Shown: piece after piece, positions 1 to 64,000 of the stretch
Layout of the letters: every line of letters begins with the position of its first letter
Numbering within the stretch: position 1 is the stretch's first letter
Origin: a virus
DNA length: 64,000 bases
IMG/VR virus record: IMGVR_UViG_3300013094_000036
Location: 1 to 64,000 of that record
Direction: 5' to 3' (one strand)
The notes under the pieces: model-generated
The model's input: the letters and a program-made list of their open reading frames with translations, nothing else
What the model was told of the DNA's origin: nothing
Databases searched by the model: none
Program-made: the position numbers and the translations under genes

Positions 1-201
1 GGAATCAGGAACGCATGTGTACACATAGACTCATATGTAGACAAATTAACTGGATTTGAATTTAACGGCAAAAATTATTATCAAGGTGACATAATTAAAA
101 AAGATGACAAAGTGATAAATATAACTGATGTGCTAACTATTTTAGCCTATATGGGAAGTGATGATGAAAGAGATGCATATTTGCAAAATTTGCTCGGCTA
201 A
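1..201 (+). CDS. nrdA: 3' end of NrdA piece 1 fused to a short N-terminal split-intein half (partial, starts before the window)
   Basis: Frame 1 reads GIRNA|CVHIDSYVDKL...LQNLLG*. GIRNA matches the NrdA motif that precedes SATIFYPIWH in the next piece. Cys at nt 16-18 is the intein N-terminal nucleophile. Confidence 0.85.
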   Translation, partial: GIRNACVHIDSYVDKLTGFEFNGKNYYQGDIIKKDDKVINITDVLTILAYMGSDDERDAYLQNLLG

Positions 202-1087
202 CGTGAGCCAGTTACAACGACATCTGACTATGAGACATAACAGAATGAATTTAAATGAGTATCTCAAAGAATTCAAGTGTGGCGAAGAGTTTAACAAAAT
301 CGACAAAAACCTTCGAAAAGATAGGGCAAAAAATAGCCCGTGGTCAATTGAATATTATATATCTCGGGGTAAAACTGAAGAAGAAGCAGTTCTTTTAATT
401 AATGAAAAACGAAAAACACGAAAAAAACAAAAAACAACCCCGTCAAATTCAAATCACTGGGTATCTAAAGGGTATTCGTTAGAAGATGCTGAAATACGAG
501 CACAACAATATAGGTCTGATATAGGTCGTCTCCCTTCATTGGAATCATATATAACGAGGTTTGGAGAAACAATCGGCAAAGACAAATGGAATGAATACCA
601 ATCTAAAATTAAAAATCGTCAAGAAACTTTTTTATCTCGGGCATCTACTGTTAAACACGAGGCAAAATTAATTCGTTGGTTTAAAAATAGTCGGACAGAA
701 CACGGGCCTGTTTTGAAGAAATTTAGTTATGATAATTACGACAGTTATTGTGATGCAGTAAGAACAGCTACCAAAATATCGATTGCTGTATATGGAAATA
801 TCATCGATCCGGAAAAAAACAAATTAGGTATAATTTATGGTAAGAATGGATACGCTGTTGATCACAAATTTTCCAAATATGGCGGATTTGTCAACAAGAT
901 ACATCCATTAATTATAGGAAGTTATCAAAATTTACAACTAATACCAAAAAAAGAAAATTGCAGAAAAGGTCAATATTGTATTGTTGCAATCGAAGAGGTT
1001 CTTGGTTATAAAACAATATTAGACGACAAAGAAATATCATCCGACTTGAAGGACAGAATAAATGAAATTTTTATCGAACAGAGTTAA
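158..1087 (+). CDS. Free-standing HNH-type homing endonuclease between the intein halves
   Basis: C-terminal AVDHKFSK..GF..IHP..IG..QNL..IPKKEN..KG HNH-like motif; repeated W..KGY...EA DNA-binding-like segments. Confidence 0.75.
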   Translation: MMMKEMHICKICSANVSQLQRHLTMRHNRMNLNEYLKEFKCGEEFNKIDKNLRKDRAKNSPWSIEYYISRGKTEEEAVLLINEKRKTRKKQKTTPSNSNHWVSKGYSLEDAEIRAQQYRSDIGRLPSLESYITRFGETIGKDKWNEYQSKIKNRQETFLSRASTVKHEAKLIRWFKNSRTEHGPVLKKFSYDNYDSYCDAVRTATKISIAVYGNIIDPEKNKLGIIYGKNGYAVDHKFSKYGGFVNKIHPLIIGSYQNLQLIPKKENCRKGQYCIVAIEEVLGYKTILDDKEISSDLKDRINEIFIEQS

Positions 1088-2072
1088 AATTGATGAAGTA
1101 AAATTGGGAGATTTGGTACTATCTTGTGATATTGAAACACAAACGGATGTATATCGTAAAGTATTAAATGTCATGAGACCGATAGTTCCACATGAACACC
1201 AAGTAAAAATTACATCAACATCGGATGCTAAATTAATCACGAGCGACACACATCCTACTGCAATCAATGAATTTGGAAAAATCAAATATGTAAAGGGTGG
1301 TGATATTACTACGGCAGATTATGTAGTGTCTATTATCAACAAAAAAGATAAAGTTAAAGAAGTAACTTCTCCTAACGTATCAACTCAATATGCCGATTTT
1401 AGCATTGATGAACATGAAAATTATTATGCAGGGATAGAACCAGATAAATTATTATTAGCCCACAATAGTGCGACAATTTTTTATCCGATATGGCATCATC
1501 AATTTGATGATCTTATAGTTCTTAAAAATAATCAAGGGACTGAAGAAACACGAGTACGTCATATGGATTATGGTGTGGTTTTATCTGCTTTTTTCTGGCG
1601 TAGATTTAAAAATAAAGAGAATATCACCTTCTTTGATCCCAATGAAGTTCCAGATCTTTATGAAGCATTTTATCAAGACATAGATTTGTTTGAAAAACTT
1701 TATGTAAAATACGAACAAAGACGTGATCTAAGTACCAAAACAATGAGTGCAGAAGAAGTGTTTAGAGGCGGAATTCTCAAGGAGCGAACCGATACTGGCA
1801 GAATATATCTGGTTTATATTGACAATGTTCAGCGTCAAGGACCATTTGACACAAATATCCATACAATTTATCAAAGTAATTTATGTCTAGAAATTCTACT
1901 TCCCACAAAACCATTCAATAGTCTAGACGATGAAGGCGAATTCAAACTAACATTAGATAATGGTCAAGAAATAACATTACCTGGACAGCATAAAGTTCTA
2001 TTATCAAACGGCGAAAAAAAGAAGGTGAGAGAATTAACCGATGACGACGATATTAAAGACCTTTTGGTTTAG
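1062..2072 (+). CDS. nrdA: Split-intein C half (135 aa) + NrdA middle piece (radical Cys) + degenerate Hint tail
   Basis: Intein blocks TSDTH, YADFSID and terminal HN|S, then SATIFYPIWH, ERTDTGRIY and QSNLCLEI NrdA motifs. Confidence 0.9.
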   Translation: MKFLSNRVKIDEVKLGDLVLSCDIETQTDVYRKVLNVMRPIVPHEHQVKITSTSDAKLITSDTHPTAINEFGKIKYVKGGDITTADYVVSIINKKDKVKEVTSPNVSTQYADFSIDEHENYYAGIEPDKLLLAHNSATIFYPIWHHQFDDLIVLKNNQGTEETRVRHMDYGVVLSAFFWRRFKNKENITFFDPNEVPDLYEAFYQDIDLFEKLYVKYEQRRDLSTKTMSAEEVFRGGILKERTDTGRIYLVYIDNVQRQGPFDTNIHTIYQSNLCLEILLPTKPFNSLDDEGEFKLTLDNGQEITLPGQHKVLLSNGEKKKVRELTDDDDIKDLLV

Positions 2073-3144
2073 AGGTGTACAATTTCCCTCTTACCAATCC
2101 CATTTTTAATCCTTCGTCTTCAAACAATCTGTAGTTTTTTATGCCGTCATTAAACCATTTTTTTCCAACAATATATGAGGTATCTTTGTTTTTAGCACAT
2201 AATGATATTTTTTCCCTGCCTTCCTGTGTTAATATGACACCCGGAATTAATGATAGTTGCGAAATTAATAGATCATCTGGATCTAATGTGAAATTTCTAA
2301 CGCCGTCATTGAATCTCATTTTTGATTGTTGCCTGAGTGAATTTTTCAAATTATCTTCGGGAGTTCTTTTCCACGCGGCACCGCTTTTAATTCGCTCTAA
2401 GCCGTCTGGTGATATAAGTCTTCCAACAGAAAGACCTAAATCTTTTATTTTAACGTCGTTTAATTTTAGTTTATATGACTGTTTTCCGTCGTTGAACCAA
2501 AATCTGCCCGCCCGATCCTCAGATAAACTTTTTAAAGTTTCAACTGAATATTGTTTTTCCACCCCTTTAATTGGGCAGCCAGGTTGCAGATTTAATGATA
2601 AAATCACCGGATCAGTTTCAAATAACATAAAAAATTTATTACCATCTGTATACCATTTTTTACCTTTTCCAGGGGCCTGCATTTTTAAGTTAAATTCTTT
2701 TATTTTAGGAGAATCTGGATGACATCTATATCTAACACCATCTTCGTCGACATACCAAGATGTTCCTTTGGCTTTAGAAGGATTGAGGTCATTCCACATC
2801 TTAAAAGTTTCTTTTCTGATTTTTTTAGAAATTTCAAATTGTCTAGATGTGAGAAAATTTCTATAAGAATTAGACTTGCTATAAACACTCATACAACCAA
2901 AAGCAAAACGAAGTTTATACCACACATCGTCGATTCCAACTTTAGAAAGCATCCAGTGTGCAATAAAATGTTCTCGTACAGTAAGTTCGATCAAATTAGA
3001 AACAGAATCGTCGCCGCCTGCACATTTGGGGACAATATGATGAAGTTCTACCATAGAATTTGGTGGTATGATTCTCGTTTGTCTGGTATTAATAAATTTA
3101 GTATATCTAGACCAATAAATGGAATTTGTGTTAATTTTATGCAT
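2053..3144 (-). CDS. HNH homing endonuclease, antisense, splitting nrdA
   Basis: ELHHIVPKCAGGDD..NLIELT.REHFIAHWML motif; repeated W(F/Y)NDG modules. Confidence 0.9.
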   Translation of the reverse strand: MHKINTNSIYWSRYTKFINTRQTRIIPPNSMVELHHIVPKCAGGDDSVSNLIELTVREHFIAHWMLSKVGIDDVWYKLRFAFGCMSVYSKSNSYRNFLTSRQFEISKKIRKETFKMWNDLNPSKAKGTSWYVDEDGVRYRCHPDSPKIKEFNLKMQAPGKGKKWYTDGNKFFMLFETDPVILSLNLQPGCPIKGVEKQYSVETLKSLSEDRAGRFWFNDGKQSYKLKLNDVKIKDLGLSVGRLISPDGLERIKSGAAWKRTPEDNLKNSLRQQSKMRFNDGVRNFTLDPDDLLISQLSLIPGVILTQEGREKISLCAKNKDTSYIVGKKWFNDGIKNYRLFEDEGLKMGLVRGKLYTSKPKGL

Positions 3145-3195
3145 TGTGTACCTTATGCTGTATAAATAGTATTTATATGAAATGGAATTAAAAAA

Positions 3196-4170
3196 ATGAA
3201 AATAATTAAAAAAGAATGCACTCGTGAAGTACCAAAAATAGCTCTGTGTACTCTTGGATCAGTGAATTGGGGTGCATTTAGAAATCCAGAGGACATGCGT
3301 AGGGCTTGCAGAATCCTTCTTCGCAGTCTCAACAACATTCTAGATTATCAAGACTTTTTGAGTATTCAAAGTAAGTTGAGCAATGATGAAATCAGACCTA
3401 TTGGAATAGGAATCACAAACCTTGCCTATTGGCATGCAAAAAGAGGACTTCGTTACGGAACACCAGAAGCATTGGCAGAAGTTAAATCATGGCAAGAACA
3501 CTGTGCATATTACCTAACAGAAGCAACCGTTGAACTTGCACAAGAACGCGGTAAATGTCTTCACAGCGATAAAACATATTATGGACAGGGAATTTTTCCC
3601 TGGGAACGCAGAAATGCCGGTGTAAATGAACTAGCAGATTTCACTCCAGAACTAGACTGGGAACCACTACGCGAACAGATGAAGAAATACGGAGTAAGAA
3701 ATGCAACTCTCATGGCAGTGGCACCAGTAGAAAGTAGTTCCGTGGTTATTAACTCTACTAACGGTATCGAGATGCCAATGAGTTTGATCACAACAAAAGA
3801 AAGCAAGGCAGGTTCTCTGGTACAAGTAGTACCAGAATATAACCGTCTGAAATCTCGCTATCAATTAATGTGGGACCAAACAGATTGTGTGGATTATCTC
3901 AAGACCGCTGCTGTGATACAGGCATATGTTGATCAGAGTATCAGCACGAATACATTCTATAATCCTGCTCATTTTCCGGATGGAAAAATTCCTACAACTC
4001 TGATTGCAAAGAATTTGATGAATTTTATGAAATGGGGCGGAAAGGGACTATATTATAGCCTAATTTCAAAGCAGGGAGTAAAACAGGATTTATCCAAACA
4101 TAGTGTACAAACTCAAACTATACAGCCGGACGATTATGACGAGGAATCCTGCGACTCCTGTAAATTGTAG
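3196..4170 (+). CDS. nrdA: NrdA C-terminal piece
   Basis: IALCTLG (E. coli Cys462 equivalent), RPIGIG, APVESSS, NGIE, DQSISTN, LYY and C-terminal CDSCKL. Confidence 0.95.
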   Translation: MKIIKKECTREVPKIALCTLGSVNWGAFRNPEDMRRACRILLRSLNNILDYQDFLSIQSKLSNDEIRPIGIGITNLAYWHAKRGLRYGTPEALAEVKSWQEHCAYYLTEATVELAQERGKCLHSDKTYYGQGIFPWERRNAGVNELADFTPELDWEPLREQMKKYGVRNATLMAVAPVESSSVVINSTNGIEMPMSLITTKESKAGSLVQVVPEYNRLKSRYQLMWDQTDCVDYLKTAAVIQAYVDQSISTNTFYNPAHFPDGKIPTTLIAKNLMNFMKWGGKGLYYSLISKQGVKQDLSKHSVQTQTIQPDDYDEESCDSCKL

Positions 4171-4221
4171 TATATTCACTAAATAATAATAACTACTATT
4201 ATTTAGTGAATAAATAAAGTT

Positions 4222-4989
4222 ATGAACTACAAAAAACACTACGAAAAACTTATAGAAAGAAGTAAAACCAGAATACTTGAGGGATATGTGGAAAAACATC
4301 ACATAGTCCCCAAATGCTTAGGTGGAACAGATGAACCAAGTAACATTGCTATATTGACTCCTGAAGAACACTTTTTGGCACATCAGTTATTAATAAAAAT
4401 GTATCCAGGAAATAGAGATTTGATTTACGCAACACAACTTATGACAGTTCATCACACCGATGTCAGGGTCAATAACAAACTTTTTGGATGGTTGAGAAGG
4501 CAATGTGCGTTGGTTATGTCAGAACAAACTAAGAACTGGATTCAAAAAAATGGACATCCACGTGGGATGTTAGGTAAAACTCATACAACTGAAAAAAAGA
4601 AACTAATTTCATTGGCTGTAAAAAAATCAATGATTGAATCTGTTGGTGTCAAAGTGTATGCATATAATTTAGACGGATCATTTTATAAGGAATTTAGGAC
4701 TATATCCGATTGTGCCGAACACCTGAATACAAACCCATCGAATGTTAAGTATACGGCGGAAGGTAGATTTTCATATTGTAAAGGTAAACAATTGAGATAT
4801 GAATACAGTGATAGTATTCCTGCTTATGTTAAACCGATTCATCCATTAATTGGGAGAGTTCGCACAGAAGAACATAAAAAAAATCTTAGGGAGTCGTATA
4901 AAAATCGTCCTGGCAGAACCCCAGAGCAGAACGCCCATCACAGTATGAAAATGAAAGAATATCACGCAAGGAAAAAGAATAATGAGTAA
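4222..4989 (+). CDS. HNH homing endonuclease (MobE-like) between nrdA and nrdB
   Basis: YVEKHHIVPKCLGG..N...LTPEEHFLAH motif; NUMOD-like C-terminus. Confidence 0.9.
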   Translation: MNYKKHYEKLIERSKTRILEGYVEKHHIVPKCLGGTDEPSNIAILTPEEHFLAHQLLIKMYPGNRDLIYATQLMTVHHTDVRVNNKLFGWLRRQCALVMSEQTKNWIQKNGHPRGMLGKTHTTEKKKLISLAVKKSMIESVGVKVYAYNLDGSFYKEFRTISDCAEHLNTNPSNVKYTAEGRFSYCKGKQLRYEYSDSIPAYVKPIHPLIGRVRTEEHKKNLRESYKNRPGRTPEQNAHHSMKMKEYHARKKNNE

Positions 4990-6082
4990 TCAACAATATG
5001 ATTTGTCAAAACAAACGGATTATCTTAACAGAAAGATGTTTTTGGACCCTGCTGGTCCAGTAACCGTACAAAGATTCGAGGAGTATAGGTACCCAAAAAT
5101 TGCCAAATATGAACAGGAGCAACGTGGATTTTTCTGGGTTCCAGAAGAAATCTCTCTCACCAAAGATGCCTCTGATTTCAAAAATGCCAGCGAGGCTGTA
5201 AAACATATTTTTACCAGTAATCTTCTACGACAGACTGCACTTGACAGTCTTCAAGGACGCGCTCCAATACAGGTATTCTCACCTGTACTAAGCCTGCCCG
5301 AAATCGAAGCACTTGTATCTATTTGGAGTGCTTTTGAAACTAATATTCACAGTAAAAGTTACAGTCATATTATTCAAAATATCTATAACGTTCCAAAAGA
5401 TGTATTCAACACAATACATGATACCCAGGAAATCGTTGATATGGCTGCAAATATTGGTAAATATTACAATGATTTACATGTTGTAAATTGTAAAAAAGAA
5501 CTGGGAATACCAGTTGATGAATACGAGCATATCAAGGCTATTTGGTTGGCATTGAATGCCAGTTATGCACTCGAAGCTTTCAGGTTCATGGTTAGTTTTG
5601 CAACAAGCTTGGCCATGGTTGAAAATAGAATTTTCATCGGTAATGGTAATATTATCAGCCTTATCCTTCAAGATGAACTTTTGCACAAAGAGTGGACAGC
5701 CTGGATGATCAATCAAGTAGTAAAAGAAGACACACGTTTTGCACAGGCTAAACGGGAATGTGAAGATGAAGTATATGCCATGTATAATAGTGTGATACAG
5801 GAAGAAAAATCCTGGGCTGACTATCTGTTTATAAAAGGCCCTGTGATTGGATTGAACGCAGCGATTTTAAAAGATTTTGTGGATTTTACAGCATCAGCGG
5901 CACTAAAAGATATTGGAATCAAATATAAAGGTTCTGCACCACGAACAACTCCTATTCCATGGTTTAACAAACATGCCAATCCCAGCAAAAAGCAAACTGC
6001 TCTGCAAGAAAATGAATCAACCAATTATGTAATTGGAGTTTTGTCAGCAGATCTAAATTACGATCAATTGCCTGATGTTTAA
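4982..6082 (+). CDS. nrdB: Ribonucleotide reductase class Ia beta subunit
   Basis: FFWVPEEI, LDSLQGR, FETNIHSKSY, LEAFRF and DELLH iron-ligand and radical Tyr motifs. Confidence 0.97.
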   Translation: MSNQQYDLSKQTDYLNRKMFLDPAGPVTVQRFEEYRYPKIAKYEQEQRGFFWVPEEISLTKDASDFKNASEAVKHIFTSNLLRQTALDSLQGRAPIQVFSPVLSLPEIEALVSIWSAFETNIHSKSYSHIIQNIYNVPKDVFNTIHDTQEIVDMAANIGKYYNDLHVVNCKKELGIPVDEYEHIKAIWLALNASYALEAFRFMVSFATSLAMVENRIFIGNGNIISLILQDELLHKEWTAWMINQVVKEDTRFAQAKRECEDEVYAMYNSVIQEEKSWADYLFIKGPVIGLNAAILKDFVDFTASAALKDIGIKYKGSAPRTTPIPWFNKHANPSKKQTALQENESTNYVIGVLSADLNYDQLPDV

Positions 6083-6764
6083 AATCGCTGTAGTTACTCC
6101 ATATTACCGAGAAGACGCAGAGACACTGAATAGGTGTCATGATTCTGTTTTATCACAAAATCATGACACTGTTCAACATTTTATGATTGCTGATGGAGAC
6201 CCTCATCCTCTAATACAGCATTGGAACAAAACACAACACATAATTTTATCACAGTCACATCGAGATGCTGGTGCAACCCCAAGAGTAATAGGTGCCATCT
6301 CTGCCTTTAGTCAAGGTTATGATGTTGTATCATTTTTAGACGCAGATAATACTTATGAACCAGATCATATAAAAACGTTAGTTCCGTTACTGAATGGACA
6401 TGATTTAGTAACGGCAACACGCAACATTTGCTCATTAGACGGAGAAATCCTTTACACTGATACAACTGAAAGTAACGGTGAAACTTTTTGTGATACCAAC
6501 TGTTTATTCCTGGGCAAAAATACCTTTTACCTGCTACCTTATTGGATTGTACAGGCGGAATATCGGCTGTGGAGTGACAGAAATTTTTGGGAAGCAATCA
6601 AGCAATCAAAATTATCTAGAATTCATTGCAAAATTCCAACGGTAAATTACTACACACGCTGGGCATGGCATTATCAACATGCAGGGAAAGTTCCACCAGA
6701 TGACAGCGTTTGGATTGACAAAACATCAAACGGCGAGATAATACATAGAAGACACAAACAATAG
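6075..6764 (+). CDS. Glycosyltransferase family 2
   Basis: VVTPYY N-terminus, IADG, FLDADN DxD motif. Confidence 0.85.
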   Translation: MFKIAVVTPYYREDAETLNRCHDSVLSQNHDTVQHFMIADGDPHPLIQHWNKTQHIILSQSHRDAGATPRVIGAISAFSQGYDVVSFLDADNTYEPDHIKTLVPLLNGHDLVTATRNICSLDGEILYTDTTESNGETFCDTNCLFLGKNTFYLLPYWIVQAEYRLWSDRNFWEAIKQSKLSRIHCKIPTVNYYTRWAWHYQHAGKVPPDDSVWIDKTSNGEIIHRRHKQ

Positions 6765-6774
6765 GAGATATAAA

Positions 6775-7044
6775 ATGCAAGCGGAAATTTATACAAAAAC
6801 AATTTGTCCTTTCTGTACCCGAGCCAAGGCTCTGCTTAATGAAAAAGGAATTCCCTATCAAGAATATATTATAAGTGCTGGTATAAACGAATCCAACATT
6901 GCGTCTAATCAGCAGTTTATCACCAAAGATGTTTTGCTTACAAGACTTCCTACTGCAGAAACAGTTCCACAAATTTGGTTGGATGGTCAGCATATTGGAG
7001 GATATACAGAATTATCTGAATATTTTGCTGAAAACTCCAAGTGA
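6775..7044 (+). CDS. Glutaredoxin
   Basis: CPFC, TVPQI and IGGY motifs. Confidence 0.95.
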   Translation: MQAEIYTKTICPFCTRAKALLNEKGIPYQEYIISAGINESNIASNQQFITKDVLLTRLPTAETVPQIWLDGQHIGGYTELSEYFAENSK

Positions 7045-7114
7045 ACTACTGTTGGTCTAAAGACGCAACAGGCTTGCGCGGTGAAAAACTAAATAAAATA
7101 TCTGGAGATATTAT

Positions 7115-7999
7115 TTGCCATTAAATCCGCCGTCATATCTGGGACAAGATGTTTGGTATAGTCCAAGTGTGTATGTAAATCAAGTTCCTGTTGCACTATG
7201 GCAACCTGCTGTACCACAACCTAGTGCCTTACATTCCTTGCCAACTATACCAAGTCCCAAATATAATCTCACGCAAGAGCAAATATCTTTTGCAACTAGC
7301 GAACAAAATACTACATATTATATCATAGATGCTGACGGCAATCATACTTATGTACCAGCAGGAACTCCAGGTGCAATTGCTGAAGCAACTGCACCAGGCC
7401 CAGATGCTCTACCAGGACAGATGAATGGAGCACAAACCACTGCAGTGGATGCAGCTGCTGTTGGTCAAGGAGGTTATGCAGCCTTCATAGGCAATATGAA
7501 CAGGGTTTTAGCAGAGGCAAGAGGCGGTGCTTGGCGTGGTGGTGCATCTAATCAAAATATTCAAAAAATGCTAGCCACAGTTGGTATCGGTGCTGGCAGT
7601 GTTTTTCCATCTGGACATAGTTTTTGGTGTGCTGCTTTTATGGGTTGGATGCTGAAAATAAGTGGATTGAAATATGTAGTTGGGGCTCAAAGTGGATATT
7701 GTAGTGCATCTGCACCATCTTATATTAATTACGGACAATCTATAGACATACGAGATCCCAGTAAATGGCGGCAAGGCGATGTGGCTGTTGTTGGATCACA
7801 TGGCAATACAAGTTCTGGTAGCCATGTCACCTTTCTCTGGAGTTATCCAGGTAATGGATGGTATAAATGTCTTGGAGGCAATCAAGGCAACACACCTGGG
7901 GATGTCAACCTAGGTGGATTTCAAATAAATTCCTTTAAGTATATTGGCAGAGCCTGGGATGATCCTGGCCGTCCATTACCATCATTTCCAGCATCTTAA
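7115..7999 (+). CDS. CHAP/NlpC-P60-like (TIGR02594-like) cell-wall hydrolase domain protein
   Basis: WCAAF, GDVAV, SHVTF and LGGNQ motifs. Confidence 0.75.
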   Translation: MPLNPPSYLGQDVWYSPSVYVNQVPVALWQPAVPQPSALHSLPTIPSPKYNLTQEQISFATSEQNTTYYIIDADGNHTYVPAGTPGAIAEATAPGPDALPGQMNGAQTTAVDAAAVGQGGYAAFIGNMNRVLAEARGGAWRGGASNQNIQKMLATVGIGAGSVFPSGHSFWCAAFMGWMLKISGLKYVVGAQSGYCSASAPSYINYGQSIDIRDPSKWRQGDVAVVGSHGNTSSGSHVTFLWSYPGNGWYKCLGGNQGNTPGDVNLGGFQINSFKYIGRAWDDPGRPLPSFPAS

Positions 8000-8051
8000 C
8001 AGTTGATTATTGCTCTCTATATTTTATATAATATAACCCAAGGAGATTATC

Positions 8052-8387
8052 ATGTTAAGTATAAAAAATTCATATGGAGTTGATGACATAGTTAGTATTA
8101 AACTGACAAACGGTGATGAAATTATTGGCAAATGCGTTTTTGTTGATGATAAAACAATTACAGTTACCAAGCCATTATTAATGGTATTGGGGCAAGATCC
8201 TAACACAGGTCGGCCAGGAATTTCTATGGCTCCATTTTGGATGCTTGGTGCAGACCCAACGAGTAACTATACTATAAATCATAGCCAAATTATCTGTACT
8301 TTAAAATCAAATTCTGACGCATCCAAGGGTTACATTGCTCAAACAACTGGACTTACCATACCTTCTGGTGGTGGGCTAATTACCTAA
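8052..8387 (+). CDS. Conserved Sm-like-fold phage protein
   Basis: IKLTNGDEIIG...P(F)W pattern with C-terminal GLTIP. Confidence 0.55.
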   Translation: MLSIKNSYGVDDIVSIKLTNGDEIIGKCVFVDDKTITVTKPLLMVLGQDPNTGRPGISMAPFWMLGADPTSNYTINHSQIICTLKSNSDASKGYIAQTTGLTIPSGGGLIT

Positions 8388-8441
8388 TTCATTTTACGCT
8401 CGCAGTGGATATCATCGTTATCAACTGCTTACAATTTAATC

Positions 8442-8470
8442 ACCGCGTGTTCTTTGGGCACGCGGTTTTT
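8442..8470 (+). terminator. Intrinsic terminator
   Basis: ccgcgtgt/gcacgcgg stem followed by a T run. Confidence 0.7.
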
Positions 8471-8584
8471 CAGTAAAAAATATAAAAAAACCATAATTTT
8501 ACCTTAATTAAACCTAGTAAAAAACAAAATTCTACTGCTTAATAATATCTGAAGGAGATCATTCCTTCATTATAGGAGAGACAA

Positions 8585-8836
8585 ATGAAAAAGTTAATGT
8601 TGGCATTTTTTGGACTATCGTTTGCAACTGGCGTGGCAGGATTTGCAACTGCCAGCATGGCACAGGACAAGTCAGTTGATAAGAAACCCACAGTTACATC
8701 ACCTGCAAAGACACCAGTTGTAAAGCCAGTAGATCATGCTGCTGTTAAACCTGCCGGTGTCACTACCACAAAGACTGAGACAAAACCTGCTCCTCAACAT
8801 GGCAGTCAAAAAGATCCTGCAGCAAAATCTAACTGA
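8585..8836 (+). CDS. Small secreted Lys/Pro-rich protein
   Basis: Signal peptide ending ASMA, low-complexity mature part, GGAG RBS. Confidence 0.6.
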   Translation: MKKLMLAFFGLSFATGVAGFATASMAQDKSVDKKPTVTSPAKTPVVKPVDHAAVKPAGVTTTKTETKPAPQHGSQKDPAAKSN

Positions 8837-8846
8837 AATTCACGAC

Positions 8847-8876
8847 AAAATAGGGACTGAATAGTCCCTATTTTTT
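8847..8876 (+). terminator. Intrinsic (probably bidirectional) terminator
   Basis: aaaatagggact-gaat-agtccctattttt. Confidence 0.8.
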
Positions 8877-8939
8877 ATTCTACATGCAAAAAATTTACCC
8901 TGAATACTATTAAATATAGTTTTAAATCACAGGGAAATT

Positions 8940-9995
8940 ATGGCACGAATACTTTTCATTCTAAAAAGACGCCCAGATTATAATCAAAAAATTCATAATC
9001 ATGTTGGTATAAGCACTGGTCTGTTTAACAGTGTAAAATTCATGGACACTATGCTTCAGGAAGCAGGTGTAGAAAGCAAAATGTTTGTGGCTGTTGATAA
9101 TAATTGTATTGACAGAGAAGTTCGCGCCTACAAACCAACACACGTAATTATAGAAGCACTTTGGGTTGTACCCACTAAATTTGATGTTTTATCAAAACTG
9201 CACCCCACTGTAACTTGGATAATACGACTGCACAGTGAAATGCCTTTTATTGCAAGTGAAGGTATAGCCATGGATTGGCTGGGTGATTATGCCAGATTTA
9301 AAAATATTATCATAGGAGTCAATGCACCACGAATGATGGAGGAAACAAAAACGTTTCTTCAAACAGTATATGATTGGACAGAGGATGAGTTAGACCGGCG
9401 TGTTATATACATGCCAAATTTTTATCCACAAGATTATAAAACTAAAACATTTAATCCAGATAACGAATATTTAAATATAAGTTGTTTTGGTGCAATACGA
9501 CCACTTAAAAATCACCTATTACAAGCTATTTGTGCAGTAGAATTTGCCGAGTCACTGGGTAGAAAATGCAGATTTCACATAAACAGTGGACGCATTGAAA
9601 TGAAAGGTGAGCCAATACTTAATAATCTGAAAGGAATGTTCCAGCACTTGGCAGACAAAGGACACCAATTGGTCAGTCATGAATGGACTCCTCGCGATAA
9701 GTTTTTAGAGATTTGTGCTGAAATGGATATTGGCATGCAGGCAAGTATATCTGAAACATTCAATATAGTTGCTGCTGATCATTTAAGTCAAGGAGTGCCT
9801 GTTGTTACCAGCCGAGAAATGCCCTGGGCTATTCGATGGTTCTGTGCAAATCCAGTAGAAAGAACTGATATTATAAAAAAACTAAAAAGAGTCTGGCGGT
9901 TCCCAGAATTAAATGTGATGACAAATCAATATAGTTTGACTGCCTACACAAACCAAACACGAAAAATTTGGTTGAATTATTTTCAGGATAAATAA
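8940..9995 (+). CDS. GT-B (family 4-like) glycosyltransferase
   Basis: FGAIRPLKN and SISETFNIVAAD..S.GVPVV motifs. Confidence 0.75.
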   Translation: MARILFILKRRPDYNQKIHNHVGISTGLFNSVKFMDTMLQEAGVESKMFVAVDNNCIDREVRAYKPTHVIIEALWVVPTKFDVLSKLHPTVTWIIRLHSEMPFIASEGIAMDWLGDYARFKNIIIGVNAPRMMEETKTFLQTVYDWTEDELDRRVIYMPNFYPQDYKTKTFNPDNEYLNISCFGAIRPLKNHLLQAICAVEFAESLGRKCRFHINSGRIEMKGEPILNNLKGMFQHLADKGHQLVSHEWTPRDKFLEICAEMDIGMQASISETFNIVAADHLSQGVPVVTSREMPWAIRWFCANPVERTDIIKKLKRVWRFPELNVMTNQYSLTAYTNQTRKIWLNYFQDK

Positions 9996-10015
9996 CAGCG
10001 GTTGGGAGAAATTAA

Positions 10016-10213
10016 ATGTCAGATGATTTTCACAGAGTACGAACACATCATTGGGTAAATGGAGTTCTGAAATACTTTGACCATGTGTTTTCTACATTTG
10101 AGGCTTCTCTAGAGTTTGCACAAAATTACGAATGCGATAATTTTAAAATTTTTGACAGCGATGATAGTCTAAAACACAGTAGCCATGGCAAGCCAGCAGA
10201 AACCTACGCTTGA
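10016..10213 (+). CDS. Hypothetical protein
   Basis: ORF with GGGAG RBS, downstream of ATAAATA. Confidence 0.55.
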   Translation: MSDDFHRVRTHHWVNGVLKYFDHVFSTFEASLEFAQNYECDNFKIFDSDDSLKHSSHGKPAETYA

Positions 10214-10347
10214 CTTTTGTTTAAAATACCTTTATAAATATAAATGTTGCTGTTGAATGTCAGCAGCGTCAGCTGGGGTAAGATGGAAAAAGGTTGACAC
10301 AAGCTGCAGCCGTGTTATAGTGCAGATGTTGAAACGGAGCAAGCAAC

Positions 10348-10593
10348 ATGGGTGCTACTAGTAATAGCGAAAAGCTGGCAGCAGCTGAGCAGATACTGCC
10401 TTGTTACAACGCATGGCATCGCAGCTGCATGGAACAATGTGGCGTGCCGCTGCCCCGGCTCGAGCAAGATCTACTGACTGTCGCTGCCCGTTACAAGCAC
10501 CTCAAAGTGCCACAGAAGATGGGTGCAGCGGTGGGCAGATGGGCTGCCAAGCAGTTGGGACTCAAGTGGACAGCATTCAACGGCATACAATAA
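10348..10593 (+). CDS. Hypothetical early protein
   Basis: Own promoter and GGAGC RBS. Confidence 0.65.
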   Translation: MGATSNSEKLAAAEQILPCYNAWHRSCMEQCGVPLPRLEQDLLTVAARYKHLKVPQKMGAAVGRWAAKQLGLKWTAFNGIQ

Positions 10594-10651
10594 CTGGTTG
10601 ACATCGAGCCAAGACCTGTTATTATGTGTCTGCAAGCAAGGAGCAAGCAAC

Positions 10652-10831
10652 ATGGAAAACAACTATTTCATTGACGCTGATGCTGCATACGAAGCACGCT
10701 GGGAGCGTGATGAAACCTTCGATGACTTCGACAGTGCTGTCACCTGCGAGGAATACTACAACGAGCAAGAGTGGGACGAGCCGGATGTGGGCGAGGCCCA
10801 GGAGTGGGAATCCTTCGATCCCGACTGCTGA
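10652..10831 (+). CDS. Small, highly acidic early protein
   Basis: MENNYF...EAQEWESFDPDC, own promoter and RBS. Confidence 0.7.
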   Translation: MENNYFIDADAAYEARWERDETFDDFDSAVTCEEYYNEQEWDEPDVGEAQEWESFDPDC

Positions 10832-10891
10832 TTTTCGGTTGACACTGCAGGTGCTGGTGCTATTATGCACCAGCCAGCAAGGAGCAAGACA

Positions 10892-11242
10892 ATGATCAAC
10901 GTTAATACTGTGTTATACACCTGCGGTGACGGCTACTGGAGCCGTGCGGCACGTGCTGTCACTGTCAAAGGACTGTTTGTCAGCTATGAATCTGACAACG
11001 CTGAGTTTGGCGAGCTGCGAGTATACTTTGACACTGCCAGCTGGAATGTCAACAAGCTGGGACTGATCTACACTGACAGCCAGTTCGAAACTGAACTGTG
11101 CGAGTTCCTCACCAGCATAGGGCTGGACGGCAGCGATGTTGGCTACAGCGAACACGGCATGCAGGGCAGCAAATATGTCAGCTTGGACGTGGGCAAAGAT
11201 TTCCTCAGCAGCTGGCATGCCAAGTTTGCTGTGGCTGTGTGA
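10892..11242 (+). CDS. Hypothetical early protein
   Basis: GDGYWS, GLIYTD..F and YSEHGMQG motifs; own promoter and RBS. Confidence 0.7.
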   Translation: MINVNTVLYTCGDGYWSRAARAVTVKGLFVSYESDNAEFGELRVYFDTASWNVNKLGLIYTDSQFETELCEFLTSIGLDGSDVGYSEHGMQGSKYVSLDVGKDFLSSWHAKFAVAV

Positions 11243-11300
11243 TTTTGGTTGACACTGCAGGTGTTGGTGCTATTATGCACTTGCAAACAAGGAGCAAAAC

Positions 11301-11519
11301 ATGAAATATATTGTTTATGGCGATTATGGCTATGTCAACGAGCAAGAGCTTTACAGCTGCAACAGCCGCGATCAATCTGTTGCGTGGGCAAAGAAATACT
11401 GCCGTCGCGACACAGGTGGCTACAACGTCATCGAAGTTGCTTACTTTGCCAATGACGGTGAATATGTGCCAGTGTGGCAGTTTGAAGCTGAAGAAGAATT
11501 GCTCTACGACGAGTTGTAA
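11301..11519 (+). CDS. Hypothetical early protein
   Basis: Own promoter and RBS. Confidence 0.7.
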   Translation: MKYIVYGDYGYVNEQELYSCNSRDQSVAWAKKYCRRDTGGYNVIEVAYFANDGEYVPVWQFEAEEELLYDEL

Positions 11520-11577
11520 AAACCATTGACCATTTCAAACATCGTGCTATAATGATTCTGCAAGCAAGGAGCTATCA

Positions 11578-12078
11578 ATGAGTGATCGTACCTACACCGT
11601 TGCGGGGACCAGTGTGCAAAATGGCAAAAAGACTCTGCGTCTTGCCAACGGCACTGCTGCTGCTCGCAGCAAGATTTTAATCAAAGCAGGCTGCACAGAA
11701 GTGAAGTTGTTTGACTTGCCCCAGCCCATGTCTGCACCTGCTGCTCAAGCATGGCTGTTGTCGCAGGGCGATTCAGTGCCTGCCAGCGTGCCCAGCAGCA
11801 ACACTGCCAAACAGCGTAAAACTGCAGATCTAGCAGCTGCTAGTGCCAGCACAGAGCCTGTGGAAATTGCACACGAAGAGCTGGGGTTTGCTGCATCGGG
11901 TATGACGCGCGAATACTGGGACAATCAAAGTGTCATTGTGCGGCAAGAGATGTCTCGCAATGCTGCATGGGCTGCAGGCATCGAATGTGCTCGCGGTACT
12001 TATCCAGAGCTGGACATGTGGCTGGAAATGGAAGGCATTTTCACACACAACGATGGCACTTTGCAGGAGGCTGCCTAA
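11578..12078 (+). CDS. Hypothetical early protein
   Basis: YTVAGTS...K.R.AN N-terminal domain; own promoter; ends in AA. Confidence 0.7.
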   Translation: MSDRTYTVAGTSVQNGKKTLRLANGTAAARSKILIKAGCTEVKLFDLPQPMSAPAAQAWLLSQGDSVPASVPSSNTAKQRKTADLAAASASTEPVEIAHEELGFAASGMTREYWDNQSVIVRQEMSRNAAWAAGIECARGTYPELDMWLEMEGIFTHNDGTLQEAA

Positions 12079-12226
12079 CGACGATCTCAATGCTGCCCGC
12101 GGCATAGCCATGGCTGTTGTGCTGTCGGGCATGATCTACATGCTGGTAATCAGCTTGCACTATGTTTTCGGTTGACAACAGCGCAAATTCAACTAATATA
12201 CACAGACAACAACGGAGCACACTGCA

Positions 12227-12394
12227 ATGACTATGACTGAAGATCAAATTGAACAGGTTGTTGAGCGTCACATGAACAGCTTGGATAGCCAGCTGCTCAA
12301 GGGTGCAATCACTGATGAAGAATACAATCAGGAAATCCGAGAACTGGACAAGTGGGCTCGTCAACAGTATCTAGCGCAAAATATTGCTGGTTGA
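12227..12394 (+). CDS. Hypothetical early protein (55 aa, not in ORF track)
   Basis: MTMTEDQIEQVVERHMNSLD...; promoter and RBS; the stop codon overlaps the next -35 box. Confidence 0.65.
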   Translation: MTMTEDQIEQVVERHMNSLDSQLLKGAITDEEYNQEIRELDKWARQQYLAQNIAG

Positions 12395-12519
12395 CAACTG
12401 TAAAATATCTGCTAATATTAGCACGCAACAACGGAGCACGATACCATGCAAACTGACATGGAAATGGTAGAAGAACAACTGTGCGAAATTGACAAACGTA
12501 TCAAGCACACATTTGCCGT

Positions 12520-13113
12520 GCTGGTGTTGAAAGCAAAATGTTTGTTGCCATTGACAACAACTGCATTGATAGAGAAGTACGTGCATACCAACCTACACAT
12601 GTGGTCATTGAAGCACTTTGGGTGGTACCTAGTAAATTTGAAATCTTATCAAAACTGCATCCAAACGTAACTTGGATTATACGTCTGCACAGCGAAATGC
12701 CTTTTATTGCCAGTGAAGGTATTGCCATGGATTGGATTGGCGATTATGCACGATTTCCCAATATCATAATAGGTGTTAATGCACCCCGCATGATGGATGA
12801 GACACGGTTTTATCTACAACAAGTATATGGGTGGTCTAATGCAGAAACAGCCCAACGTATCATTTACATGCCCAACTTTTATCCGCAGGAATACAAATAT
12901 AAAAAGTTCAATCCCAGCAATGAATATATTAATATATCATGTTTTGGAGCCATACGCCCCCTTAAAAATCATTTACTTCAAGCAATTTGTGCTGTCCAAT
13001 TTGCAGATTCCATTGGAAGAAAGTTGAAATTTCATATTAATGCAGGACGCATTGAAATGAAAGGTGAGCCCATATTACACAATCTCAAAGGCATGTTTCA
13101 GCATCTGGCGGAT
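12520..13113 (+). pseudogene. Internal 594-nt fragment of a diverged copy of the 8940..9995 glycosyltransferase
   Basis: Colinear with 9063..9656, differences mostly synonymous, truncated at both ends. Confidence 0.8.
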
Positions 13114-13168
13114 CCCGTTCATGCTTTTTGGATTCCGTCAATGATTAATCCATTTTTGGAGATTTATT

Positions 13169-13489
13169 ATGAAAAAGTTATTGTTATCATTTTTATTAAT
13201 TGGTGCTGGAATGGGTGCTTGTACTGTACAGGCACATGAAGGATTTAGAGGATATCGTGGAGGATGCTACGGATGTAATTGGGTAGCACCAGCATTGATT
13301 GGCGGAGTAATTGGATACGAGTTAAGTCGTCCGCACTATTACGAACCATCCCCAGTCATTGTTCAACAACCACCTGTAATCTATACACAGCCACAGCCAT
13401 ATGTTCAGGCTCCTCCAGCGGGATACCATTGGCAACAAATGATTGATCCACAGACTAATACAACCAAAATCGTACTAGTTCCAAATTAA
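13169..13489 (+). CDS. Small secreted Gly/Pro-rich protein
   Basis: Signal peptide, WVAPALIGG, PPVIY; similar to 54568..54852. Confidence 0.65.
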   Translation: MKKLLLSFLLIGAGMGACTVQAHEGFRGYRGGCYGCNWVAPALIGGVIGYELSRPHYYEPSPVIVQQPPVIYTQPQPYVQAPPAGYHWQQMIDPQTNTTKIVLVPN

Positions 13490-13591
13490 AGTTGACATTG
13501 TACGGTAAATATTGTACAATTGAAGTTATTGCTGTATGAAGCAGAGAAAAAAGTGTTCTGGACGCAAGGGTAGAACACCGCAAAGACCACT

Positions 13592-13822
13592 ATGAACGAA
13601 CAGAAGATAAAACAACTTACCGAACAGGCTAACTTATCTGCTGATAAGATATATCAATTTGATCCCAAAGATGGATTCAAAATTCAAGAATGGGATAAGA
13701 TCCGTTTAGAAAAATTCGCAGAACTAATCATCAATGAATGTTTAGATGTTGCTAACGACACACGATATGATGGTAAGGTAGTTGCCAACCGTATCAAGTT
13801 TGTGTTTGGAGTCGAAGAATGA
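13592..13822 (+). CDS. Hypothetical protein
   Basis: MNE.IK.L...EKFAELII.EC...FGVE pattern common in phages. Confidence 0.7.
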   Translation: MNEQKIKQLTEQANLSADKIYQFDPKDGFKIQEWDKIRLEKFAELIINECLDVANDTRYDGKVVANRIKFVFGVEE

Positions 13823-14130
13823 TTGATTATTACCAAGCACTTAGAGAAATGCACCAGGGCAATGTAGTCAAGTATGCGGGCACGGTCAATGGTAATGTGA
13901 TGAGCGATAATGGTGCCAGTTTTTGTATGTGTCGTGGTTGTATCTTTCTATTTGACAACGGAGTAATCAAATGGAACAAACTGGGATATATGGTTTACGA
14001 TCCAGACTTTCGTTATGAACTAACTGGTGAAACTGTCGATCCACGGGCGTGGAAACCAGAGAAGAATCGGGACCGTAAAGAGATTAAATCCAAGTTGGGT
14101 TATAGTAGAGTTGGATTAGGAAATGTTTAA
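13819..14130 (+). CDS. Hypothetical protein
   Basis: ORF coupled to the upstream gene by ATGA overlap. Confidence 0.6.
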   Translation: MIDYYQALREMHQGNVVKYAGTVNGNVMSDNGASFCMCRGCIFLFDNGVIKWNKLGYMVYDPDFRYELTGETVDPRAWKPEKNRDRKEIKSKLGYSRVGLGNV

Positions 14131-14160
14131 CTAATCCTGGACTTTGGTTCGACAAAGGTA

Positions 14161-14913
14161 TTACAATCTTCCTTTGACCAGCCCCAACTGCTGAATTTTA
14201 GGATCACCTATTTTTAACAAATAACTTTTAGACCCGTTGTTATACCAGTGGGTCTTTTTCTTTGATTCAAAATAATCTACAGAACTTACCCATCCGTTGG
14301 GAATAACATCTTTGGGTCCGAATCGCTTCTTTTCTTTTGTTGTTAGGTTGTAGTAGAACTTTGTTCCATAAGAACCATTGTTGCTACCAGAAACTTTTTT
14401 AGATAAGTTTTCGGATCTTTCTTTTCTTTGATCTTCCGTTAGATTTTCCCAAGTATTAGGATTTAACAATCCCATTTCTACTAATTTAGACCAACCTGTT
14501 TGCCTAACTTTATTGTAAGTTTCTTCGGTCCAATTTTGAGTTCCGCCTACTACAATCTCACCTGAATCAACTTTTTGACGATATGCCTTAATATTTGGTC
14601 TATCTTCTTTTGGTATAGAATTTATGTGTTCAAACCCACCTATACCACCTGACCGCATATTATAACAATATGATTTACCCAGGTGCGGTGCTACTGTTTC
14701 TTCTTCTTTGAGCAAACATTCAGATTCATTTTCAAACACAAACAAAGTTTCCCTAACGAAATTATCTTTGCCATACTTTTTTACAGCATTGATTATCTGG
14801 GAACCGGATCCATAATAACCGTCAAATTGATACGGATCAATAGTTTGGCGATGTTTGCCAATATAAAATTTATTGTTGACAAGATTGATTGTTTTGTATA
14901 TAATATAAAACAT
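14161..14913 (-). CDS. GIY-YIG (Seg-like) homing endonuclease
   Basis: IIYKTINLVNNKFYIGKH...YYGSG...YGKDNF.RE..YN. Confidence 0.92.
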   Translation of the reverse strand: MFYIIYKTINLVNNKFYIGKHRQTIDPYQFDGYYGSGSQIINAVKKYGKDNFVRETLFVFENESECLLKEEETVAPHLGKSYCYNMRSGGIGGFEHINSIPKEDRPNIKAYRQKVDSGEIVVGGTQNWTEETYNKVRQTGWSKLVEMGLLNPNTWENLTEDQRKERSENLSKKVSGSNNGSYGTKFYYNLTTKEKKRFGPKDVIPNGWVSSVDYFESKKKTHWYNNGSKSYLLKIGDPKIQQLGLVKGRL

Positions 14914-15007
14914 AGTGTGTAACCCTTATAAATACAGTAGAGGACAGTCCCGAGTAACCCCGGGGTTGGTGTTAGTTACCGCTAACACCTTACTCTACTA
15001 TTTATGA

Positions 15008-15330
15008 TTGTATGAAGGAAAAAGAACAATTGACTGGACGCGGGGGGCAGTGCCCCGCCCGCTCCACCATAAGAGCATAAATTTACTTTGGTATTCCGTG
15101 TAAATTTACTTTGGTATTCCGTGTAAATTTACTTTGGTATTGTGTGCTTATGATGGGGGTGACTAGGTTCGATCAGCTGTGGTAAGGGTTGAGGTAGGCA
15201 ATGAGTAAGATACGACTCACAATCAGTTCAAAAACTATAAATGCCAACGATAATGTTGCATTTGAGGAAACTGCCCTAGCGGCATAACCTCATTGGGTAT
15301 GGGTTCCACCTAGAAACAGAACGGACTCAA
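15008..15330 (+). ncRNA. ssrA: Circularly permuted (two-piece) tmRNA
   Basis: Acceptor piece ends CGCTCCACCA (15069) and has a GGCAGTG T-loop. Coding piece starts GGGGTG (about 15156). Tag (A)ANDNVAFEETALAA* at 15243..15287. Outer ends are approximate. Confidence 0.93.
15078..15141 (+). repeat. 23-nt tandem repeat (about 2.8 copies) in the tmRNA intervening segment
   Basis: taaatttactttggtattccgtg repeated. Confidence 0.9.
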
Positions 15331-15429
15331 TTTCACCTGTATATTTTGACTTTTTCAAATCTATATATTATCTTTTAAATGTGGCACATAATTTGCCACA
15401 ACACACACAAACACAGAAAGGAAAATATC

Positions 15430-15678
15430 ATGGATAATAGTCCATTTCAACTACGCTTTGATTTACTTGCAATGGCCAAAGAGCTCCTCATGGAGGAGTG
15501 GTATGCCAAACGTCAAACACAAGAAAGGCAATTTGAAGAAAATGTTCGCTATTATAGCGAACGTGTTGCTGGTTCTGGTGGACCATTGCAGTATCCAGAA
15601 TTACCAGATGCACCCACTGATGAAAAAATTATGAAACTTGCTGCAGAACTCAATAGTTTTGTAAGCCGTAAATTTTAA
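15430..15678 (+). CDS. Conserved hypothetical phage protein
   Basis: SPFQLRFDLLAMAK...PT...I...A.EL..FV pattern; AGGA RBS. Confidence 0.7.
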   Translation: MDNSPFQLRFDLLAMAKELLMEEWYAKRQTQERQFEENVRYYSERVAGSGGPLQYPELPDAPTDEKIMKLAAELNSFVSRKF

Positions 15679-15872
15679 TAAATAGGTATGAGCACCACCT
15701 TAAAGGGCTCTATATTATTTCACTTAATCAAGACTATATTGTAAAAAACTAAATAAAATTGTTGATTGTTAATTTTCTATAATAATGGCGTCAGAGTCAA
15801 CGCCATCTGTGCGTTAGAACTTCTGATAAAAATAAAATTCTATATATCTAATAAGTAAAACGTAAAATTATA

Positions 15873-15904
15873 AAAATAGAGGGTAATGCACCCTCTATTT
15901 TTTT
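15873..15904 (+). terminator. Intrinsic terminator
   Basis: aaaatagaggg-taatgca-ccctctatttt followed by more T. Confidence 0.75.
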
Positions 15905-15971
15905 ACAACCTTGACAATAATGCTTAAAATTTACCATAGTAGTACATTAAACAACCCTACAGATAAAGCAA

Positions 15972-17858
15972 ATGACCAAAAAATCCACTGAAGAAATTGT
16001 AAAACTCACTGATTTTCAACACCACCGACTACGAACAGAGATGTATCTAGGCAGCAGAAATATTCACACGCAGACTGTGATAAACTGGGATGGTAAAAAA
16101 TTAGCAGCACAAGAAGTTTCTTGGACTCCTGCAGCTTATTGTGCATTTAGAGAAATTTTTGATAACAGTCTTGATGAAGTCGTTGGGCACGGACACGGAA
16201 CAAAAATTGATATCTCATATGATCCAGATACTCTTACTTTTGGTGTTGCTGATGATGGTAGAGGCATTCCCATTGACTGGGACGAAAATGAACGTATGCA
16301 CAAGGCAACAATTGCGCTAACACAAAGCAGGGCAGGTAGAAACTTTGGCAAGCGTGAAGAAGTTCGTGGAACAAATGGTATTGGCAGCAGTGTTGTTGTT
16401 TCCTGTTCTAAAGAATTCTCAGTGGATATTAGGCGAGATGGTAAAAGATTTCAACAGACATTTAGAGAAGGTTCAGATTTACTCCCAGAATTAGACATCA
16501 GTGAACCTCATATCGTCAAAAGTTCTGCTAAATCTGGAACTGAAACAAAATTCACTTTAAGTTCTGTTGTATTTCCACGCGCCAGTATTCCAATCGAATT
16601 TGTCCGTGCCAGAATATTTGAAGTGGCAGCAAATCATCCAAAAATTCGATTTACTTTCAATGGCGAAAAAATCACAATTGGCAAGAGCGTAGATAAGACA
16701 CTGTTCCCAAATCAAACCCCTGTGATAATTTCTATTAGTCAGGATAATTTTTCAAGTACATACTATCTACTTCCTGATTTTGCTACAGAAGGTGAGTTTT
16801 TACATAGCACTGTTAATGACATACCAGCCTTCAACGGTGGACAACATATTGATACATTTAAACGATTGTTTTTCAGTGGCATGTTAAAAGCCCTGGAACG
16901 TGAGAGTAAGCGCAGAGGTTTGATGCCCAACAGAAGTGACATTGCTGAGGGTATGCTAATATACAATACCACTACCATGCATGCTCCCAACTTTGACAGT
17001 CAATCCAAGACTAGATTGATAAATGATGAAGTGGACAAATACATCCGAGCAAGTATGGATGATGAAAACACATTCAAAAATATAATCCGCAACAATAAAT
17101 CTTGGATTGAAAATATCTATGCTCGCTGTGCTGCCCGTACTCAAAAGAAAGATGACGCAGATATTGCCAAAAAGAATAGAAAACTGTTGCGAACTAAAAT
17201 TCCCAAACTTCTAGATGCAAATGCTAGAAATCGCAGCAATTGTATTCTGTTGATTTGTGAGGGGGACAGTGCTAAAAGCATGGTAGCAGCAGTGCGAGAT
17301 CCAGAAATTCATGGGGCTTTACCTCTTCGGGGAAAGATACTTAATGTTCGCGGTGAATCACCAAAAACCGTTATTGAAAATCAAATTATAGCAGATATCA
17401 TGACTGCTGTTGGTGTTGGTCTTGGACAACCAGCAGATAGAAAAGAAATGCGATATGGAAAAATCTATCTGGCTGCTGACCAAGATCCAGATGGTGCAAA
17501 TATCACGGCATTATTAGTGAATTTCTTTTATCTACATTGGCCAGAATTGTTTGATCCAAAATTACCAGCAGTTTTTTACGTGTTTCAAACTCCTTTTATA
17601 ATTCAGGAAAAAGGCAAAAAAAGATACTATTGGTATGCTGATGATTATCAAAATTATAATCCAGAAGATTGGCGAGGTGCTCCGAAACCTACTAGAGCCA
17701 AAGGTTTGGGAAGTTTAGAGGAAATAGACTGGGTACACAGTTTGACAAATCCTCGCTTGATTCCATTGACAGATGATGGCAATCTTGCAGAAGCATTGGA
17801 TTTGATTTTTAATGAATCACGAGCAGATGATAGAAAACATTGGGTAGGATTGGATTAA
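15972..17858 (+). CDS. Type IIA DNA topoisomerase ATPase/TOPRIM subunit (T4 gp39/60-like)
   Basis: EIFDNS.D, DDGRGIP, GTNGIG, EGDSA, PLRGKILN, DQDPDG and KGLG motifs. Confidence 0.95.
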   Translation: MTKKSTEEIVKLTDFQHHRLRTEMYLGSRNIHTQTVINWDGKKLAAQEVSWTPAAYCAFREIFDNSLDEVVGHGHGTKIDISYDPDTLTFGVADDGRGIPIDWDENERMHKATIALTQSRAGRNFGKREEVRGTNGIGSSVVVSCSKEFSVDIRRDGKRFQQTFREGSDLLPELDISEPHIVKSSAKSGTETKFTLSSVVFPRASIPIEFVRARIFEVAANHPKIRFTFNGEKITIGKSVDKTLFPNQTPVIISISQDNFSSTYYLLPDFATEGEFLHSTVNDIPAFNGGQHIDTFKRLFFSGMLKALERESKRRGLMPNRSDIAEGMLIYNTTTMHAPNFDSQSKTRLINDEVDKYIRASMDDENTFKNIIRNNKSWIENIYARCAARTQKKDDADIAKKNRKLLRTKIPKLLDANARNRSNCILLICEGDSAKSMVAAVRDPEIHGALPLRGKILNVRGESPKTVIENQIIADIMTAVGVGLGQPADRKEMRYGKIYLAADQDPDGANITALLVNFFYLHWPELFDPKLPAVFYVFQTPFIIQEKGKKRYYWYADDYQNYNPEDWRGAPKPTRAKGLGSLEEIDWVHSLTNPRLIPLTDDGNLAEALDLIFNESRADDRKHWVGLD

Positions 17859-17860
17859 TC

Positions 17861-18154
17861 ATGGGTAAATTTGTATATTGTACATCACTTGACCATACAA
17901 AGTGGCTGGCACCAGACATATCTGCAGGCATTAACCTGTCTGCTGAAACGTTGGACAACATCAATCGGTATAAACTTCGGCAATGGATAGAACAACATTG
18001 CGAAGATACTGTGTGGATGTGGAACGGTTGCCAAATGCCTGATATGGGACAAGAGCCTTGGGGGCATTTGGTGTCGCCAAGTGGAGTAGGGATATTTTTC
18101 TTTGAAAAAGAACATGATAAGAGTCTGTTTTACATGACTTGGGTAGTTTTATGA
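17861..18154 (+). CDS. Hypothetical protein (small W..F...W family)
   Basis: QWIEQHC...FFFEKEHDKSLFYMTW. Confidence 0.6.
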   Translation: MGKFVYCTSLDHTKWLAPDISAGINLSAETLDNINRYKLRQWIEQHCEDTVWMWNGCQMPDMGQEPWGHLVSPSGVGIFFFEKEHDKSLFYMTWVVL

Positions 18155-18218
18155 GATTAAATTTCATGGCATGATAAATTAACATCTGAATGAAAACAAC
18201 AACAACGAGTTATATACA

Positions 18219-19571
18219 ATGAACAATACAACCAACTTTATAAAAGACAGCAGCAGAGAGTACTCCATTTATGTTTGCCAAAAGCGAGGGATACCCAGTG
18301 CCAGCGATGGACTAAAAGACTCGCAACGCAAAGTATTGTTTGTGATGAAAACACAAAACGAAAAAATCAAAACTATTTCTCTGGCTGGTCGCATGATATC
18401 AGAAAATATTTACGTACATGGCGATGCGGCAGCATGTGATACAATATCCCTGATGGCTGCTCCATATTGTAATAATGTTCCTTTGTTATCAGGTGTGGGA
18501 GCATTTGGAACTCGTGTTGGACCAGATGACTGGGGTGCTCCTCGTTATACCTATGTAAAGAAAAACTCTTATACAGACGCATTGGTCTATCAAGATTACG
18601 ACATTGTACCACTGAAAGAAAATTATGATGGAAGCGTGTTGGAACCAAAGCATTTTTTACCACTTATACCTATAGTTTTACTAAATGGTGTCAGTGGTAT
18701 TGCTGTTGGTTGGAGCACAGAAATTCTACCACATAGTCTAACAAGTTTAATTGATGCCACACTGGCTGCAATTGACAACAAGAAAACTCTGCCTGATTTG
18801 CTGCCCTGTTATGAATACTTGGGCTGTTCTGTGAGAGGAATTGGTGATAATGCCTATGAATTTAAAGGCAAAGCAACAATAGATGGCAGTAGTATTATTG
18901 TAACAGAACTACCACCAGATATAAGTTTGGAAAAATTTAAAGCAAAACTGAATAAACTAGAAGATGAAGAAAAAATCCAAACATATGTTGATCGCAGCAC
19001 CAAAGATATACATGTAGAAGTAAGATTTAAACGAGGTTCCATCACTGGCTGGACAGAGGCCAAAGCATTGGAATTTCTAAAACTAAACAGTAAAACTACA
19101 CAGCGTTTGGTTGTGTTAGACTGGGATGGCAACAACGTCAGGCAATATGATTCTACAGAATCTCTTATCAGAGACTTTGTTGAATGGCGAGTTGGATTTT
19201 ACACAGTAAGATATCAAAAATTAATCCGTGATGCCACTTATCAACTTAACTGGAATCTAGCACTAAAACAGTGTTATGATAAGGGATTGCCAGCATGGCT
19301 TCCTCGTGCACAAACGGCTGCAGAAGTTGTAGAAAAAATTCGATCAATATGTGCCAAAATTGACGTAGATCATGATCAAATTGACAGGATTTCAGCACTA
19401 CCAAGTTATCGGTGGGCGAGAGATTCATATGATAAGACACTGAAGAACATTGACGATTTGACTACAACTATTGCAGACTACAACATCATTCTAAATGATC
19501 CGCAAAAAATTCGTGCTATCTATCGTCAAGAAGTTGCAGCACTGAAAAAACTGCCAAAAATAGAGCGATAA
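18219..19571 (+). CDS. Type IIA topoisomerase breakage-reunion subunit (T4 gp52-like)
   Basis: DGLK.SQRK, YVHGD, catalytic APRYT, LLNG..GIAVG. Confidence 0.95.
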   Translation: MNNTTNFIKDSSREYSIYVCQKRGIPSASDGLKDSQRKVLFVMKTQNEKIKTISLAGRMISENIYVHGDAAACDTISLMAAPYCNNVPLLSGVGAFGTRVGPDDWGAPRYTYVKKNSYTDALVYQDYDIVPLKENYDGSVLEPKHFLPLIPIVLLNGVSGIAVGWSTEILPHSLTSLIDATLAAIDNKKTLPDLLPCYEYLGCSVRGIGDNAYEFKGKATIDGSSIIVTELPPDISLEKFKAKLNKLEDEEKIQTYVDRSTKDIHVEVRFKRGSITGWTEAKALEFLKLNSKTTQRLVVLDWDGNNVRQYDSTESLIRDFVEWRVGFYTVRYQKLIRDATYQLNWNLALKQCYDKGLPAWLPRAQTAAEVVEKIRSICAKIDVDHDQIDRISALPSYRWARDSYDKTLKNIDDLTTTIADYNIILNDPQKIRAIYRQEVAALKKLPKIER

Positions 19572-19579
19572 ATATTGCA

Positions 19580-20044
19580 ATGAAAGCCCAAGACTTGAAA
19601 ATACGAACAAAACAAGGAGCAGGATGTTTGATATTCTGCAGGTCAACAGATAGATTTCTGTTGATTTTACGCAGTGAACTTGTTCCTGTTGCCCTTACTT
19701 GGAGTTTACCCGGAGGCTCTGTTGATCCTGGTGAAACTCCAGAACAGGCTGCACGCAGAGAAGTACAGGAAGAAATTGGATTTGTGTTAGAAGATAACCC
19801 ACTACAACTGATATACACAAATGAAACACATGCCCCAAGATTTAAATTCTACACCTATGCTGCCACAGTTGACAAAGAATTTAAGCCAACTCTTAACTGG
19901 GAAAGTGCAGAGTACACCTGGTGTGATTTGGATAATTTACCATCACCGCTACATTGGGGTATGAGCCAACTGCTGGCATTTGATCGTGCAGCAGAAAGAC
20001 TAAAAAAATTTGTAGATGCTGAAAAAGACAAGCACAGTTATTGA
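19580..20044 (+). CDS. Nudix hydrolase
   Basis: GGSVDPGETPEQAARREVQEEIG Nudix box. Confidence 0.95.
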   Translation: MKAQDLKIRTKQGAGCLIFCRSTDRFLLILRSELVPVALTWSLPGGSVDPGETPEQAARREVQEEIGFVLEDNPLQLIYTNETHAPRFKFYTYAATVDKEFKPTLNWESAEYTWCDLDNLPSPLHWGMSQLLAFDRAAERLKKFVDAEKDKHSY

Positions 20045-20096
20045 ATTTGATTGACAAGATTTATAAAAACCTTTAAATTACAAGCAGGAGATTTAC

Positions 20097-21062
20097 ATGG
20101 AACTGCTTGATCTTGTTGAAATTAAAAATCTGTTGAAATTCAGTAATAAATGTGTTATTGGTGTAAGTGGAGGCATTGACAGCATCTGTCTTCTTCACTG
20201 GTTTGCAGAAAATAAATCACATTTTTCCTGTGATATTCAAGCCATTCATATTGATCATGGCATTCATTCAGACAGTCATCACTGGAGGGAATTTGTTCAT
20301 GCAGAGTGTGAAAAAGTGGGTATTGCTATTCGCTCACACAAAGTAGATCTCACGGGTTTGGGAAATAATCTTGAATATGCTGCTCGCAAAGCCCGATATC
20401 AGGTATTTTGTACATCAGGAGCAGATACAATTATTCTTGCCCATCATGCAAACGATCAATGTGAAACATTTCTCCTAAAACTTTTCCGTGGTAGTGGCAT
20501 TCGAGGTCTTAAAAGTATGCAACAAACCAGTGCATGTTGGTATGATAGTAAAATTAAAATTGTCAGACCCATGCTCAAAATTACAAAAACAACTATTGAA
20601 ATGTGGGCAGAAGAAAAGAATATTACTGGAATTTTGGACCCCAGTAATCTTGACCTACGGTATGACAGAAACTTTCTTCGTAATAAAATCTGGCCTGATA
20701 TTTTAGAAAGATTTGGAGTGGCAGATGTTAATACTATCCGCAGTATTCAACATATTGAAGAAGCATGGGATCTGACTTCACAGTTGGCTGACATGGATAT
20801 TGAATCAGTTCGACTATCAGATAATTCTCTTGACTGGCTAAAAATCAAAGAATTGAGTTATCTTCGTGTGAAGAATCTTGTTTTGCGTCTGCTGGGTCAA
20901 GAAGAAGTTTACACATTCAGTATTGGTCAGGTAGAACAGTTTGCAAATGGTTTGCTATCTGCAACCATGGACAACAGAAATCAATTAATCACTAAAAATA
21001 TTATTCTTACAAAGGTGGGAAAACGAATTATAGTTGAACGAATAGTTCAACAGGCTGCTTGA
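20097..21062 (+). CDS. tilS: tRNA(Ile)-lysidine synthetase (short form)
   Basis: SGGIDS PP-loop, AHHANDQCET, RG.G..GL, RP, DPSN..Y.RN. Confidence 0.93.
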   Translation: MELLDLVEIKNLLKFSNKCVIGVSGGIDSICLLHWFAENKSHFSCDIQAIHIDHGIHSDSHHWREFVHAECEKVGIAIRSHKVDLTGLGNNLEYAARKARYQVFCTSGADTIILAHHANDQCETFLLKLFRGSGIRGLKSMQQTSACWYDSKIKIVRPMLKITKTTIEMWAEEKNITGILDPSNLDLRYDRNFLRNKIWPDILERFGVADVNTIRSIQHIEEAWDLTSQLADMDIESVRLSDNSLDWLKIKELSYLRVKNLVLRLLGQEEVYTFSIGQVEQFANGLLSATMDNRNQLITKNIILTKVGKRIIVERIVQQAA

Positions 21063-21093
21063 CATAATTGAGATAAAATTTATAAAATTATCA

Positions 21094-21810
21094 ATGTCAG
21101 ATAGTTCCGCATTAATTGTAATTCCCACAACTGGGGCAGATTTTTTAGCAGACGCTGTAGCAAGCGCTGTAACACAAACACATAAAAACACACAATGTTT
21201 GGTGATTATCGATGGTCCTGAATATGAAGAAAAATCTAAGAAAATTTTACGCCATTTTCCCAGTGTAAAACCCATGACATTACCCTGGAATACAGGTGCA
21301 AATGGTTGGTATGGACACAGGATTTATTTTCTTTCAGCACCTCTTGTTGAGCAGGACTATTGGTTTGCTCTTGACCAAGATAACTGGTTTGAACCAACCC
21401 ATGTTGAAAGCCAAATTGCAACTTGTGAAAGAAATAATTATCGATGGTGTCATAGTTTAAGAAAAATTTATGATAACACTGGAAAATACATCTGTGATGA
21501 TGACTGTGAAAGTCTAGGTAGATATCCTATATATTTCAATGATCAACATCATCTGGTAGATACAAGTACATACTGTATAAAACGAGATGTTATAGTAGCC
21601 ATGGCATCAGCATGGTACAGTGGCTGGGGCGGAGATAGACGATTTTACAGTGTAATCTCTCATCATGTTCCAGAGTTTGGCTGTAGTGGACAATCAACTG
21701 TTTGTTATAGGCTAGATGGAAATCCCAACTCAGTTACTGCCGATTTTTTCCTGCAAGGCAATCAAATACAAAAACAACGATATCCTAGAGGATTTCCCTG
21801 GAGAATCTAG
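21094..21810 (+). CDS. Glycosyltransferase family 2
   Basis: VIPT, IIDG, LDQDNW, DTS and DR motifs; paralogous to 6075..6764. Confidence 0.8.
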   Translation: MSDSSALIVIPTTGADFLADAVASAVTQTHKNTQCLVIIDGPEYEEKSKKILRHFPSVKPMTLPWNTGANGWYGHRIYFLSAPLVEQDYWFALDQDNWFEPTHVESQIATCERNNYRWCHSLRKIYDNTGKYICDDDCESLGRYPIYFNDQHHLVDTSTYCIKRDVIVAMASAWYSGWGGDRRFYSVISHHVPEFGCSGQSTVCYRLDGNPNSVTADFFLQGNQIQKQRYPRGFPWRI

Positions 21811-21814
21811 CCTG

Positions 21815-22069
21815 TCAGTAGATAGCCCCAGCAACTTGAATGGCAGCGTTTAAACACTGTTCCAACAGAATTTTGTTATTGAGATCATCGGCTGCTTCTG
21901 CTACTTTTACCATGGCAGAGAGATCTTGCATAAGGTCAAGATATTCTGCTTGAGATATCTGACCAGAATCCAATGCCTGTTGATATTGCAGTGCTTGTGC
22001 AGCATTATATGCCACCATCTGGCTGGCACTGGCCGCGAGAAAATTCAAATTATTGATAACTTGACTCAT
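21815..22069 (-). CDS. Hypothetical protein
   Basis: G.IS..EY.DL..D motif; coupled to the upstream lipoprotein gene. Confidence 0.6.
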   Translation of the reverse strand: MSQVINNLNFLAASASQMVAYNAAQALQYQQALDSGQISQAEYLDLMQDLSAMVKVAEAADDLNNKILLEQCLNAAIQVAGAIY

Positions 22070-22443
22070 AGTAATTTCAACTTATTCCCTTCAGATTTTG
22101 CGATTAATCTAGCAGTATTATAGATGTTGTTGACTTTTTGTTTGCAGTAAATCTGACTAACAGTTCCTTTTGACATCATGGATTTGAATCTGTTAATTTC
22201 ATCAAATTGTTCAGTGAGCATTTTAACAAGGTCATTGTCACTTCTGCCTGCCGCATCTTCTAGTGCATACACAGTATCGTTGTAAATTCTGATAAAATTT
22301 GCTTGCATGGAATCAGTTGTGGCACAAACAGCATCACTATTCCCAGTTATTGCCGCAACATCTACCATACGATCATAGTTTGTTTGATTGAATTTTGCTG
22401 TACAACCCGCCAAAACCAAACTCATGACTACAATATATTTCAT
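22066..22443 (-). CDS. Putative lipoprotein
   Basis: MKYIVVMSLVLAGC lipobox. Confidence 0.65.
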   Translation of the reverse strand: MKYIVVMSLVLAGCTAKFNQTNYDRMVDVAAITGNSDAVCATTDSMQANFIRIYNDTVYALEDAAGRSDNDLVKMLTEQFDEINRFKSMMSKGTVSQIYCKQKVNNIYNTARLIAKSEGNKLKLL

Positions 22444-22501
22444 GAAACTATTTATATCTGGCATAATTATCTATATAATGGTCTAAAAGCGAGCCAACAT
22501 A

Positions 22502-23149
22502 ATGCGAGTAATTTTTTGTCTTCCTGGCAAACAGTTTAGTAATAACTATTTTAATTCTTGGAATGCCACCATATCTGCTCTCAATGAGCAAGGCATTTCC
22601 TTTGCGTATTCGATGACATACGATCCTGTTGTGTATTATACAAGAAATAGAATACTGGGAGGTCAAAATACTCTTGGAAAAATTCAAAAACCCTGGCAAG
22701 GAAGTATAGTTTATGACAAAATGTTTTGGATAGACAGTGACATTGTCTGGAAACCAGAAGATGTGCTGGCTCTGTTGGCAAGTGATAAACCTATTATTTC
22801 TGGAACCTATCTTATGAGTAATGCAACACATTTTCCCATTGTAGAAAACTTAGACTTCAGTGTGTTAGCAAGCGTTGGCACATTTCAATTTATGACACAG
22901 CCCGATGTTTCTGCTAAAACTACGCCTTTTAAAGTGAGTTATACTGGGTTTGGTTTTATTTGCATTAAACAAGGAATACTGGAAACCATGGAATATCCAT
23001 GGTTTCAACCAAGATGGATATCAAATCAAAACTTTCATGATTTTTGTGCAGAAGATGTTGGCTTCTGTTGGACAGCGCAGGAACTGGGTCATGATATATG
23101 GGTCGATCCCTCAATCAAGGTTGGTCATGAAAAAATAATTTTACTTTAA
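22502..23149 (+). CDS. GT-A fold glycosyltransferase-like protein
   Basis: RN, WIDSDI, G.GF, EDV.FC and D..IKVGH.K motifs. Confidence 0.8.
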   Translation: MRVIFCLPGKQFSNNYFNSWNATISALNEQGISFAYSMTYDPVVYYTRNRILGGQNTLGKIQKPWQGSIVYDKMFWIDSDIVWKPEDVLALLASDKPIISGTYLMSNATHFPIVENLDFSVLASVGTFQFMTQPDVSAKTTPFKVSYTGFGFICIKQGILETMEYPWFQPRWISNQNFHDFCAEDVGFCWTAQELGHDIWVDPSIKVGHEKIILL

Positions 23150-23432
23150 TTTTTTCTGACATTTTATAATAAATATACTGTATGGTCGCATAAACAACAC
23201 AATAAATTGAATTATTGAGCAAAAAATCTTTTCACCTGTTTCTTTAATAACTCATATACCAAGAAACCAACGAGTCGAAACACACATTGCACCTATTATC
23301 GTAATTAAAAAAACTGTAATACAGTAAAGTAATAAGTTAAGCAGAAAATTAAACTTTCAAAATAGATTGATATAGTGTAAAATTTTATTTAGAGTTTTGT
23401 ATCTATATAAGGCTTGGGGGATATATACTTTT

Positions 23433-24188
23433 ATGACTTGGAATATTTTAGATATTGTAAAAGCTGGAAATTTTCTTCCTGATGTCAGGAAAATAACAAC
23501 TCATTGGTGCTCCAGTGATTCACAAGAACTATTTGAAAAAAATCTTAGAATTCAACCAGATGATTGGATATGGAGAACGCGGCAAGTTAAATATACACTT
23601 AATTCTGTAAGATATCGTTGTCCAGAATGGCAGGACATAGATTGGAAAAATTCTATTCTGATGTTCGGCTGCTCACAGGTATTCGGCATAGGAGTTGATG
23701 ACGCGGACACAATCCCAAATATTTTATCCACCCTTTTAGGAACTCCTGTTATAAATCTTGGTATATCCGGTTCTAGTATGCTTTTTTCTTTTCACAATGC
23801 GTTGCAATACCATGCTGGCAATCGGCCAACCCCATTGGGTGTAATAAATCTATGGACCTCGTGTTGTAGAACGACTACATATAAAAAAGATTGGATTGAA
23901 TATCACGGTCCATGGAATATAAAGCAAGAGGATATATTTGATTTATACAATATAGACGCTATAAACCCAAAAATTAATGCATTGCAAATAGAACGGTCTA
24001 GTCGCATAATATGGAAAGATACAAAATATTTCAGTGCATCATTCTTTGATGATACGGTTGATGCCTTGGGATGTGTTAATCTAACTCATACTTGTAAAAC
24101 ACTCAATGATTCCAGAGATGGCATCCACACAGGACCTGATAGTAATAAAAGAGTAGCAGAGTATCTAGCCAATAAAATAAATTATTAA
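23433..24188 (+). CDS. Hypothetical SGNH/GDSL-like protein
   Basis: FGCS..FGIG, NLG.SG.S and RDG.HTGP motifs. Confidence 0.6.
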   Translation: MTWNILDIVKAGNFLPDVRKITTHWCSSDSQELFEKNLRIQPDDWIWRTRQVKYTLNSVRYRCPEWQDIDWKNSILMFGCSQVFGIGVDDADTIPNILSTLLGTPVINLGISGSSMLFSFHNALQYHAGNRPTPLGVINLWTSCCRTTTYKKDWIEYHGPWNIKQEDIFDLYNIDAINPKINALQIERSSRIIWKDTKYFSASFFDDTVDALGCVNLTHTCKTLNDSRDGIHTGPDSNKRVAEYLANKINY

Positions 24189-24252
24189 CAATTTTGCAGA
24201 TATCTAGAAAAAAACCTTGACATTTAAAATAGAATACCCTATATTAATACTC

Positions 24253-24890
24253 AAGGGAAGCATACAGCAAACCAACAAATTGCTTTCGGTGCAAAACAAA
24301 GTCTTCCCGCCACTATGTTCTTTGAATTTTCTTATTGGGATTGTTACAGCAATACTATCAAATGCAAACAGGAGCACAACCTGTATAAATAAGGGCAAAA
24401 ACAATCCAGTTTTATATCAACGAAGACTGCAGCAAAATAAAATTTGCGATTGTTCTTCTATAACTAAGTGTTTTACACAATATCATATATTGTAAAAAAA
24501 CTGACCATGCTATGATTTGGTGCTAAAGTAGAGTAACTGGACTTTTAACCCAGCGCTGCTCGATTTAGCATCATTTTTTTTTAAATTTCATCACAATATT
24601 TTTTTCAAAAATTACATTGACAGCAGCCAAAAAATCAATTATTATCAAGTTAATGAAAAAATATATATCATATCGTGGAACGTTGCAATACCCCATTGGG
24701 TCAGGCAATATTCTTAAAATTTTATCTAGGTGACTTTCAAGGTTGGGTTCAGCAAACTTTTCGGATGAAACGACACCCCAAAAGGGTGTTGTGAGGATGG
24801 TTCAAACCCACCAACGGATTCTGAAATACAAAAAGAAGATTGAGTTCCGCAACACAAAATTGTTTTCATATAACAACCAAGTTCAATCTG
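24253..24890 (+). ncRNA. Array of five stem-closed small RNAs sharing a (TA/TG/TT)C(A/C)GCAA motif (putative Y-RNA-like), plus one anticodon hairpin
   Basis: Units at 24253-24309, 24337-24409, 24421-24459, 24739-24816 and 24836-24890, each with complementary 5'/3' ends. Promoters with -35 at 24217 and 24617. Confidence 0.65.
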
Positions 24891-24895
24891 TAAAC

Positions 24896-24921
24896 AAACG
24901 GCGACATTACTGTCGCCGTTT
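24896..24921. terminator. Hairpin terminator between the RNA array and the convergent HNH gene
   Basis: aaacggcgaca-ttac-tgtcgccgttt. Confidence 0.75.
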
Positions 24922-25866
24922 TCTTGTCTGTCCTCTTCTCCAAAGTGTTTGATCAAATGTGATGAAATCTTCAGGATTGATACGCTTGTTATCGATACCG
25001 TTTGTTATGAATATTTGTCCTGCTAATTTTGGAATAGGCGCAGTAGTCTTACCTCTATACCAAACAGTCAAATCATAGTTTTCAAGATCTTTCGGCCAAA
25101 TCCTCTTATTTTCAACTCCATTTGTTATGAATATTTGTCCGGTCAATCCTGCACTAACATTTTTTCGATGTTCGTCTGTTGCAGGTTTTCCTTTATTCCA
25201 AGTCGGCTTGCCTTTTTGTGCGTTGCTAATGTTTTGTCGATGTTCATCAGATAATTGCTTTCCTGCATTCAGTTCTCGCAAATGTTGTTTTGTTTCATCG
25301 CTATGAGTTTTTCCATAAAAACCGTTTTTCTCACCAACCAATTTTCCTCGCATTGCAATAGACTGTTTCAGTTTTTGCTCGTCTGATATAGTTCCACCTT
25401 TATTCCAATTTGGGACACTTTTTGGTTTTCGCATATTTACTGTGGTTGTTCTTGGTTTGCGCATTTTCTGTTTAGCTTCTTCAGTTTTTGGCAATCCTTT
25501 GGTGAATTTGGATAGTTGTTTTCGTAGAAATTCATATTGTTGGGCACAAATTTTGTATCGATCCCTGCCATTACTCCTCATCGTCATTTGCCAATTTGCA
25601 TATGCTAACTTTGATTTCATTTGATTGTCACCGACCATCTTGACCAATAGCATATGACAGATAAAATGTTCTTTTGCAGTGAGATCAACGAGGTTCTCGA
25701 GATCATGGTCGCCTCCTAATCGAAAGCATTTTGGGAGAATATGATGTGTTTCCGAATATCCGATTATTTCTTGTCTATTGATTGCATTCTCGATAATCTT
25801 TACATACCAGTTAGTGTATTTGTTTTGTAGACATAGAGAATGAATTTGTTGTATATAAATATTCAT
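24907..25866 (-). CDS. HNH homing endonuclease with NUMOD3 repeats
   Basis: ETHHILPKC..GG....NLV.LT.KEHFICH motif; FYGKTHSDETK. Confidence 0.92.
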   Translation of the reverse strand: MNIYIQQIHSLCLQNKYTNWYVKIIENAINRQEIIGYSETHHILPKCFRLGGDHDLENLVDLTAKEHFICHMLLVKMVGDNQMKSKLAYANWQMTMRSNGRDRYKICAQQYEFLRKQLSKFTKGLPKTEEAKQKMRKPRTTTVNMRKPKSVPNWNKGGTISDEQKLKQSIAMRGKLVGEKNGFYGKTHSDETKQHLRELNAGKQLSDEHRQNISNAQKGKPTWNKGKPATDEHRKNVSAGLTGQIFITNGVENKRIWPKDLENYDLTVWYRGKTTAPIPKLAGQIFITNGIDNKRINPEDFITFDQTLWRRGQTRKRRQ

Positions 25867-26020
25867 GCTGTTGCCCTCCTACGGCAATAGAGCGGTTGGG
25901 GACTTCCGATCCCGTGAATCGCAATCGATATATTTGTTCTAAATTATGTGTTGACAATCACCTGCACATAATCTATTATTAAGAATATAGAACAGCAATT
26001 CAATCGCAAAGAGGTAAAAA

Positions 26021-27439
26021 ATGTCACTCACTTTCGCCCAAGCGGCGCAGGCTACTCCTAATCTATCAACGACTGCAAATGGAATGGTAACATTGGACCA
26101 TAGTGGTGATCCCTCCACTACTCTGTTCTTTGCCGTTGGTTCTAGCCGAGGTAAGGATTTAACTGGTGCATTTGCCCGCGCATTCGCAGCAGAGCCAGAT
26201 GTTGCCATGAAGATTCTCTTCTGGGCACGAGATGCTCGTGAGGGTGCTGGAGAGCGTGAGATTTTCCGCCAGATTATTCGTAATCTAGAAGTCACGGCTC
26301 CTGATAGTCTAGCACGCAACATGTCACTGATTCCGCTGTATGGAAGATGGGATGACCTGCTGGTATTCAACTCACCAGCATTTAAAATTTCTGCATATAA
26401 TTTGATTACTCGTGCTTTACGCGCTGGTAATGGATTGGCAGCCAAATGGTGCCCACGAAAAGGACCTGTTGCAAATGAGATTCGTAAATATTTAAACTAT
26501 ACTCCTAAACAGTATCGTAAGATGTTGGTGGAACTTACCAGCGTTGTAGAAACCAAAATGTGTGCCAAGGAGTGGGATGAAATAAATTATAATCATGTGC
26601 CAAGTGTAGCAGCAAATCGCTATCAGAAAGCATTTAACAAGCACGATAGTGCTCGCTATAGCATGTGGAAAGAGGGCTTAAAGACTGGTGCCAGTAAAGT
26701 AAATGCCAGTGTGCTTTATCCATATGATGTAGTAAAGGCTGTAGAGTTTGGTGATCGTGATGTTGCTCTAGCACAATGGGAAGCTTTGCCAGACTATCTT
26801 GGTGATGATGCCATCTTACCCATGGTTGATATTAGTGGCAGCATGGGTTGCCCTGTTGGCGGACAAAAGGGTGTAGGGCTAACCTGCATGGATGTGGCTA
26901 TCAGCCTTGGACTTTATATCGCTGACAAGCAACAGGGTGCCTTCAAGGATATGTGGCTAACCTTCAGCAGGGACAGTCATATTGATGTTTTAAAAGGCAA
27001 TCTTCTACAGAAAATCAATCAGATTCGCAATAACGGTGGTTTGGACACCAACCTAGAAAGTGCTTTCCGAAGCATTCTAAAGGTCGCGGTTGATAATAAT
27101 GTTGCATCTGAGGATATGCCAAAATATCTGATAGTATTTTCTGATATGGAGTTCAATCCAGCCTATATGGGTGGCAATTCTGTTGGTGCATTTGAGATGG
27201 CACGGCAAATGTTTGCAGCAGCAAATTACTCATGTCCCAAAATTATCTGGTGGAACCTTAATGCCAGACCAGATGCAACTGGAAATGTGCCGGTTAGATT
27301 TGACCAAAATGGCACTGCACTTGTCTCTGGATTCTCTCCATCAATCATGAAGAGTATTCTTTCTGGCACTCAATTTACCCCCAGAGGTATTATGCTGGGA
27401 ACAGTTGGGTCAGAGAGATATAAGGCAATCACTGCTTGA
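26021..27439 (+). CDS. DUF2828 family protein (TROVE/Ro60-like helical region + vWA)
   Basis: T.NG, RDAREGAGER, YGRWDD, AAKWCPR, V.S.A, DISGSM MIDAS, TN, SDMEF, WNL and SGFSP motifs; own promoter at 25951. Confidence 0.88.
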   Translation: MSLTFAQAAQATPNLSTTANGMVTLDHSGDPSTTLFFAVGSSRGKDLTGAFARAFAAEPDVAMKILFWARDAREGAGEREIFRQIIRNLEVTAPDSLARNMSLIPLYGRWDDLLVFNSPAFKISAYNLITRALRAGNGLAAKWCPRKGPVANEIRKYLNYTPKQYRKMLVELTSVVETKMCAKEWDEINYNHVPSVAANRYQKAFNKHDSARYSMWKEGLKTGASKVNASVLYPYDVVKAVEFGDRDVALAQWEALPDYLGDDAILPMVDISGSMGCPVGGQKGVGLTCMDVAISLGLYIADKQQGAFKDMWLTFSRDSHIDVLKGNLLQKINQIRNNGGLDTNLESAFRSILKVAVDNNVASEDMPKYLIVFSDMEFNPAYMGGNSVGAFEMARQMFAAANYSCPKIIWWNLNARPDATGNVPVRFDQNGTALVSGFSPSIMKSILSGTQFTPRGIMLGTVGSERYKAITA

Positions 27440-27492
27440 TCGATTTTATCCACAAGGATGGTGTATTAGCCATCCTTGTCAAAATTAAATAA

Positions 27493-27546
27493 GATATTCA
27501 GTGATTTTAGTAGATAAAAAGAATTTATAAAAAATCACTGAATATC
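27493..27546. repeat. 16-bp inverted repeat
   Basis: gatattcagtgatttt ... aaaatcactgaatatc. Confidence 0.7.
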
Positions 27547-27651
27547 ATATCGCAGATGCTGTATTCAACACTTGATCAATGAATCATGATAATGTTAGAC
27601 AATTACTGATTGACCCTGTCGGTGTTCCAGTAATAGGAATAAATACCCTTT

Positions 27652-28086
27652 ATGGATATGCGTGCAATCATAAACCTTTTAGAGAGTTATAAAAAGGGCG
27701 ATAAAATTGGTCGCTGGGCTTTTATCTATCTAGAACCAAAGAAAACAACTGGTGAAACCTATAACCAATTTGCACAATGTAGCACATGTGACCTGTTTCT
27801 CCCTGGAAAAAAACGCTGTGGTATTTTTGGCAAAAATGATGTAGTTGTTGCCAATGCCAGTTGTGGACTGTATATTCAAGGACAACCACATGACGATCAG
27901 CCTATTCAAGATGTTGTAACACCAGATGAGGCCGGTTATGTTATAGGTCAAGTACGGTGCGAAAATTGCAGTTGGTATAAAAAAGGCAAATGTGAACTTT
28001 TTGCAATGTTAGATGATAAAATGTCTGACACATTTAAACTTGGTGCAGATGTTGACCCCAAAGGATGCTGCAACGCATGGAGTTGA
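27652..28086 (+). CDS. Cys-rich protein with two HiPIP-like repeats
   Basis: CSTC..C...CGLY and CENC..C...GCCNAW. Confidence 0.55.
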   Translation: MDMRAIINLLESYKKGDKIGRWAFIYLEPKKTTGETYNQFAQCSTCDLFLPGKKRCGIFGKNDVVVANASCGLYIQGQPHDDQPIQDVVTPDEAGYVIGQVRCENCSWYKKGKCELFAMLDDKMSDTFKLGADVDPKGCCNAWS

Positions 28087-28117
28087 ACTGGGTAAGTTTC
28101 CCTACCCAGTTTTACTA

Positions 28118-28309
28118 TCACTTCTTAGAAAAAGTGGAAACAAAAAGATCAGAGAAATTTTTTGCTGGTGAAATCTCATACAATTTCTTGTTCAAGGCTA
28201 CGAAATCCTTGAGCAGGGCTGTTTGTAACTCATATGTCTTTTTAGTAGCTGTTGTTGCATAGTCCAAAACAGCGTCGTTAATTTCTTTAATTCCAGTATT
28301 ATCAAACAT
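28118..28309 (-). CDS. Hypothetical (phasin-like helical) protein
   Basis: GGAG RBS; amphipathic helical sequence. Confidence 0.5.
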   Translation of the reverse strand: MFDNTGIKEINDAVLDYATTATKKTYELQTALLKDFVALNKKLYEISPAKNFSDLFVSTFSKK

Positions 28310-28323
28310 TTAGATGCTCCGTG

Positions 28324-28539
28324 TTAATTTGAAAAAAAATTATGCTTTGGTGAATTGAGAGCATGTAATTTATGCTCCAGTTCAATGATATCTGCACTGT
28401 CAGCAAGCCACCGTTCTTCGGGACTCATACTCCAGTTTTTCCACAATTTCTGCAATTTTTGTATAATAACTTGCAATAACATTTTTTGGTCTCCATTCAT
28501 ATATACATTATTTACGAATTTTATGTTGCAGTGCAACAT
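28324..28539 (-). CDS. DUF3563-like small protein
   Basis: EERWLADSADIIELEHK resembles the E.YLA.S.D..DLE.R motif. Confidence 0.55.
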   Translation of the reverse strand: MLHCNIKFVNNVYMNGDQKMLLQVIIQKLQKLWKNWSMSPEERWLADSADIIELEHKLHALNSPKHNFFSN

Positions 28540-28573
28540 AACTTAATGCATATCTGATATGCAATCTGCTTAA

Positions 28574-28966
28574 CTATCTTTTACTATATAGATATACCAT
28601 ATAGGCACCCGCACTGCCACGACTATCTACAATAGGTTCAATCTTTCTAACACATGGTATATTCTCTACCCAAAATGGCAGTTCTTCCGCTATTTTACCG
28701 CTTTTGCCACTGATAATGACAAAACTTTTACTGCCATTAATACGATGTTCGTCAACAAACAATTTGGTAGCATTAAATGCCTGTTGAACAGTCATTCCAT
28801 GTAAGTCCAGAGAAAACTTTAGAGAATAATCTTGACCTTTTTTTGATTGAAATCTAGTTTCTGGTTTGCTCCAGACATCTTGTATATAACTATTCCATAC
28901 TCTGATGTCATCATCACTTAATTGTTCATCTTGTGTTACATGCATGGGGTTGTTACAGTTATTCAT
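28574..28966 (-). CDS. Smr domain protein
   Basis: LDLHGMTVQQA, IISGKSG, GAY.V. Confidence 0.85.
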   Translation of the reverse strand: MNNCNNPMHVTQDEQLSDDDIRVWNSYIQDVWSKPETRFQSKKGQDYSLKFSLDLHGMTVQQAFNATKLFVDEHRINGSKSFVIISGKSGKIAEELPFWVENIPCVRKIEPIVDSRGSAGAYMVYLYSKR

Positions 28967-29291
28967 GGTAAATTCTCTTATATCAAAGTGTAGACTCACT
29001 ATAGATAATACTCTATTTCTCAAAAACGGACAAGTTTTTCTTGACTTTTATAAAAATATAGATTATCTTTTATAAGTAATATCCAAGGGCATATTAAAAG
29101 GAGAAGCCTAGCCCACTTTTAGGTTAAGAGCACACTTAAAAATTTTAAGTGCTTTGTAAATAACCGTCTACGCCAACCTCATAAATTGTGGCGTTTTGGT
29201 AGATAAAATGGTTTATCTATCAATAACTTAGAAATATAGTTTGACAATACTGCTTCTAAGTTCTATAAACAATGAAGGAGAAAACGACGTA

Positions 29292-29921
29292 ATGTATATC
29301 AATTTAAAAAAACTGTGCGCTTTTTGGTTGGGATGCACGATACTTGCAGGATGCAATCCAGTGCAAGCATCGCCGACATCAGATGCTGCACAGTTTAAAG
29401 AATCCTATACATTAGTTACTGACCCAGAGACTGGTGTTCGGGACGACTATCGCAGCATTCCAGAATTACAACGTTTGCTACCTTTGGATATCAAGGAGGC
29501 AAGCGATATGTTATATGAAGACCGACGCGAAATCGAATGTCTGGCGTGGAATCTATATTTTGAAATCAGAGGTGGCAAGCCCAATGAGCAGATTGCTATT
29601 GCTTATGTTCCAATAAATCGTATCGGCAAAAGCGAGTTTGCTTCTTCAGTGTGTGCCAATGTGTTCCAATATCACATGGTTAACGGCAAAATCAAACACC
29701 AGTTCAGTTGGGTTGGGCGAAAATTCGGCAAATCTTTCAAGATAGAACCAGATTCCTGGCAAAAAATGCAGCAACTGGCTATCCAGGTTTGGAATAAAAA
29801 ATTAAAAGATACTGGCAGAGGTTCAACATATTTTCACAGTGTCAATGTTGGTCCTCAATGGGCTAATAACACAATAAAGTTCACTCTTGGTTCTCATATA
29901 TTTTGGAAAGAAGTTAAGTAG
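29292..29921 (+). CDS. SleB-like cell wall hydrolase (Hydrolase_2)
   Basis: CLAWNLYFE.RG, QFSW, YFH and G.HIF motifs; N-terminal lipobox LAGC. Confidence 0.85.
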   Translation: MYINLKKLCAFWLGCTILAGCNPVQASPTSDAAQFKESYTLVTDPETGVRDDYRSIPELQRLLPLDIKEASDMLYEDRREIECLAWNLYFEIRGGKPNEQIAIAYVPINRIGKSEFASSVCANVFQYHMVNGKIKHQFSWVGRKFGKSFKIEPDSWQKMQQLAIQVWNKKLKDTGRGSTYFHSVNVGPQWANNTIKFTLGSHIFWKEVK

Positions 29922-29991
29922 AGTCTAATATTTTTTAGGTTTTTCTGCCTGCAACATAAATAATCAACATATTGCAGGCAGAGGAATACCT

Positions 29992-31146
29992 ATGACTTAT
30001 TCGTTTAATACAACTTATTTTCAAATCACCTATAACAACACAACACCAAATGATTATTCAGCATTAACTGGTAACCAGGCAGGTGGACTCGACAGCCAAA
30101 CTGCATGGAACATACAGAGCATTGTAAAAACAACTGGTGGCAGCAGTGTCAGTGGAACACCATTTGATAATGGTAGTACTATCCTAATTAATGGTTATAC
30201 CGTGACATTCAGCAATGGCGACAATCTTGCAAGTGCAATAGACAAAATAAATCTTTTGACTAAATTTACAGGTGTGTATGCTGATCAAAGTGTGGCATCT
30301 GGGTATATTACCCTACAAAATGCACCAGGATTTGAAGGGCAACCATTTTATCTAAAGGAGGGTAATGGCACTGCTCTGGCAACACTGGGCCTTGATAACC
30401 CAGGTTATTACCCAACTGGGCAATATCAAAACACACCAAGTGTAATAGGGAATTCTTTTTCAAATGTGACCAAAGATTCATATGTTAACATAAACAATGT
30501 CAAAATAATATTTACTGCTGGCAATCTTCAAAGTGCAGCTTCTCAGATTAATGCCTACACCCCTGAGACTGGCGTAACTGCTGAAGTTGCCGGACCATAT
30601 CTACAGTTAGAGTCGAATGGTTTTTCTCAACCTATATCAATAAACAACGGCAATGCAACTTCCAATCTTGGGTTTCCTGTTGGAGTATATACAGGACCTA
30701 TCAGTAATATAACTCTCAGTGAAGACAAAGAACGCGCAAATATGCGTTGGTTCCAAGTTGTTAGCCAGTTAGAATCAACTGCGACACCAAGTTTCTTTGG
30801 CAACATAAATCGGGTTGGTGCTGTTGGCAATGCTGCTCTGAACAGCATTACATGGACTGTTGGTTATGAATGTTATTCAGCGTTATCTACAGCGGCATTG
30901 GTATGTGAACCAGATTATGGAACTACATTTACTGGCACTGAAGCAATTCAGCGTTTTGTCGCCAGAGGACTGGTTAACACATGGAACAGCAACAGAAAAC
31001 TGTTTGCCCCATGCGTAAGTCAAGCAAGTGGCACTGCCTGGTTTAGCAATCCCGGTAGAATTACAAATATCACGGCACAAGGCATTGATAGCAACGTTCA
31101 GGTTATCAGCAATAATATAGTCATCACCCAGATTCCTGGAGTATAG
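29992..31146 (+). CDS. Probable virion structural protein
   Basis: Gly/Asn/Thr-rich with repeated I.ING..V.F and LG motifs; late promoter upstream. Confidence 0.55.
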   Translation: MTYSFNTTYFQITYNNTTPNDYSALTGNQAGGLDSQTAWNIQSIVKTTGGSSVSGTPFDNGSTILINGYTVTFSNGDNLASAIDKINLLTKFTGVYADQSVASGYITLQNAPGFEGQPFYLKEGNGTALATLGLDNPGYYPTGQYQNTPSVIGNSFSNVTKDSYVNINNVKIIFTAGNLQSAASQINAYTPETGVTAEVAGPYLQLESNGFSQPISINNGNATSNLGFPVGVYTGPISNITLSEDKERANMRWFQVVSQLESTATPSFFGNINRVGAVGNAALNSITWTVGYECYSALSTAALVCEPDYGTTFTGTEAIQRFVARGLVNTWNSNRKLFAPCVSQASGTAWFSNPGRITNITAQGIDSNVQVISNNIVITQIPGV

Positions 31147-31187
31147 TAAATTAGTTATTCATTTAATAGTTGTAAAAAGACAGAAAA

Positions 31188-32420
31188 ATGAATTATTCTC
31201 GTTTTATGATATTTGTGGCGTTAACGATATCTGTTGTAGCAGAATATTTTAGTATTGTCGGATTAATGGCAATTTTTTCTGCTGCAGCATTGCCCGTCGC
31301 AGTTATGGGAATATCTCTGGCACTCGGCAAACTAACTATATCTGTTTGGCTAAAGACAAACTGGAAACGATGCCCGATAATCTATAAATTTTATTTAATT
31401 CCGGCTATAATATTTCTAATGTTACTAACTTCTATCGGTTGTATTGGATACCTTTCCAAGGCCCATAATGACCATTATTTGGTAAGCAGCGGTGTGCAAA
31501 GTAAACTCGCCATTTATGATGAAAAAATCCGTGTAGCAAGAGAAAACATTGATTCTGACCGCAAGCAACTCAAACAAATGGATGATGCAGTGGAACAAAT
31601 ATTGGTCCGTAGTTCCACAGAAGCAGGTGCAACAAGAGCCACTGCGTTGCGTAAATCTCAACAACAGGATCACACTGCCTTAACTAAAGATATTGAAACG
31701 CAACAAAGTATCATTCAACATCTTAATGAGGAGGCGGCACCAATTCGCGATGAAAATCGTAAAGTGGAAGCAGAAGTTGGTCCCATCAAGTATATTGCTG
31801 AATTTTTCGCCGATGGCCAAACAATTGATATAGATAAATCTGTTCGCTGGATGATTATTATGATTGTATTGGTATTTGACCCATTGGCTATTCTCATGCT
31901 TATAGCAGCAAATATAAGTTATGCTAAAGAACAAACAACGTTGTCTTCTACACAGGAAAACAACTTTACAACACCAGGATTAAACCAATCCATGCCAATA
32001 GTTGGACAAACAATCTATAACCCAGAAAGCAATTCAACTGTGTGGTGGACAGGAAAAGAATGGGCTGCCATGCCAACACCTGTCAAAGAAATCACAGATA
32101 TACAGGATAAAATTATAATAAAACCCGAGATAAAGGTTTATCCACCAAGTATTGACACAGATATTATCAAATCCGTGGTAACTTCATCGATGGACAATTG
32201 GCTAGATACTGCCAGTTACCCTGCAACTGCCGCAGACAATGACCCACCAGAATCTGCATTATCAGATATCGATTCTGAACCTGTTGTAGAAATTAAAAGT
32301 GAAGAATCTGTTAAAAAACCAGTGGACGAATCTTTGCAGAGCAGTTATACTAGTGTTGATGAGACATATCATCCTCCAGAACACTTTAAACCAACCCATA
32401 TAACTTACGGTAGGCGTTAA
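31188..32420 (+). CDS. Membrane coiled-coil protein conserved in large phages
   Basis: N-terminal TM helices, GYLSKAH, EVGPIKYIAE, VFDPLA. Confidence 0.7.
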   Translation: MNYSRFMIFVALTISVVAEYFSIVGLMAIFSAAALPVAVMGISLALGKLTISVWLKTNWKRCPIIYKFYLIPAIIFLMLLTSIGCIGYLSKAHNDHYLVSSGVQSKLAIYDEKIRVARENIDSDRKQLKQMDDAVEQILVRSSTEAGATRATALRKSQQQDHTALTKDIETQQSIIQHLNEEAAPIRDENRKVEAEVGPIKYIAEFFADGQTIDIDKSVRWMIIMIVLVFDPLAILMLIAANISYAKEQTTLSSTQENNFTTPGLNQSMPIVGQTIYNPESNSTVWWTGKEWAAMPTPVKEITDIQDKIIIKPEIKVYPPSIDTDIIKSVVTSSMDNWLDTASYPATAADNDPPESALSDIDSEPVVEIKSEESVKKPVDESLQSSYTSVDETYHPPEHFKPTHITYGRR

Positions 32421-32422
32421 TA

Positions 32423-33667
32423 ATGACTGCAACAAAAGAATATCATCGCTGTAGTTTCTGTGAAAAGAATCAACAGCAAGTTAAAAAGCTTATAGCAGGA
32501 AATGATGTTTACATTTGTGATGAATGTGTAACTTTATGCTTTAGTATTTTAAAAAAGGAAGTTCCCAAAAATCTACCAGATGACTCTATCACACCTGCAA
32601 AAGTAAAAGAACGTTTAGACGAGCACGTTGTGGGACAAGATATTGCCAAAAGAACTTTGGCAGTTGCAATTTACAACCATATCAAGCGGATTAATAATCC
32701 AGAAATTGATGGTGTTACTATAGATAAAAGCAACATGCTTTTTATTGGTGGCTCTGGAACTGGCAAAACCTATACCATTCAGAATGTTGCGAAAATTCTT
32801 GATGTGCCATTCAGTATTGTTGATGCAACAAGCTTAACAGAAAGTGGTTATGTTGGTCTTGATGTTGAAGATGCTATTGCCAAATTATATCATGCAGCAG
32901 ACCAAGATGTAGCAAAAACTGAACGTGGTATTGTTTATATTGATGAGATTGATAAAAAAGGCCGCAAAGGCGAAAATGTCTCAATTACTAGAGATGTAAG
33001 CGGCGAAGGTGTTCAACAGGCTTTGCTTAAAATGATTGAGGGCTGTGAAGTAAAAATTCCACCACAAGGTGGTCGAAAAAATCCAAATGGAGACTTTGTA
33101 ACAATTAACACTAAAAATATTCTTTTTATTGTTGGTGGGTCGTTTGAAGGTCTTGACAAAATCATAGAAATCCGTCAAAATCACAATAATACAGGAATTG
33201 GATTTGGTTCAGTTGTTAAAGAACAAACAACAAAAATCAATAACTATGAACTTATCAAGCAGGTCAGAAGTGATGATCTTGTTAAGTTTGGAGTTATTCC
33301 TGAATTGATTGGTCGTCTTCCCATCGTTGTAACATTTGAAGACTTGAATGAAGAATCTTTGGTAAAAATTCTGACTGAACCAAAAAATGCTATTATCAAG
33401 CAATTTCAAAAGATGTTTGAACTAGATAATATTATTTTGGAGTTCACACCAGAAAGTTTAAAAGCAATTGCCTGTGAAGCAATTTTGCGGAAAACTGGTG
33501 CCAGAGGTCTTCGTAGTATTGTTGAACAAATTTTGCTTGGTGTTCAATTTGAATTGCCAACGCTTTTTAAATCTGGTGTTAAAAAAATCTGTATAACAAA
33601 GGAAACAGTTGAAAATATGAATGAACCTTTACGTGTCTATGCAAACGATCAGGATGTTGTATCTTGA
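32423..33667 (+). CDS. clpX: ATP-dependent Clp protease ATPase subunit
   Basis: CSFC...ICDECV zinc domain, GGSGTGKT, DEIDK, RDVSGEGVQQ, IGF loop, GARGLR. Confidence 0.96.
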   Translation: MTATKEYHRCSFCEKNQQQVKKLIAGNDVYICDECVTLCFSILKKEVPKNLPDDSITPAKVKERLDEHVVGQDIAKRTLAVAIYNHIKRINNPEIDGVTIDKSNMLFIGGSGTGKTYTIQNVAKILDVPFSIVDATSLTESGYVGLDVEDAIAKLYHAADQDVAKTERGIVYIDEIDKKGRKGENVSITRDVSGEGVQQALLKMIEGCEVKIPPQGGRKNPNGDFVTINTKNILFIVGGSFEGLDKIIEIRQNHNNTGIGFGSVVKEQTTKINNYELIKQVRSDDLVKFGVIPELIGRLPIVVTFEDLNEESLVKILTEPKNAIIKQFQKMFELDNIILEFTPESLKAIACEAILRKTGARGLRSIVEQILLGVQFELPTLFKSGVKKICITKETVENMNEPLRVYANDQDVVS

Positions 33668-34242
33668 GCGGAACTTTTCAAAATAATCGGTCAAATAACA
33701 GGCGTCCTGTTGATCCAATAAAATCAACTCTGGTTTACAATGATGCAATTAGACACCCACAGGTGCGATTACTAGACATTGATGGCAACCAGGTTGGGCT
33801 TGTATCTAGCAGAGAGGCACTTACACAGGCTAGAAATGAAGGGTTGGATTTAATTGAAATAAATCGTTCTGCTAACCCTCCCGTGGTACGCATTGTTGAT
33901 CTTAACAAGTGGGTTTACAAGTTAAAGCAGGAACAAAAACTTAAAGAAAAGAAAGCCCGCGAAAATACTATTGTGATCAAAGAGATTCAACTTCGACCTG
34001 TTACTGATAAACACGATATCGCAGTCAAGCAGGAACATGCAAGAGAGTTTCTTGCCGACAACAACAAGGTAAAAGTTGTAATAAAATTTCGGGGTAGAGA
34101 AATGACATTCCGTGAGTTAGGGTTTGAAGTCATGGAAAAATTTATTAAAGGCTTAGACGCTTATAAAGTGGAAAAATCACCTGAAATGATAGGTAGAAGC
34201 ATTTCTGCGATATTGGCACCTGCCAAAAAAATTGACCCGTAA
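33664..34242 (+). CDS. infC: Translation initiation factor IF-3
   Basis: N..IR..QVRL, LDLIEI...PPV, KEIQL.P, KVKV..FRGRE. Confidence 0.93.
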   Translation: MSGTFQNNRSNNRRPVDPIKSTLVYNDAIRHPQVRLLDIDGNQVGLVSSREALTQARNEGLDLIEINRSANPPVVRIVDLNKWVYKLKQEQKLKEKKARENTIVIKEIQLRPVTDKHDIAVKQEHAREFLADNNKVKVVIKFRGREMTFRELGFEVMEKFIKGLDAYKVEKSPEMIGRSISAILAPAKKIDP

Positions 34243-34291
34243 TCTAATAAATGTTTATAATTATTTTGTCTATAGTAGAAGGAAAAATTTA

Positions 34292-34603
34292 ATGGACAGT
34301 GATGAATTCGTGCTTCGTAAAAAGGGCATGTCTGTCAAAGTTTACAACAATAATATCGAAGGCGCTATTGTGCAACTAAAACGTCGTATGAATAGTGAAG
34401 GTATTAACAAAGAGTTGCGAAAGCGCAAACACTATGTACCACCAAGTATTACTCGTCGTCAAAAACTTGCTGAAGCAAAACTTCGATGGAAGAAAAAACA
34501 TGCTCAAATCATGGAACTTGAATTGCCCAAAAAGAAAAAGACAAAAAAAGAGTTGAAAACTGTAAATCGTTCTCCAATCAATAATGTTGAAAATCAGTCT
34601 TGA
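34292..34603 (+). CDS. rpsU: Ribosomal protein bS21 with basic C-terminal extension
   Basis: V.V.NNNIEGA...LKR....EG...ELR.R.HY..PS. Confidence 0.85.
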   Translation: MDSDEFVLRKKGMSVKVYNNNIEGAIVQLKRRMNSEGINKELRKRKHYVPPSITRRQKLAEAKLRWKKKHAQIMELELPKKKKTKKELKTVNRSPINNVENQS

Positions 34604-34634
34604 CATATGCAGAAATTCGCATTATAAATACTAT

Positions 34635-34697
34635 TGAAGATGCCTAATAAGGGTCTTCAGTCTAAAACAAACTTTGCTTTTAAAGGAGGTAAAAATG
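34635..34697 (+). promoter_or_regulatory. ROSE-like RNA thermometer in the Hsp20 5' UTR
   Basis: Hairpin gaagatgcc/gggtcttc, then UUGCU pairing over the AGGAGG SD. Confidence 0.6.
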
Positions 34698-35186
34698 AGA
34701 AACATTACACTTACATCACCATTTGACGAACTTTTTCGCGATTTCAACCGTTTCGCAGTTGGATTCGAACCCACCTTTCGTATGTTAGATCAGGTTCGGA
34801 CCACCCAAAATAGTGGATATCCTCCATATGATCTGGAGTCATGCGGCGAAAATACCTACAAGCTGAGTATGGCTGTGGCAGGTTTTACTGCTGATGATCT
34901 AGACATTACTCTACAAGATGGAGTTTTGACTATCGAGGGTCGCGTAAATCAGGATGAAACTCGCACTTTCCTGCACAAAGGGATTGCCGGTCGTAGTTTC
35001 CGTCGTACTTTTTATCTAAATGCCTGGGTTCAGGTTACGGGTAGCAATCTTACCGATGGAATTCTGACTGTTGATTTTGTACAGGAAATTCCAGAAAGCC
35101 TTAAACCTCGTAAAATTTCAATTGGCAATAGCCAAGAAGAGGTAAAAGTGCTTGACGCCAAGACTTCTAAGAAGTCAGCCGCTTGA
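34695..35186 (+). CDS. Small heat shock protein (Hsp20/IbpA-like)
   Basis: YPPYD, AVAGF, HKGIA.RSF.R.F, L.DGIL, PRKI.I. Confidence 0.95.
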   Translation: MRNITLTSPFDELFRDFNRFAVGFEPTFRMLDQVRTTQNSGYPPYDLESCGENTYKLSMAVAGFTADDLDITLQDGVLTIEGRVNQDETRTFLHKGIAGRSFRRTFYLNAWVQVTGSNLTDGILTVDFVQEIPESLKPRKISIGNSQEEVKVLDAKTSKKSAA

Positions 35187-35231
35187 CATATTACATAGAA
35201 TTATGTAATATATAAAAAAGGAAAGAATCGC

Positions 35232-35540
35232 ATGACCAATGTAGAGACAGTTGAGGATGTTGAGACCGTCACTAAAATGGTCATGCGTCCTCCTAAACAA
35301 TTTAATGTTGTTTTATACAATGATGATACTACAACTGTAGAATTTGTAGTTCTTGTTCTTATGACTATCTTTCACAAGAACTTCAATGAGGCTAATGCAC
35401 TTACTATTGCTATTCACGAAAATGGCAAGGGTATTGCTGGAACATATAGTTTAGAAGTTGCAAATCAGAAACACGATGACACAATCAGTGCTGCAAGATT
35501 AAATGGGTTCCCACTGCGATGCAGTGTACAAGAATGTTAA
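35232..35540 (+). CDS. clpS: Clp protease adaptor ClpS
   Basis: VVLYNDDTTTVEFV..VL, IH..GKG, FPL. Confidence 0.93.
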   Translation: MTNVETVEDVETVTKMVMRPPKQFNVVLYNDDTTTVEFVVLVLMTIFHKNFNEANALTIAIHENGKGIAGTYSLEVANQKHDDTISAARLNGFPLRCSVQEC

Positions 35541-36379
35541 TTTTGAATATGCAAGGGTCTTTGACTTAAAATTTCAAAGAAACATTTGTCATCGGCATTG
35601 TTGAGTTTGTCATAGGAAAAATTTATCCCACTCCATACAGGACGATAATACAGAGTGTTTTGACTGGGAACTAACGCCAACTGTCCAGTGGTTTTCATAT
35701 AGCCTTCTCTATCGTCAATCCTACAGGGATTTAACTGCGGATTAGGATCACTATGGTCAAGAATACATTCCATGCATTCATCCAGTGTAGTTGCGGTACT
35801 TAATCCCAATTCTGATTTAATTTTTCTAACTTCAGAACTTACACGTTTTCTACTGTGTCCTGGATCATCAGCAACACGTTGATATCCAGCCCATGGCAAC
35901 AATATACCGTGATTTGTTCTGACACATGTGTTTGGAGATATTATTTCTTCAATTTTATAGACAAAATCACCGTTTCTATGACTACTCTCCAACATATAGC
36001 ATTTATCACTGTTAAAAACTAATGTATGTCCAGTCAATTCATTTTTAACAAGACTTTCGAGTGCAGATTGACAGCTCTGTTCTAACAATGCAGTTCGGAT
36101 TTTTTTACCATCCGGACTTAAGTAATCACTTCTTGTACCTTCATGTGTTGTCTCCTGACCTTTTTCATCAGAGATGGTAGCCATACTGGCACTTATTATA
36201 CTGACACCATTGGCATTTAGACCTTCAGTGTATCCAGTATTTTCATCCCAGATATAGATTCTTTCAATTCCATTTCTATGACTCTTACGAATGTTTATAG
36301 TGGGATAATATCCTCTATCGCGATTTTTTACACCTACCCAGCCTAATTTGGGCAGAAATTTTGCCATGATAACGCACAT
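35537..36379 (-). CDS. Ntn-hydrolase-like protein
   Basis: N-terminal Cys (MCV), KNRDR, EGLN..G, RTNH, TT. Confidence 0.65.
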   Translation of the reverse strand: MCVIMAKFLPKLGWVGVKNRDRGYYPTINIRKSHRNGIERIYIWDENTGYTEGLNANGVSIISASMATISDEKGQETTHEGTRSDYLSPDGKKIRTALLEQSCQSALESLVKNELTGHTLVFNSDKCYMLESSHRNGDFVYKIEEIISPNTCVRTNHGILLPWAGYQRVADDPGHSRKRVSSEVRKIKSELGLSTATTLDECMECILDHSDPNPQLNPCRIDDREGYMKTTGQLALVPSQNTLYYRPVWSGINFSYDKLNNADDKCFFEILSQRPLHIQN

Positions 36380-36415
36380 GTTGATATTTAGTAGATTTTA
36401 GTTATATAATACATT

Positions 36416-36652
36416 ATGATAAATCGTCATTTATATCCAGATGATCCAAATTATCCAGCTAGCAAAAGACTATGGGTCAAAGATCCTGTTGATGGCGGAA
36501 AGGTTTTGAAAAACAGCAGCCGTGATATACTATTTGAATGGTGTGATAAAAACTGTTCAGGCCGTTATTGGGTGGGTATGGGTTTTATTGATTTCGAATT
36601 GGTGTCAGATTACACACTTGCAATTTTATCACTTAGCACGGTAGATGTTTGA
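36416..36652 (+). CDS. Hypothetical protein (small W..F family)
   Basis: EWCDKNC...F..D. Confidence 0.55.
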   Translation: MINRHLYPDDPNYPASKRLWVKDPVDGGKVLKNSSRDILFEWCDKNCSGRYWVGMGFIDFELVSDYTLAILSLSTVDV

Positions 36653-36865
36653 ATGGAAAATAAATGGTGCACCTTGAACAAAATTTCTTCTACAGGGTGT
36701 TATTATGTGCTGATTATAGATTGCGATTGGTACGACGCAGAATTTAAAAATATAATTTCTTGGTTTCGAGAAAATTCACCCCACTCAGTGCCAGTAAAAA
36801 CCCAATATTTGATCAAATTTCCAAATCGGCAAGAATGGACCAATTGGCTACTAACATGGAGTTGA
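36653..36865 (+). CDS. Hypothetical protein (small W..F..W family)
   Basis: SWFREN...KF......WLLTWS. Confidence 0.55.
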   Translation: MENKWCTLNKISSTGCYYVLIIDCDWYDAEFKNIISWFRENSPHSVPVKTQYLIKFPNRQEWTNWLLTWS

Positions 36866-36940
36866 TGATTCGATATTAAGGTCTGTTATTTTCTGTTAAT
36901 GACGGTATTTAAATAATACCTAGATTATGAGAAAATAACC

Positions 36941-37405
36941 ATGTTAAAGTATTTTACTTTCTTTATGTTGATACCAATAGTTGTAGTTGCTGCACCGCTG
37001 CCTGATTTTACATTTAAAAATCCTGCATTTAATGGCAACAATTATGGCACATTTGAACTGCAGATTGAAAATACAGAATATACACGCCAACAGGCGGTAG
37101 AACAGGCTTTACAGGCTGCTAAACAGCAAGCAATAACTGCGGCCCAAAACACACCCCTCAATCAATTTTTATCCAATCTTCAAAGTAGAATTTATGCAGA
37201 AATAAGTCAGAATTTGGCAACATCTATGTTTCAAGCTGGTACTGCCACTTCTGGTAATTTTACCTTTCAGGGCAATACAATATTCTGGCAAAATCTAGGC
37301 AGTAGTATAAATTTAGTTGTCACTGACAATTTAGGTAATAGCACAACAATAAATGTACCACTAGGTTCATTTACCTTCACACAGACAGTTCCAGGATCGC
37401 AATGA
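36941..37405 (+). CDS. csgF: Curli assembly protein CsgF-like
   Basis: Signal peptide, FKNPAFNG, F..NLQSRIY, T.I.VP; immediately upstream of csgG. Confidence 0.75.
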   Translation: MLKYFTFFMLIPIVVVAAPLPDFTFKNPAFNGNNYGTFELQIENTEYTRQQAVEQALQAAKQQAITAAQNTPLNQFLSNLQSRIYAEISQNLATSMFQAGTATSGNFTFQGNTIFWQNLGSSINLVVTDNLGNSTTINVPLGSFTFTQTVPGSQ

Positions 37406-38229
37406 TGACAAGACTTATATTTTTATCATTGGGTATCGTATCAATCTTGATTTTACCCAGCTGTGCTGTACTCCAAAAAACTGGACAGGAAATTGGAGTA
37501 GAATATAAACCAAAACTTGAACATATTTCTTTACAAAAAGAATTTGATTCAATTCCGCCCCCTGCTAATGGAAAAATTACTGTTGCTGTGTATAACTTTA
37601 GAGATTTAACAGGACAACGAAAACCATCTGCAACATATGCAAGTTTCAGTACAGCAGTTACACAAGGGGCGGAACTATTTCTTATAAAAGCCCTGCAGGA
37701 AGTTGGACATGGAACTTGGTTTGATGTGGTTGAACGCACATCAGTGGATGATTTAATAAAAGAACGAACAATAATAAAGCAGATGCGTGAAGCATATGAA
37801 GGTAAAAATTCACAACAATTGCCACCTATGCAATTTGCAGGAATTATTATGGAAGGTGGCATTATTGGTTATGACAGTAGCATTGAATCAGGCGGTGCTG
37901 GCTATCAGTGGTTGGGAATAGGTCCCCAAACACAATACAGCAAAGATGTAGTTACTGTAAGTCTCCGAGCAGTATCAGTTGCAACTGGTAAAGTTCTAGT
38001 AAGTGTTTCTGTTACAAAAATTATCTACAGTACCGCTGACAACATAGCTGTGTTGAAAAGTTGGCAGCAAGGAACTCAGATTTTTATGGCAGAAACAGGG
38101 TTAACAATCAATGAACCTGTTTCACTTGCTGTGAAAACAACAATTGAAGCAGCAGTTGTTGAATTGATAAATGAAGGTAAACATAAAGGCGTCTGGTCAT
38201 TTGCAACACCAGTGCAACAAGAAGAATAA
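37402..38229 (+). CDS. csgG: Curli secretion channel CsgG-like lipoprotein
   Basis: Lipobox LPSC, AVY.FRD.TGQRK, FSTAVTQG, WF.VVER, L.KER.II, EGGIIGYD. Confidence 0.92.
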   Translation: MMTRLIFLSLGIVSILILPSCAVLQKTGQEIGVEYKPKLEHISLQKEFDSIPPPANGKITVAVYNFRDLTGQRKPSATYASFSTAVTQGAELFLIKALQEVGHGTWFDVVERTSVDDLIKERTIIKQMREAYEGKNSQQLPPMQFAGIIMEGGIIGYDSSIESGGAGYQWLGIGPQTQYSKDVVTVSLRAVSVATGKVLVSVSVTKIIYSTADNIAVLKSWQQGTQIFMAETGLTINEPVSLAVKTTIEAAVVELINEGKHKGVWSFATPVQQEE

Positions 38230-38294
38230 CTGTTGTTATTATTGATATCATGGATAGTATTAATAAATTTAAAATAATTGCCAAGGAAAAGCAC

Positions 38295-39173
38295 ATGAAA
38301 TATCTATCAGTGAAGAATTTAGGTAAGATTTTAATGGCTTTCTGTGCCATATATGCATCTGTAATTACCCTGGGACAGGCAGATGACAATAGTATATATA
38401 TTCAACAGAGTGGCAACAACACTGTTGTCTCCATGGACCAAGAAGGCACCGGCAACATTGTTCGCGGAATACAAGGCATAGGCAGCGATAACACAACACC
38501 TGCTAAGATTACAGGTGATTCCAACACAGTATCAGTAACGCAAATTGGTACAGGCAATACTTTAAATTTTGGTATCTCAACATTAATAGCAAATGGTGGT
38601 GTTTTTGGTGGCAATTTCAGTTACTCAGTGACAGGCAATAATGCCACCGCCACAATAGATTCAAATAAAGATGGGAATAATACAAGTCAAAGCAACAATG
38701 TGGTAATAGATCAATCAGGAAATTTTGCAAATGCCAATGTAAATGTCCTGGGAAGCCTTAACAGTGTAACTGCTACAACAAGTGGTGGTAATTACAACTC
38801 ATATACAGGAACTGTCAATGGAAATAATAATACACAAAATGTTTCAGTATCTCAGGGGGGAAACAACACTGTGGAAATTAATCAAGGTGTTGGAGGTTCA
38901 GCGGTTAATAACACGGTGTTAAATCTTGGTACAGTTGGAACAACTACATACAACTATGGTGGTACTGCCAGTGTGACCATACAAGGTGACAGCAATTCTG
39001 CCAGTGTTCAACAATCAGGTGTAAATGGATTTACCAATACAACGGTTCTGAATCTAAATGGCAGTAGCAATACAGCAAATGTGGTTCAAAGTGCTGTGGG
39101 TGGTAATACCACTGTTAATATATCAAGTTATGGAAGCAGTAATATATTCACAGTAACAAGCAAAAATTATTGA
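38295..39173 (+). CDS. Curlin-repeat secreted protein (CsgA/B-like)
   Basis: Signal peptide; repeated Q.G..N beta-arch motifs. Confidence 0.75.
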   Translation: MKYLSVKNLGKILMAFCAIYASVITLGQADDNSIYIQQSGNNTVVSMDQEGTGNIVRGIQGIGSDNTTPAKITGDSNTVSVTQIGTGNTLNFGISTLIANGGVFGGNFSYSVTGNNATATIDSNKDGNNTSQSNNVVIDQSGNFANANVNVLGSLNSVTATTSGGNYNSYTGTVNGNNNTQNVSVSQGGNNTVEINQGVGGSAVNNTVLNLGTVGTTTYNYGGTASVTIQGDSNSASVQQSGVNGFTNTTVLNLNGSSNTANVVQSAVGGNTTVNISSYGSSNIFTVTSKNY

Positions 39174-40252
39174 TCAAGGAAAAGGCGTTGGAAAAAATCT
39201 TTACTGTATTTTTTCTCACAGCCATTGTCTGTTGTTTCACTCAAGCCAGAGCAGAAATTGGAATTATTTCTTCTCATGAAAATAATCCGGCACAAATCAC
39301 ACGCAGTGATAAAAAAATTGCAGGTGTTAAAGGTGTGACTGTTGAAATGGCTGATATTGTGGAAACCACAGACGGAAAAGCGAATATTAAATTTAAAGAT
39401 GATACCGTGGTGGAAGTAAATGATCACAGCAAACTGGAAATAGATGAGTTTGTCTATGATTCAAAAACACCGGCTGCGTCAAAACTTTCCATGAATTTTG
39501 CTGCAGGAACTTTGAGATATGCCAGTGGAGCCATTGCCCATAACAACCCAAGTCAAGTCGATATTCACACACCGAGTGCAACCATTGCAGTGCGAGGAAC
39601 TGATTTTGCAGCCACCACCGATGAAACAGGTGCAAGCACTATTATACTGTTACCTAGCTGTCCAACACACTGGCAAGATATAAACAATGACTGCAAAACT
39701 GGAATAATTGATGTGTATAACAGTGAAGGTTCGGTTACACTTACAAAACCATTTGAAGGCACCAAAATACAAAACAGCAGCATTTCTCCAAGCAAACCGG
39801 TTACTTTAAATCTTTCTTTTGGAGCAATTAACAATTTATTAATTGTTAGTCCACCTGCTGGATTGAATAATTCTACTGCTAAAAGCGGAAAGTCTAAAAA
39901 TGATCTGAATATGAATTTTTTAGAAGATAGTGCAGACTTATTGGATAACATTTTTGTGGCAATAAAAGAAAATACAGATAATAGTCTGCAAACAAGTAGT
40001 TATTCAATCAATAACAATGAAGATGCAGCAATACTGCGGGTTTTCCCAGAATATAAAAAATCCTCTGGTGTTCAACCCAAAATTGACTCAACTGAAGAGC
40101 AACTTTGCCGACAAGATGGGGTACATAATACACAGTGCATAGGTATTCCTGCTGGACAAAATACTGCAATTACACAAACACAGAAAAATATCACTGTGAT
40201 AAACAGAGCATATAGTGGCGGAAATTCAACTATTATATTGAAGCAGAATTAA
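39170..40252 (+). CDS. FecR-domain protein
   Basis: D.V.T..G...I.F.DDT...S.L.IDEF, TPSATIAVRGTDF. Confidence 0.85.
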   Translation: MIKEKALEKIFTVFFLTAIVCCFTQARAEIGIISSHENNPAQITRSDKKIAGVKGVTVEMADIVETTDGKANIKFKDDTVVEVNDHSKLEIDEFVYDSKTPAASKLSMNFAAGTLRYASGAIAHNNPSQVDIHTPSATIAVRGTDFAATTDETGASTIILLPSCPTHWQDINNDCKTGIIDVYNSEGSVTLTKPFEGTKIQNSSISPSKPVTLNLSFGAINNLLIVSPPAGLNNSTAKSGKSKNDLNMNFLEDSADLLDNIFVAIKENTDNSLQTSSYSINNNEDAAILRVFPEYKKSSGVQPKIDSTEEQLCRQDGVHNTQCIGIPAGQNTAITQTQKNITVINRAYSGGNSTIILKQN

Positions 40253-40253
40253 T

Positions 40254-41057
40254 ATGAGAAACTTTTTTTGCTGGTTTATTATTTTTATTTCGTTTTTGCC
40301 AAGTATTGCGTGGTCACAAACAGCAAGTGAACTGGAACAGATAAAATATAACTCAGCCCAAATTGCTCGTTTAGGAATTGTAGATAACACAATAATTTTA
40401 AACAACATTGGAAATGCAAATCAAATTTACATTGAACAAGTTGGTAATAATCAATCGGTATCAGGAATAGGACAACTATCAGTGCCAATTACTGGCAATA
40501 ACAACACCATTACATTGCATCAAGGTGATACTATTTCTCATCAACCGCAAAATCTGGTTGCAATGAGTGTAAATGGCAACTTTAATTCATTAAACTTAAA
40601 TCAAGGTCCCGATTTAACAGGAACCAGCACAGGCACAGATCAAGGTTCGCATTATCAACTTATTGCTGTGAATGGTGACTCGAACACGATTTCAACTGCA
40701 CAAACTGGATTCAATCATTATGCAGAGGTCAATATTACTGGCAGTTACAATTCCCAAACACTACTGCAAACAGGCAGTAATCATCAGGCATACACTGCAA
40801 TTAACGGCAACAACAATAATTTAATTACTACACAGACAGGTTCAGGTGGTCATGTTGTTGATGTAAGTCTTGCTGGCAACAATAGCGGTGTGAATGTCAC
40901 ACAAACTGGAGAATTACAAAATCGTGCCACTGTATCTATTACAAATACTGGAGGTCCTACAGGATTGAATTTAACCCAATCAGGTGGAGCATCATTTTAT
41001 ATGCAACAGACCTGTATTTCCACTGCTGGCTGTGGAATAACCACTGTAAAACAATAA
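40254..41057 (+). CDS. Curlin-repeat secreted protein
   Basis: Repeated G..N....QTG..H motifs; signal peptide. Confidence 0.75.
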   Translation: MRNFFCWFIIFISFLPSIAWSQTASELEQIKYNSAQIARLGIVDNTIILNNIGNANQIYIEQVGNNQSVSGIGQLSVPITGNNNTITLHQGDTISHQPQNLVAMSVNGNFNSLNLNQGPDLTGTSTGTDQGSHYQLIAVNGDSNTISTAQTGFNHYAEVNITGSYNSQTLLQTGSNHQAYTAINGNNNNLITTQTGSGGHVVDVSLAGNNSGVNVTQTGELQNRATVSITNTGGPTGLNLTQSGGASFYMQQTCISTAGCGITTVKQ

Positions 41058-41079
41058 TCGTTATTCCATAAATAATTTT

Positions 41080-43134
41080 ATGTTTAAGAAAATCGCAATA
41101 TCCCCATGGATGGCCTGTGTTACTTTGGTGTTGCTACTTGTGGTTCGGGCAATGGATCCTAGTTTTGTACAAAGTGTGCGACTGCGTTATTTTGACACAC
41201 TGATCACCTCTCAGCCCAGACAAGAAAACAATATAGTGGTGGCAGACATAGATGAAAAAACACTAGACAAACTGGGTCAATGGCCATTCAAGCGTGATGA
41301 ATACGCCAAAATCATTGATGAGTTATATTCACATGGTGCTGGCCTGGTGGTCTGGGATGTATTGATGCCAGAACATGATAGACTGGGAGGCGATGATGTA
41401 TTAGCAGAAACACTAAAACACCACAAGGTAGTTCTAGTAAATGTGCCTGCTGCACAACAAAAGAATTTACCTCGCAAACCAGGCTCTACTATAATCAACA
41501 GTCAGTTTAGTGATGTGATAATGCAATATCCTGGTATTATTGCCAACATTCCCGAACTGGAATCTACCGCTGCTGGTATCGGTACAACACATACCCTGCC
41601 TGAAATTGATGGAGTAAATCGTCGCTTGCCATTGGTGGTTGCCAGTCAAGGACAATTATTTCCCAGTCTTGCCATGGAAGTGCTGCGTCTAGCAGCAGGT
41701 GACAAAGGTTTTCAATTGAAACTCAGTGAAATTGGTGTTGATAAACTTCGTATTCCTAAATTTGGTCCAATCTCAACAGACCCGCTCGGTAGAATATGGA
41801 TTGACTGGAGCCAGGGCTATAAAACTATTTCTGTCAGTGCAATACCTGAGAATTTGCAAGGTGCAATAGTAATAGTTGGTGCCAGTGCAGCAGGCATAGC
41901 AAATCCTGTTGCCACTGCGAAGGGAGCAGTATTTCCTCAAGATTTACAAGCCACTGTGATAGGTACGCTGGCCAACAAGGTCAATATAACCAGACCAGAC
42001 TATGCAGACGGTGCTGAGATTTTAACCATTTTTGCCATTGGATTGTTGATAATAGTAATATCCACATGGACATGGGCGTTTGTTCCCATCATAGTATTGC
42101 TGATAGCAAGCCATTTTGCTGCCGCATATGTATATGAAAAATATAGAATTTTAATAGATATTACTGGTTTTTTATTTTCAATAGCAATAGTGTATATGCA
42201 TGCTTACACTGTCAAGTTTGTTAGAGAATATCTACAGAAACAGCAGATCAAAAAACAATTTGAGCATTATTTGGCACCGACTATGGTAAAAAAATTACAG
42301 CAAAATCCTGCTTTGTTAAAATTAGGCGGAGATACCAGAGAACTAACAATACTATTTTGTGATATTAGAGGTTTTACTCCGATTAGTGAGCAATACAAAA
42401 CAAATCCACAAGGTCTTACAAGATTAGTTAATAGGTTCCTAACTCCCATGACAGACATTATCATGCGTAATGAAGGAACTATAGACAAATATATGGGGGA
42501 TTGTATTATGGCATTTTGGAATGCACCTATAGCAGTTCCGCAGCAACAAGAGCAGGCTGTGAAAAGTGCCACGGAAATGTTGAAACATTTGACCTTGTTA
42601 AATGCTGAATTAACCCAAGAAGGTCTATTACCCATCAACATAGGTATAGGAATCAACACTGGTGAAGTTGTTGTGGGAAACATGGGCAGTAATCAAAGAT
42701 TTGATTACAGTTGTCTGGGAGATGCTGTAAATCTTGCCAGCAGACTAGAAGGTCAGAGTAAAGAATATGGTGTCAAAATCATACTTGGTCATGACACTGT
42801 GCAAGCACTTGGTGGTAATTGGGTTCCTGTGGAATTGGATAACATTGCTGTCAAGGGCAAAATAGAAGGTGTGAAAATATTTACAATTATCAGTCATCAC
42901 AGCAAGAGTCGCCCACAAAATATAACCATTGCCATGAGTCAGCATGAAAAGTTTTTATCTGCATACAGAACACAACGCTGGGATAGAGCACTGATATTGG
43001 GCAAAAGCCTCACTTCTGCATGGAATAGTGAATTAAAAGATTATTACAAAATGATGATAAACCGTATTGAGCAACTGAAACAAGATCCACCTGGTGCTGA
43101 CTGGGACACAATTTATCGTTCAAAAACCAAGTGA
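41080..43134 (+). CDS. CHASE2-domain class III adenylate/guanylate cyclase
   Basis: IDE..L..LGQWP.R, TM helices, FCDIRGFT, DKYMGD, GIGINTG, GD.VNLASRLEG. Confidence 0.95.
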   Translation: MFKKIAISPWMACVTLVLLLVVRAMDPSFVQSVRLRYFDTLITSQPRQENNIVVADIDEKTLDKLGQWPFKRDEYAKIIDELYSHGAGLVVWDVLMPEHDRLGGDDVLAETLKHHKVVLVNVPAAQQKNLPRKPGSTIINSQFSDVIMQYPGIIANIPELESTAAGIGTTHTLPEIDGVNRRLPLVVASQGQLFPSLAMEVLRLAAGDKGFQLKLSEIGVDKLRIPKFGPISTDPLGRIWIDWSQGYKTISVSAIPENLQGAIVIVGASAAGIANPVATAKGAVFPQDLQATVIGTLANKVNITRPDYADGAEILTIFAIGLLIIVISTWTWAFVPIIVLLIASHFAAAYVYEKYRILIDITGFLFSIAIVYMHAYTVKFVREYLQKQQIKKQFEHYLAPTMVKKLQQNPALLKLGGDTRELTILFCDIRGFTPISEQYKTNPQGLTRLVNRFLTPMTDIIMRNEGTIDKYMGDCIMAFWNAPIAVPQQQEQAVKSATEMLKHLTLLNAELTQEGLLPINIGIGINTGEVVVGNMGSNQRFDYSCLGDAVNLASRLEGQSKEYGVKIILGHDTVQALGGNWVPVELDNIAVKGKIEGVKIFTIISHHSKSRPQNITIAMSQHEKFLSAYRTQRWDRALILGKSLTSAWNSELKDYYKMMINRIEQLKQDPPGADWDTIYRSKTK

Positions 43135-43135
43135 A

Positions 43136-43471
43136 CTAGCCATTCCCAGCAGATGCTTCATTTTCTTCATCAGATTTCTTTTTTTCGTGTGCTCGTTGAT
43201 TGATAATTTTTTCAGCCTCGACACGCTCATGTTCGATGGTTTTGCCACGAAGATACAACACCGTATTGACCTTTTGATTGAGCCTTATAAGATCATTGTC
43301 TAATACTCTGATGCGATCAATCAATGCAATCAACACACCGTTTGCATCACTTAATACAGGTTTTACTTCTTGTGTACACCATTCCCACACACGATGTATT
43401 ATAAATCCCATGCCAACTGCCATCACAACAGGGAATCCATATTTGGTTATTATGTCTGCTATTTCGTTCAT
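43136..43471 (-). CDS. Small membrane protein
   Basis: YGFPV TM segment; LIDRIR.LDNDLIRL. Confidence 0.65.
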   Translation of the reverse strand: MNEIADIITKYGFPVVMAVGMGFIIHRVWEWCTQEVKPVLSDANGVLIALIDRIRVLDNDLIRLNQKVNTVLYLRGKTIEHERVEAEKIINQRAHEKKKSDEENEASAGNG

Positions 43472-43489
43472 AAATTGTAATTCCTTGTT

Positions 43490-43771
43490 TCAGTCTCTTC
43501 TAGCATCTGTTTTGCCATCAGCACGGCCAATTCTATCTAAATCTGGCCGGATACCCAATGCACTTGAAACCAAAGTATCAATGCGTATAACATCTGCATT
43601 CATGGTTTTAACCCGATTATCCAGTGCTGTGATAATACCTGCCATGCCTTTTATGCTGCTGAGCACGCCACCCAACAGCAATTTGATAGTGAGATAAACA
43701 AAGTATCCTCCTGCAATGGCAGCCACTACTGGAAATCCCAAATCACCAATAAGTTTAAAAATTTCTGTCAT
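43490..43771 (-). CDS. Small membrane protein, paralogous to the adjacent gene
   Basis: LGFPV TM segment; LDNRVKTMN.D.IRID. Confidence 0.65.
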   Translation of the reverse strand: MTEIFKLIGDLGFPVVAAIAGGYFVYLTIKLLLGGVLSSIKGMAGIITALDNRVKTMNADVIRIDTLVSSALGIRPDLDRIGRADGKTDARRD

Positions 43772-43894
43772 AAAAACTTTCCTTTTTCAAAAATTATTTA
43801 AATTATCAATAAGATAGTTATCCGCGTATTTTATTGTCATAGAGCATCAGAGTGTGTTATTGTATAGTTATTATACTTAAAAAATCTGGAGAAC

Positions 43895-44830
43895 TTGATG
43901 AAAATTGTTTGCGGTAATTCAAATATACCATTTGGTGAATCTATATCCACTGTATTGAAGACACCATTAACAAAATCAACAATTAAGCGATTTGCAGACA
44001 AGGAAATTAGTGTAGAGATAACCGAAAATATCCGAGGTTCTGATGTTTTTGTAATTCAAAGCACAAGTTATCCAGCCAATGATAATCTCATGGAACTGTT
44101 ATTAATACTTGATGCTCTCCGTAGAAGTTCGGCAAAGAGAGTTACCGCTGTTATCCCATATTTTGGTTATGCAAGACAAGATAGAAAAAGTGGACCAAGA
44201 ACACCAATTTCAGCAAAATTAGTAGCCAATCTTATTACACAGGCAGGTGCTGACAGAATTCTCACTCTTGATTTACATGCTGGGCAAATTCAAGGTTTTT
44301 TTGATATTCCAGTTGATAATTTATATGCTGCACCTCTATTTGCAAAGGATATCAATCAGCGATATCAGCAGCAATTACCACTGGTGATTTCACCAGATGT
44401 CGGCGGAGTTACTCGTGCCCGTCAACTGGCAACTCGAATAAACAGTGATTTGGCAATAATTGACAAGCGTAGAGAAAGAGCAGGTGTATCAGAAGTGATG
44501 AATGTTATTGGCGATGTTTCTGACAGAGATTGTATTTTGATAGATGACATTGTTGACAGTGGAGGAACTTTGATAAATGCTGCAAAAGCACTGATTCAAC
44601 GAGGTGCCAAATCGGTTGAAGTTTATGTTACACATGGTGTTCTAAGTGGTGATGCAGTTAAAAGAATTAACGACAGCGATATAAGACAAGTCTCTATCAC
44701 AGATAGTATCTTTGCCACACAACCTGTAAATGTTTCACAGAAAATTCGTCATTTAACAGTTGCACCATTATTTGCAGATGCCATGGCAAGAATTCATGAT
44801 GAGCGTAGTGTCAGTTCTCTGTTTGATTAA
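43895..44830 (+). CDS. prs: Ribose-phosphate pyrophosphokinase
   Basis: [35 protein letters not shown]. Confidence 0.97.
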
Positions 44831-45506
44831 GGGTGTGTAGTGGTGTATATGGTCTAACTGTGGATTCTATCACAGGCTCCCACCAATGCACTTTGTTGAC
44901 TATATGAGGAACTCCATGGGGTGAATGAACATGTGCTGATTTTTTGGAACCATGCTCAACATAATAGAGTTTGTTCTTTTTATGGTCATATTTAAACTTG
45001 CGAATTTCAACTGTAATATGACTATCAGCCATCCAAAAATCTAACTTATGTCTTGGATTAAATTCGCTCCATAATTCCCAACCAAAACTGAGAAAAGGTT
45101 TTTTATCCAAAGAGCGTATCTCATCAATAGAAGTAAGAGCAAGTTGATGTTTAATATGCCACCATGTATTGCCCAACAACTTGCACAATAACAGAGAAAT
45201 TTTCTTGAAAAAAGGCAATTCTGCTTTTAATTTTGTTTCAACTGTTGTCAAATCTATGTGTTCTACTCGTGCAAATTTAGATTTTAATAACCTTGCGAGA
45301 GCAAGTGGGGAAGTGACAACCATATGTAGAAATTTTACCAAGGTAATAAAAAATTTGTGAATTATGTTTTTGATAAAATTTCCAATCTTACTTAATATTT
45401 TGCATAAAATCTTCAACAAAGATCCTATAAAAACATGGTACATAATAACAAGAAGAGAAGGTTGTTTATTTCTAACTGCCATGAACTTATTTATTACAAA
45501 CAACAA
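44811..45506 (-). CDS. Hypothetical protein
   Basis: Long ORF with a hydrophobic/basic N-terminus. Confidence 0.45.
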
Positions 45507-45557
45507 ACATGATATAAAAAAATATAAATATGCTCAATATAGAAAATTGAGGTCATC

Positions 45558-46181
45558 ATGGACAATTATACTGAAATTAAAAAATTTAAAACGATTCTGG
45601 AATCAGTTGAAGCACAATCAATGACATTTCATGACCAAGATATGGAAGAAGGAAACGAATTTTCTGGTGCTAGAGCAGCAGCAATAAAAGCAGGCAAAGA
45701 CACATTTACAGTTGACGGTAAAACATATCATGTAACTGGTGATAAAAAAATAGATGAATCTGCTTATACATATAAAGACGATGAAATAAGTGATTTACAT
45801 AAAGATGTTTATGGCTACCGTCCAAAAGAACATTTCTGGAACGAATGGCATAATGCCACACCCGATGAAAAACAAGATATTTGGAATGGATTAGTGAAAA
45901 ATATAGATTCAAATGATGAGGAAATGGACACAGATTCAGAGCCACTATCATTTATGAGTCACAGTGATGATTTCGATTCACCATACTATGACGATGACAT
46001 GAAGGTTGAATCATCAGAGGATATTGCAGATTGGGACACTCTTGCTTTGGAAGCAAGGCATGATATTAATTCACAATGGAAACAAACATTTGAAAAAACT
46101 GATATCACAGTGAAAAATGTGGAAACAACATCAGACCAAAATATTCAAAGATTACAAGAATTAAGTGGAATCAACAAATAA
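45558..46181 (+). CDS. Acidic late protein (possible internal head protein)
   Basis: TATAAATA upstream; EGNEF.GA..A..AGK.TF.VDGK and RL.ELSGI motifs. Confidence 0.6.
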   Translation: MDNYTEIKKFKTILESVEAQSMTFHDQDMEEGNEFSGARAAAIKAGKDTFTVDGKTYHVTGDKKIDESAYTYKDDEISDLHKDVYGYRPKEHFWNEWHNATPDEKQDIWNGLVKNIDSNDEEMDTDSEPLSFMSHSDDFDSPYYDDDMKVESSEDIADWDTLALEARHDINSQWKQTFEKTDITVKNVETTSDQNIQRLQELSGINK

Positions 46182-46198
46182 CAAACAAGGTTGGTCCT

Positions 46199-46813
46199 AT
46201 GAAAAAGAAAAATATGTCAACTATGGACGAAGGAAGAATAGGCTCAGCAGTACGACTGGATGAATTGCCACCACAGTATAGAAAATATCCAGTTCTTGGT
46301 CGAGGTGCAACCACAATAGCACTTGCCAAAGATGATAAAACTGCTTTGCTTTTTACCAGAGATTACATGAAGGTTGATTGGCTAAGACATGGAATCCACA
46401 TGGTATCTCATTCTGAAGTAATAAATCCTGTGCGGTCTCATCACATAAGAGGTATGCAAGAGTTAGACATTTATATGCTTGTGGTACCACGATTGCAAAA
46501 ATTATCTGGAAAAAATATCCGTATAGTGAGCAGAGAGATAGCGGATTATACAAAAATACTTCGCAAGCATCAAAAAGAAATAGGTTATGGATTCAATAAA
46601 AAACACCAAGTTATAATTGCAATAGCAGCAGAATATGAAGAACAACATCCAAATAGTTTATTGGCACCGTTATTTTCTTGGATAATGGACTATGATCCCA
46701 ACCAGTATCACCTTGATTTAGGTCGAAGACAATTTTTGCAAACTGCAGATGGCAAAATAGTTCTTGTTGATCCTATTGTAAGTGCAGAGTTAATGGATTT
46801 GTTTTACAACTGA
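46199..46813 (+). CDS. Kinase-like-fold hypothetical protein
   Basis: LGRGAT glycine loop; DLG..QF...IVLVDP. Confidence 0.5.
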   Translation: MKKKNMSTMDEGRIGSAVRLDELPPQYRKYPVLGRGATTIALAKDDKTALLFTRDYMKVDWLRHGIHMVSHSEVINPVRSHHIRGMQELDIYMLVVPRLQKLSGKNIRIVSREIADYTKILRKHQKEIGYGFNKKHQVIIAIAAEYEEQHPNSLLAPLFSWIMDYDPNQYHLDLGRRQFLQTADGKIVLVDPIVSAELMDLFYN

Positions 46814-46878
46814 CCTGGTTTATTTAAAACCTTGACAACGGATATTTTCATGCTATTATGCCCTAAAAGGAGCATATC

Positions 46879-47079
46879 ATGACAAGTACTTTCGACATAA
46901 CAGCAGTGATTCAACGGATGAACAAGTTTTCTGAGGTAAGTAAATCTCATGAAGTCAGCAACACAGTTGCAAGAATTGCCAACAAACTTCTACGCATAAA
47001 CGACAGCAATGCAGAGGGCTTTACAAAACAAGAGCAAAATATTATTCGCCTGTTCCTCACTAAAAAGATAGCTGCATAA
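46879..47079 (+). CDS. Hypothetical protein
   Basis: Promoter at 46832, GGAG RBS, ends KKIAA. Confidence 0.6.
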   Translation: MTSTFDITAVIQRMNKFSEVSKSHEVSNTVARIANKLLRINDSNAEGFTKQEQNIIRLFLTKKIAA

Positions 47080-47134
47080 AATTCTTGACATCGTCAACAA
47101 TTGATATTATCGTTATTCATATTGGATTGCATAA

Positions 47135-47581
47135 ATGAAAATTCTAACAGAATCAACTTTTCTGACCGACAAGGGTATTGAAATTATTGAAACAAAGATG
47201 AATGCAAAGTATGTCTTTGAAAGTTGCTTGAAAAATATAGATGGCGGATGGGCTAATATGCCTGTGGCTGTTTTTTATACTGACAGTGCTCATCCACAAG
47301 GCAGCAACTATTTTGGTATATATACCAATGATGCAGGTGTAACCATGATCACTGATGCTATTGCTGCTACAGAAAAATTTCAAGGTCTGTCGATTGATGA
47401 TGAAGTAATCTATAGTCGATATCGTCATGATTTTCGCGAACACCATGGTGTTTTCATAGATGGTGGCAGAGACTATACTCGGTGTGGCGGCGATAGAATT
47501 TCAGAAGCCAAAGTTGTCAATATCTGTGTTGTCCGCGATCATTTGGAAATTATTGAGAACAACGATGTTTCGACATCTTAA
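47135..47581 (+). CDS. Conserved phage hypothetical protein
   Basis: YSRYRHDF...FIDGGRDY motif. Confidence 0.7.
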   Translation: MKILTESTFLTDKGIEIIETKMNAKYVFESCLKNIDGGWANMPVAVFYTDSAHPQGSNYFGIYTNDAGVTMITDAIAATEKFQGLSIDDEVIYSRYRHDFREHHGVFIDGGRDYTRCGGDRISEAKVVNICVVRDHLEIIENNDVSTS

Positions 47582-47771
47582 TCAACAAGACCACCAAATT
47601 ATTTTAAAAAATGCCAAACAAGCGTGGGCAGATTGGTATCGCAAGGGTGTAAGACCAGATAACATAATAATGCAAGATACTCTGGAATTTTGGACTGTAT
47701 TGGAAACAGAAAAATTTATACGAAAACTAATTCAAACAACAGAATCCAATGGCAACGATAGGACCCAATGA
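47565..47771 (+). CDS. Hypothetical protein
   Basis: Internal ATG of the track ORF, overlapping its neighbours. Confidence 0.45.
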   Translation: MFRHLNQQDHQIILKNAKQAWADWYRKGVRPDNIIMQDTLEFWTVLETEKFIRKLIQTTESNGNDRTQ

Positions 47772-47970
47772 TTGTAAAAACACAATAGTACCACTATCAT
47801 GGTTGGTACATGTTGGACGGTTAAAACACAAAGTCAATAGAGAAGATATGGCAGCATGGTGTAAAGAATTGCCCAACAGATATAACACTGATTGGGATTA
47901 TGACAAGGGTGGGTCCTGGTATTTTCGCTACAAAGAAGATGCTGTGGCATTTTTTATGGTGTGGGGATAA
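47749..47970 (+). CDS. Hypothetical protein (small W..F..W family)
   Basis: AWCKE...WYFR.KEDAVAF.M.WG. Confidence 0.6.
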   Translation: MATIGPNDCKNTIVPLSWLVHVGRLKHKVNREDMAAWCKELPNRYNTDWDYDKGGSWYFRYKEDAVAFFMVWG

Positions 47971-48015
47971 AACAAAAACTGCTAAATACAGATATTCTAG
48001 AGTGAAATATCTGTC

Positions 48016-51000
48016 ATGGCACTTAACTTTCCTTATCCAGCAACACAAGATCAAATTTATCTAGCTCCTAATGGAGTGACATATGTATATGATGGTCATA
48101 AATGGGTTGTACAACCCACTTCACCCACTGGCAATCTAATACTGTCAAACAATGTTATCACCAGCAATAATTTAGGTAATATCTATATTGACAGTAATAA
48201 TTTTACCTGGACATTTGATAACACTGGTGGATTGGTATTTCCAGACAATACTGTGCAAACTACAGCAGGTGGTGGCGGTAACATCAATACTGGCAATATA
48301 CGATTCAGGGGTGACGCCATTTATGATTTCAACGGCATCATTGTTGAGAACGCAGATTTATTACATGGTGCCACTGCGGCATTAATTTTACCTGCCAATG
48401 GTGATACTTCGGATATATTTCTGAATAGACTATATGGTGGCGTTACCATAGGAACCGGTCCTGCCAATGCTATAACCAATCAGTGGGAGTTTGGTTCTGA
48501 TGGTACATTAAACTTGCCTGCTGCCAGCAATGGCAATGCTGTCATACAAAGTTTATCTCCGATAGAACTAAATTCCCAAAATAATATTTGGATATTTAAA
48601 ACAGATGGTAATTTAGAATTGCCTATAATTTTTGGGCAAGACACATCAATAGGCACCACATTTAATACCAATCCACCAGGCCATACATTGACATTAAAAT
48701 ATAATGGTGGGGTCAATGATGGAAGTGGTGGAGAACTGCAGTTTAATTATGGAACAGCTGAGATTAATGTTGTCAAAGATGCAGGTATAACTAGAACTTG
48801 GACCTTTGGTTCAGATGGAGTATTAACCCTGCCAGATGGTGGTTATCTTGACGATAATGGTGGAATTACTCGTCTTGGTGCAGCCGGTAACATGGGTGTA
48901 CAAATAGGCAGCAGTGATCAGCAAAATTATGTTACTGCCAGCGATATAGGCGTAACAATACAGACTCTTGCAGATACAGTCAACAGCCTATGGGTTTTTG
49001 ACATCAACGGTGCGATAACCATGCCTCTACATACTAGGCTGAACAGCGGTGGTATTGGCAACACAAATAGTGCAGAGTTTGGTACGGTAGTCAACACCTA
49101 TACTGACAATGGCATAGTACAGAACAGCCAGATATACATGAGCGCTGGCACTGGCGAAGCTCGCATACTAGTTAACATGGAAGGCCAAACTCTGGTCTAT
49201 TACGGCACTGAAGAAGTATATAACCCCAACTTCACTGGCATGGTCAGCATGGATCCAAATGTACGCAGTCAGTATGCCATGAGCGCGGACGACAACGGTA
49301 ACATACTGATTGGAGGCGCACAGATCGGTGGCACGCTGGTCAGCAGCGACTATATTGCTGGTATTGGTTCATTGAACAGCGACTATAACATGAACGGGCT
49401 TTATGCTGACACCAAGTCCACCTTGGTCAGCGGACTTGGCAATGTGCGTGTACAAAGCGGCGGCGGCCTGATCTGGCAGTTTAATTCAGATGGAACACTT
49501 ACATTACCCAACTCTTATAATTCTTTATATCAGACTGATAACGCATTAATAAAATCTATTGCAAATATACAAATAAGTGCAGGAGAAAGTTCCCTAATAT
49601 TTGCCACTGATGGCAATTTAACAGTGCCCAATATTCTTAATGTTGGTGTTACAACTTATATTGGCAGTAACAGTATTGGCAATGTGCCAGCAGCAGCCCT
49701 GAATCTAAACAATTCAGGAGCACCTGGTCAACTGCTAACACAGTTGACCCTGATCAACACTGCAGGCAACGGTGGTACTGGCAGTGCCATTGATTTCTAC
49801 ACATATACCAATCAGGGCAATGGAATTCCTGGTGCTCGATTACAATCTATAGATGATGACAATTATAGTGGTATTTTCAGCATAGCCTTAAAAGGACCAG
49901 GTAGTGGCGGCAACAACGATTTGACTACTTTTTGGACATTTGGTCCTGATGGCAGTTTGACATTTCCAGATGGCAGCAAACAAACTTCTGCTTATCAGGT
50001 TCCAGATATAGTAATAACTGGGTCCTGGGCGTATGAGTTTATGTTTGACATTACAAACACTTGGTCATCAAACTATTCTCAACCTGTTATTAAAGTTGAT
50101 AGATTAGTATATAATGAAAATGGTCATGGCAATACATTGACTAGTTTTACATTCAACAATGTTGTTTATATACAAAACGACTTTGATTTTGAAAACGATA
50201 CAATATTGACTTCAATAAGCATGCCAAAACTAATTTATGTGGGCGGAAATTTCAATATATCATATGATGACGCTTTAACAAATTTAGATATTTCTTTGTT
50301 AACAACAGTCGATGGCAACTTTTATCCCAATAACAATAATGCACTGACAGTAATTTCGGTACCTGCATTGACCACAGTAGGCGGAAACTTTTATCCCAAT
50401 TACAATCATGCTCTTGAATCAATGAATTTGACATTTTTGTCTTCAGTGGGTGGTGATTTTGATCCCAATAACAATACCTTATTGACAGAAATTAATGTTC
50501 CTGTATTAACCGCAGTCGGTGGTGGATTCTATCCCAATTACAATCCTGCTATGATATCCATGGATTTGACATCGCTGTCCTCAGTAGGTGGTGATTTTGA
50601 TCCCAACAGCAATAATTCACTCACGACAATTTCCGTGCCTGCACTGACCACAGTCGGTGGTTCTTTCTATCCCAATTACAATCCTGCTATGGTATCCATG
50701 GATTTGACATCGCTGTCCTCAGTAGGTGGTGATTTTGATCCCAATAACAATACCAGTCTTACAACAATTTCGGTACCTGCATTGACCACAGTCGGTGGTG
50801 AATTCTATCCCAATTACAATCCTGCTATGGTATCAATGGACTTGATATTATTGTCTTCAGTGGGTGGTGATTTTGATCCCAATAACAATACCAGTCTTAC
50901 AACAATTTCGGTACCTGAATTGACCACAGTCAGTGGTGCTTTCTATCCCAATAGCAACAATTCACTCACTGAAATTTCTGTACCTGCATTAACCACAATT

Positions 51001-52185
51001 GGTGGTGTCTTTTCTCCCAATTACAATTCTGTTCTGGTATCCATGGATTTGTCACAATTGGCTTCAGTAGGTGGTGGATTTGGTCCAAATCATAATCCAC
51101 TACTAACAGCAATTTCAGCACCTGCATTAACATCGGTTGGGGGCGGTGACTTCAACCCTTATAACAACGATTCACTCACTGAAATTTCAGTTCCTGTATT
51201 GGCTACAATTGGCGGCGGTCTTGGTATACAATTTAATTATTCACTTACAGAAATTTCAATGCCTGCGTTGACCACAATTGGTGGTCGGTTTTATCCCAAT
51301 AATAATTTATTAACAGCAATTTCAACACCTGTATTGACCACAATTGGCGGTGATTTTGTTCCAAATGAAAATACTGATCTGCTATCTATGGATTTGACAT
51401 TGTTGTCATCAGTGGGTGGCAATTTTAGACCTTTTAATAACGATTCATTGCCAGCGATTAATGTACCTGCATTGACCGCAATTCATGGTGATTTTTATCC
51501 CAATTACAATCCTGCACTGGTATCAATGGATTTGACATTATTGTCTTCAGTTGGGGGCGGGTTTTATCCCAATACCAATACTTCTCTTACAGCCATTTCA
51601 GTACCTGCATTGACAACAGTGGGCCATGACTTTAATCCCAATGCCAATCCTGCTCTGATATCCATGGATTTGACATCGTTGGTATCGGTTGGCGGTAGTT
51701 TTTATCCCTATAACAATAATTCACTTACCGCAATTAGTGTACCTGCATTGACCACTATTGGTGGTGATTTTTATCCCTACGGCAACAATTCACTTACTGA
51801 AATTTCTGCCCCTGTATTGACCACAATTGGCGGTAGTTTTCATCCTAATACAAACAGTTCACTTGTCACTGTGAATATTCCTGCAATAGAGTCAATTTCT
51901 GGAGTAATTGTAGATAATGCGACTACACAACCCTGGGCCACATTCAACATTGGCAATTCACTGAAACATCTTGGTGGAGATGTGGCATTGACTGGCATGG
52001 CATTTGATCAGACATCAGTGGATAATTTGCTTGTTGCACTGGCAGCACTTGATGGAACAAACGGTACCACACTGTATGAAAATCACACAGTGATCATTAC
52101 GGGCACCAGTTCTGCACCCAGTGCAACAGGGCTAGCCGCCATTGCAACTTTACAAGCACGCGGTTGTACAGTGACAACAAATTAA
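48016..52185 (+). CDS. Tail fibre/adhesin with C-terminal L-domain-like 23-aa repeats
   Basis: N-terminal NFP..Y.Y.G.KW, repeated W.F..DG.L.LP, and tandem L..I..P.LT.VGG.F repeats. Confidence 0.8.
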   Translation: MALNFPYPATQDQIYLAPNGVTYVYDGHKWVVQPTSPTGNLILSNNVITSNNLGNIYIDSNNFTWTFDNTGGLVFPDNTVQTTAGGGGNINTGNIRFRGDAIYDFNGIIVENADLLHGATAALILPANGDTSDIFLNRLYGGVTIGTGPANAITNQWEFGSDGTLNLPAASNGNAVIQSLSPIELNSQNNIWIFKTDGNLELPIIFGQDTSIGTTFNTNPPGHTLTLKYNGGVNDGSGGELQFNYGTAEINVVKDAGITRTWTFGSDGVLTLPDGGYLDDNGGITRLGAAGNMGVQIGSSDQQNYVTASDIGVTIQTLADTVNSLWVFDINGAITMPLHTRLNSGGIGNTNSAEFGTVVNTYTDNGIVQNSQIYMSAGTGEARILVNMEGQTLVYYGTEEVYNPNFTGMVSMDPNVRSQYAMSADDNGNILIGGAQIGGTLVSSDYIAGIGSLNSDYNMNGLYADTKSTLVSGLGNVRVQSGGGLIWQFNSDGTLTLPNSYNSLYQTDNALIKSIANIQISAGESSLIFATDGNLTVPNILNVGVTTYIGSNSIGNVPAAALNLNNSGAPGQLLTQLTLINTAGNGGTGSAIDFYTYTNQGNGIPGARLQSIDDDNYSGIFSIALKGPGSGGNNDLTTFWTFGPDGSLTFPDGSKQTSAYQVPDIVITGSWAYEFMFDITNTWSSNYSQPVIKVDRLVYNENGHGNTLTSFTFNNVVYIQNDFDFENDTILTSISMPKLIYVGGNFNISYDDALTNLDISLLTTVDGNFYPNNNNALTVISVPALTTVGGNFYPNYNHALESMNLTFLSSVGGDFDPNNNTLLTEINVPVLTAVGGGFYPNYNPAMISMDLTSLSSVGGDFDPNSNNSLTTISVPALTTVGGSFYPNYNPAMVSMDLTSLSSVGGDFDPNNNTSLTTISVPALTTVGGEFYPNYNPAMVSMDLILLSSVGGDFDPNNNTSLTTISVPELTTVSGAFYPNSNNSLTEISVPALTTIGGVFSPNYNSVLVSMDLSQLASVGGGFGPNHNPLLTAISAPALTSVGGGDFNPYNNDSLTEISVPVLATIGGGLGIQFNYSLTEISMPALTTIGGRFYPNNNLLTAISTPVLTTIGGDFVPNENTDLLSMDLTLLSSVGGNFRPFNNDSLPAINVPALTAIHGDFYPNYNPALVSMDLTLLSSVGGGFYPNTNTSLTAISVPALTTVGHDFNPNANPALISMDLTSLVSVGGSFYPYNNNSLTAISVPALTTIGGDFYPYGNNSLTEISAPVLTTIGGSFHPNTNSSLVTVNIPAIESISGVIVDNATTQPWATFNIGNSLKHLGGDVALTGMAFDQTSVDNLLVALAALDGTNGTTLYENHTVIITGTSSAPSATGLAAIATLQARGCTVTTN
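50200..51900 (+). repeat. Coding tandem repeats, about 69-nt unit with alternating 138-nt period
   Basis: Near-identical blocks, e.g. 50727-50795 versus 50865-50933. Confidence 0.85.
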
Positions 52186-52198
52186 AAGGAAATACACA

Positions 52199-52657
52199 AT
52201 GACAACAGTTGTACTACCACAATATGCCAGACAAATAAATGTACCTTATGCTTGGTTACTCAAGGGAGCAATTGATAAAACTTTGGCAGCCACATTGACA
52301 CCAAAGGTAGGCTGGACAGCAGACGACGCTGCTGTAACTACCTGGTTGGCAGCACATCCTGTGCCACAGGGATTGACCATGAATGCAACCACGCAGGATC
52401 TAAACACCTTGCTGGGAATAAAAATACCAGGAACTGACACAGTTGTTCCTGTGTCCAGAATCATGAATCTGCTCACCACTGAAAACAAAACATCGCTGGC
52501 ACAAAATCCACAATCTGCTGCATTCTGGATCAATCTTGTGGGAGAGACCACAATAAATGTCAGTGACCCTGTATTTGTAGCAGAAATCAACAACATGGTT
52601 ACTGCTAATACCATAACACAGCAACAAGCCACTGCCATTTTGGCATTGCGAGTTTAG
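52199..52657 (+). CDS. Hypothetical protein (possible fibre-associated)
   Basis: Directly downstream of the tail fibre; AGGA RBS. Confidence 0.55.
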   Translation: MTTVVLPQYARQINVPYAWLLKGAIDKTLAATLTPKVGWTADDAAVTTWLAAHPVPQGLTMNATTQDLNTLLGIKIPGTDTVVPVSRIMNLLTTENKTSLAQNPQSAAFWINLVGETTINVSDPVFVAEINNMVTANTITQQQATAILALRV

Positions 52658-52820
52658 TATATATTTGTAGAAAATACAATATTTGTATATCAAGACATGG
52701 GTTATGGTCTATAAAACCTTACCTTGAATGTAAATCTGCAAAACATTACTATTCTCTTATTCAAACTGTTTGACATTCACACAAAAAGTGCTATAAACTA
52801 TTAACTTATAGGAGTTAGAA

Positions 52821-54040
52821 ATGCACAGTGATGATCTTGGCGACAGAATGAAGAGTTATGAGAGTCAGGAATGTGACAGAAAATTTCTTCCAGGTCTTCC
52901 TGTTTATGCAAGAATAGATGGACGCAATTTTTCTAGATTTACCAAAAACATGACACGACCCTACGACGAACGCATGAGCCGTGCCATGGTGGCAACCGCC
53001 AGCGCCCTGGTGGAGAAAACGCATGCTACTCTTCGCATATTAATTCAATAAATATCATATTAATTTAGCATACCAACCGGCATATATTAGTATGTTACGC
53101 CTGGTTGCGTATGATCTAGCTCGTTTTGTATCATATGATAGTGGTTTATCATTATACATTGTATCTCGTAGATTAGAAAATGGTAAGTTGTTGTCAATAC
53201 AATATTGTTTAAAATTTCCAATGCAAGTGTGAATTAATTGTCCTTCTGCATTATATATTGCTATTTGTTTAGCATTTGGATTGTCTGCACCAGATACTTT
53301 GTTTTTATTAACCCCTACTAGATTGGTATTGTTATTGAATTCTTCTCGTGTGACACTAATGGTTGAATTAGTTTCTGTATCAAATGCAGATACTAGATTT
53401 TTTGAAACATGCACCCATGTTCCATTCTTTATGTTTGGATGGTCTTTATCTGCAAGGAATCTATTTCCGTAGTTATCAATAACCGGTGATTTACCTGTAT
53501 TTGGGCAAGATCATAAAGATGACCTCCGTGCTGGCTGGACTGGCAACGGCTGCATTCATCCAGGCAATATCACGGGAATTTGGATCGGTACAAGGGTCCA
53601 CCTTGATGGAAAAACTTCCACATTTTGATGCACGGGTCATCCAACTACCAAGTGAAATGGAAGCAGCGAACATGCTGTTGTGGCGTAATCTGGATGCCAC
53701 CAAGAATTCTGTTAGCATGGCAGCACACCACTATTACAGTCACCGAGAATTACATGGTAAAACAGGAGCAGAAAAGCAGGAAATGCTTTTTCAAAAAGGA
53801 ATAAATTTTAACGATTACCCAGAATATTTCAAAAGGGGTGTGTTTGCAAGGAGATCTGTTATACAGCGACAATTTACTGCAGATGAACTCGCTGATATTC
53901 CTGAAAAATTTAGACCTGACCCCACCACTTTAATAAACAGAACAAAAATACAGGAATTTGATTTACCACCTCTGAACAAAATTGCAAATTTAACAGATGT
54001 GCTTTTTCACTCTGCAGAGGTTCAATTAAAGACAACCTAG
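52821..54040 (+). pseudogene. Disrupted tRNA(His) guanylyltransferase Thg1-like gene
   Basis: N part RMKSYE..RIDGRNFSRFT (52821-about 53035) and C part K..SVLAG..FDARV..WR..DA (about 53503-54040); the SDE segment is absent. Confidence 0.8.
53055..53504 (-). pseudogene. C-terminal fragment of a homing endonuclease inserted antisense in Thg1
   Basis: SGADNPNAK.I.IYN..G NUMOD-like motif; no nuclease domain. Confidence 0.6.
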
Positions 54041-54391
<351 letters not shown>

Positions 54392-54567
54392 CTACATAGG
54401 TTTTATCTGGATTTTATATAATAACTTTCCCAGTTATATTTATTTTAACCTGTCTAAGAAAAAATAATTTTACTGCAAAAACGCCATATTTTGAACAAAA
54501 ATTACCTGTAAATAGTTTTGACATAGAACAAGTTATATCACAAAATTAATAGCAAAGGAATGATAAC

Positions 54568-54852
54568 ATGAAAAAAATTGCCGTCAGTTTATTTTTCTCA
54601 AGTGCAGTTTGTATTCTTGGGATGACACCAGCACACGCTGATGGATATTATCGTGGTGGTGGTGGCAACTACTGGGTTGCACCGTTTGTAACGGGTGCTG
54701 TTATTGGTGGCGTGATTGGTTCAGTTTTGACTCCACCACCTCCGGTAGTTTATGTTGCTCCGCCACAGGTTTATTCTCCAGCACAATGCTGGCAAGAAAT
54801 TGCCTACTATGATGCATGGAATCGTCCTGTATATCGTACTGTATGTCAGTGA
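54568..54852 (+). CDS. Small secreted Gly/Pro-rich protein
   Basis: Signal peptide ending AHA, WVAP..GAVIGG, PPPVVY. Confidence 0.65.
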   Translation: MKKIAVSLFFSSAVCILGMTPAHADGYYRGGGGNYWVAPFVTGAVIGGVIGSVLTPPPPVVYVAPPQVYSPAQCWQEIAYYDAWNRPVYRTVCQ

Positions 54853-54939
54853 ACCATCTCGGCACAAGAGTTATAAAAATCTCTTGACAAAGTTGTATGA
54901 GTTATATTATATTCAGATTCTGAAAAGGGATAAAACACA

Positions 54940-55122
54940 ATGTTTTACATTTTGGTTGACACTGAAACTGAGAGTCGCTGCATGACTTTTGATTCATTCA
55001 GCAAGGTTCAAGATGCTTATTATCGTCAATGGCGAGCAGCAGATGGGTCAATACCTTGGAAAATAATCTGCGGTGAATATCTTATAGACCCTGCTGACGG
55101 CAATATCCTGCAGAAGTTCTAG
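54940..55122 (+). CDS. Hypothetical protein
   Basis: Upstream TTGACA promoter and RBS. Confidence 0.5.
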   Translation: MFYILVDTETESRCMTFDSFSKVQDAYYRQWRAADGSIPWKIICGEYLIDPADGNILQKF

Positions 55123-55127
55123 TATCA

Positions 55128-55556
55128 ATGCGTTCACATAAAGACTGGATCCACATCTTAAAAAAGATGTTGGAGGATATGCCTACCACTGAACTCAGCC
55201 ATCGCAGTAGGTTGGCTAGTGCTGTGGTATATCGTGGAGATTTGGTGAGTTTTGGATTTAACAGTTTAAAAACTCACCCTCTACAGGCAAAATATAGCAA
55301 GAACCCATGGAGTATTCATCTTCACAGTGAGATTGATGCAATCAAGAATGCGCTTCGTCATATTTCACAGCGTGAACTAAGCAAGAGCACCTTGTATGTT
55401 GCTCGTGTCAAGAAGGAACATTTAACCATGAAAAATATTCAGGGATTGGCAATGCCATGTCCAGGATGTGCCAGAGCAATTGCTACTTTTGATATTCCTC
55501 AGGTTATCTGGACTCTTGATAGGTCTGGCTTGAGTTGTGATGAAAATATGGCTTGA
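55128..55556 (+). CDS. Cytidine/dCMP deaminase family protein
   Basis: HSE and PCPGC zinc motifs. Confidence 0.85.
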   Translation: MRSHKDWIHILKKMLEDMPTTELSHRSRLASAVVYRGDLVSFGFNSLKTHPLQAKYSKNPWSIHLHSEIDAIKNALRHISQRELSKSTLYVARVKKEHLTMKNIQGLAMPCPGCARAIATFDIPQVIWTLDRSGLSCDENMA

Positions 55557-55559
55557 ACA

Positions 55560-56591
55560 ATGCCTGGTAAATTATACAAAATAGAATACAAAGACAAGGT
55601 TTTAGAGACCAATCATTTTGCTGATATTTCCGATCAAAAATGTGAAGAAATTCGTCAAGCATATTATAGAAAACCCAGTATAGAAGCGGTTCATAAAAAT
55701 CTGGCTAGTATCAGGCGTGGTGGCACACAAGTTTCCGCCATTACTGATTTTTATGTAAAAGACCTGATGAGTATGACTAAACTGTATAGCCCACGATGGA
55801 CTATTTCAGAAGTTTTTGAATGCAATGATTTAATTCGTTATTTCTATTCGCGAATTTTATCCAGTGAAAAAGTTTATCCAAGTTCAAAAAGTGAAATAGA
55901 AAATATTGAGACTGCCTTGAGAATTTCAGGTGGAGGAGTTGCCATGAAACCCAGCAACTTTCCCATGCACACTGTTGATGCGATTCTTGGAAAATATAAT
56001 TTAAACAATCGCTATTATGATTTTAGTTGTGGTTGGGGTGTGAGGTTACTTTCTGCACTCAAGAACAAGATAGCCTATTTTGGCACTGACCCCAATTATG
56101 AATTGGTAAAACGATTGTCTGCAATTCACAAAGATTATGATTTGGTAAATTCAACACAATCTTCAGTTGATATCCGAGCAACAGGCAGTGAAGTTTTTCA
56201 TTCTGACTGGTGTAACTCTATGGGAGTGGCTTTTAGTTCGCCACCATATTTTGATTTAGAAGATTATCGAATTGGCAAACAATCAATTCAAGGTCGTGAT
56301 TATCAAAAATGGTTGGCACAATATATGCAACCTACAATAGAAAATACAAAAAATTACCTAATATCAGGAGGACATATAATCATCAATATTAAAAATTATG
56401 GTGATTATAAACTCTATGATGATACTTTTTCCCTGTGTCAACAGAGTGGTTTAACCTATATTGAAACCCTGACACTTGATAATATCACAAGACCCAGTGC
56501 CAAACCGAACATAAACACTGATGAAAAAATAATGGTATTTCGTCACGGTGAAACGGAAAAATCCTCTCCCATGGATATGTTTGTTTTTTAA
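55560..56591 (+). CDS. Amino (N4-C/N6-A) methyltransferase, probably acting on DNA
   Basis: DFSCGWG SAM motif and SPPY catalytic motif. Confidence 0.85.
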   Translation: MPGKLYKIEYKDKVLETNHFADISDQKCEEIRQAYYRKPSIEAVHKNLASIRRGGTQVSAITDFYVKDLMSMTKLYSPRWTISEVFECNDLIRYFYSRILSSEKVYPSSKSEIENIETALRISGGGVAMKPSNFPMHTVDAILGKYNLNNRYYDFSCGWGVRLLSALKNKIAYFGTDPNYELVKRLSAIHKDYDLVNSTQSSVDIRATGSEVFHSDWCNSMGVAFSSPPYFDLEDYRIGKQSIQGRDYQKWLAQYMQPTIENTKNYLISGGHIIINIKNYGDYKLYDDTFSLCQQSGLTYIETLTLDNITRPSAKPNINTDEKIMVFRHGETEKSSPMDMFVF

Positions 56592-56648
56592 CAGGCTTGA
56601 CAATATCTTTTATCTTTGATAGATTATCAACAAACCGAAGGAATTAAC

Positions 56649-57284
56649 ATGAGTGCTGCTATCTGCCTAAAGACTGTTCGTGATGAACAATTGGCACAGA
56701 ATAACTCTAGCCGAAATGTTCATGATCATTTAAAGCATCTTGATGTTCCAGAATTACAAAAAATTTCTGAGCAGGATAGGAAACCCTGGTACACAGTTTG
56801 TCTTAATTGTACAGGTGATTTAAATGTTGGAGTAATGATAAGAACCAGTCATTGTTTGGGTGCAACTGGTGTGATTATCCATGGGCGGCAGAAAATTGAC
56901 AATCGCAGTTTGGTTGGTGCTGCCAATTATATTCGTGTGATCAAGACAGCAACCGATTACGAACTAACTGATCCACATGCATTTGTCAAAATTCTAGATG
57001 AAAATAATCTTACACCGGTTATTGTTGAGCAAAATGGCTTAAATCTTAACCAGATTTGCTGGCAGACAAGAATTCAGGCCATGAATAACAGAGGAAGAAT
57101 TCCAGCACTTATTATGGGAAATGAAACTGGTGGTGTTCCACAGAGTTTTATTGATGTTTGTCTGCAAATGCCAAATAGCCTTGTCGTTTCTATTCCCATG
57201 CTGGGTGTAATTCGCAGCCTAAATGTAGCAGTTGCTCATGGAATAGTTGCCGGAAATATGTGCCAGAATATGAACTGGATTTGA
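56649..57284 (+). CDS. SpoU/TrmH family RNA 2'-O-methyltransferase
   Basis: NVG..IRT, GNETGG, IPM.G..RSLNVAVA. Confidence 0.92.
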   Translation: MSAAICLKTVRDEQLAQNNSSRNVHDHLKHLDVPELQKISEQDRKPWYTVCLNCTGDLNVGVMIRTSHCLGATGVIIHGRQKIDNRSLVGAANYIRVIKTATDYELTDPHAFVKILDENNLTPVIVEQNGLNLNQICWQTRIQAMNNRGRIPALIMGNETGGVPQSFIDVCLQMPNSLVVSIPMLGVIRSLNVAVAHGIVAGNMCQNMNWI

Positions 57285-57364
57285 TGATAACAGTTAATTT
57301 AAACTATGATTGACTGTTTAAAGTTTTTCACTTATTCTTATAATAAAATACACAAGGTTACATA

Positions 57365-57619
57365 ATGTCTATTTCTCTTGAAAATCTGATAAATTCTCTG
57401 CAACAGGGAGTTGTTGAAATTTGTTTCACCAAAGTTGATGGCAGTGATAGAACCATGTTGTCTACTACTAGACCAGATTATATCAATTATGAATTTATGC
57501 AAAAAACGAAAATACCAAACAACACAGCCAGTTCTGCTGTGATAAAAGTCTGGGACACAGAAAAAGGTGCCTGGCGAAGTATTCGAATCGCCAATATAAA
57601 AACCTGGAAAGAATGTTAA
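57365..57619 (+). CDS. SH3/WYL-like small phage protein
   Basis: FTKVDG..R.M..T, VWD.EK..WRS.R. Confidence 0.75.
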   Translation: MSISLENLINSLQQGVVEICFTKVDGSDRTMLSTTRPDYINYEFMQKTKIPNNTASSAVIKVWDTEKGAWRSIRIANIKTWKEC

Positions 57620-57647
57620 AAATCATTTTAAGTTATCTGAAACCACT

Positions 57648-57983
57648 GTGATGAGTGATACCGATAGGAAAATACCGTTGATATTCTTTATTAAAAATTA
57701 TCTGCAGCAGTTAATTGGCTGGATATTTAATCGTGATGTTGTTTGGGTAAAATTCTGCCATGATGATAAGATTCATATTTGTTTCATTATTTCTGACTGG
57801 GATCCCTTTGTAGAAACCAAAACACAACATATTGTAGTTAAAAGACAGCGATATAAAATCGATAAAAATGGCAAAGTTTTAGGATACAACCATCCATATA
57901 AAGGGTTTTTTCAAGGACGATGGATTTACGCCGATTACGCCAAACGAGTCATGATGAACTTACGAGGCGAAGCTGATTTTTAA
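57648..57983 (+). CDS. Hypothetical protein
   Basis: ORF in a co-oriented run. Confidence 0.5.
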   Translation: MMSDTDRKIPLIFFIKNYLQQLIGWIFNRDVVWVKFCHDDKIHICFIISDWDPFVETKTQHIVVKRQRYKIDKNGKVLGYNHPYKGFFQGRWIYADYAKRVMMNLRGEADF

Positions 57984-58046
57984 AAAAAAACGCTTGACAA
58001 GACAGTCCAACTCGTATACTATCATCAAGATTAAGGAGCAAACATC

Positions 58047-58220
58047 ATGAGTAATGACAGCAATAAAGACAGTGGATTGATCGCAGGGACAGCATTTCTG
58101 CTTATTGCATTTATAGCATGGGGATTTACCAGCTGGACACGATTCTTTATTGTTTTGGCAATTTTAGCATTAATCTGGTTGGCTCCTGGTTCACCAACTG
58201 CTGTTCATGTTAACTTCTAA
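58047..58220 (+). CDS. Small membrane protein (not in ORF track)
   Basis: Promoter at 57994, AAGGAG RBS, two hydrophobic segments. Confidence 0.55.
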   Translation: MSNDSNKDSGLIAGTAFLLIAFIAWGFTSWTRFFIVLAILALIWLAPGSPTAVHVNF

Positions 58221-58261
58221 CGGCCAGTTAGGTATCACCAAATTAAAAAGGAGAATATAAC

Positions 58262-58486
58262 ATGACAGAATCATTTGTGGTTAATGCTCTAAAAACACAT
58301 ATTGATATAGTGAGTTTCGATCCAGTAATTCAAACAGAACTGGTATGCCATCTGCCAGCAATTGAATTGATTGATATTGCAAAATCACCAGGTTCCGAAA
58401 CCTATGATCAAGTTGCCACCAATCTTGGAAGAATAATTTTGTCTGCACTGGCACAGGCATTCAATTCACAGGGAGTCTATCCCTGA
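58262..58486 (+). CDS. Hypothetical protein
   Basis: AGGAG RBS. Confidence 0.55.
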   Translation: MTESFVVNALKTHIDIVSFDPVIQTELVCHLPAIELIDIAKSPGSETYDQVATNLGRIILSALAQAFNSQGVYP

Positions 58487-58845
58487 TGCCTATTTGGGAA
58501 ATTCACAGAGTCACAAAAAGTGGCAAAACCGTAAAAACTGTGCTGGCAACTGGTAACACAGAAAAAGAGGCTTGGAGAGTTTTTAACCACCATGAAACAT
58601 GGCGATGTTACCCAGAGTCTGCAAGTTTTGCGGCTATTCTAAAAAATTGAGCCTACAAGGTGTGCAGTCGATGGGTGTAAACCTATGAAAGAATGGTTAA
58701 TTATATCGATAGTTGTTATTATCTTGGCAAGTATTTTTAGCATACCTGTCTTAATTTGGATTGTCAAACCAAAAAAGAAGAATTGACAATCCAGAAAAAA
58801 TTTATAAAATAAAAATAGAAATAGTTGGCCAAGAAGGATTGTAAA

Positions 58846-59118
58846 ATGAAAAATATCGTGACAGAAAAACCAATGATAACAGAAATTCAAAATCAAGATC
58901 AGATCGATGTTGACGTTGCCATGTTGAAAGCTAATCTGGAAACAGCCAAATCCAGCGGCGATAGTGCAAGAGCAACAAAACTTGAAAAACAAATTGCATT
59001 ACTAGAAGATGCTGCTGTGATTTATCATCTACATTCTGAACGCAAGGTTTTTTATGTGGATGTTGGTGATATGCCACAAGAAGTTGTAGAAAAAATCAAA
59101 AAGGATTTAACAGAATGA
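58846..59118 (+). CDS. Hypothetical protein
   Basis: ER.VFYVDVGDMP motif reminiscent of a T4 portal segment; promoter upstream. Confidence 0.5.
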   Translation: MKNIVTEKPMITEIQNQDQIDVDVAMLKANLETAKSSGDSARATKLEKQIALLEDAAVIYHLHSERKVFYVDVGDMPQEVVEKIKKDLTE

Positions 59119-59651
59119 CAAAACAAGTACCAAATGTAACGTTCAAAACCCGAGTGCGAGATGAAAGCATTTCTGGTCCCAATCCCTATCGCTGGCAAGA
59201 CATGACCAGTGCAGATTATTTTACTGGCAAGCGAGTGATAGTTTTCAGTTTGCCTGGTGCGTTCACACCAACTTGCAGCACATACCAATTGCCAGATTTT
59301 GAAAAACTCTATGAAGATTTCACAGCACAGGGCATTGATGAAATTTACTGCATTTCAGTAAATGATTCTTTTGTCATGAATGCCTGGGGCCGTCAGCAGT
59401 GTGTGAATCGTGTCAAATTGATTCCAGATGGCAGTGGCAAGTTTACACGCATGATGGGCATGCTGGTGGACAAAGACAATCTGGGGTTTGGCATGCGTAG
59501 CTGGCGATATGCCATGCTGGTCAATGATGGTGTTATTGAAGAGTTTTGGCCAGAACCTGGTTTTCAAGACAACGCTGAAACTGATCCCTACGGCGAAAGT
59601 TCGCCACAAACAATTCTAGAGCGTATCAGCGGTAAAAACCAACAAAACTGA
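59115..59651 (+). CDS. Peroxiredoxin (PRX5-like)
   Basis: PGAFTPTCS, SVNDSFVM..W, RSWRYAM. Confidence 0.95.
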   Translation: MTKQVPNVTFKTRVRDESISGPNPYRWQDMTSADYFTGKRVIVFSLPGAFTPTCSTYQLPDFEKLYEDFTAQGIDEIYCISVNDSFVMNAWGRQQCVNRVKLIPDGSGKFTRMMGMLVDKDNLGFGMRSWRYAMLVNDGVIEEFWPEPGFQDNAETDPYGESSPQTILERISGKNQQN

Positions 59652-59955
59652 AATAAACATGCACCAAGTTCACTTGTCCTGGTGCATGGACATTCTCAAA
59701 AGAATGAAAGATGTGGTAGAAGGTGATCTCAGTGATCATGACAAGGAAGAGTATGCTATGCTGGCAATGGCAGGATCTATGGCTGGTGGAGGCGCTGGAA
59801 TGGACAACTGCCTACAAATATGTATGCTGGTGATCCTCTTCCGCTGCTTAACCTGCAAGGACCGGCTGCTCGTTAAAAAATCTAGCGTGTAATACAAATA
59901 CACGCTAGACAAAAATGCATTTATCTAGTAGTATTAAATACTTAACAGGTTAATT

Positions 59956-60030
59956 GCACTGGTAGCTCAAAGGAGGAGCGTCCCGCTCATAACGGGAAGG
60001 TTGGGATGTCAGGATTCCCCCGGTGCACCA
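59956..60030 (+). tRNA. tRNA with CAU anticodon (Met or Ile2), atypical T-loop
   Basis: Acceptor gcactgg/ccggtgc+ACCA; anticodon arm tcccg-CTCATAA-cggga. Confidence 0.85.
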
Positions 60031-60180
60031 TTTTTGAGGTAAGAAACCAAAATACATCTTTAGGATGTACGGAGTGGTTTCATTGCGCAGGCGGGCAGGG
60101 GGCCATGCGTAAAAAAACAATAATTGTATATTATCGGCCTGCTAAATATCTCTAGCATATATGCCTAAGCGGAGTTAGCA

Positions 60181-60726
60181 ATGACCAAAAAATCAAGTGT
60201 CGAAAACATGCGAGAATTAATGACACTTATGGAAAACGCAGCTGGTTTTCAAGCAGCAGACCCAACAGATCGCAGAAATATATCTTGGACTAAACCCAAT
60301 CTTAATTTTGAATGGTCAGAGATAGAGTTTCAATCAGACGTGCCAGACGTGCCATCTGATGTGAGACAGTACCTCAAGCAGCACTATCCGGATAAGGCTA
60401 CCTGGCTACGGGCAGCACAGCGGGGTCAGGCGGTGACCATACCGCCTAATCATAGGCTTGACATAGAAAACTATCCAAGAAACAAGCGGTCATTAATTGC
60501 TGAGCTCAAGCCACAGCAAGACTCGGCTGGTCCTGATAAGGCAGCTAGAGCAGAACAAGCCTTTGACAAAGGATCTGTGGAGATGCCTATTATTCTCAAC
60601 ACAGGCAACAGGCTTTGGTTGATTGGTGGCAAGACACGACTGGGCTTTGCCAACTATATCTTTAAAATTCCAGCTAAGGTATGGATGATAGGGGGGCAGC
60701 TCAAAAAAGCCAACTATTACGGTTGA
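60181..60726 (+). CDS. Hypothetical late protein with ParB-like C-terminal motif
   Basis: MPII...LIGG.TRL; N-terminal MRELM.LME. Confidence 0.55.
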   Translation: MTKKSSVENMRELMTLMENAAGFQAADPTDRRNISWTKPNLNFEWSEIEFQSDVPDVPSDVRQYLKQHYPDKATWLRAAQRGQAVTIPPNHRLDIENYPRNKRSLIAELKPQQDSAGPDKAARAEQAFDKGSVEMPIILNTGNRLWLIGGKTRLGFANYIFKIPAKVWMIGGQLKKANYYG

Positions 60727-61015
60727 AGAAATAGTAGCAATAAAACGGTATCTAACATCGGGTAAATATGATGAATAAAAATTTACTCTGTTAGATACTA
60801 CAAAATCATTTAAAACCGAAAATTGTCTCCCTGACCAATTATGGTTGACTAATCATGTGACTCTAGAACAATATTATCAAACAGGAAAATTTCACCTTTC
60901 ATCCGACGACGAAAAAATTTAAAAAAAATATCATAACCGTGCATTTTTTCAGTTGACAGATAAGTAAATATGATATATAAATACACTCATAAAGAGGATT
61001 AAGAGTTCAAAAACA

Positions 61016-61153
61016 ATGATGCAAAAAACAACAATTTTATGTAATGTAATTAACCGCGAGGCCTATAAGCCCGTGCTGAGGTTTGCTGCCTAGAGGATTC
61101 GTATAGATCATCAAGGTAAGCAAACCCCAGAAACAAAAATTCTGGGGTTTTTT
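61016..61153 (+). promoter_or_regulatory. Leader peptide (25 aa) plus terminator/antiterminator: putative attenuator
   Basis: ORF 61016-61093; terminator 61122-61153; 61076-61087 pairs with 61119-61130; -35 box at 60953. Confidence 0.7.
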
Positions 61154-61160
61154 GTTACAC

Positions 61161-61394
61161 AGGGTTTGAGAACTGACGACGATTTTGGTCACCTATGGCC
61201 AGTGTTTAGCGTATGAAACACAAAGGATAGGGACTCGCGGAGGGCAACAAGGTAGATATGTCTACTGGATACCAATGCGAGGCTGGGTTAGATAGAGATC
61301 ACCCAGTAGGAGTTGCCATATAGGCGACTCTGTTCGTGATTGTTTTGTGGGACGATGATGAGGGAAAGTCATCGTCCCAGAAAGTGAAACCTTT
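61161..61394 (+). ncRNA. Unknown structured ncRNA, about 235 nt
   Basis: Closing stem agggttt/aaacctt, at least six internal hairpins, GC-richer, no ORF. Confidence 0.6.
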
Positions 61395-61443
61395 TGCAGA
61401 ATGTATTTTTTGAAATGATTGTGCTAAGGGTTTTTAAGAATTT

Positions 61444-61529
61444 GAGGGGGCGCCAGAGTTGGAGAGCTGGAGCAGACTGTAAATCTGCCGCTTATTGCTG
61501 AGTGTGTTCGAATCACACCCCCCTCACCA
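61444..61529 (+). tRNA. tRNA-Tyr(GUA)
   Basis: Cloverleaf with long variable arm and CCA. Confidence 0.95.
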
Positions 61530-61540
61530 ACATAAGATAA

Positions 61541-61615
61541 CAGGGCGTAGCTCAGAAGGAGAGTGCTAGTTTTGGAAACTAGAGGCCGGGATTGCAAAAC
61601 TCCCCGCCCTGACCA
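61541..61615 (+). tRNA. tRNA-Pro(UGG)
   Basis: ctagt-TTTGGAA-actag, CCA; T-loop TGCAAAA. Confidence 0.9.
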
Positions 61616-61630
61616 GATAAAATAATATAT

Positions 61631-61705
61631 GGGTCTAAAGTGTTGTTGGGGGCACGCGGGATTTGCATTCCCGAAGGCGGGATTCAAGCTCCCGTAGATC
61701 CACCA
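61631..61705 (+). tRNA. tRNA-Ala(UGC)
   Basis: G3:U70 pair, TTTGCAT loop, CCA. Confidence 0.9.
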
Positions 61706-61799
61706 CTATTTTGGGTAATTTTCAATGCGTTGTAGTAATTCTTCCAGTGTCATTCTTGAAGTTTTTCTTGCAAAATTTTCTTCCCAACTAATCAATTAT

Positions 61800-61873
61800 G
61801 CCTCGTTCGTCCAATGGCAGGGCCGCATCTTTACACGGTGCAGACGGCAGTTCGATTCTGTCACGAGGTACCA
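61800..61873 (+). tRNA. tRNA-Val(UAC)
   Basis: gcatc-TTTACAC-ggtgc, TTCGATT T-loop, CCA. Confidence 0.92.
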
Positions 61874-61899
61874 ACGATTATTTTGGTATAAATAACTGC

Positions 61900-62460
61900 A
61901 TGAAAATTGCTATAACAGGTCATACTAGTGGTATCGGTATTGCAACATATAATCTACTGCAAGAACACAATCATATCGTACAAGGGTTCAGTAGATCTAA
62001 TGGGTTTGATCTAACTAATCAAGCAGAACGAACCAGTATGTATCAAATTCTTAAAAATGAACAATTTGACTGTTTGATAAACAATGCATATCCTTATCAA
62101 TCCGCACATGGCACCAACGGGTTTATGCAAACAGCAATATTAAATGATGTTTGGAAAATCTGGCGTTCTGATCCTGGAAAAACTATAATAACCATTGGTA
62201 GTTTAGGAGCAGACCATGTAAAAAACCAGTATATGCCATATGCTATTCATAAAAAATCAATTGACGATACTGCAAAACAATTGAGATTGGCTTGCCAATA
62301 TCCACAAGTCACTGTTATCAAACCTAGCTGGGTAGACACACCTGCTGTCAAGCAGTTCGATGGCAATAAATGCACAGCCCAACAGGTGGCAGAGATAATT
62401 CTTTGGATTTTAAACTGCCAAGTTAGAATTTTAGATATAACTTTTGAAAAGCGTGTTTAA
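61900..62460 (+). CDS. Short-chain dehydrogenase/reductase
   Basis: ITGHTSGIG, INNA, Y...K; TATAAATA upstream. Confidence 0.88.
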   Translation: MKIAITGHTSGIGIATYNLLQEHNHIVQGFSRSNGFDLTNQAERTSMYQILKNEQFDCLINNAYPYQSAHGTNGFMQTAILNDVWKIWRSDPGKTIITIGSLGADHVKNQYMPYAIHKKSIDDTAKQLRLACQYPQVTVIKPSWVDTPAVKQFDGNKCTAQQVAEIILWILNCQVRILDITFEKRV

Positions 62461-62560
62461 ATCAATGATATGAACCAGTTGTTGTTTATGTAGATAGACG
62501 GCAACGACATCAAATAATTGCTCTTGTGGCCTAACTGGATAGAGCGATAGATTAACAAAT

Positions 62561-62639
62561 GCACCTGTATCCCTCTCCGCTACGAACGGAGCGAAAGGTA
62601 ATTGGAATCATACAGGTTCAACTCCTGTCAGGTGCTCCA
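62561..62639 (+). tRNA. Atypical D-armless tRNA-Arg(ACG)-like RNA
   Basis: Acceptor gcacctg/caggtgc+TCCA, ctccg-CTACGAA-cggag, normal T arm, no D arm. Confidence 0.7.
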
Positions 62640-62670
62640 ATTTTTTGATTATGGTGATCAAATCGCCATT

Positions 62671-62744
62671 GCTCCTATAGTATAAAAGCAGAACAAGGCT
62701 TTGGTAAAGCCTGGACGCAGGGGCGATACCTGCTAGGAGCACCA
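62671..62744 (+). tRNA. tRNA-Thr(GGU)
   Basis: aggct-TTGGTAA-agcct, CCA; T-loop GGCGATA. Confidence 0.88.
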
Positions 62745-62752
62745 TAATTTAA

Positions 62753-62830
62753 TGCGGAGTAGACTGGAGGTGGCCCCAGCATGGTCTCATACGCCATTGA
62801 CGCACGTTCAACTCGTGCCTCTCGCAACCA
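62753..62830 (+). tRNA. tRNA-Met(CAU), initiator-like 5' end
   Basis: atggt-CTCATAC-gccat, TTCAACT T-loop, CCA. Confidence 0.8.
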
Positions 62831-62877
62831 AAAAATAACAACGATTACTGCGATTGAAACCAAAATAACTGTGATAT

Positions 62878-63905
62878 GTTCCGTTGCCAGAGATAGTTCA
62901 ATGGTATATCTGCTCAAACATAGTAATCCGTTTCATTAACTCTTCTAATGTTATAGAAGATTTTGAATGTTTGTTTTGATTTGTTCGATGCGGAATGATT
63001 CGGCAATTTGCTGGATGTGCAAGTATTTTTGGATCAACACCATTTTTAAATCCATCAGAAACAGAATATAAGTGATCGCGAGAACAACCTTCTAAATTTT
63101 TTTTCTGTTAGCTGCTGAATACCAACCATATTGTTTGATAAGTGCAGATGCATCCATAAACCAGTCTGCATAATCTGTTATACAGAAAGTGAACCTTGTT
63201 TGGTATCTATATAAACTTTTGTTATCTATAGTATCTGGATGTATAGTTTTAATAGTTTTTGAATACCATATTTTTCCGGTTATTTTGCACTTGCATAGAT
63301 ATACTCGAGTGTATGGGCCAACTATTTGTGATTTGAAAAGTTTTTTGGCAATATATTTTGGATTTTTACTCTCGTGAGTTGGCCTAGTAGCACGCCCTTT
63401 CAAAGTTTCAGATCGTTTCTTTTTTGAAATTTCTGATTGAGGACCACGTTGTTTGTTATTAAACTTTGCTGCACATGACTGCGTACAAAATTTGTTTTTG
63501 TTTTCATGTTGTTCATATGAAAGTGCCGATTTGCAGTTCAAACACAAATTTGGATTTTCTAAGTATTTGGAGATTATTTTTTGTTTTTCCTTTAAGAGTT
63601 TTTCGGAAAGGGCTTTTCCTCGTCCTAAACCAGAACACCTAAAGTTACAAAATTTTGGATTAATTGTTGGCTTGCCACATGCAGCACATGGTTTTTCTTT
63701 TAGAGTAGATGATTTTTTATAAATATCATTAGACATTGTCTTTTCCTTATAGTATAATAAGACTGTGTTTAGAGATACAAGATGCGTCAACATCTTGTAT
63801 CTCGTTTATTTAGTTAATTTGATCCAGTGACCAGAGATAGTAATGGCCCCGGCTGCAACCCGGAAAATCGGATTAACGAGTATGCAAGCGACCCACGGAA
63901 CTCCA
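62878..63905 (+). pseudogene. tRNA-Cys(GCA) interrupted by the HNH gene
   Basis: GTTCCGT (62878) is complementary to ACGGAAC (63895)+TCCA; anticodon loop CTGCAAC. Confidence 0.65.
62898..63736 (-). CDS. HNH endonuclease, frameshifted at an A8 run
   Basis: Zinc-finger-like N part stops at 63092. The -1 frame continues LEGCSRDH..DGF..HPANC..N..K to a stop at 62898. Confidence 0.8.
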
Positions 63906-63911
63906 AAAAAT

Positions 63912-63984
63912 GGACTGTTAGCTCAGTGGCCAGAGCAGGGAGCTTTTAACTCTCGGGTCCTCGGTTCAAATCCGAGACAGTCCT
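63912..63984 (+). tRNA. tRNA-Lys(UUU)
   Basis: Cloverleaf, CTTTTAA loop, no encoded CCA. Confidence 0.93.
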
Positions 63985-64000
63985 TGAAGATAAATTCAGG

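What the first reader, a model, noticed from the sequence alone, without database searches (positions are those of the whole stretch)
24217..27439. Candidate new system: array of Y-RNA-like small RNAs carrying anticodon-like loops beside a Ro60-like DUF2828 gene
Seen: after a sigma70 promoter there are five non-coding units with the same layout: a 5' stem strand, a CAGCAA/CCGCAA motif, a variable interior, then the complementary 3' strand. Unit 1: gggaag-caTACAGCAA..cttccc (24255-24308). Unit 2: ggattgt-TACAGCAA..acaatcc (24338-24407). Unit 3: gaaga-cTGCAGCAA..tcttc (24422-24458). Unit 4: gttgg-gTTCAGCAA..ccaac (24742-24815). Unit 5: agattga-gTTCCGCAA..tcaatct (24837-24889). Stem sequences differ but pairing is kept. 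Interiors hold 7-nt-loop hairpins shaped like anticodon arms: ttgc-TTTCGGT-gcaa (UCG), acagg-AGCACAA-cctgt (CAC) and ttgtt-TTCATAT-aacaa (CAU). Apart from one inserted HNH gene, the next gene is DUF2828, with a helical region plus vWA MIDAS, an architecture like Ro60/TROVE. Known: Ro60/Rsr binds the terminal stem of Y RNAs, and bacterial YrlA RNAs mimic tRNA. Inference: a phage RNP in which one ring protein loads a set of RNAs displaying different anticodon loops, as decoys or adaptors against anticodon nucleases or for tRNA repair.
Basis: partly seen in the sequence, partly recalled or inferred. Interest (0 to 1): 0.9.

Follow-up and report, generated by a model that had tools for sequence, protein, structure and literature searches.

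The report
Phage Ro60-like protein with partner RNAs
A freshwater phage carries a row of small folded RNAs that share one conserved "handle", next to a gene for a ring-shaped protein resembling the RNA-surveillance protein Ro60. The pairing recurs in many other phages, so it probably marks an undescribed branch of Ro60/Y-RNA particles.

Summary
Window 24217-24921 is non-coding. It has two strong sigma70-type promoters, two terminators and five units built as terminal stem + YNCMGCAA + variable interior. Units 1, 2 and 5 are solid. Unit 3 is weak, and unit 4's stem is damaged in the orthologous register.

The DUF2828/DUF7788 protein (26021-27439) is predicted to fold like Ro60 over its full length (Z 21.5 to Xenopus Ro60).

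I built a covariance model from 22 units. It finds further units beside DUF2828 genes in untrained loci. In 80 loci from prokaryote assemblies, 53 of 53 hits at E<=0.05 lie on the gene's strand. Of these, 48 are upstream (median 188 nt) and 5 are just downstream.

Close relatives add permuted tRNA-like (YrlA-type) units with the same handle.

Contigs from four lake metatranscriptome libraries match 24261-24628.

Best reading: these are Y-RNA-like partners of a divergent Ro60. Ro60/Y-RNA pairs in phages are known. My searches found neither this handle nor DUF2828 described in that role.

This scan has noted the same system before on other DNA.

The parts
24217..24245 (+). Promoter P1 (TTGACA-17-TATATT), drives RNA cluster 1
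   Evidence: 11 of 12 matches; unit 1 starts 10 nt after the -10 hexamer
24255..24309 (+). Unit 1: handle RNA (stem GGGAAG/CTTCCC, CAUACAGCAA)
   Evidence: 37.3 bits; orthologues in L003 2841-2894 and L004 1889-1942
24337..24409 (+). Unit 2: handle RNA (stem GGAUUGU/ACAAUCC, UACAGCAA) with a conserved inner hairpin ACAGG-AGCACAA-CCUGU
   Evidence: 20.6 bits, E 6e-4, not in training; one search shows compensatory changes in the terminal stem and the inner hairpin against L003/L004
24421..24459 (+). Unit 3: short, weak handle unit (5-6 bp stem, CUGCAGCAA)
   Evidence: 11.8 bits, E 0.12; z -2.12. In L003/L004 the unit that follows unit 2 is about 240 nt long; that the two correspond is my reading of their order
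24518..24590 (+). Stable hairpin with loop CUUUUAA, then U9: terminator of cluster 1 and a conserved module
   Evidence: -22.5 kcal/mol, z -4.77, 0 of 200 shuffles. The loop equals that of tRNA-Lys at 63912. Orthologous hairpins lie inside the long unit of L003/L004
24617..24645 (+). Promoter P2 (TTGACA-17-TATTAT), drives RNA cluster 2
   Evidence: 11 of 12 matches
24740..24822 (+). Unit 4: handle (GUUCAGCAA) + conserved hairpin + T-arm-like hairpin (GGUUCAAACC); terminal stem weakened in this phage
   Evidence: The L004 orthologue scores 20.5 bits; the window copy gives only a partial hit
24837..24890 (+). Unit 5: best handle RNA (AGAUUGAGUU CCGCAA ... AGUUCAAUCU G)
   Evidence: 45.6 bits. 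Compensatory stem changes against L003 (AGGUUGG/CCAACCU) and L004 (AGGUUGA/UCAACCU)
24896..24921 (.). 11-bp terminator hairpin after cluster 2; it overlaps the 3' end of the opposite-strand endonuclease gene
24907..25866 (-). Inserted homing endonuclease gene (NUMOD3; phrog_655, HNH-type)
   Evidence: absent between unit 5 and the gene in L003/L004
25951..25979 (+). Promoter P3 in front of the DUF2828 gene
   Evidence: 11 of 12 matches
26021..27439 (+). DUF2828/DUF7788 protein, 472 aa: predicted Ro60 fold (helical-repeat ring + vWA with DxSxS)
   Evidence: (phrog_850 'RNA-binding protein')

Best explanation
The window holds a phage version of a Ro60/Y-RNA ribonucleoprotein, built from a divergent Ro60 (Pfam DUF2828 + DUF7788) and its own family of small RNAs.

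Transcription: two sigma70-type promoters transcribe two short non-coding units, each ending in a terminator. Each unit holds two or three modules.

The handle: every module is closed by a 6-8 bp helix between its 5' and 3' ends. The helix usually reads AGG....CCUG. A nearly invariant C-A-G-C-A-A follows 1-3 nt after the 5' strand.

Inferred by analogy with Ro60 on Y RNA, and not shown here: the ring protein binds the handle, and the variable interior is the working part. In this phage the interiors are a T-arm-like hairpin and an anticodon-arm-like hairpin. In close relatives they are whole permuted tRNA-like domains of the YrlA kind. The interior is assumed to tether or gate other factors, such as host exoribonucleases (PNPase) or tRNA-handling enzymes, so that the phage can steer RNA decay or RNA quality control during infection.

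Shown: the RNAs' layout, their conservation, their linkage to the gene, the protein's predicted fold, and their presence in RNA libraries.

Inferred: binding, processing into single units, and the downstream function.
For: 1. Layout and signals in the window.

2. Homology. The array is 75-83% identical in L003-L005 and sits directly before the gene there. Terminal stems differ but still pair. Unit 5 has AGAUUGA/UCAAUCU against AGGUUGG/CCAACCU. Units 2 and 4 behave the same way.

3. Model R1 was built from 22 units of alignment A1. On A1, 83.8% of cells pair, and 50 cells changed on both sides against 17.4+-3.3 in shuffles (0 of 500) and 8-16 when slid.

4. R1 over the window plus 34 loci (412 kb, both strands): 45 of 45 hits at E<=0.031 lie on the gene's strand. 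Of these, 23 are not training sequences. They include hits 20-30 nt after the stop codon in L008, L010-L012, L014-L016, L020, L022, L023, L032 and L035.

5. Independent set of 80 loci from prokaryote assemblies, 32-47% protein identity (615 kb): 53 of 53 hits at E<=0.05 lie on the gene's strand. 48 are upstream (median 188 nt, 42 within 600 nt) and 5 are 38-538 nt downstream, in 36 of 80 loci. At E<=5, 86 of 87 lie on the gene's strand, in 52 of 80 loci. One locus, L050, is the same contig as training locus L028. Without it the count is 51 hits in 35 of 79 loci.

6. Protein. AlphaFold model pLDDT 83.6, pTM 0.80. The top 13 Foldseek hits are all Ro60/TROVE (E 3.7e-9 to 7e-6). VIA gives Z 21.5, rmsd 3.8 A over 401 residues to 1yvp_A. 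The ten best entries are all Ro60, and the next are vWA-only at Z<=11.3. D270, S272, S274, T343 and D375 are invariant in 22 homologues.

7. tRNA mimicry. L003 4513-4629 reads handle, T-arm, acceptor 3' strand + CCA, loop, acceptor 5' strand, D-arm, handle. Rfam YrlA matches it at 36 bits, E 1.2e-5, model positions 25-83. Similar units are in L004, L034 and L025.

8. Contigs of four lake metatranscriptome libraries (four studies) match 24261-24533, 24265-24527, 24265-24522 and 24334-24628 without a mismatch. Three of them begin 9-13 nt after the expected start.

9. Precedent. Ro60 genes of bacteria and phages have Y RNAs within 4 kb on the same strand (Chen 2014, PMC4201824, sections 5 and 6 read). 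Thermus phage phiLo Ro60 binds two upstream Y-like RNAs and host PNPase (Hu 2025, PMC12135203, abstract and passages).
Against: - No binding data exist for any DUF2828 protein.
- The handle motif is not the GNCGAAN0-1G/CGAA motif of known bacterial and phage Y RNAs.
- Neither the Rfam YrlA model nor any other Rfam family reaches its threshold on the window's units.
- Pfam and sequence searches do not link the protein to TROVE (searches give E 0.83 at the vWA motif only). The Ro60 assignment therefore rests on a predicted structure.
- Linkage is not absolute. 28 of 80 independent loci had no R1 hit at E<=5. In Ochrobactrum phage vB_OspM_OC the four hits lie 50 kb from the gene, inside the tRNA array.
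- Covariation counts are inflated by selection. I picked A1 units for having a stem, and a covariance model prefers hits that pair (A4).
- The RNA-library contigs span units 1-3 as one piece. They cannot show discrete small RNAs, strand or true ends, and DNA can be present in such libraries.
- Units 3 and 4 of this window are weak copies.
Confidence: 0.72

Rival explanations
1. The handle RNAs are real small RNAs, but their direct partner is another protein: a host RNA-binding protein, another phage protein, or tRNA-processing enzymes. On this view DUF2828 is only a pathway neighbour.
For: - In the Ochrobactrum phage and in L013's phage the best hits lie 40-50 kb from the gene, in the first case in the tRNA cluster.
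- L025 and L009 mix the units with tRNA genes.
- Dictyostelid Class I RNAs have a similar layout, and the one tested binds an RRM protein directly (Kjellin 2021, PMC7919456, passages).
- A conserved Cys-rich 144-aa protein also travels with the locus.
Against: - Hits cluster within a few hundred nt of the gene, on its strand, across 32-77% protein identity and in very different genomes.
- The gene's product has the fold of a protein whose known role is to bind just such stem-closed RNAs.
Confidence: 0.12
2. One reading: the array displays different anticodon loops as decoys or adaptors against anticodon nucleases, or for tRNA repair.
For: - Hairpin 24518-24573 ends in CUUUUAA, the loop of the phage's own tRNA-Lys(UUU).
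- Its orthologues end in UUUUGGA and CUUUGAA.
- The 7-nt loop of unit 1 keeps U at position 2 and a purine at position 6 in three relatives.
- L025 encloses a whole tRNA with anticodon UUA in a handle.
Against:
- Most units in 65 untrained hits have A-rich, unstructured interiors.
- The conserved tRNA-like parts are T-arm, D-arm and acceptor stem. In the permuted units the handle stands where the anticodon arm would be.
- I annotated no nuclease or RNA-repair gene next to the array.
Confidence: 0.1
3. The units are cis-acting leader elements (attenuators or autoregulatory binding sites) that control expression of the DUF2828 gene. On this view they are not trans-acting RNAs.
For: In L003/L004 and many other loci the last unit ends 20-60 nt before the start codon, on the same strand, with no terminator between.
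Against: - In the window a terminator, an opposite-strand gene and a separate promoter lie between the array and the gene.
- In a whole clade the units lie after the stop codon.
- In some phages they lie tens of kb away.
- Several units have their own promoters.
Confidence: 0.04
4. The units are decaying remnants of tRNA genes or chance hairpins, and have no function.
For: Units 3 and 4 of the window are weak. One permuted unit in L004 is split by an insertion.
Against: - The motif is nearly invariant in untrained hits: C 65/65, G 65/65, A 65/65 at three positions, and the final G 64/65.
- Stem changes are compensatory between orthologues.
- Strand and position bias is strict.
- The stretch is present in RNA libraries.
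Confidence: 0.02

Closest known systems
Bacterial and phage Ro60 (Rsr) with YrlA/YrlB Y RNAs (Chen et al. 2014, PMC4201824; Rfam RF02553)
   Same: - Ring protein of the Ro60 fold with a vWA domain.
- Small RNAs encoded within a few kb on the same strand.
- RNA ends pair in a terminal stem, with a conserved motif near the 5' end.
- The interior can be a permuted tRNA-like domain (T-arm, closed acceptor stem, D-arm).
- More than one RNA per locus.
   Different: - The protein is not recognised as TROVE by Pfam or by sequence search.
- The motif is YACAGCAA/GUUCMGCAA, not GNCGAAN0-1G.
- Arrays hold up to five or more units, many with short unstructured interiors.
- None of the window's units reaches any YrlA score.
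- Chen et al. searched only genomes with a TROVE-annotated protein.
Thermus phage phiLo Ro60 with Yrl1/Yrl2 (Hu et al. 2025, PMC12135203; PDB 9KOP, 9L5Y)
   Same: - A phage-encoded Ro60-fold protein with two Y-like RNA genes upstream.
- It is the best Foldseek hit of the model (E 3.7e-9; Z 18.2).
- It gives the precedent for a phage RNP that binds host PNPase and dampens it.
   Different: - It is a canonical TROVE protein.
- Its RNAs were found through CGAA motifs.
- It has no array and no CAGCAA handle.
Dictyostelid Class I RNAs (Kjellin et al. 2021, PMC7919456; Rfam RF01414)
   Same: - About 60 nt long, with a short terminal stem that is conserved in structure and not in sequence.
- A conserved motif of about 11 nt sits right after the 5' strand, with C, C, A, A fixed at positions 6, 9, 10, 11. 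All five window units match these four positions.
- The interior is variable.
- The RNA ends in CUGU (unit 5 ends ..CUGU).
- There are many copies per genome.
   Different: - They are eukaryotic, with the DUSE promoter.
- The paper found no such RNA outside Dictyostelia.
- The known binder is an RRM protein.
- RF01414 hits none of the window's units. It hits two units of L025 at only 23-24 bits against a threshold of 41.5.
- The fixed T at position 3 is met by 1 of 5 window units.

Membership tests
Ro60 / TROVE proteins | Helical-repeat ring followed by a C-terminal vWA domain (whole-chain fold) | tested here: met
   Predicted model only: pLDDT 83.6. Top 13 Foldseek hits are all Ro60. Z 21.5, rmsd 3.8 A, 401 residues aligned to 1yvp_A; the ten best entries are all Ro60.
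Ro60 / TROVE proteins | MIDAS-type DxSxS...T...D motif in the vWA domain | tested here: met
   D270, S272, S274, T343 and D375 are invariant in 22 homologues. The DVSGSM stretch aligns with that of a TROVE chain. That these residues form the MIDAS site is my reading.
Ro60 / TROVE proteins | Match to the TROVE sequence family | tested here: not met
   Pfam lists only DUF7788 and DUF2828 at E<=0.01. phmmer against PDB finds nothing. A profile of 22 homologues reaches TROVE chains only at E 0.83.
Ro60 / TROVE proteins | Binds Y RNA on the outer surface and misfolded RNA in the hole | not testable with these tools
   No RNA-protein modelling or experiment was available.
Y RNAs of the YrlA type (RF02553) | 5' and 3' ends pair in a terminal stem | tested here: met
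   with the caveat that hits were selected for pairing.
Y RNAs of the YrlA type (RF02553) | GNCGAAN0-1G motif near the 5' end (Chen 2014) | tested here: not met
   A different motif stands at that place: C-A-G-C-A-A, invariant or nearly so in 65 untrained hits. The window's units read CAGCAA or CCGCAA.
Y RNAs of the YrlA type (RF02553) | Permuted tRNA-like domain (T-arm, closed acceptor stem, D-arm) | tested here: not met
   No unit of the window's own contig is hit, and unit 4 has only a T-arm-like hairpin. The feature is met below threshold in relatives: L003 36 bits, L004 29 and 24.9 bits, L034 21.9 bits, against a threshold of 69. That search also rings in 13 of 14 control genomes.
Y RNAs of the YrlA type (RF02553) | Encoded within about 4 kb of the Ro60 gene on the same strand | tested here: met
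   Window: 1.1-1.8 kb upstream, same strand. Other loci.
Dictyostelid Class I RNAs (RF01414) | Score over the family's Rfam threshold (41.5 bits) | tested here: not met
   None of the five units is among the 5 matches at E<=10 on the own contig. Two L025 units score 23.9 and 23.4 bits.
Dictyostelid Class I RNAs (RF01414) | About 60 nt, 6-bp terminal stem, motif with T3, C6, C9, A10, A11, end CUGU (Kjellin 2021) | tested here: inconclusive
   By reading: C6, C9, A10 and A11 are present in 5 of 5 units, and T3 in 1 of 5. Units 1 and 5 are 54-55 nt. Only unit 5 ends in CUGU. The paper's logo is a figure that I could not see.

The most novel reading that the evidence does not exclude
DUF2828 proteins and CAGCAA-handle RNAs form a second, old branch of the Ro60/Y-RNA particle. 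It runs through phages, giant viruses, bacteria and archaea. The abundant but unexplained Class I RNAs of social amoebae are its eukaryotic members. The handle is a universal docking site, and the interchangeable interiors (T-arms, anticodon arms, whole or permuted tRNA bodies) present tRNA-like baits to host enzymes or nucleases.
Probability: 0.3. Interest if true: 0.88.

Novelty: new variant of a known kind. Interest (0 to 1): 0.72.

Why it matters
- Ro60/Y-RNA particles are a classic RNA-surveillance system, and their function in bacteria and phages is still only partly understood.
- This finding would give a large domain-of-unknown-function family (DUF2828/DUF7788) a concrete role as a Ro60-like RNA-binding ring. 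The family is common in phages and also annotated in eukaryotes.
- It would add a new, easily recognised family of partner RNAs that no RNA catalogue I could search lists for phages.
- It would show that these RNAs come in arrays with swappable, often tRNA-like, cargo. That makes the question "what do Y RNAs tether?" testable with natural variants.
- It flags mis-annotation. In a cultured phage the RNA genes are annotated as tiny hypothetical proteins.

Tried and rejected
- Rfam at curated thresholds found only tmRNA and tRNAs in the window and only tRNAs in 14 related loci. At E<=10 the 14 matches in 24100-25000 were terminator-driven or noise.
- blastn of 23300-27500 against 50,697 phage records gave one 123-nt match inside the protein gene. 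No close relative is in that collection.
- My first descriptor (motif + any 6-bp partner within 300 nt) was useless as a test: 105 hits on the + strand and 95 on the - strand of the window. I dropped it.
- Folding the two whole transcripts gave weak z-scores (-0.96 and -2.15). Single units were also mostly unremarkable by energy, so energy alone does not support the units.
- The MAFFT alignment of six permuted tRNA-like units (A3) was too poor in the D-arm and acceptor region for a model. I built none and used Rfam's YrlA model instead.
- YrlA and Class I models on the own contig hit none of the units.
- The Atlas search only returned the protein's own family.
- Read laying: no RNA-library contig lay on 23400-24221 or 25045-26040. 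Only low-depth pieces lay on the second cluster (one run) and on the protein gene. I laid no DNA run for comparison.
- Literature one search (motif letters + phage) returned only primer and macrophage papers. (the Sim et al. 2020 review) was not held.
- Searches behind 'not in print'.
- Supplements are closed. Chen 2014's Supplemental Tables S1/S2 (its list of phages) and Kjellin 2021's supplements may bear on whether any such RNA was listed before.
- I did not use complex prediction (it takes no RNA), the search for homologous proteins or the search of protein representatives.

Full report
WHAT IS THERE. The window is part of a 72-kb, 38% G+C virus record. The record has T4-like genes (topoisomerase II, NUDIX), a permuted tmRNA and a tRNA cluster. 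Between the ORF ending at 24188 and the opposite-strand ORF 24907-25866 lies about 700 nt with no convincing ORF.

The region holds two of the three best sigma70-type promoter matches of the scanned stretch (24217-24245 and 24617-24645, 11 of 12 each). It also holds an 11-bp terminator at 24896-24921. A very stable hairpin at 24518-24573 is followed by nine U (z -4.77, 0 of 200 shuffles). So there are two non-coding transcription units, not one.

CAGCAA is four times, and CCGCAA once, in 640 nt, where the contig's own rate predicts about 0.6 CAGCAA.

RELATIVES. The DUF2828 protein found 36 loci in viral contigs. L002 is the same phage (99%). L003, L004 and L005 (75-77% protein identity) keep the RNA region at 75-83% nucleotide identity. 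There unit 5 ends about 25 nt before the start codon. The homing endonuclease gene of the window (NUMOD3, phrog_655) is therefore an insertion.

The terminal stems differ between orthologues yet still pair. Unit 5 has AGAUUGA/UCAAUCU, AGGUUGG/CCAACCU and AGGUUGA/UCAACCU. Units 2 and 4 show compensatory changes in the terminal stem and in an inner hairpin.

L003 and L004 carry two or three further units, each behind its own TTGACA promoter. Their interior reads T-arm, acceptor 3' strand (+CCA), loop, acceptor 5' strand, D-arm. This is the permuted tRNA-like order of YrlA. Rfam's YrlA model matches L003 at 36 bits (E 1.2e-5, positions 25-83 of 114, threshold 69).

THE FAMILY AND ITS LINK TO THE GENE. 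Looser relatives show the same layout upstream of the gene. I aligned 22 short units (A1). The first seven pairs of the terminal helix covary. 83.8% of cells pair, and 50 cells changed on both sides, against 17.4+-3.3 in shuffles (0 of 500) and 8-16 when the partner is slid. The caveat is that I chose units because they had a stem.

I built model R1 from A1 and searched the window plus 34 loci. I left out L002, L005 and L024 as near-duplicates. The search covered 412 kb on both strands. It gave 66 hits at E<=10, 5 of them on the minus strand. All 45 hits at E<=0.031 were on the gene's strand and within about 2 kb of the gene. Of those, 23 were not training sequences. In the clade that has nothing upstream, the hit sits right after the stop codon and is followed by a second, roughly 260-nt unit.

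For an independent test I took 80 loci from prokaryote assemblies (32-47% protein identity). All 53 hits at E<=0.05 lie on the gene's strand. 48 are upstream (median distance 188 nt, 42 within 600 nt) and 5 are downstream (38-538 nt), in 36 of 80 loci. At E<=5, 86 of 87 are on the gene's strand, in 52 of 80 loci. 28 loci had none, several of them cut at the gene. L050 is the same contig as training locus L028. Without it the count is 51 hits in 35 of 79 loci.

I then aligned 65 untrained hits from 47 sources (A4). They give the consensus AGG-NNNN-(N)UACAGCAA ... NNNN-CCUG. C, G and A of the motif are present in 65 of 65, and the final G in 64 of 65. 93.1% of cells pair, with 190 double changes against 54+-7 in shuffles. 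This is expected in part, because the model selects for pairing. The strand and position bias is the unbiased evidence.

Linkage is not absolute. In Ochrobactrum phage vB_OspM_OC, four hits (30-42 bits) lie at the end of the tRNA array, 50 kb from the gene on the same strand. They are annotated as tiny hypothetical ORFs.

THE PROTEIN. Pfam gives DUF7788 (2.7e-39) and DUF2828 (3.7e-28). PHROGs gives phrog_850, 'RNA-binding protein'. The GenBank record of the Ochrobactrum phage calls its homologue 'putative Ro sixty-related protein', by HHpred. Sequence searches against solved structures find nothing significant.

The AlphaFold model, built from 22 homologues, has pLDDT 83.6 and pTM 0.80. It matches Ro60 structures over nearly its full length. 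The top 13 Foldseek hits are all Ro60/TROVE. VIA gives Z 21.5 (rmsd 3.8 A, 401 residues) to Xenopus Ro60, 18.2 to Thermus phage phiLo Ro60 and 13.3 to Deinococcus Rsr. vWA-only matches follow at Z<=11.3. The DxSxS, T and D positions of the vWA domain are invariant.

EXPRESSION. Eight lake metatranscriptome runs hold parts of 24200-25000. In four of them, from four studies, contigs match 24261-24533, 24265-24527, 24265-24522 and 24334-24628 without a mismatch. Three of these begin 9-13 nt downstream of the start expected from P1. This shows presence in RNA libraries and hints at a 5' end. It shows neither strand, nor true ends, nor processing into single units.

ANTICODON LOOPS.
- The loop of unit 5 is not conserved. 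It is a 5-nt loop in L004 and there is no hairpin in L003.
- The hairpin of unit 2 is conserved, but its loop lacks U at the second position.
- The 4-bp stem and 7-nt loop of unit 1 persist in three close relatives, with varying middle letters.

The terminator hairpin at 24518-24573, noted separately in the scan, carries CUUUUAA, the loop of the phage's tRNA-Lys. Its orthologues lie inside a roughly 240-nt unit of L003/L004 and carry UUUUGGA and CUUUGAA. In the permuted units the handle takes the place of the anticodon arm. tRNA likeness is therefore real, but it is mostly T-arm, D-arm and acceptor stem. Display of anticodons is at best a minor theme.

COMPARISON WITH WHAT IS KNOWN. Chen et al. 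2014 (sections 5 and 6 read) found YrlA-type RNAs within 4 kb and on the strand of TROVE-annotated Ro60 genes in 254 bacteria and 22 phages. Those RNAs have a GNCGAAN0-1G motif near the 5' end and a tRNA-like domain. Hu et al. 2025 (abstract and passages) showed that Thermus phage phiLo Ro60 binds two upstream Y-like RNAs found by their CGAA motif, and that the complex binds and dampens host PNPase. Iyer et al. 2021 (passages) note ROT/TROVE proteins in a few jumbo phages.

The present system works like these. It differs in the protein family, the handle motif and the array form. Full-text searches for DUF2828 (5 papers, none on this) and for Ro60/TROVE with phage and tRNA-like terms found no description of these RNAs.

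Earlier notes of this scan pointed to the Class I RNAs of Dictyostelia. Kjellin et al. 2021 (passages) describe RNAs of about 60 nt with these features: a 6-bp terminal stem conserved in structure only, an 11-nt motif next to the 5' strand with T, C, C, A, A fixed at positions 3, 6, 9, 10, 11, and a CUGU end. The layout fits well. However, Rfam's RF01414 hits none of the window's units, and it hits only two units of L025 at 23-24 bits. I record a resemblance, not membership.

MECHANISM AND VERDICT. The most likely reading (0.72) is that the protein is a divergent Ro60 and that the stem plus CAGCAA handle is its docking site. The interiors would be adaptors or gates, as in Ro60-Y RNA-PNPase machines, used by the phage to steer host RNA decay or tRNA handling. 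Binding and function are inferred. The rivals are another protein partner (0.12), anticodon decoys as the specific role (0.10, not exclusive), cis-regulatory leaders (0.04) and junk (0.02).

The kind (phage Ro60/Y-RNA particle) is known. The protein branch, the handle and the array are a new variant.

The same system has been noted many times by this scan on other DNA. I tested its main claims here on this window and on independent loci.

Noticed in passing
L004:3597-4400: A permuted tRNA-like handle unit behind its own promoter is broken off inside its D-arm. The break is an insert of about 650-700 nt carrying an opposite-strand 238-aa ORF with a NUMOD3 motif. A D-arm-like stretch follows the insert. 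It may be a homing-endonuclease insertion into, or an intron within, the RNA gene.
   Followed up: partly
L025:4759-4852: A complete, non-permuted tRNA (ARAGORN: anticodon UUA, 'tRNA-Stop'; Rfam tRNA 55 bits) is enclosed by a handle (AGAAUACU ... AGUAUUCU, UUACAGCAA). The DUF2828 gene of this complete phage sits inside its tRNA array.
   Followed up: partly
L119 (MT028491.1 157017-157698, minus strand): Four strong handle-RNA hits (30-42 bits) lie at the end of the tRNA array of the cultured Ochrobactrum phage vB_OspM_OC. They overlap six annotated 'hypothetical protein' ORFs of about 30-93 codons, which are probably not genes.
   Followed up: partly
window 27652-28086; L004:2381-2812: A Cys-rich 144-aa protein (weak HIPIP-like Pfam hit, 68% identical between the two phages) travels with the locus. 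It lies downstream of the DUF2828 gene in the window and between the two RNA clusters in L003/L004.
   Followed up: partly
window 14972-15378: Phage-encoded permuted (two-piece, alphaproteobacterial type) tmRNA with tag ANDNVAFEETALAA. This hints at an alphaproteobacterial host.
   Followed up: no
window 61444-63984: The tRNA cluster is called differently by the two programs. ARAGORN gives Tyr, Ala, Val, Leu and Lys. Rfam gives tRNAs at 61541-61612, 62561-62636 and 62671-62741 that ARAGORN does not list, and misses 61444 and 61631.
   Followed up: no
window 24652-24740: Between promoter P2 and unit 4 lies an 85-nt stretch with a predicted hairpin (GGAACGUUGC...GCAAUAUUCU) and no handle. No counterpart is seen in L003/L004.
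   Followed up: no
L008, L010-L012, L014, L015, L032, L035 (about 60-330 nt after the DUF2828 stop): In this clade the short unit is followed by a second unit of about 260 nt (GGAUCGrUACAGCAAAAAGUA ... CGAUCC). Its interior is conserved and its structure is unknown.
   Followed up: no

What the first reader, a model, noticed from the sequence alone, without database searches (positions are those of the whole stretch)
60953..61153. Leader-peptide attenuator gating the ncRNA and tRNA cluster
Seen: promoter, then a 25-codon ORF (MMQKTTILCNVINREAYKPVLRFAA, 61016-61093), then a strong terminator (aaaccccagaa/ttctggggttt plus T). The last leader codons (ctgaggtttgct, 61076-61087) pair 11/12 with agcaaaccccag (61119-61130), the terminator's 5' arm, so the two structures are mutually exclusive. 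Known: this is the geometry of ribosome-mediated attenuation. Unlike amino-acid operon leaders, it samples many different codons. Inference: normal translation terminates transcription, while stalling caused by tRNA depletion or cleavage switches on the phage tRNA array. This would be a sensor of anti-phage translation shutdown.
Basis: partly seen in the sequence, partly recalled or inferred. Interest (0 to 1): 0.82.

Follow-up and report, generated by a model that had tools for sequence, protein, structure and literature searches.

The report
Conserved leader-terminator heading phage tRNAs
A promoter, a 25-codon reading frame and a terminator form the front of an expressed phage RNA of about 390 bases that leads into a block of tRNA genes; it may be a translation-sensitive gate, but this is unproven.

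Summary
It is not a chance arrangement. Two other uncultivated phage lineages (L008 type, L009) carry the same module in the same order: A-tract, TTGACA-17-TATAAAT, a 25-26 codon ORF, hairpin P1, a terminator, a ~220-nt structured RNA, then tRNAs.

The ORF keeps its start and stop columns, but the peptide is not conserved. A column-shuffle null gives P = 0.0135 for all three frames staying open.

Lake metatranscriptome contigs from 4 of 4 runs laid cover about 61000-61386 with no mismatch. They bridge the terminator and leave the flanking genes uncovered. Leader, terminator and downstream RNA are therefore one unit, and the terminator is read through in nature.

Terminator and antiterminator are near-isoenergetic only in the window. 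In both homologs the terminator state wins by 8-9 kcal/mol. No Shine-Dalgarno lies at working distance, and no codon class is enriched.

Verdict: a real, conserved, expressed leader with a leaky or conditional terminator. Ribosome-modulated termination is the leading mechanism (about 0.4). The proposed sensor of tRNA cleavage by host defence is untested speculation (about 0.07). At most the first tRNA block can be gated.

The parts
60914..60940 (+). A-rich tract upstream of the -35 hexamer (UP-element-like)
   Evidence: Runs of A are invariant in window, L008 and L009 (alignment A1). The functional label is inferred.
60953..60982 (+). Sigma-70-type promoter: TTGACA, 17 nt, TATAAAT
   Evidence: Both hexamers are invariant in the 3 variants. 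RNA contigs start 61000-61008 in 4 of 4 runs laid, 19-27 nt after the -10 hexamer.
61016..61093 (+). 25-codon leader ORF (stop TAG)
   Evidence: Homologous ORFs have 25 codons (L008 8168-8245, TAG) and 26 codons (L009 9834-9914, TGA), with ATG and stop in the same alignment columns. P(all three open) = 0.0135 under column shuffling. Only 7 of 25 residues are shared between window and L008, by my count on the peptides.
61055..61075 (+). Hairpin P0 inside the ORF (codons 14-20)
   Evidence: Local folds give a hairpin at the same place in all three (-8.8, -8.2 and -15.0 kcal/mol). Its pairs cannot be aligned with confidence, so homology of the pairs is not shown.
61076..61130 (+). Hairpin P1 (61080-61091 with 61114-61126) plus a 3-pair extension (61076-61078 with 61128-61130): the candidate antiterminator
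   Evidence: P1 has 3 of 8 aligned pairs with compensatory change. The extension (GGAG-like against CCCC, with one A.C mismatch) forms in all three when the terminator's 3' arm is withheld.
61122..61156 (+). Intrinsic-terminator hairpin plus T run
   Evidence: Conserved, with 3 of 8 pairs compensatory and 91.7% of cells paired. Bridged by RNA contigs in 4 of 4 runs laid.
61157..61386 (+). Structured downstream RNA (domain II), ending in a hairpin at 61349-61378 with the invariant loop TGAGGGAAAG
   Evidence: z = -5.38. 24 of 56 predicted pairs show compensatory change. No Rfam family matches. RNA contigs end at 61385/61386 in 2 of 4 runs and at 61335/61342 in the other 2.
61444..61873 (+). First tRNA block: Tyr, a tRNA at 61541-61612 whose anticodon loop I read as UGG, Ala, Val
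   Evidence: RNA contigs at 61412-61563, 61455-61605 and 61578-61805 span several of these genes.

Best explanation
The finding is the 5' domain of one conserved, expressed phage transcription unit that heads a block of tRNA genes.

A strong host-type early promoter (60953-60982) starts an RNA whose parts, in order, are:
- a short A-rich 5' stretch;
- a 25-codon ORF whose translation matters, not its peptide;
- hairpins P0 and P1;
- an intrinsic terminator (61122-61156);
- after read-through, a 220-nt structured RNA ending near 61386;
- the tRNAs.

The terminator is a partial gate. P1 and its short extension form first and hold 2-6 bases of the terminator's 5' arm, including the C run that must pair with the G run next to the U tract. 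A ribosome that reaches the stop codon, which lies at the end of the P1 5' arm, melts P1 and frees the terminator. A late, stalled or absent ribosome favours read-through.

In read-through RNA the 5' UTR and the first codons pair with the U tract and the sequence just after it. This buries the AUG.

Shown: the elements, their conservation, ORF retention, covariation, co-transcription across the terminator, and the RNA's ends. Inferred: that the ORF is translated, that translation changes termination, and what signal is read.
For: 1. Module and order are conserved in all 3 known variants, while the upstream gene differs in each.
2. ORF retention:
 - ATG and stop fall in the same columns;
 - lengths are 25, 25 and 26 codons, so the only length difference is 3 nt;
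 - the stop changes TAG to TGA in L009;
 - identities inside the ORF are only 51%, 33% and 49%;
 - column shuffling gives P = 0.0135 for three open frames;
 - frame 0 has one stop per sequence, against 3-4 in each other frame;
 - differences between window and L008 fall 10/12/13 on codon positions 1/2/3, by my count on the codons, so the peptide is not under selection.
3. The stop codon overlaps the last base of the P1 5' arm in the window and lies within 1 nt of it in L008 and L009.
4. With the terminator's 3' arm withheld, P1 plus extension forms in all three (-25.3, -25.5 and -22.5 kcal/mol). In the window the antiterminator state is -29.0 against -28.4 for the terminator state.
5. Stems covary. 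87.4% of cells are paired, against 31-57% when partners are slid. There are 9 compensatory pairs, against 0-1 when slid.
6. RNA contigs at 61006-61385, 61008-61386, 61006-61342 and 61000-61335, with 0 mismatches, bridge the terminator in 4 of 4 metatranscriptome runs laid, of 12 RNA runs listed. The flanks 60602-60958 are uncovered.
7. On the + strand no promoter-like site with 2 or fewer mismatches lies between 60953 and 63730. In L009 only 19 nt separate the ncRNA from a tRNA-like sequence.
Against: 1. No Shine-Dalgarno sits at working distance. The conserved A(A/G)AGGA lies 16-19 nt before the ATG, whereas five repeated early promoter/5'UTR cassettes of this phage place AAGGAG 7-8 nt before their ATG.
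2. In L008 and L009 the terminator plus a trimmed P1 is the minimum-free-energy state (-33.5 and -31.5). That is 8-9 kcal/mol below the antiterminator alone, so any switch there must be kinetic and may be weak.
3. No codon class is enriched or shared. Only CGC and AGG recur.
4. P0 does not compete with P1, unlike the 1:2 and 2:3 pairings of trp-type leaders.
5. The long-range helices and the stable ~390-nt RNA fit a purely structural RNA equally well.
6. There are only three independent sequences. All statistics are post hoc, and the tested structure was derived from the same sequences.
7. Contigs carry no strand, no level and no proof of a single molecule.
8. L008 has TTGACA-17-TAGTAT between the ncRNA and tRNA-Pro, so tRNA gating is not universal.
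Confidence: 0.4

Rival explanations
1. A purely RNA-level element. The whole 60988-61386 stretch is one structured non-coding RNA, possibly with a shorter ~165-nt terminated isoform acting as an sRNA. The terminator hairpin is one arm of a multi-helix 5' domain. It leaks constitutively, and the ORF is incidental.
For: - RNA contigs cover leader, terminator and ncRNA together and stand out from the flanking genes.
- The 5' UTR and first codons pair with the U tract and the post-terminator sequence: helices 1 and 2 have 19 pairs, 87% of cells paired and 3 compensatory pairs. This explains the conserved 5' sequence without invoking translation.
- No Shine-Dalgarno at working distance.
- No codon-position bias.
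- Strong fold z-scores.
Against: - It does not explain why three sequences only 33-51% identical keep one frame open from the same ATG to the same stop column (P = 0.0135), why their lengths differ by exactly 3 nt, or why TAG is replaced by TGA.
- A strong hairpin plus U tract inside a structural RNA would waste transcripts unless it is used for control.
Confidence: 0.3
2. Factor-dependent antitermination of the lambda type. The early promoter makes a short terminated RNA until a phage or host factor lets RNA polymerase pass the terminator, giving delayed expression of the ncRNA and tRNAs. The factor could be an N- or Q-like protein, or the leader hairpins acting on the polymerase like HK022 put RNA.
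For: - The layout (constitutive-looking strong promoter, structured short RNA, terminator, then the regulated genes) matches what the abstract of PMC7547250 describes for PR'/tR' (seen in the listing).
- Conserved hairpins P0 and P1 lie just after the start.
- Long untranslated tRNA transcripts would benefit from processive antitermination (inference).
Against: - No antiterminator gene or boxA-like motif was identified, and neither was searched for systematically. The record is about 20% complete.
- It does not explain ORF retention.
Confidence: 0.15
3. The first reader's specific claim, which is a subset of the best explanation: the leader samples many codons so that tRNA depletion or cleavage by host anti-phage tRNases stalls the ribosome and switches on the phage tRNA array.
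For: - Same geometry as the best explanation.
- Leader codons are diverse.
- Phage tRNAs are documented as counter-measures to tRNA-targeting defences (abstracts of PMC10264068 and PMC11555353 in the listing).
Against: - Nothing links this leader to tRNA status.
- No shared codons lie at positions where stalling would leave P1 free.
- Only the first block of about 4-8 tRNAs can depend on this promoter.
- One tRNA lies upstream.
- L008 has a promoter after the ncRNA.
- Read-through RNA is common in ordinary lake samples.
Confidence: 0.07
4. A small-protein gene with its own promoter and terminator. Its 25-residue product is the functional part.
For: The ORF is retained with the same length. It has its own promoter and terminator.
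Against: - The peptide is almost unconserved: 7 of 25 residues are shared between window and L008.
- Substitutions are spread evenly over codon positions.
- No Pfam hit.
- No Shine-Dalgarno.
- The nucleotides are constrained by RNA stems instead.
Confidence: 0.05

Closest known systems
Leader-peptide transcription attenuators of amino-acid operons (trpL, hisL, pheL, thrL, leuL, ilvL; Rfam His_leader and others)
   Same: Promoter-proximal ORF of 14-32 codons, a series of hairpins, an intrinsic terminator about 60 nt after the stop codon, and a stop codon placed so that a terminating ribosome covers the strand needed for the antiterminator. (Family features are recalled.)
   Different: - No run of regulatory codons.
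- No 1:2 versus 2:3 competition.
- The overlap between antiterminator and terminator is short.
- No Shine-Dalgarno.
- The downstream genes are RNA genes, not biosynthetic enzymes.
- No significant Rfam match: His_leader scores 17.6 bits, E = 3.1, against a gathering score of 49, on L009 only.
Lambda-type antitermination units (PR'-6S RNA-tR' with Q; N/nut; HK022 put RNA)
   Same: A strong promoter followed at once by a short structured RNA and a terminator that gates later genes. The short terminated RNA can itself be a regulator (abstract of PMC7547250, listing).
   Different: No antiterminator protein, Q-binding element or boxA/boxB was identified here. A conserved ORF is present. The family details are recalled and were not tested.
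Attenuator-derived dual-function RNA rnTrpL/peTrpL of Sinorhizobium
   Same: The terminated leader of a ribosome-dependent attenuator is released as a trans-acting sRNA (abstracts of PMC6614838 and PMC7968998, listing). This is one possible fate for the ~165-nt short form here.
   Different: No evidence here for a short form or for targets. There is no Trp codon logic.
Stable RNAs RNAC and RNAD of phage T4
   Same: Phage-encoded small stable RNAs of unknown function (passages of PMC9697503). I recall, from no call, that they lie in the T4 tRNA region and are co-transcribed with tRNAs.
   Different: No sequence or structure comparison was made. The T4 RNAs are not known to carry a leader ORF and terminator.

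Membership tests
Leader-peptide (ribosome-mediated) transcription attenuator | Short ORF directly after the promoter, retained in relatives | tested here: met
   ORFs of 25, 25 and 26 codons with the same start and stop columns in 3 of 3 variants. P = 0.0135 by column shuffling.
Leader-peptide (ribosome-mediated) transcription attenuator | Efficient ribosome binding site for the leader ORF | tested here: not met
   The conserved AGGA-like motif lies 16-19 nt before the ATG. The phage's own early genes put AAGGAG 7-8 nt before theirs. Initiation independent of Shine-Dalgarno cannot be excluded.
Leader-peptide (ribosome-mediated) transcription attenuator | Intrinsic terminator between the leader ORF and the regulated genes | tested here: met
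   61122-61156. Conserved and covarying.
Leader-peptide (ribosome-mediated) transcription attenuator | Antiterminator mutually exclusive with the terminator | tested here: inconclusive
   Window: -29.0 against -28.4 kcal/mol. L008 and L009: only a 2-6 nt overlap, and the terminator state is favoured by 8-9 kcal/mol.
Leader-peptide (ribosome-mediated) transcription attenuator | Regulatory codons enriched in the leader | tested here: not met
   No codon class is enriched or shared apart from single CGC and AGG codons.
Leader-peptide (ribosome-mediated) transcription attenuator | Read-through depends on leader translation | not testable with these tools
   Needs coupled transcription-translation or reporter assays.
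Intrinsic (Rho-independent) terminator | G+C-rich hairpin followed by a U tract, and termination in vivo | tested here: inconclusive
   The sequence features are met. RNA contigs bridge the site in 4 of 4 runs laid, so termination is at most partial. A short form ending at 61153 could not be looked for, because contigs show no ends.
Any curated Rfam family (4227 models) | Score at or above the gathering threshold | tested here: not met
   Nothing reaches threshold between 60953 and 61443. The best sub-threshold hits are Yfr10 (24.1 bits, E = 1.1) and Rev39_5p_UTR (18.3 bits against a gathering score of 88). L008 and L009 give nothing either.
Stand-alone sRNA gene | Own promoter and own terminator that delimit the RNA | tested here: inconclusive
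   Both are present, but the RNA contigs continue 180-230 nt past the terminator.

The most novel reading that the evidence does not exclude
The leader is a translation-capacity sensor that feeds back on tRNA supply. When ribosomes lag on the 25-codon frame, because tRNAs are scarce or are being cut by a host anti-phage nuclease, P1 holds the terminator's C run. RNA polymerase then runs on into the structured RNA and the phage's own tRNAs. This would be the first ribosome-mediated attenuator known to control RNA genes and a phage counter-defence.

A second unexcluded variant starts from two observations. In all three sequences the frame stays open past the stop codon through the terminator, for 40, 22 and 37 codons, while the other two frames close. 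L008 and L009 also carry amber-suppressor tRNAs nearby. Suppression of the leader's TAG could therefore drive a ribosome through the terminator. The TGA stop in L009 argues against this variant.
Probability: 0.08. Interest if true: 0.85.

Novelty: new variant of a known kind. Interest (0 to 1): 0.55.

Why it matters
Phage tRNA arrays are now viewed as counter-measures to tRNA-targeting host defences, but how their expression is controlled is largely unknown. My two literature searches on this, judged from listings and abstracts only, returned no paper describing an attenuator or leader ahead of a phage tRNA array.

This finding offers a conserved cis element, expressed in nature, at the head of such an array. 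It has a retained but unconserved short ORF and an internal terminator, joined to an uncharacterised 220-nt structured RNA with strong covariation.

If translation controls the terminator, this would extend ribosome-mediated attenuation to RNA genes and to phage-host conflict. If it does not, it is still a new structured phage RNA with an unusual built-in terminator. In both cases the mutants needed to test it are easy to define.

Tried and rejected
- Neighbours of the 181-aa upstream gene: 5 viral loci share the gene at about 70% identity but nothing else, and carry no tRNAs. They gave no information on the leader.
- The SDR-like gene (61900-62460) has no relatives in viral contigs.
- An exact terminator pattern gave 0 hits in viral contigs.
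- The isolate phage collection matched only the tRNAs: 49 records, none covering 80% of the query.
- Pattern scans found only the three known variants plus two chance hits, L089 and L091 (checked). Genome contigs gave 0.
- An nhmmer profile over 85 loci and covariance model R1 over 88 loci found nothing new. R1 matched 0 of 10 related viral records, 4 of them at least 90% complete. The module is confined to a narrow clade, or is too diverged to detect.
- The L008-type copies are identical apart from one T deletion, so they offer no microdiversity to exploit.
- TAG recoding was rejected for this 72-kb record. Reading TAG as sense merges no two long ORFs, and TAG ends 9 of 55 long ORFs.
- MAFFT could not align P0 reliably, so no covariation claim is made for P0.
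- No contig covers 61387-61411 in the four runs laid. This says nothing about whether the ncRNA and the tRNAs are joined.
- RNase P, T-box, GOLLD/ROOL and Y-RNA-like identities for the downstream RNA: no Rfam hit at E up to 10 other than chance-level ones.

Full report
**Context.** The window is the first 64 kb of a 72,148-nt IMG/VR virus record judged about 20% complete, so it comes from a very large phage. Consensus-like sigma-70 promoters are frequent and strongly biased to the + strand. A two-piece tmRNA lies at 14972-15378. tRNA genes are scattered from 59956 to 68640, with protein genes between them.

**The observation.**
- Promoter: TTGACA at 60953, 17 nt, then TATAAA(T).
- ORF: 25 codons, 61016-61093, ending in TAG.
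- Terminator: an 11-pair hairpin at 61122-61150 followed by a T run.
- Alternative pairing: 61076-61087 with 61119-61130, 11 of 12 positions, which belongs to the minimum-free-energy fold (z = -3.65).

Mapped precisely, the structure has these parts:
- P1 is 61080-61091 paired with 61114-61126. Its last 5' base is the U of the stop codon.
- A 3-pair extension (61076-61078 with 61128-61130) follows one A.C mismatch.
- The terminator's 5' arm is 61122-61132.

The competing structures therefore share 61122-61130. The two states are nearly isoenergetic in the window, -29.0 against -28.4 kcal/mol.

**Relatives.** Homologues came from neighbours of the peroxiredoxin gene at 59115-59651 (114 relatives, 80 loci kept). 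Only two of those loci match the leader: L008 (68.8% identity over 471 nt) and L009. Further searches added only identical copies of the L008 type and two chance hits:
- pattern scans of viral, metagenome and genome collections;
- an nhmmer profile;
- a covariance model of the downstream RNA.

There are therefore three independent variants.

**What is conserved.** The upstream gene differs in each variant, but the module that follows is the same:
- an A-tract and invariant -35 and -10 hexamers;
- an ATG;
- an ORF of 25, 25 or 26 codons;
- a hairpin inside the ORF;
- P1;
- the terminator with its T run;
- a structured RNA of about 220 nt, whose terminal hairpin has covarying stems and an invariant 10-nt loop;
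- then tRNAs.

**The ORF.** Inside the ORF the sequences are only 51%, 33% and 49% identical, yet all three keep the frame open between the same start and stop columns. Column shuffling gives P = 0.0135. Single sequences give 0.17-0.25.

The one length difference is 3 nt, and the stop is TAG, TAG and TGA. The peptides share little. Differences between window and L008 fall 10/12/13 on codon positions 1/2/3, by my count on the codons.

This pattern, with the frame kept and the peptide free, is what a regulatory leader ORF predicts. The statistics are post hoc and rest on three sequences.

Against translation, the conserved AGGA-like motif is 16-19 nt from the ATG. This phage's repeated early promoter cassettes carry AAGGAG 7-8 nt before their start codons.

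**The switch.** When the terminator's 3' arm is withheld, P1 plus extension forms in all three and holds part of the C run. In L008 and L009, however, the terminator plus a trimmed P1 is the minimum-free-energy state by 8-9 kcal/mol. 'Mutually exclusive' is therefore true only for the window. Elsewhere a switch would have to be kinetic.

A ribosome at the stop codon would cover the P1 5' arm in all three. This rests on the known size of the ribosome footprint and is an inference.

**Long-range pairing.** The consensus fold of the full RNA pairs two regions with sequence beyond the terminator:
- the 5' UTR just before the AUG pairs with the sequence just after the terminator;
- codons 2-4 pair with the U tract.

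On the named structure, 87.4% of cells are paired, against 31-57% for slid partners. There are 9 compensatory pairs, against 0-1 for slid partners. The tool cautions that a structure derived from the same sequences is favoured in this test.

In read-through RNA the start codon would thus be buried. The same pairing also fits a purely structural RNA.

**Expression.** Twelve lake metatranscriptome runs hold 26-51% of the words of 60700-61900. I laid four. Each gives a contig with no mismatch from 61000-61008 to 61335-61386. Each bridges the terminator, and none covers 60602-60958.

Further contigs span the tRNA genes at 61412-61563, 61455-61605 and 61578-61805.

Contigs give no strand, level or ends. 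The four studies may belong to one campaign. Still, the boundaries match the predicted start and the end of the terminal hairpin.

I conclude that leader, terminator and downstream RNA are transcribed together from the 60953 promoter, and that the terminator is read through in nature.

**What can be gated.** On the + strand no promoter-like site with 2 or fewer mismatches lies between 60953 and 63730. The more permissive scan lists only weak sites at 62066, 62371 and 62491. The first tRNA block can therefore depend on this promoter.

Three facts limit the claim:
- later tRNAs follow their own promoter-like sites;
- one tRNA lies upstream;
- L008 has TTGACA-17-TAGTAT between its ncRNA and tRNA-Pro.

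In L009 only 19 nt separate the ncRNA from a tRNA-like sequence.

**Comparison with known systems.** The layout works like a leader-peptide attenuator. It fails or leaves open several defining features of that family: ribosome binding site, regulatory codons, and strict exclusivity of the two structures. It matches no Rfam family.

Lambda-type antitermination units and attenuator-derived sRNAs are the other close analogues (abstracts seen in the listings). T4 RNAC and RNAD are phage stable RNAs of unknown function (passages). Their position among T4's tRNA genes is recalled, not checked.

My searches, judged from listings and abstracts only, showed no paper describing a leader or attenuator before a phage tRNA array. 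Supplements were not consulted.

| Reading | Confidence |
|---|---|
| Translation-modulated, leaky terminator inside a conserved, expressed unit of about 390 nt | about 0.4 |
| Pure structural RNA with a chance ORF | about 0.3 |
| Factor-dependent antitermination | about 0.15 |

The last reading is an attractive but untested extrapolation.

Noticed in passing
window 61157-61386: Uncharacterised structured RNA of about 220 nt between the terminator and tRNA-Tyr. 24 of 56 predicted pairs are compensatory across three variants. The terminal hairpin has an invariant 10-nt loop. No Rfam family matches, and there is a single copy in the record.
   Followed up: partly
window 61094-61216; L008 8246-8311; L009 9915-10025: In all three variants the leader's frame stays open beyond its stop codon through P1 and the terminator, for 40, 22 and 37 codons. 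The other two frames close within P1. This may be chance or may hint at stop-codon read-through.
   Followed up: partly
L007 3267-3343; L008 7267-7340; L009 7034-7108; L086 435-508 and 12366-12441: The relatives carry tRNAs with anticodon CTA (amber suppressors; ARAGORN labels them Pyl). In L008 one lies about 0.9 kb upstream of the leader. The window's own 72-kb record shows no sign of TAG recoding.
   Followed up: partly
window 10294-11578: Five copies of a promoter/5'UTR cassette (TTGACA, 16 nt, TAT(T/A)AT, then ...GCAAGCAAGGAGCAA before ATG), spaced 241-410 nt apart. Each heads a small gene. The region is unusually G+C-rich (0.49 against about 0.37 elsewhere).
   Followed up: partly
window 14972-15378: Phage-encoded permuted (two-piece) tmRNA with tag ANDNVAFEETALAA, preceded by a perfect TTGACA-17-TATAAT at 14876. 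The tag resembles alphaproteobacterial tags; that resemblance is recalled, not tested.
   Followed up: no
L008 8678-8712 and 8745-9183: A tRNA-Tyr-like 5' half that stops just after a GTA anticodon-like triplet. It is followed by an ORF with an HNH-like Cys/His motif and then a complete tRNA-Tyr at 9186-9270. This may be an interrupted or duplicated tRNA gene with a homing-endonuclease insertion.
   Followed up: no
L009 10181-10264: A tRNA-Tyr-like sequence (GTA in the anticodon-loop position, encoded CCA end, odd T-loop) 19 nt after the ncRNA. Neither ARAGORN nor the Rfam tRNA model calls it.
   Followed up: no
window 60181-60726: A 181-aa ORF with no Pfam family. It is shared at about 70% identity with five viral contigs that have no other similarity or synteny, so it is probably a mobile or exchanged gene.
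   Followed up: partly
window 58825-59118: A 97-aa ORF matches only positions 175-223 of the 433-position T4 portal profile (E = 2.9e-08). This is a fragment-like hit beside a peroxiredoxin gene.
   Followed up: no
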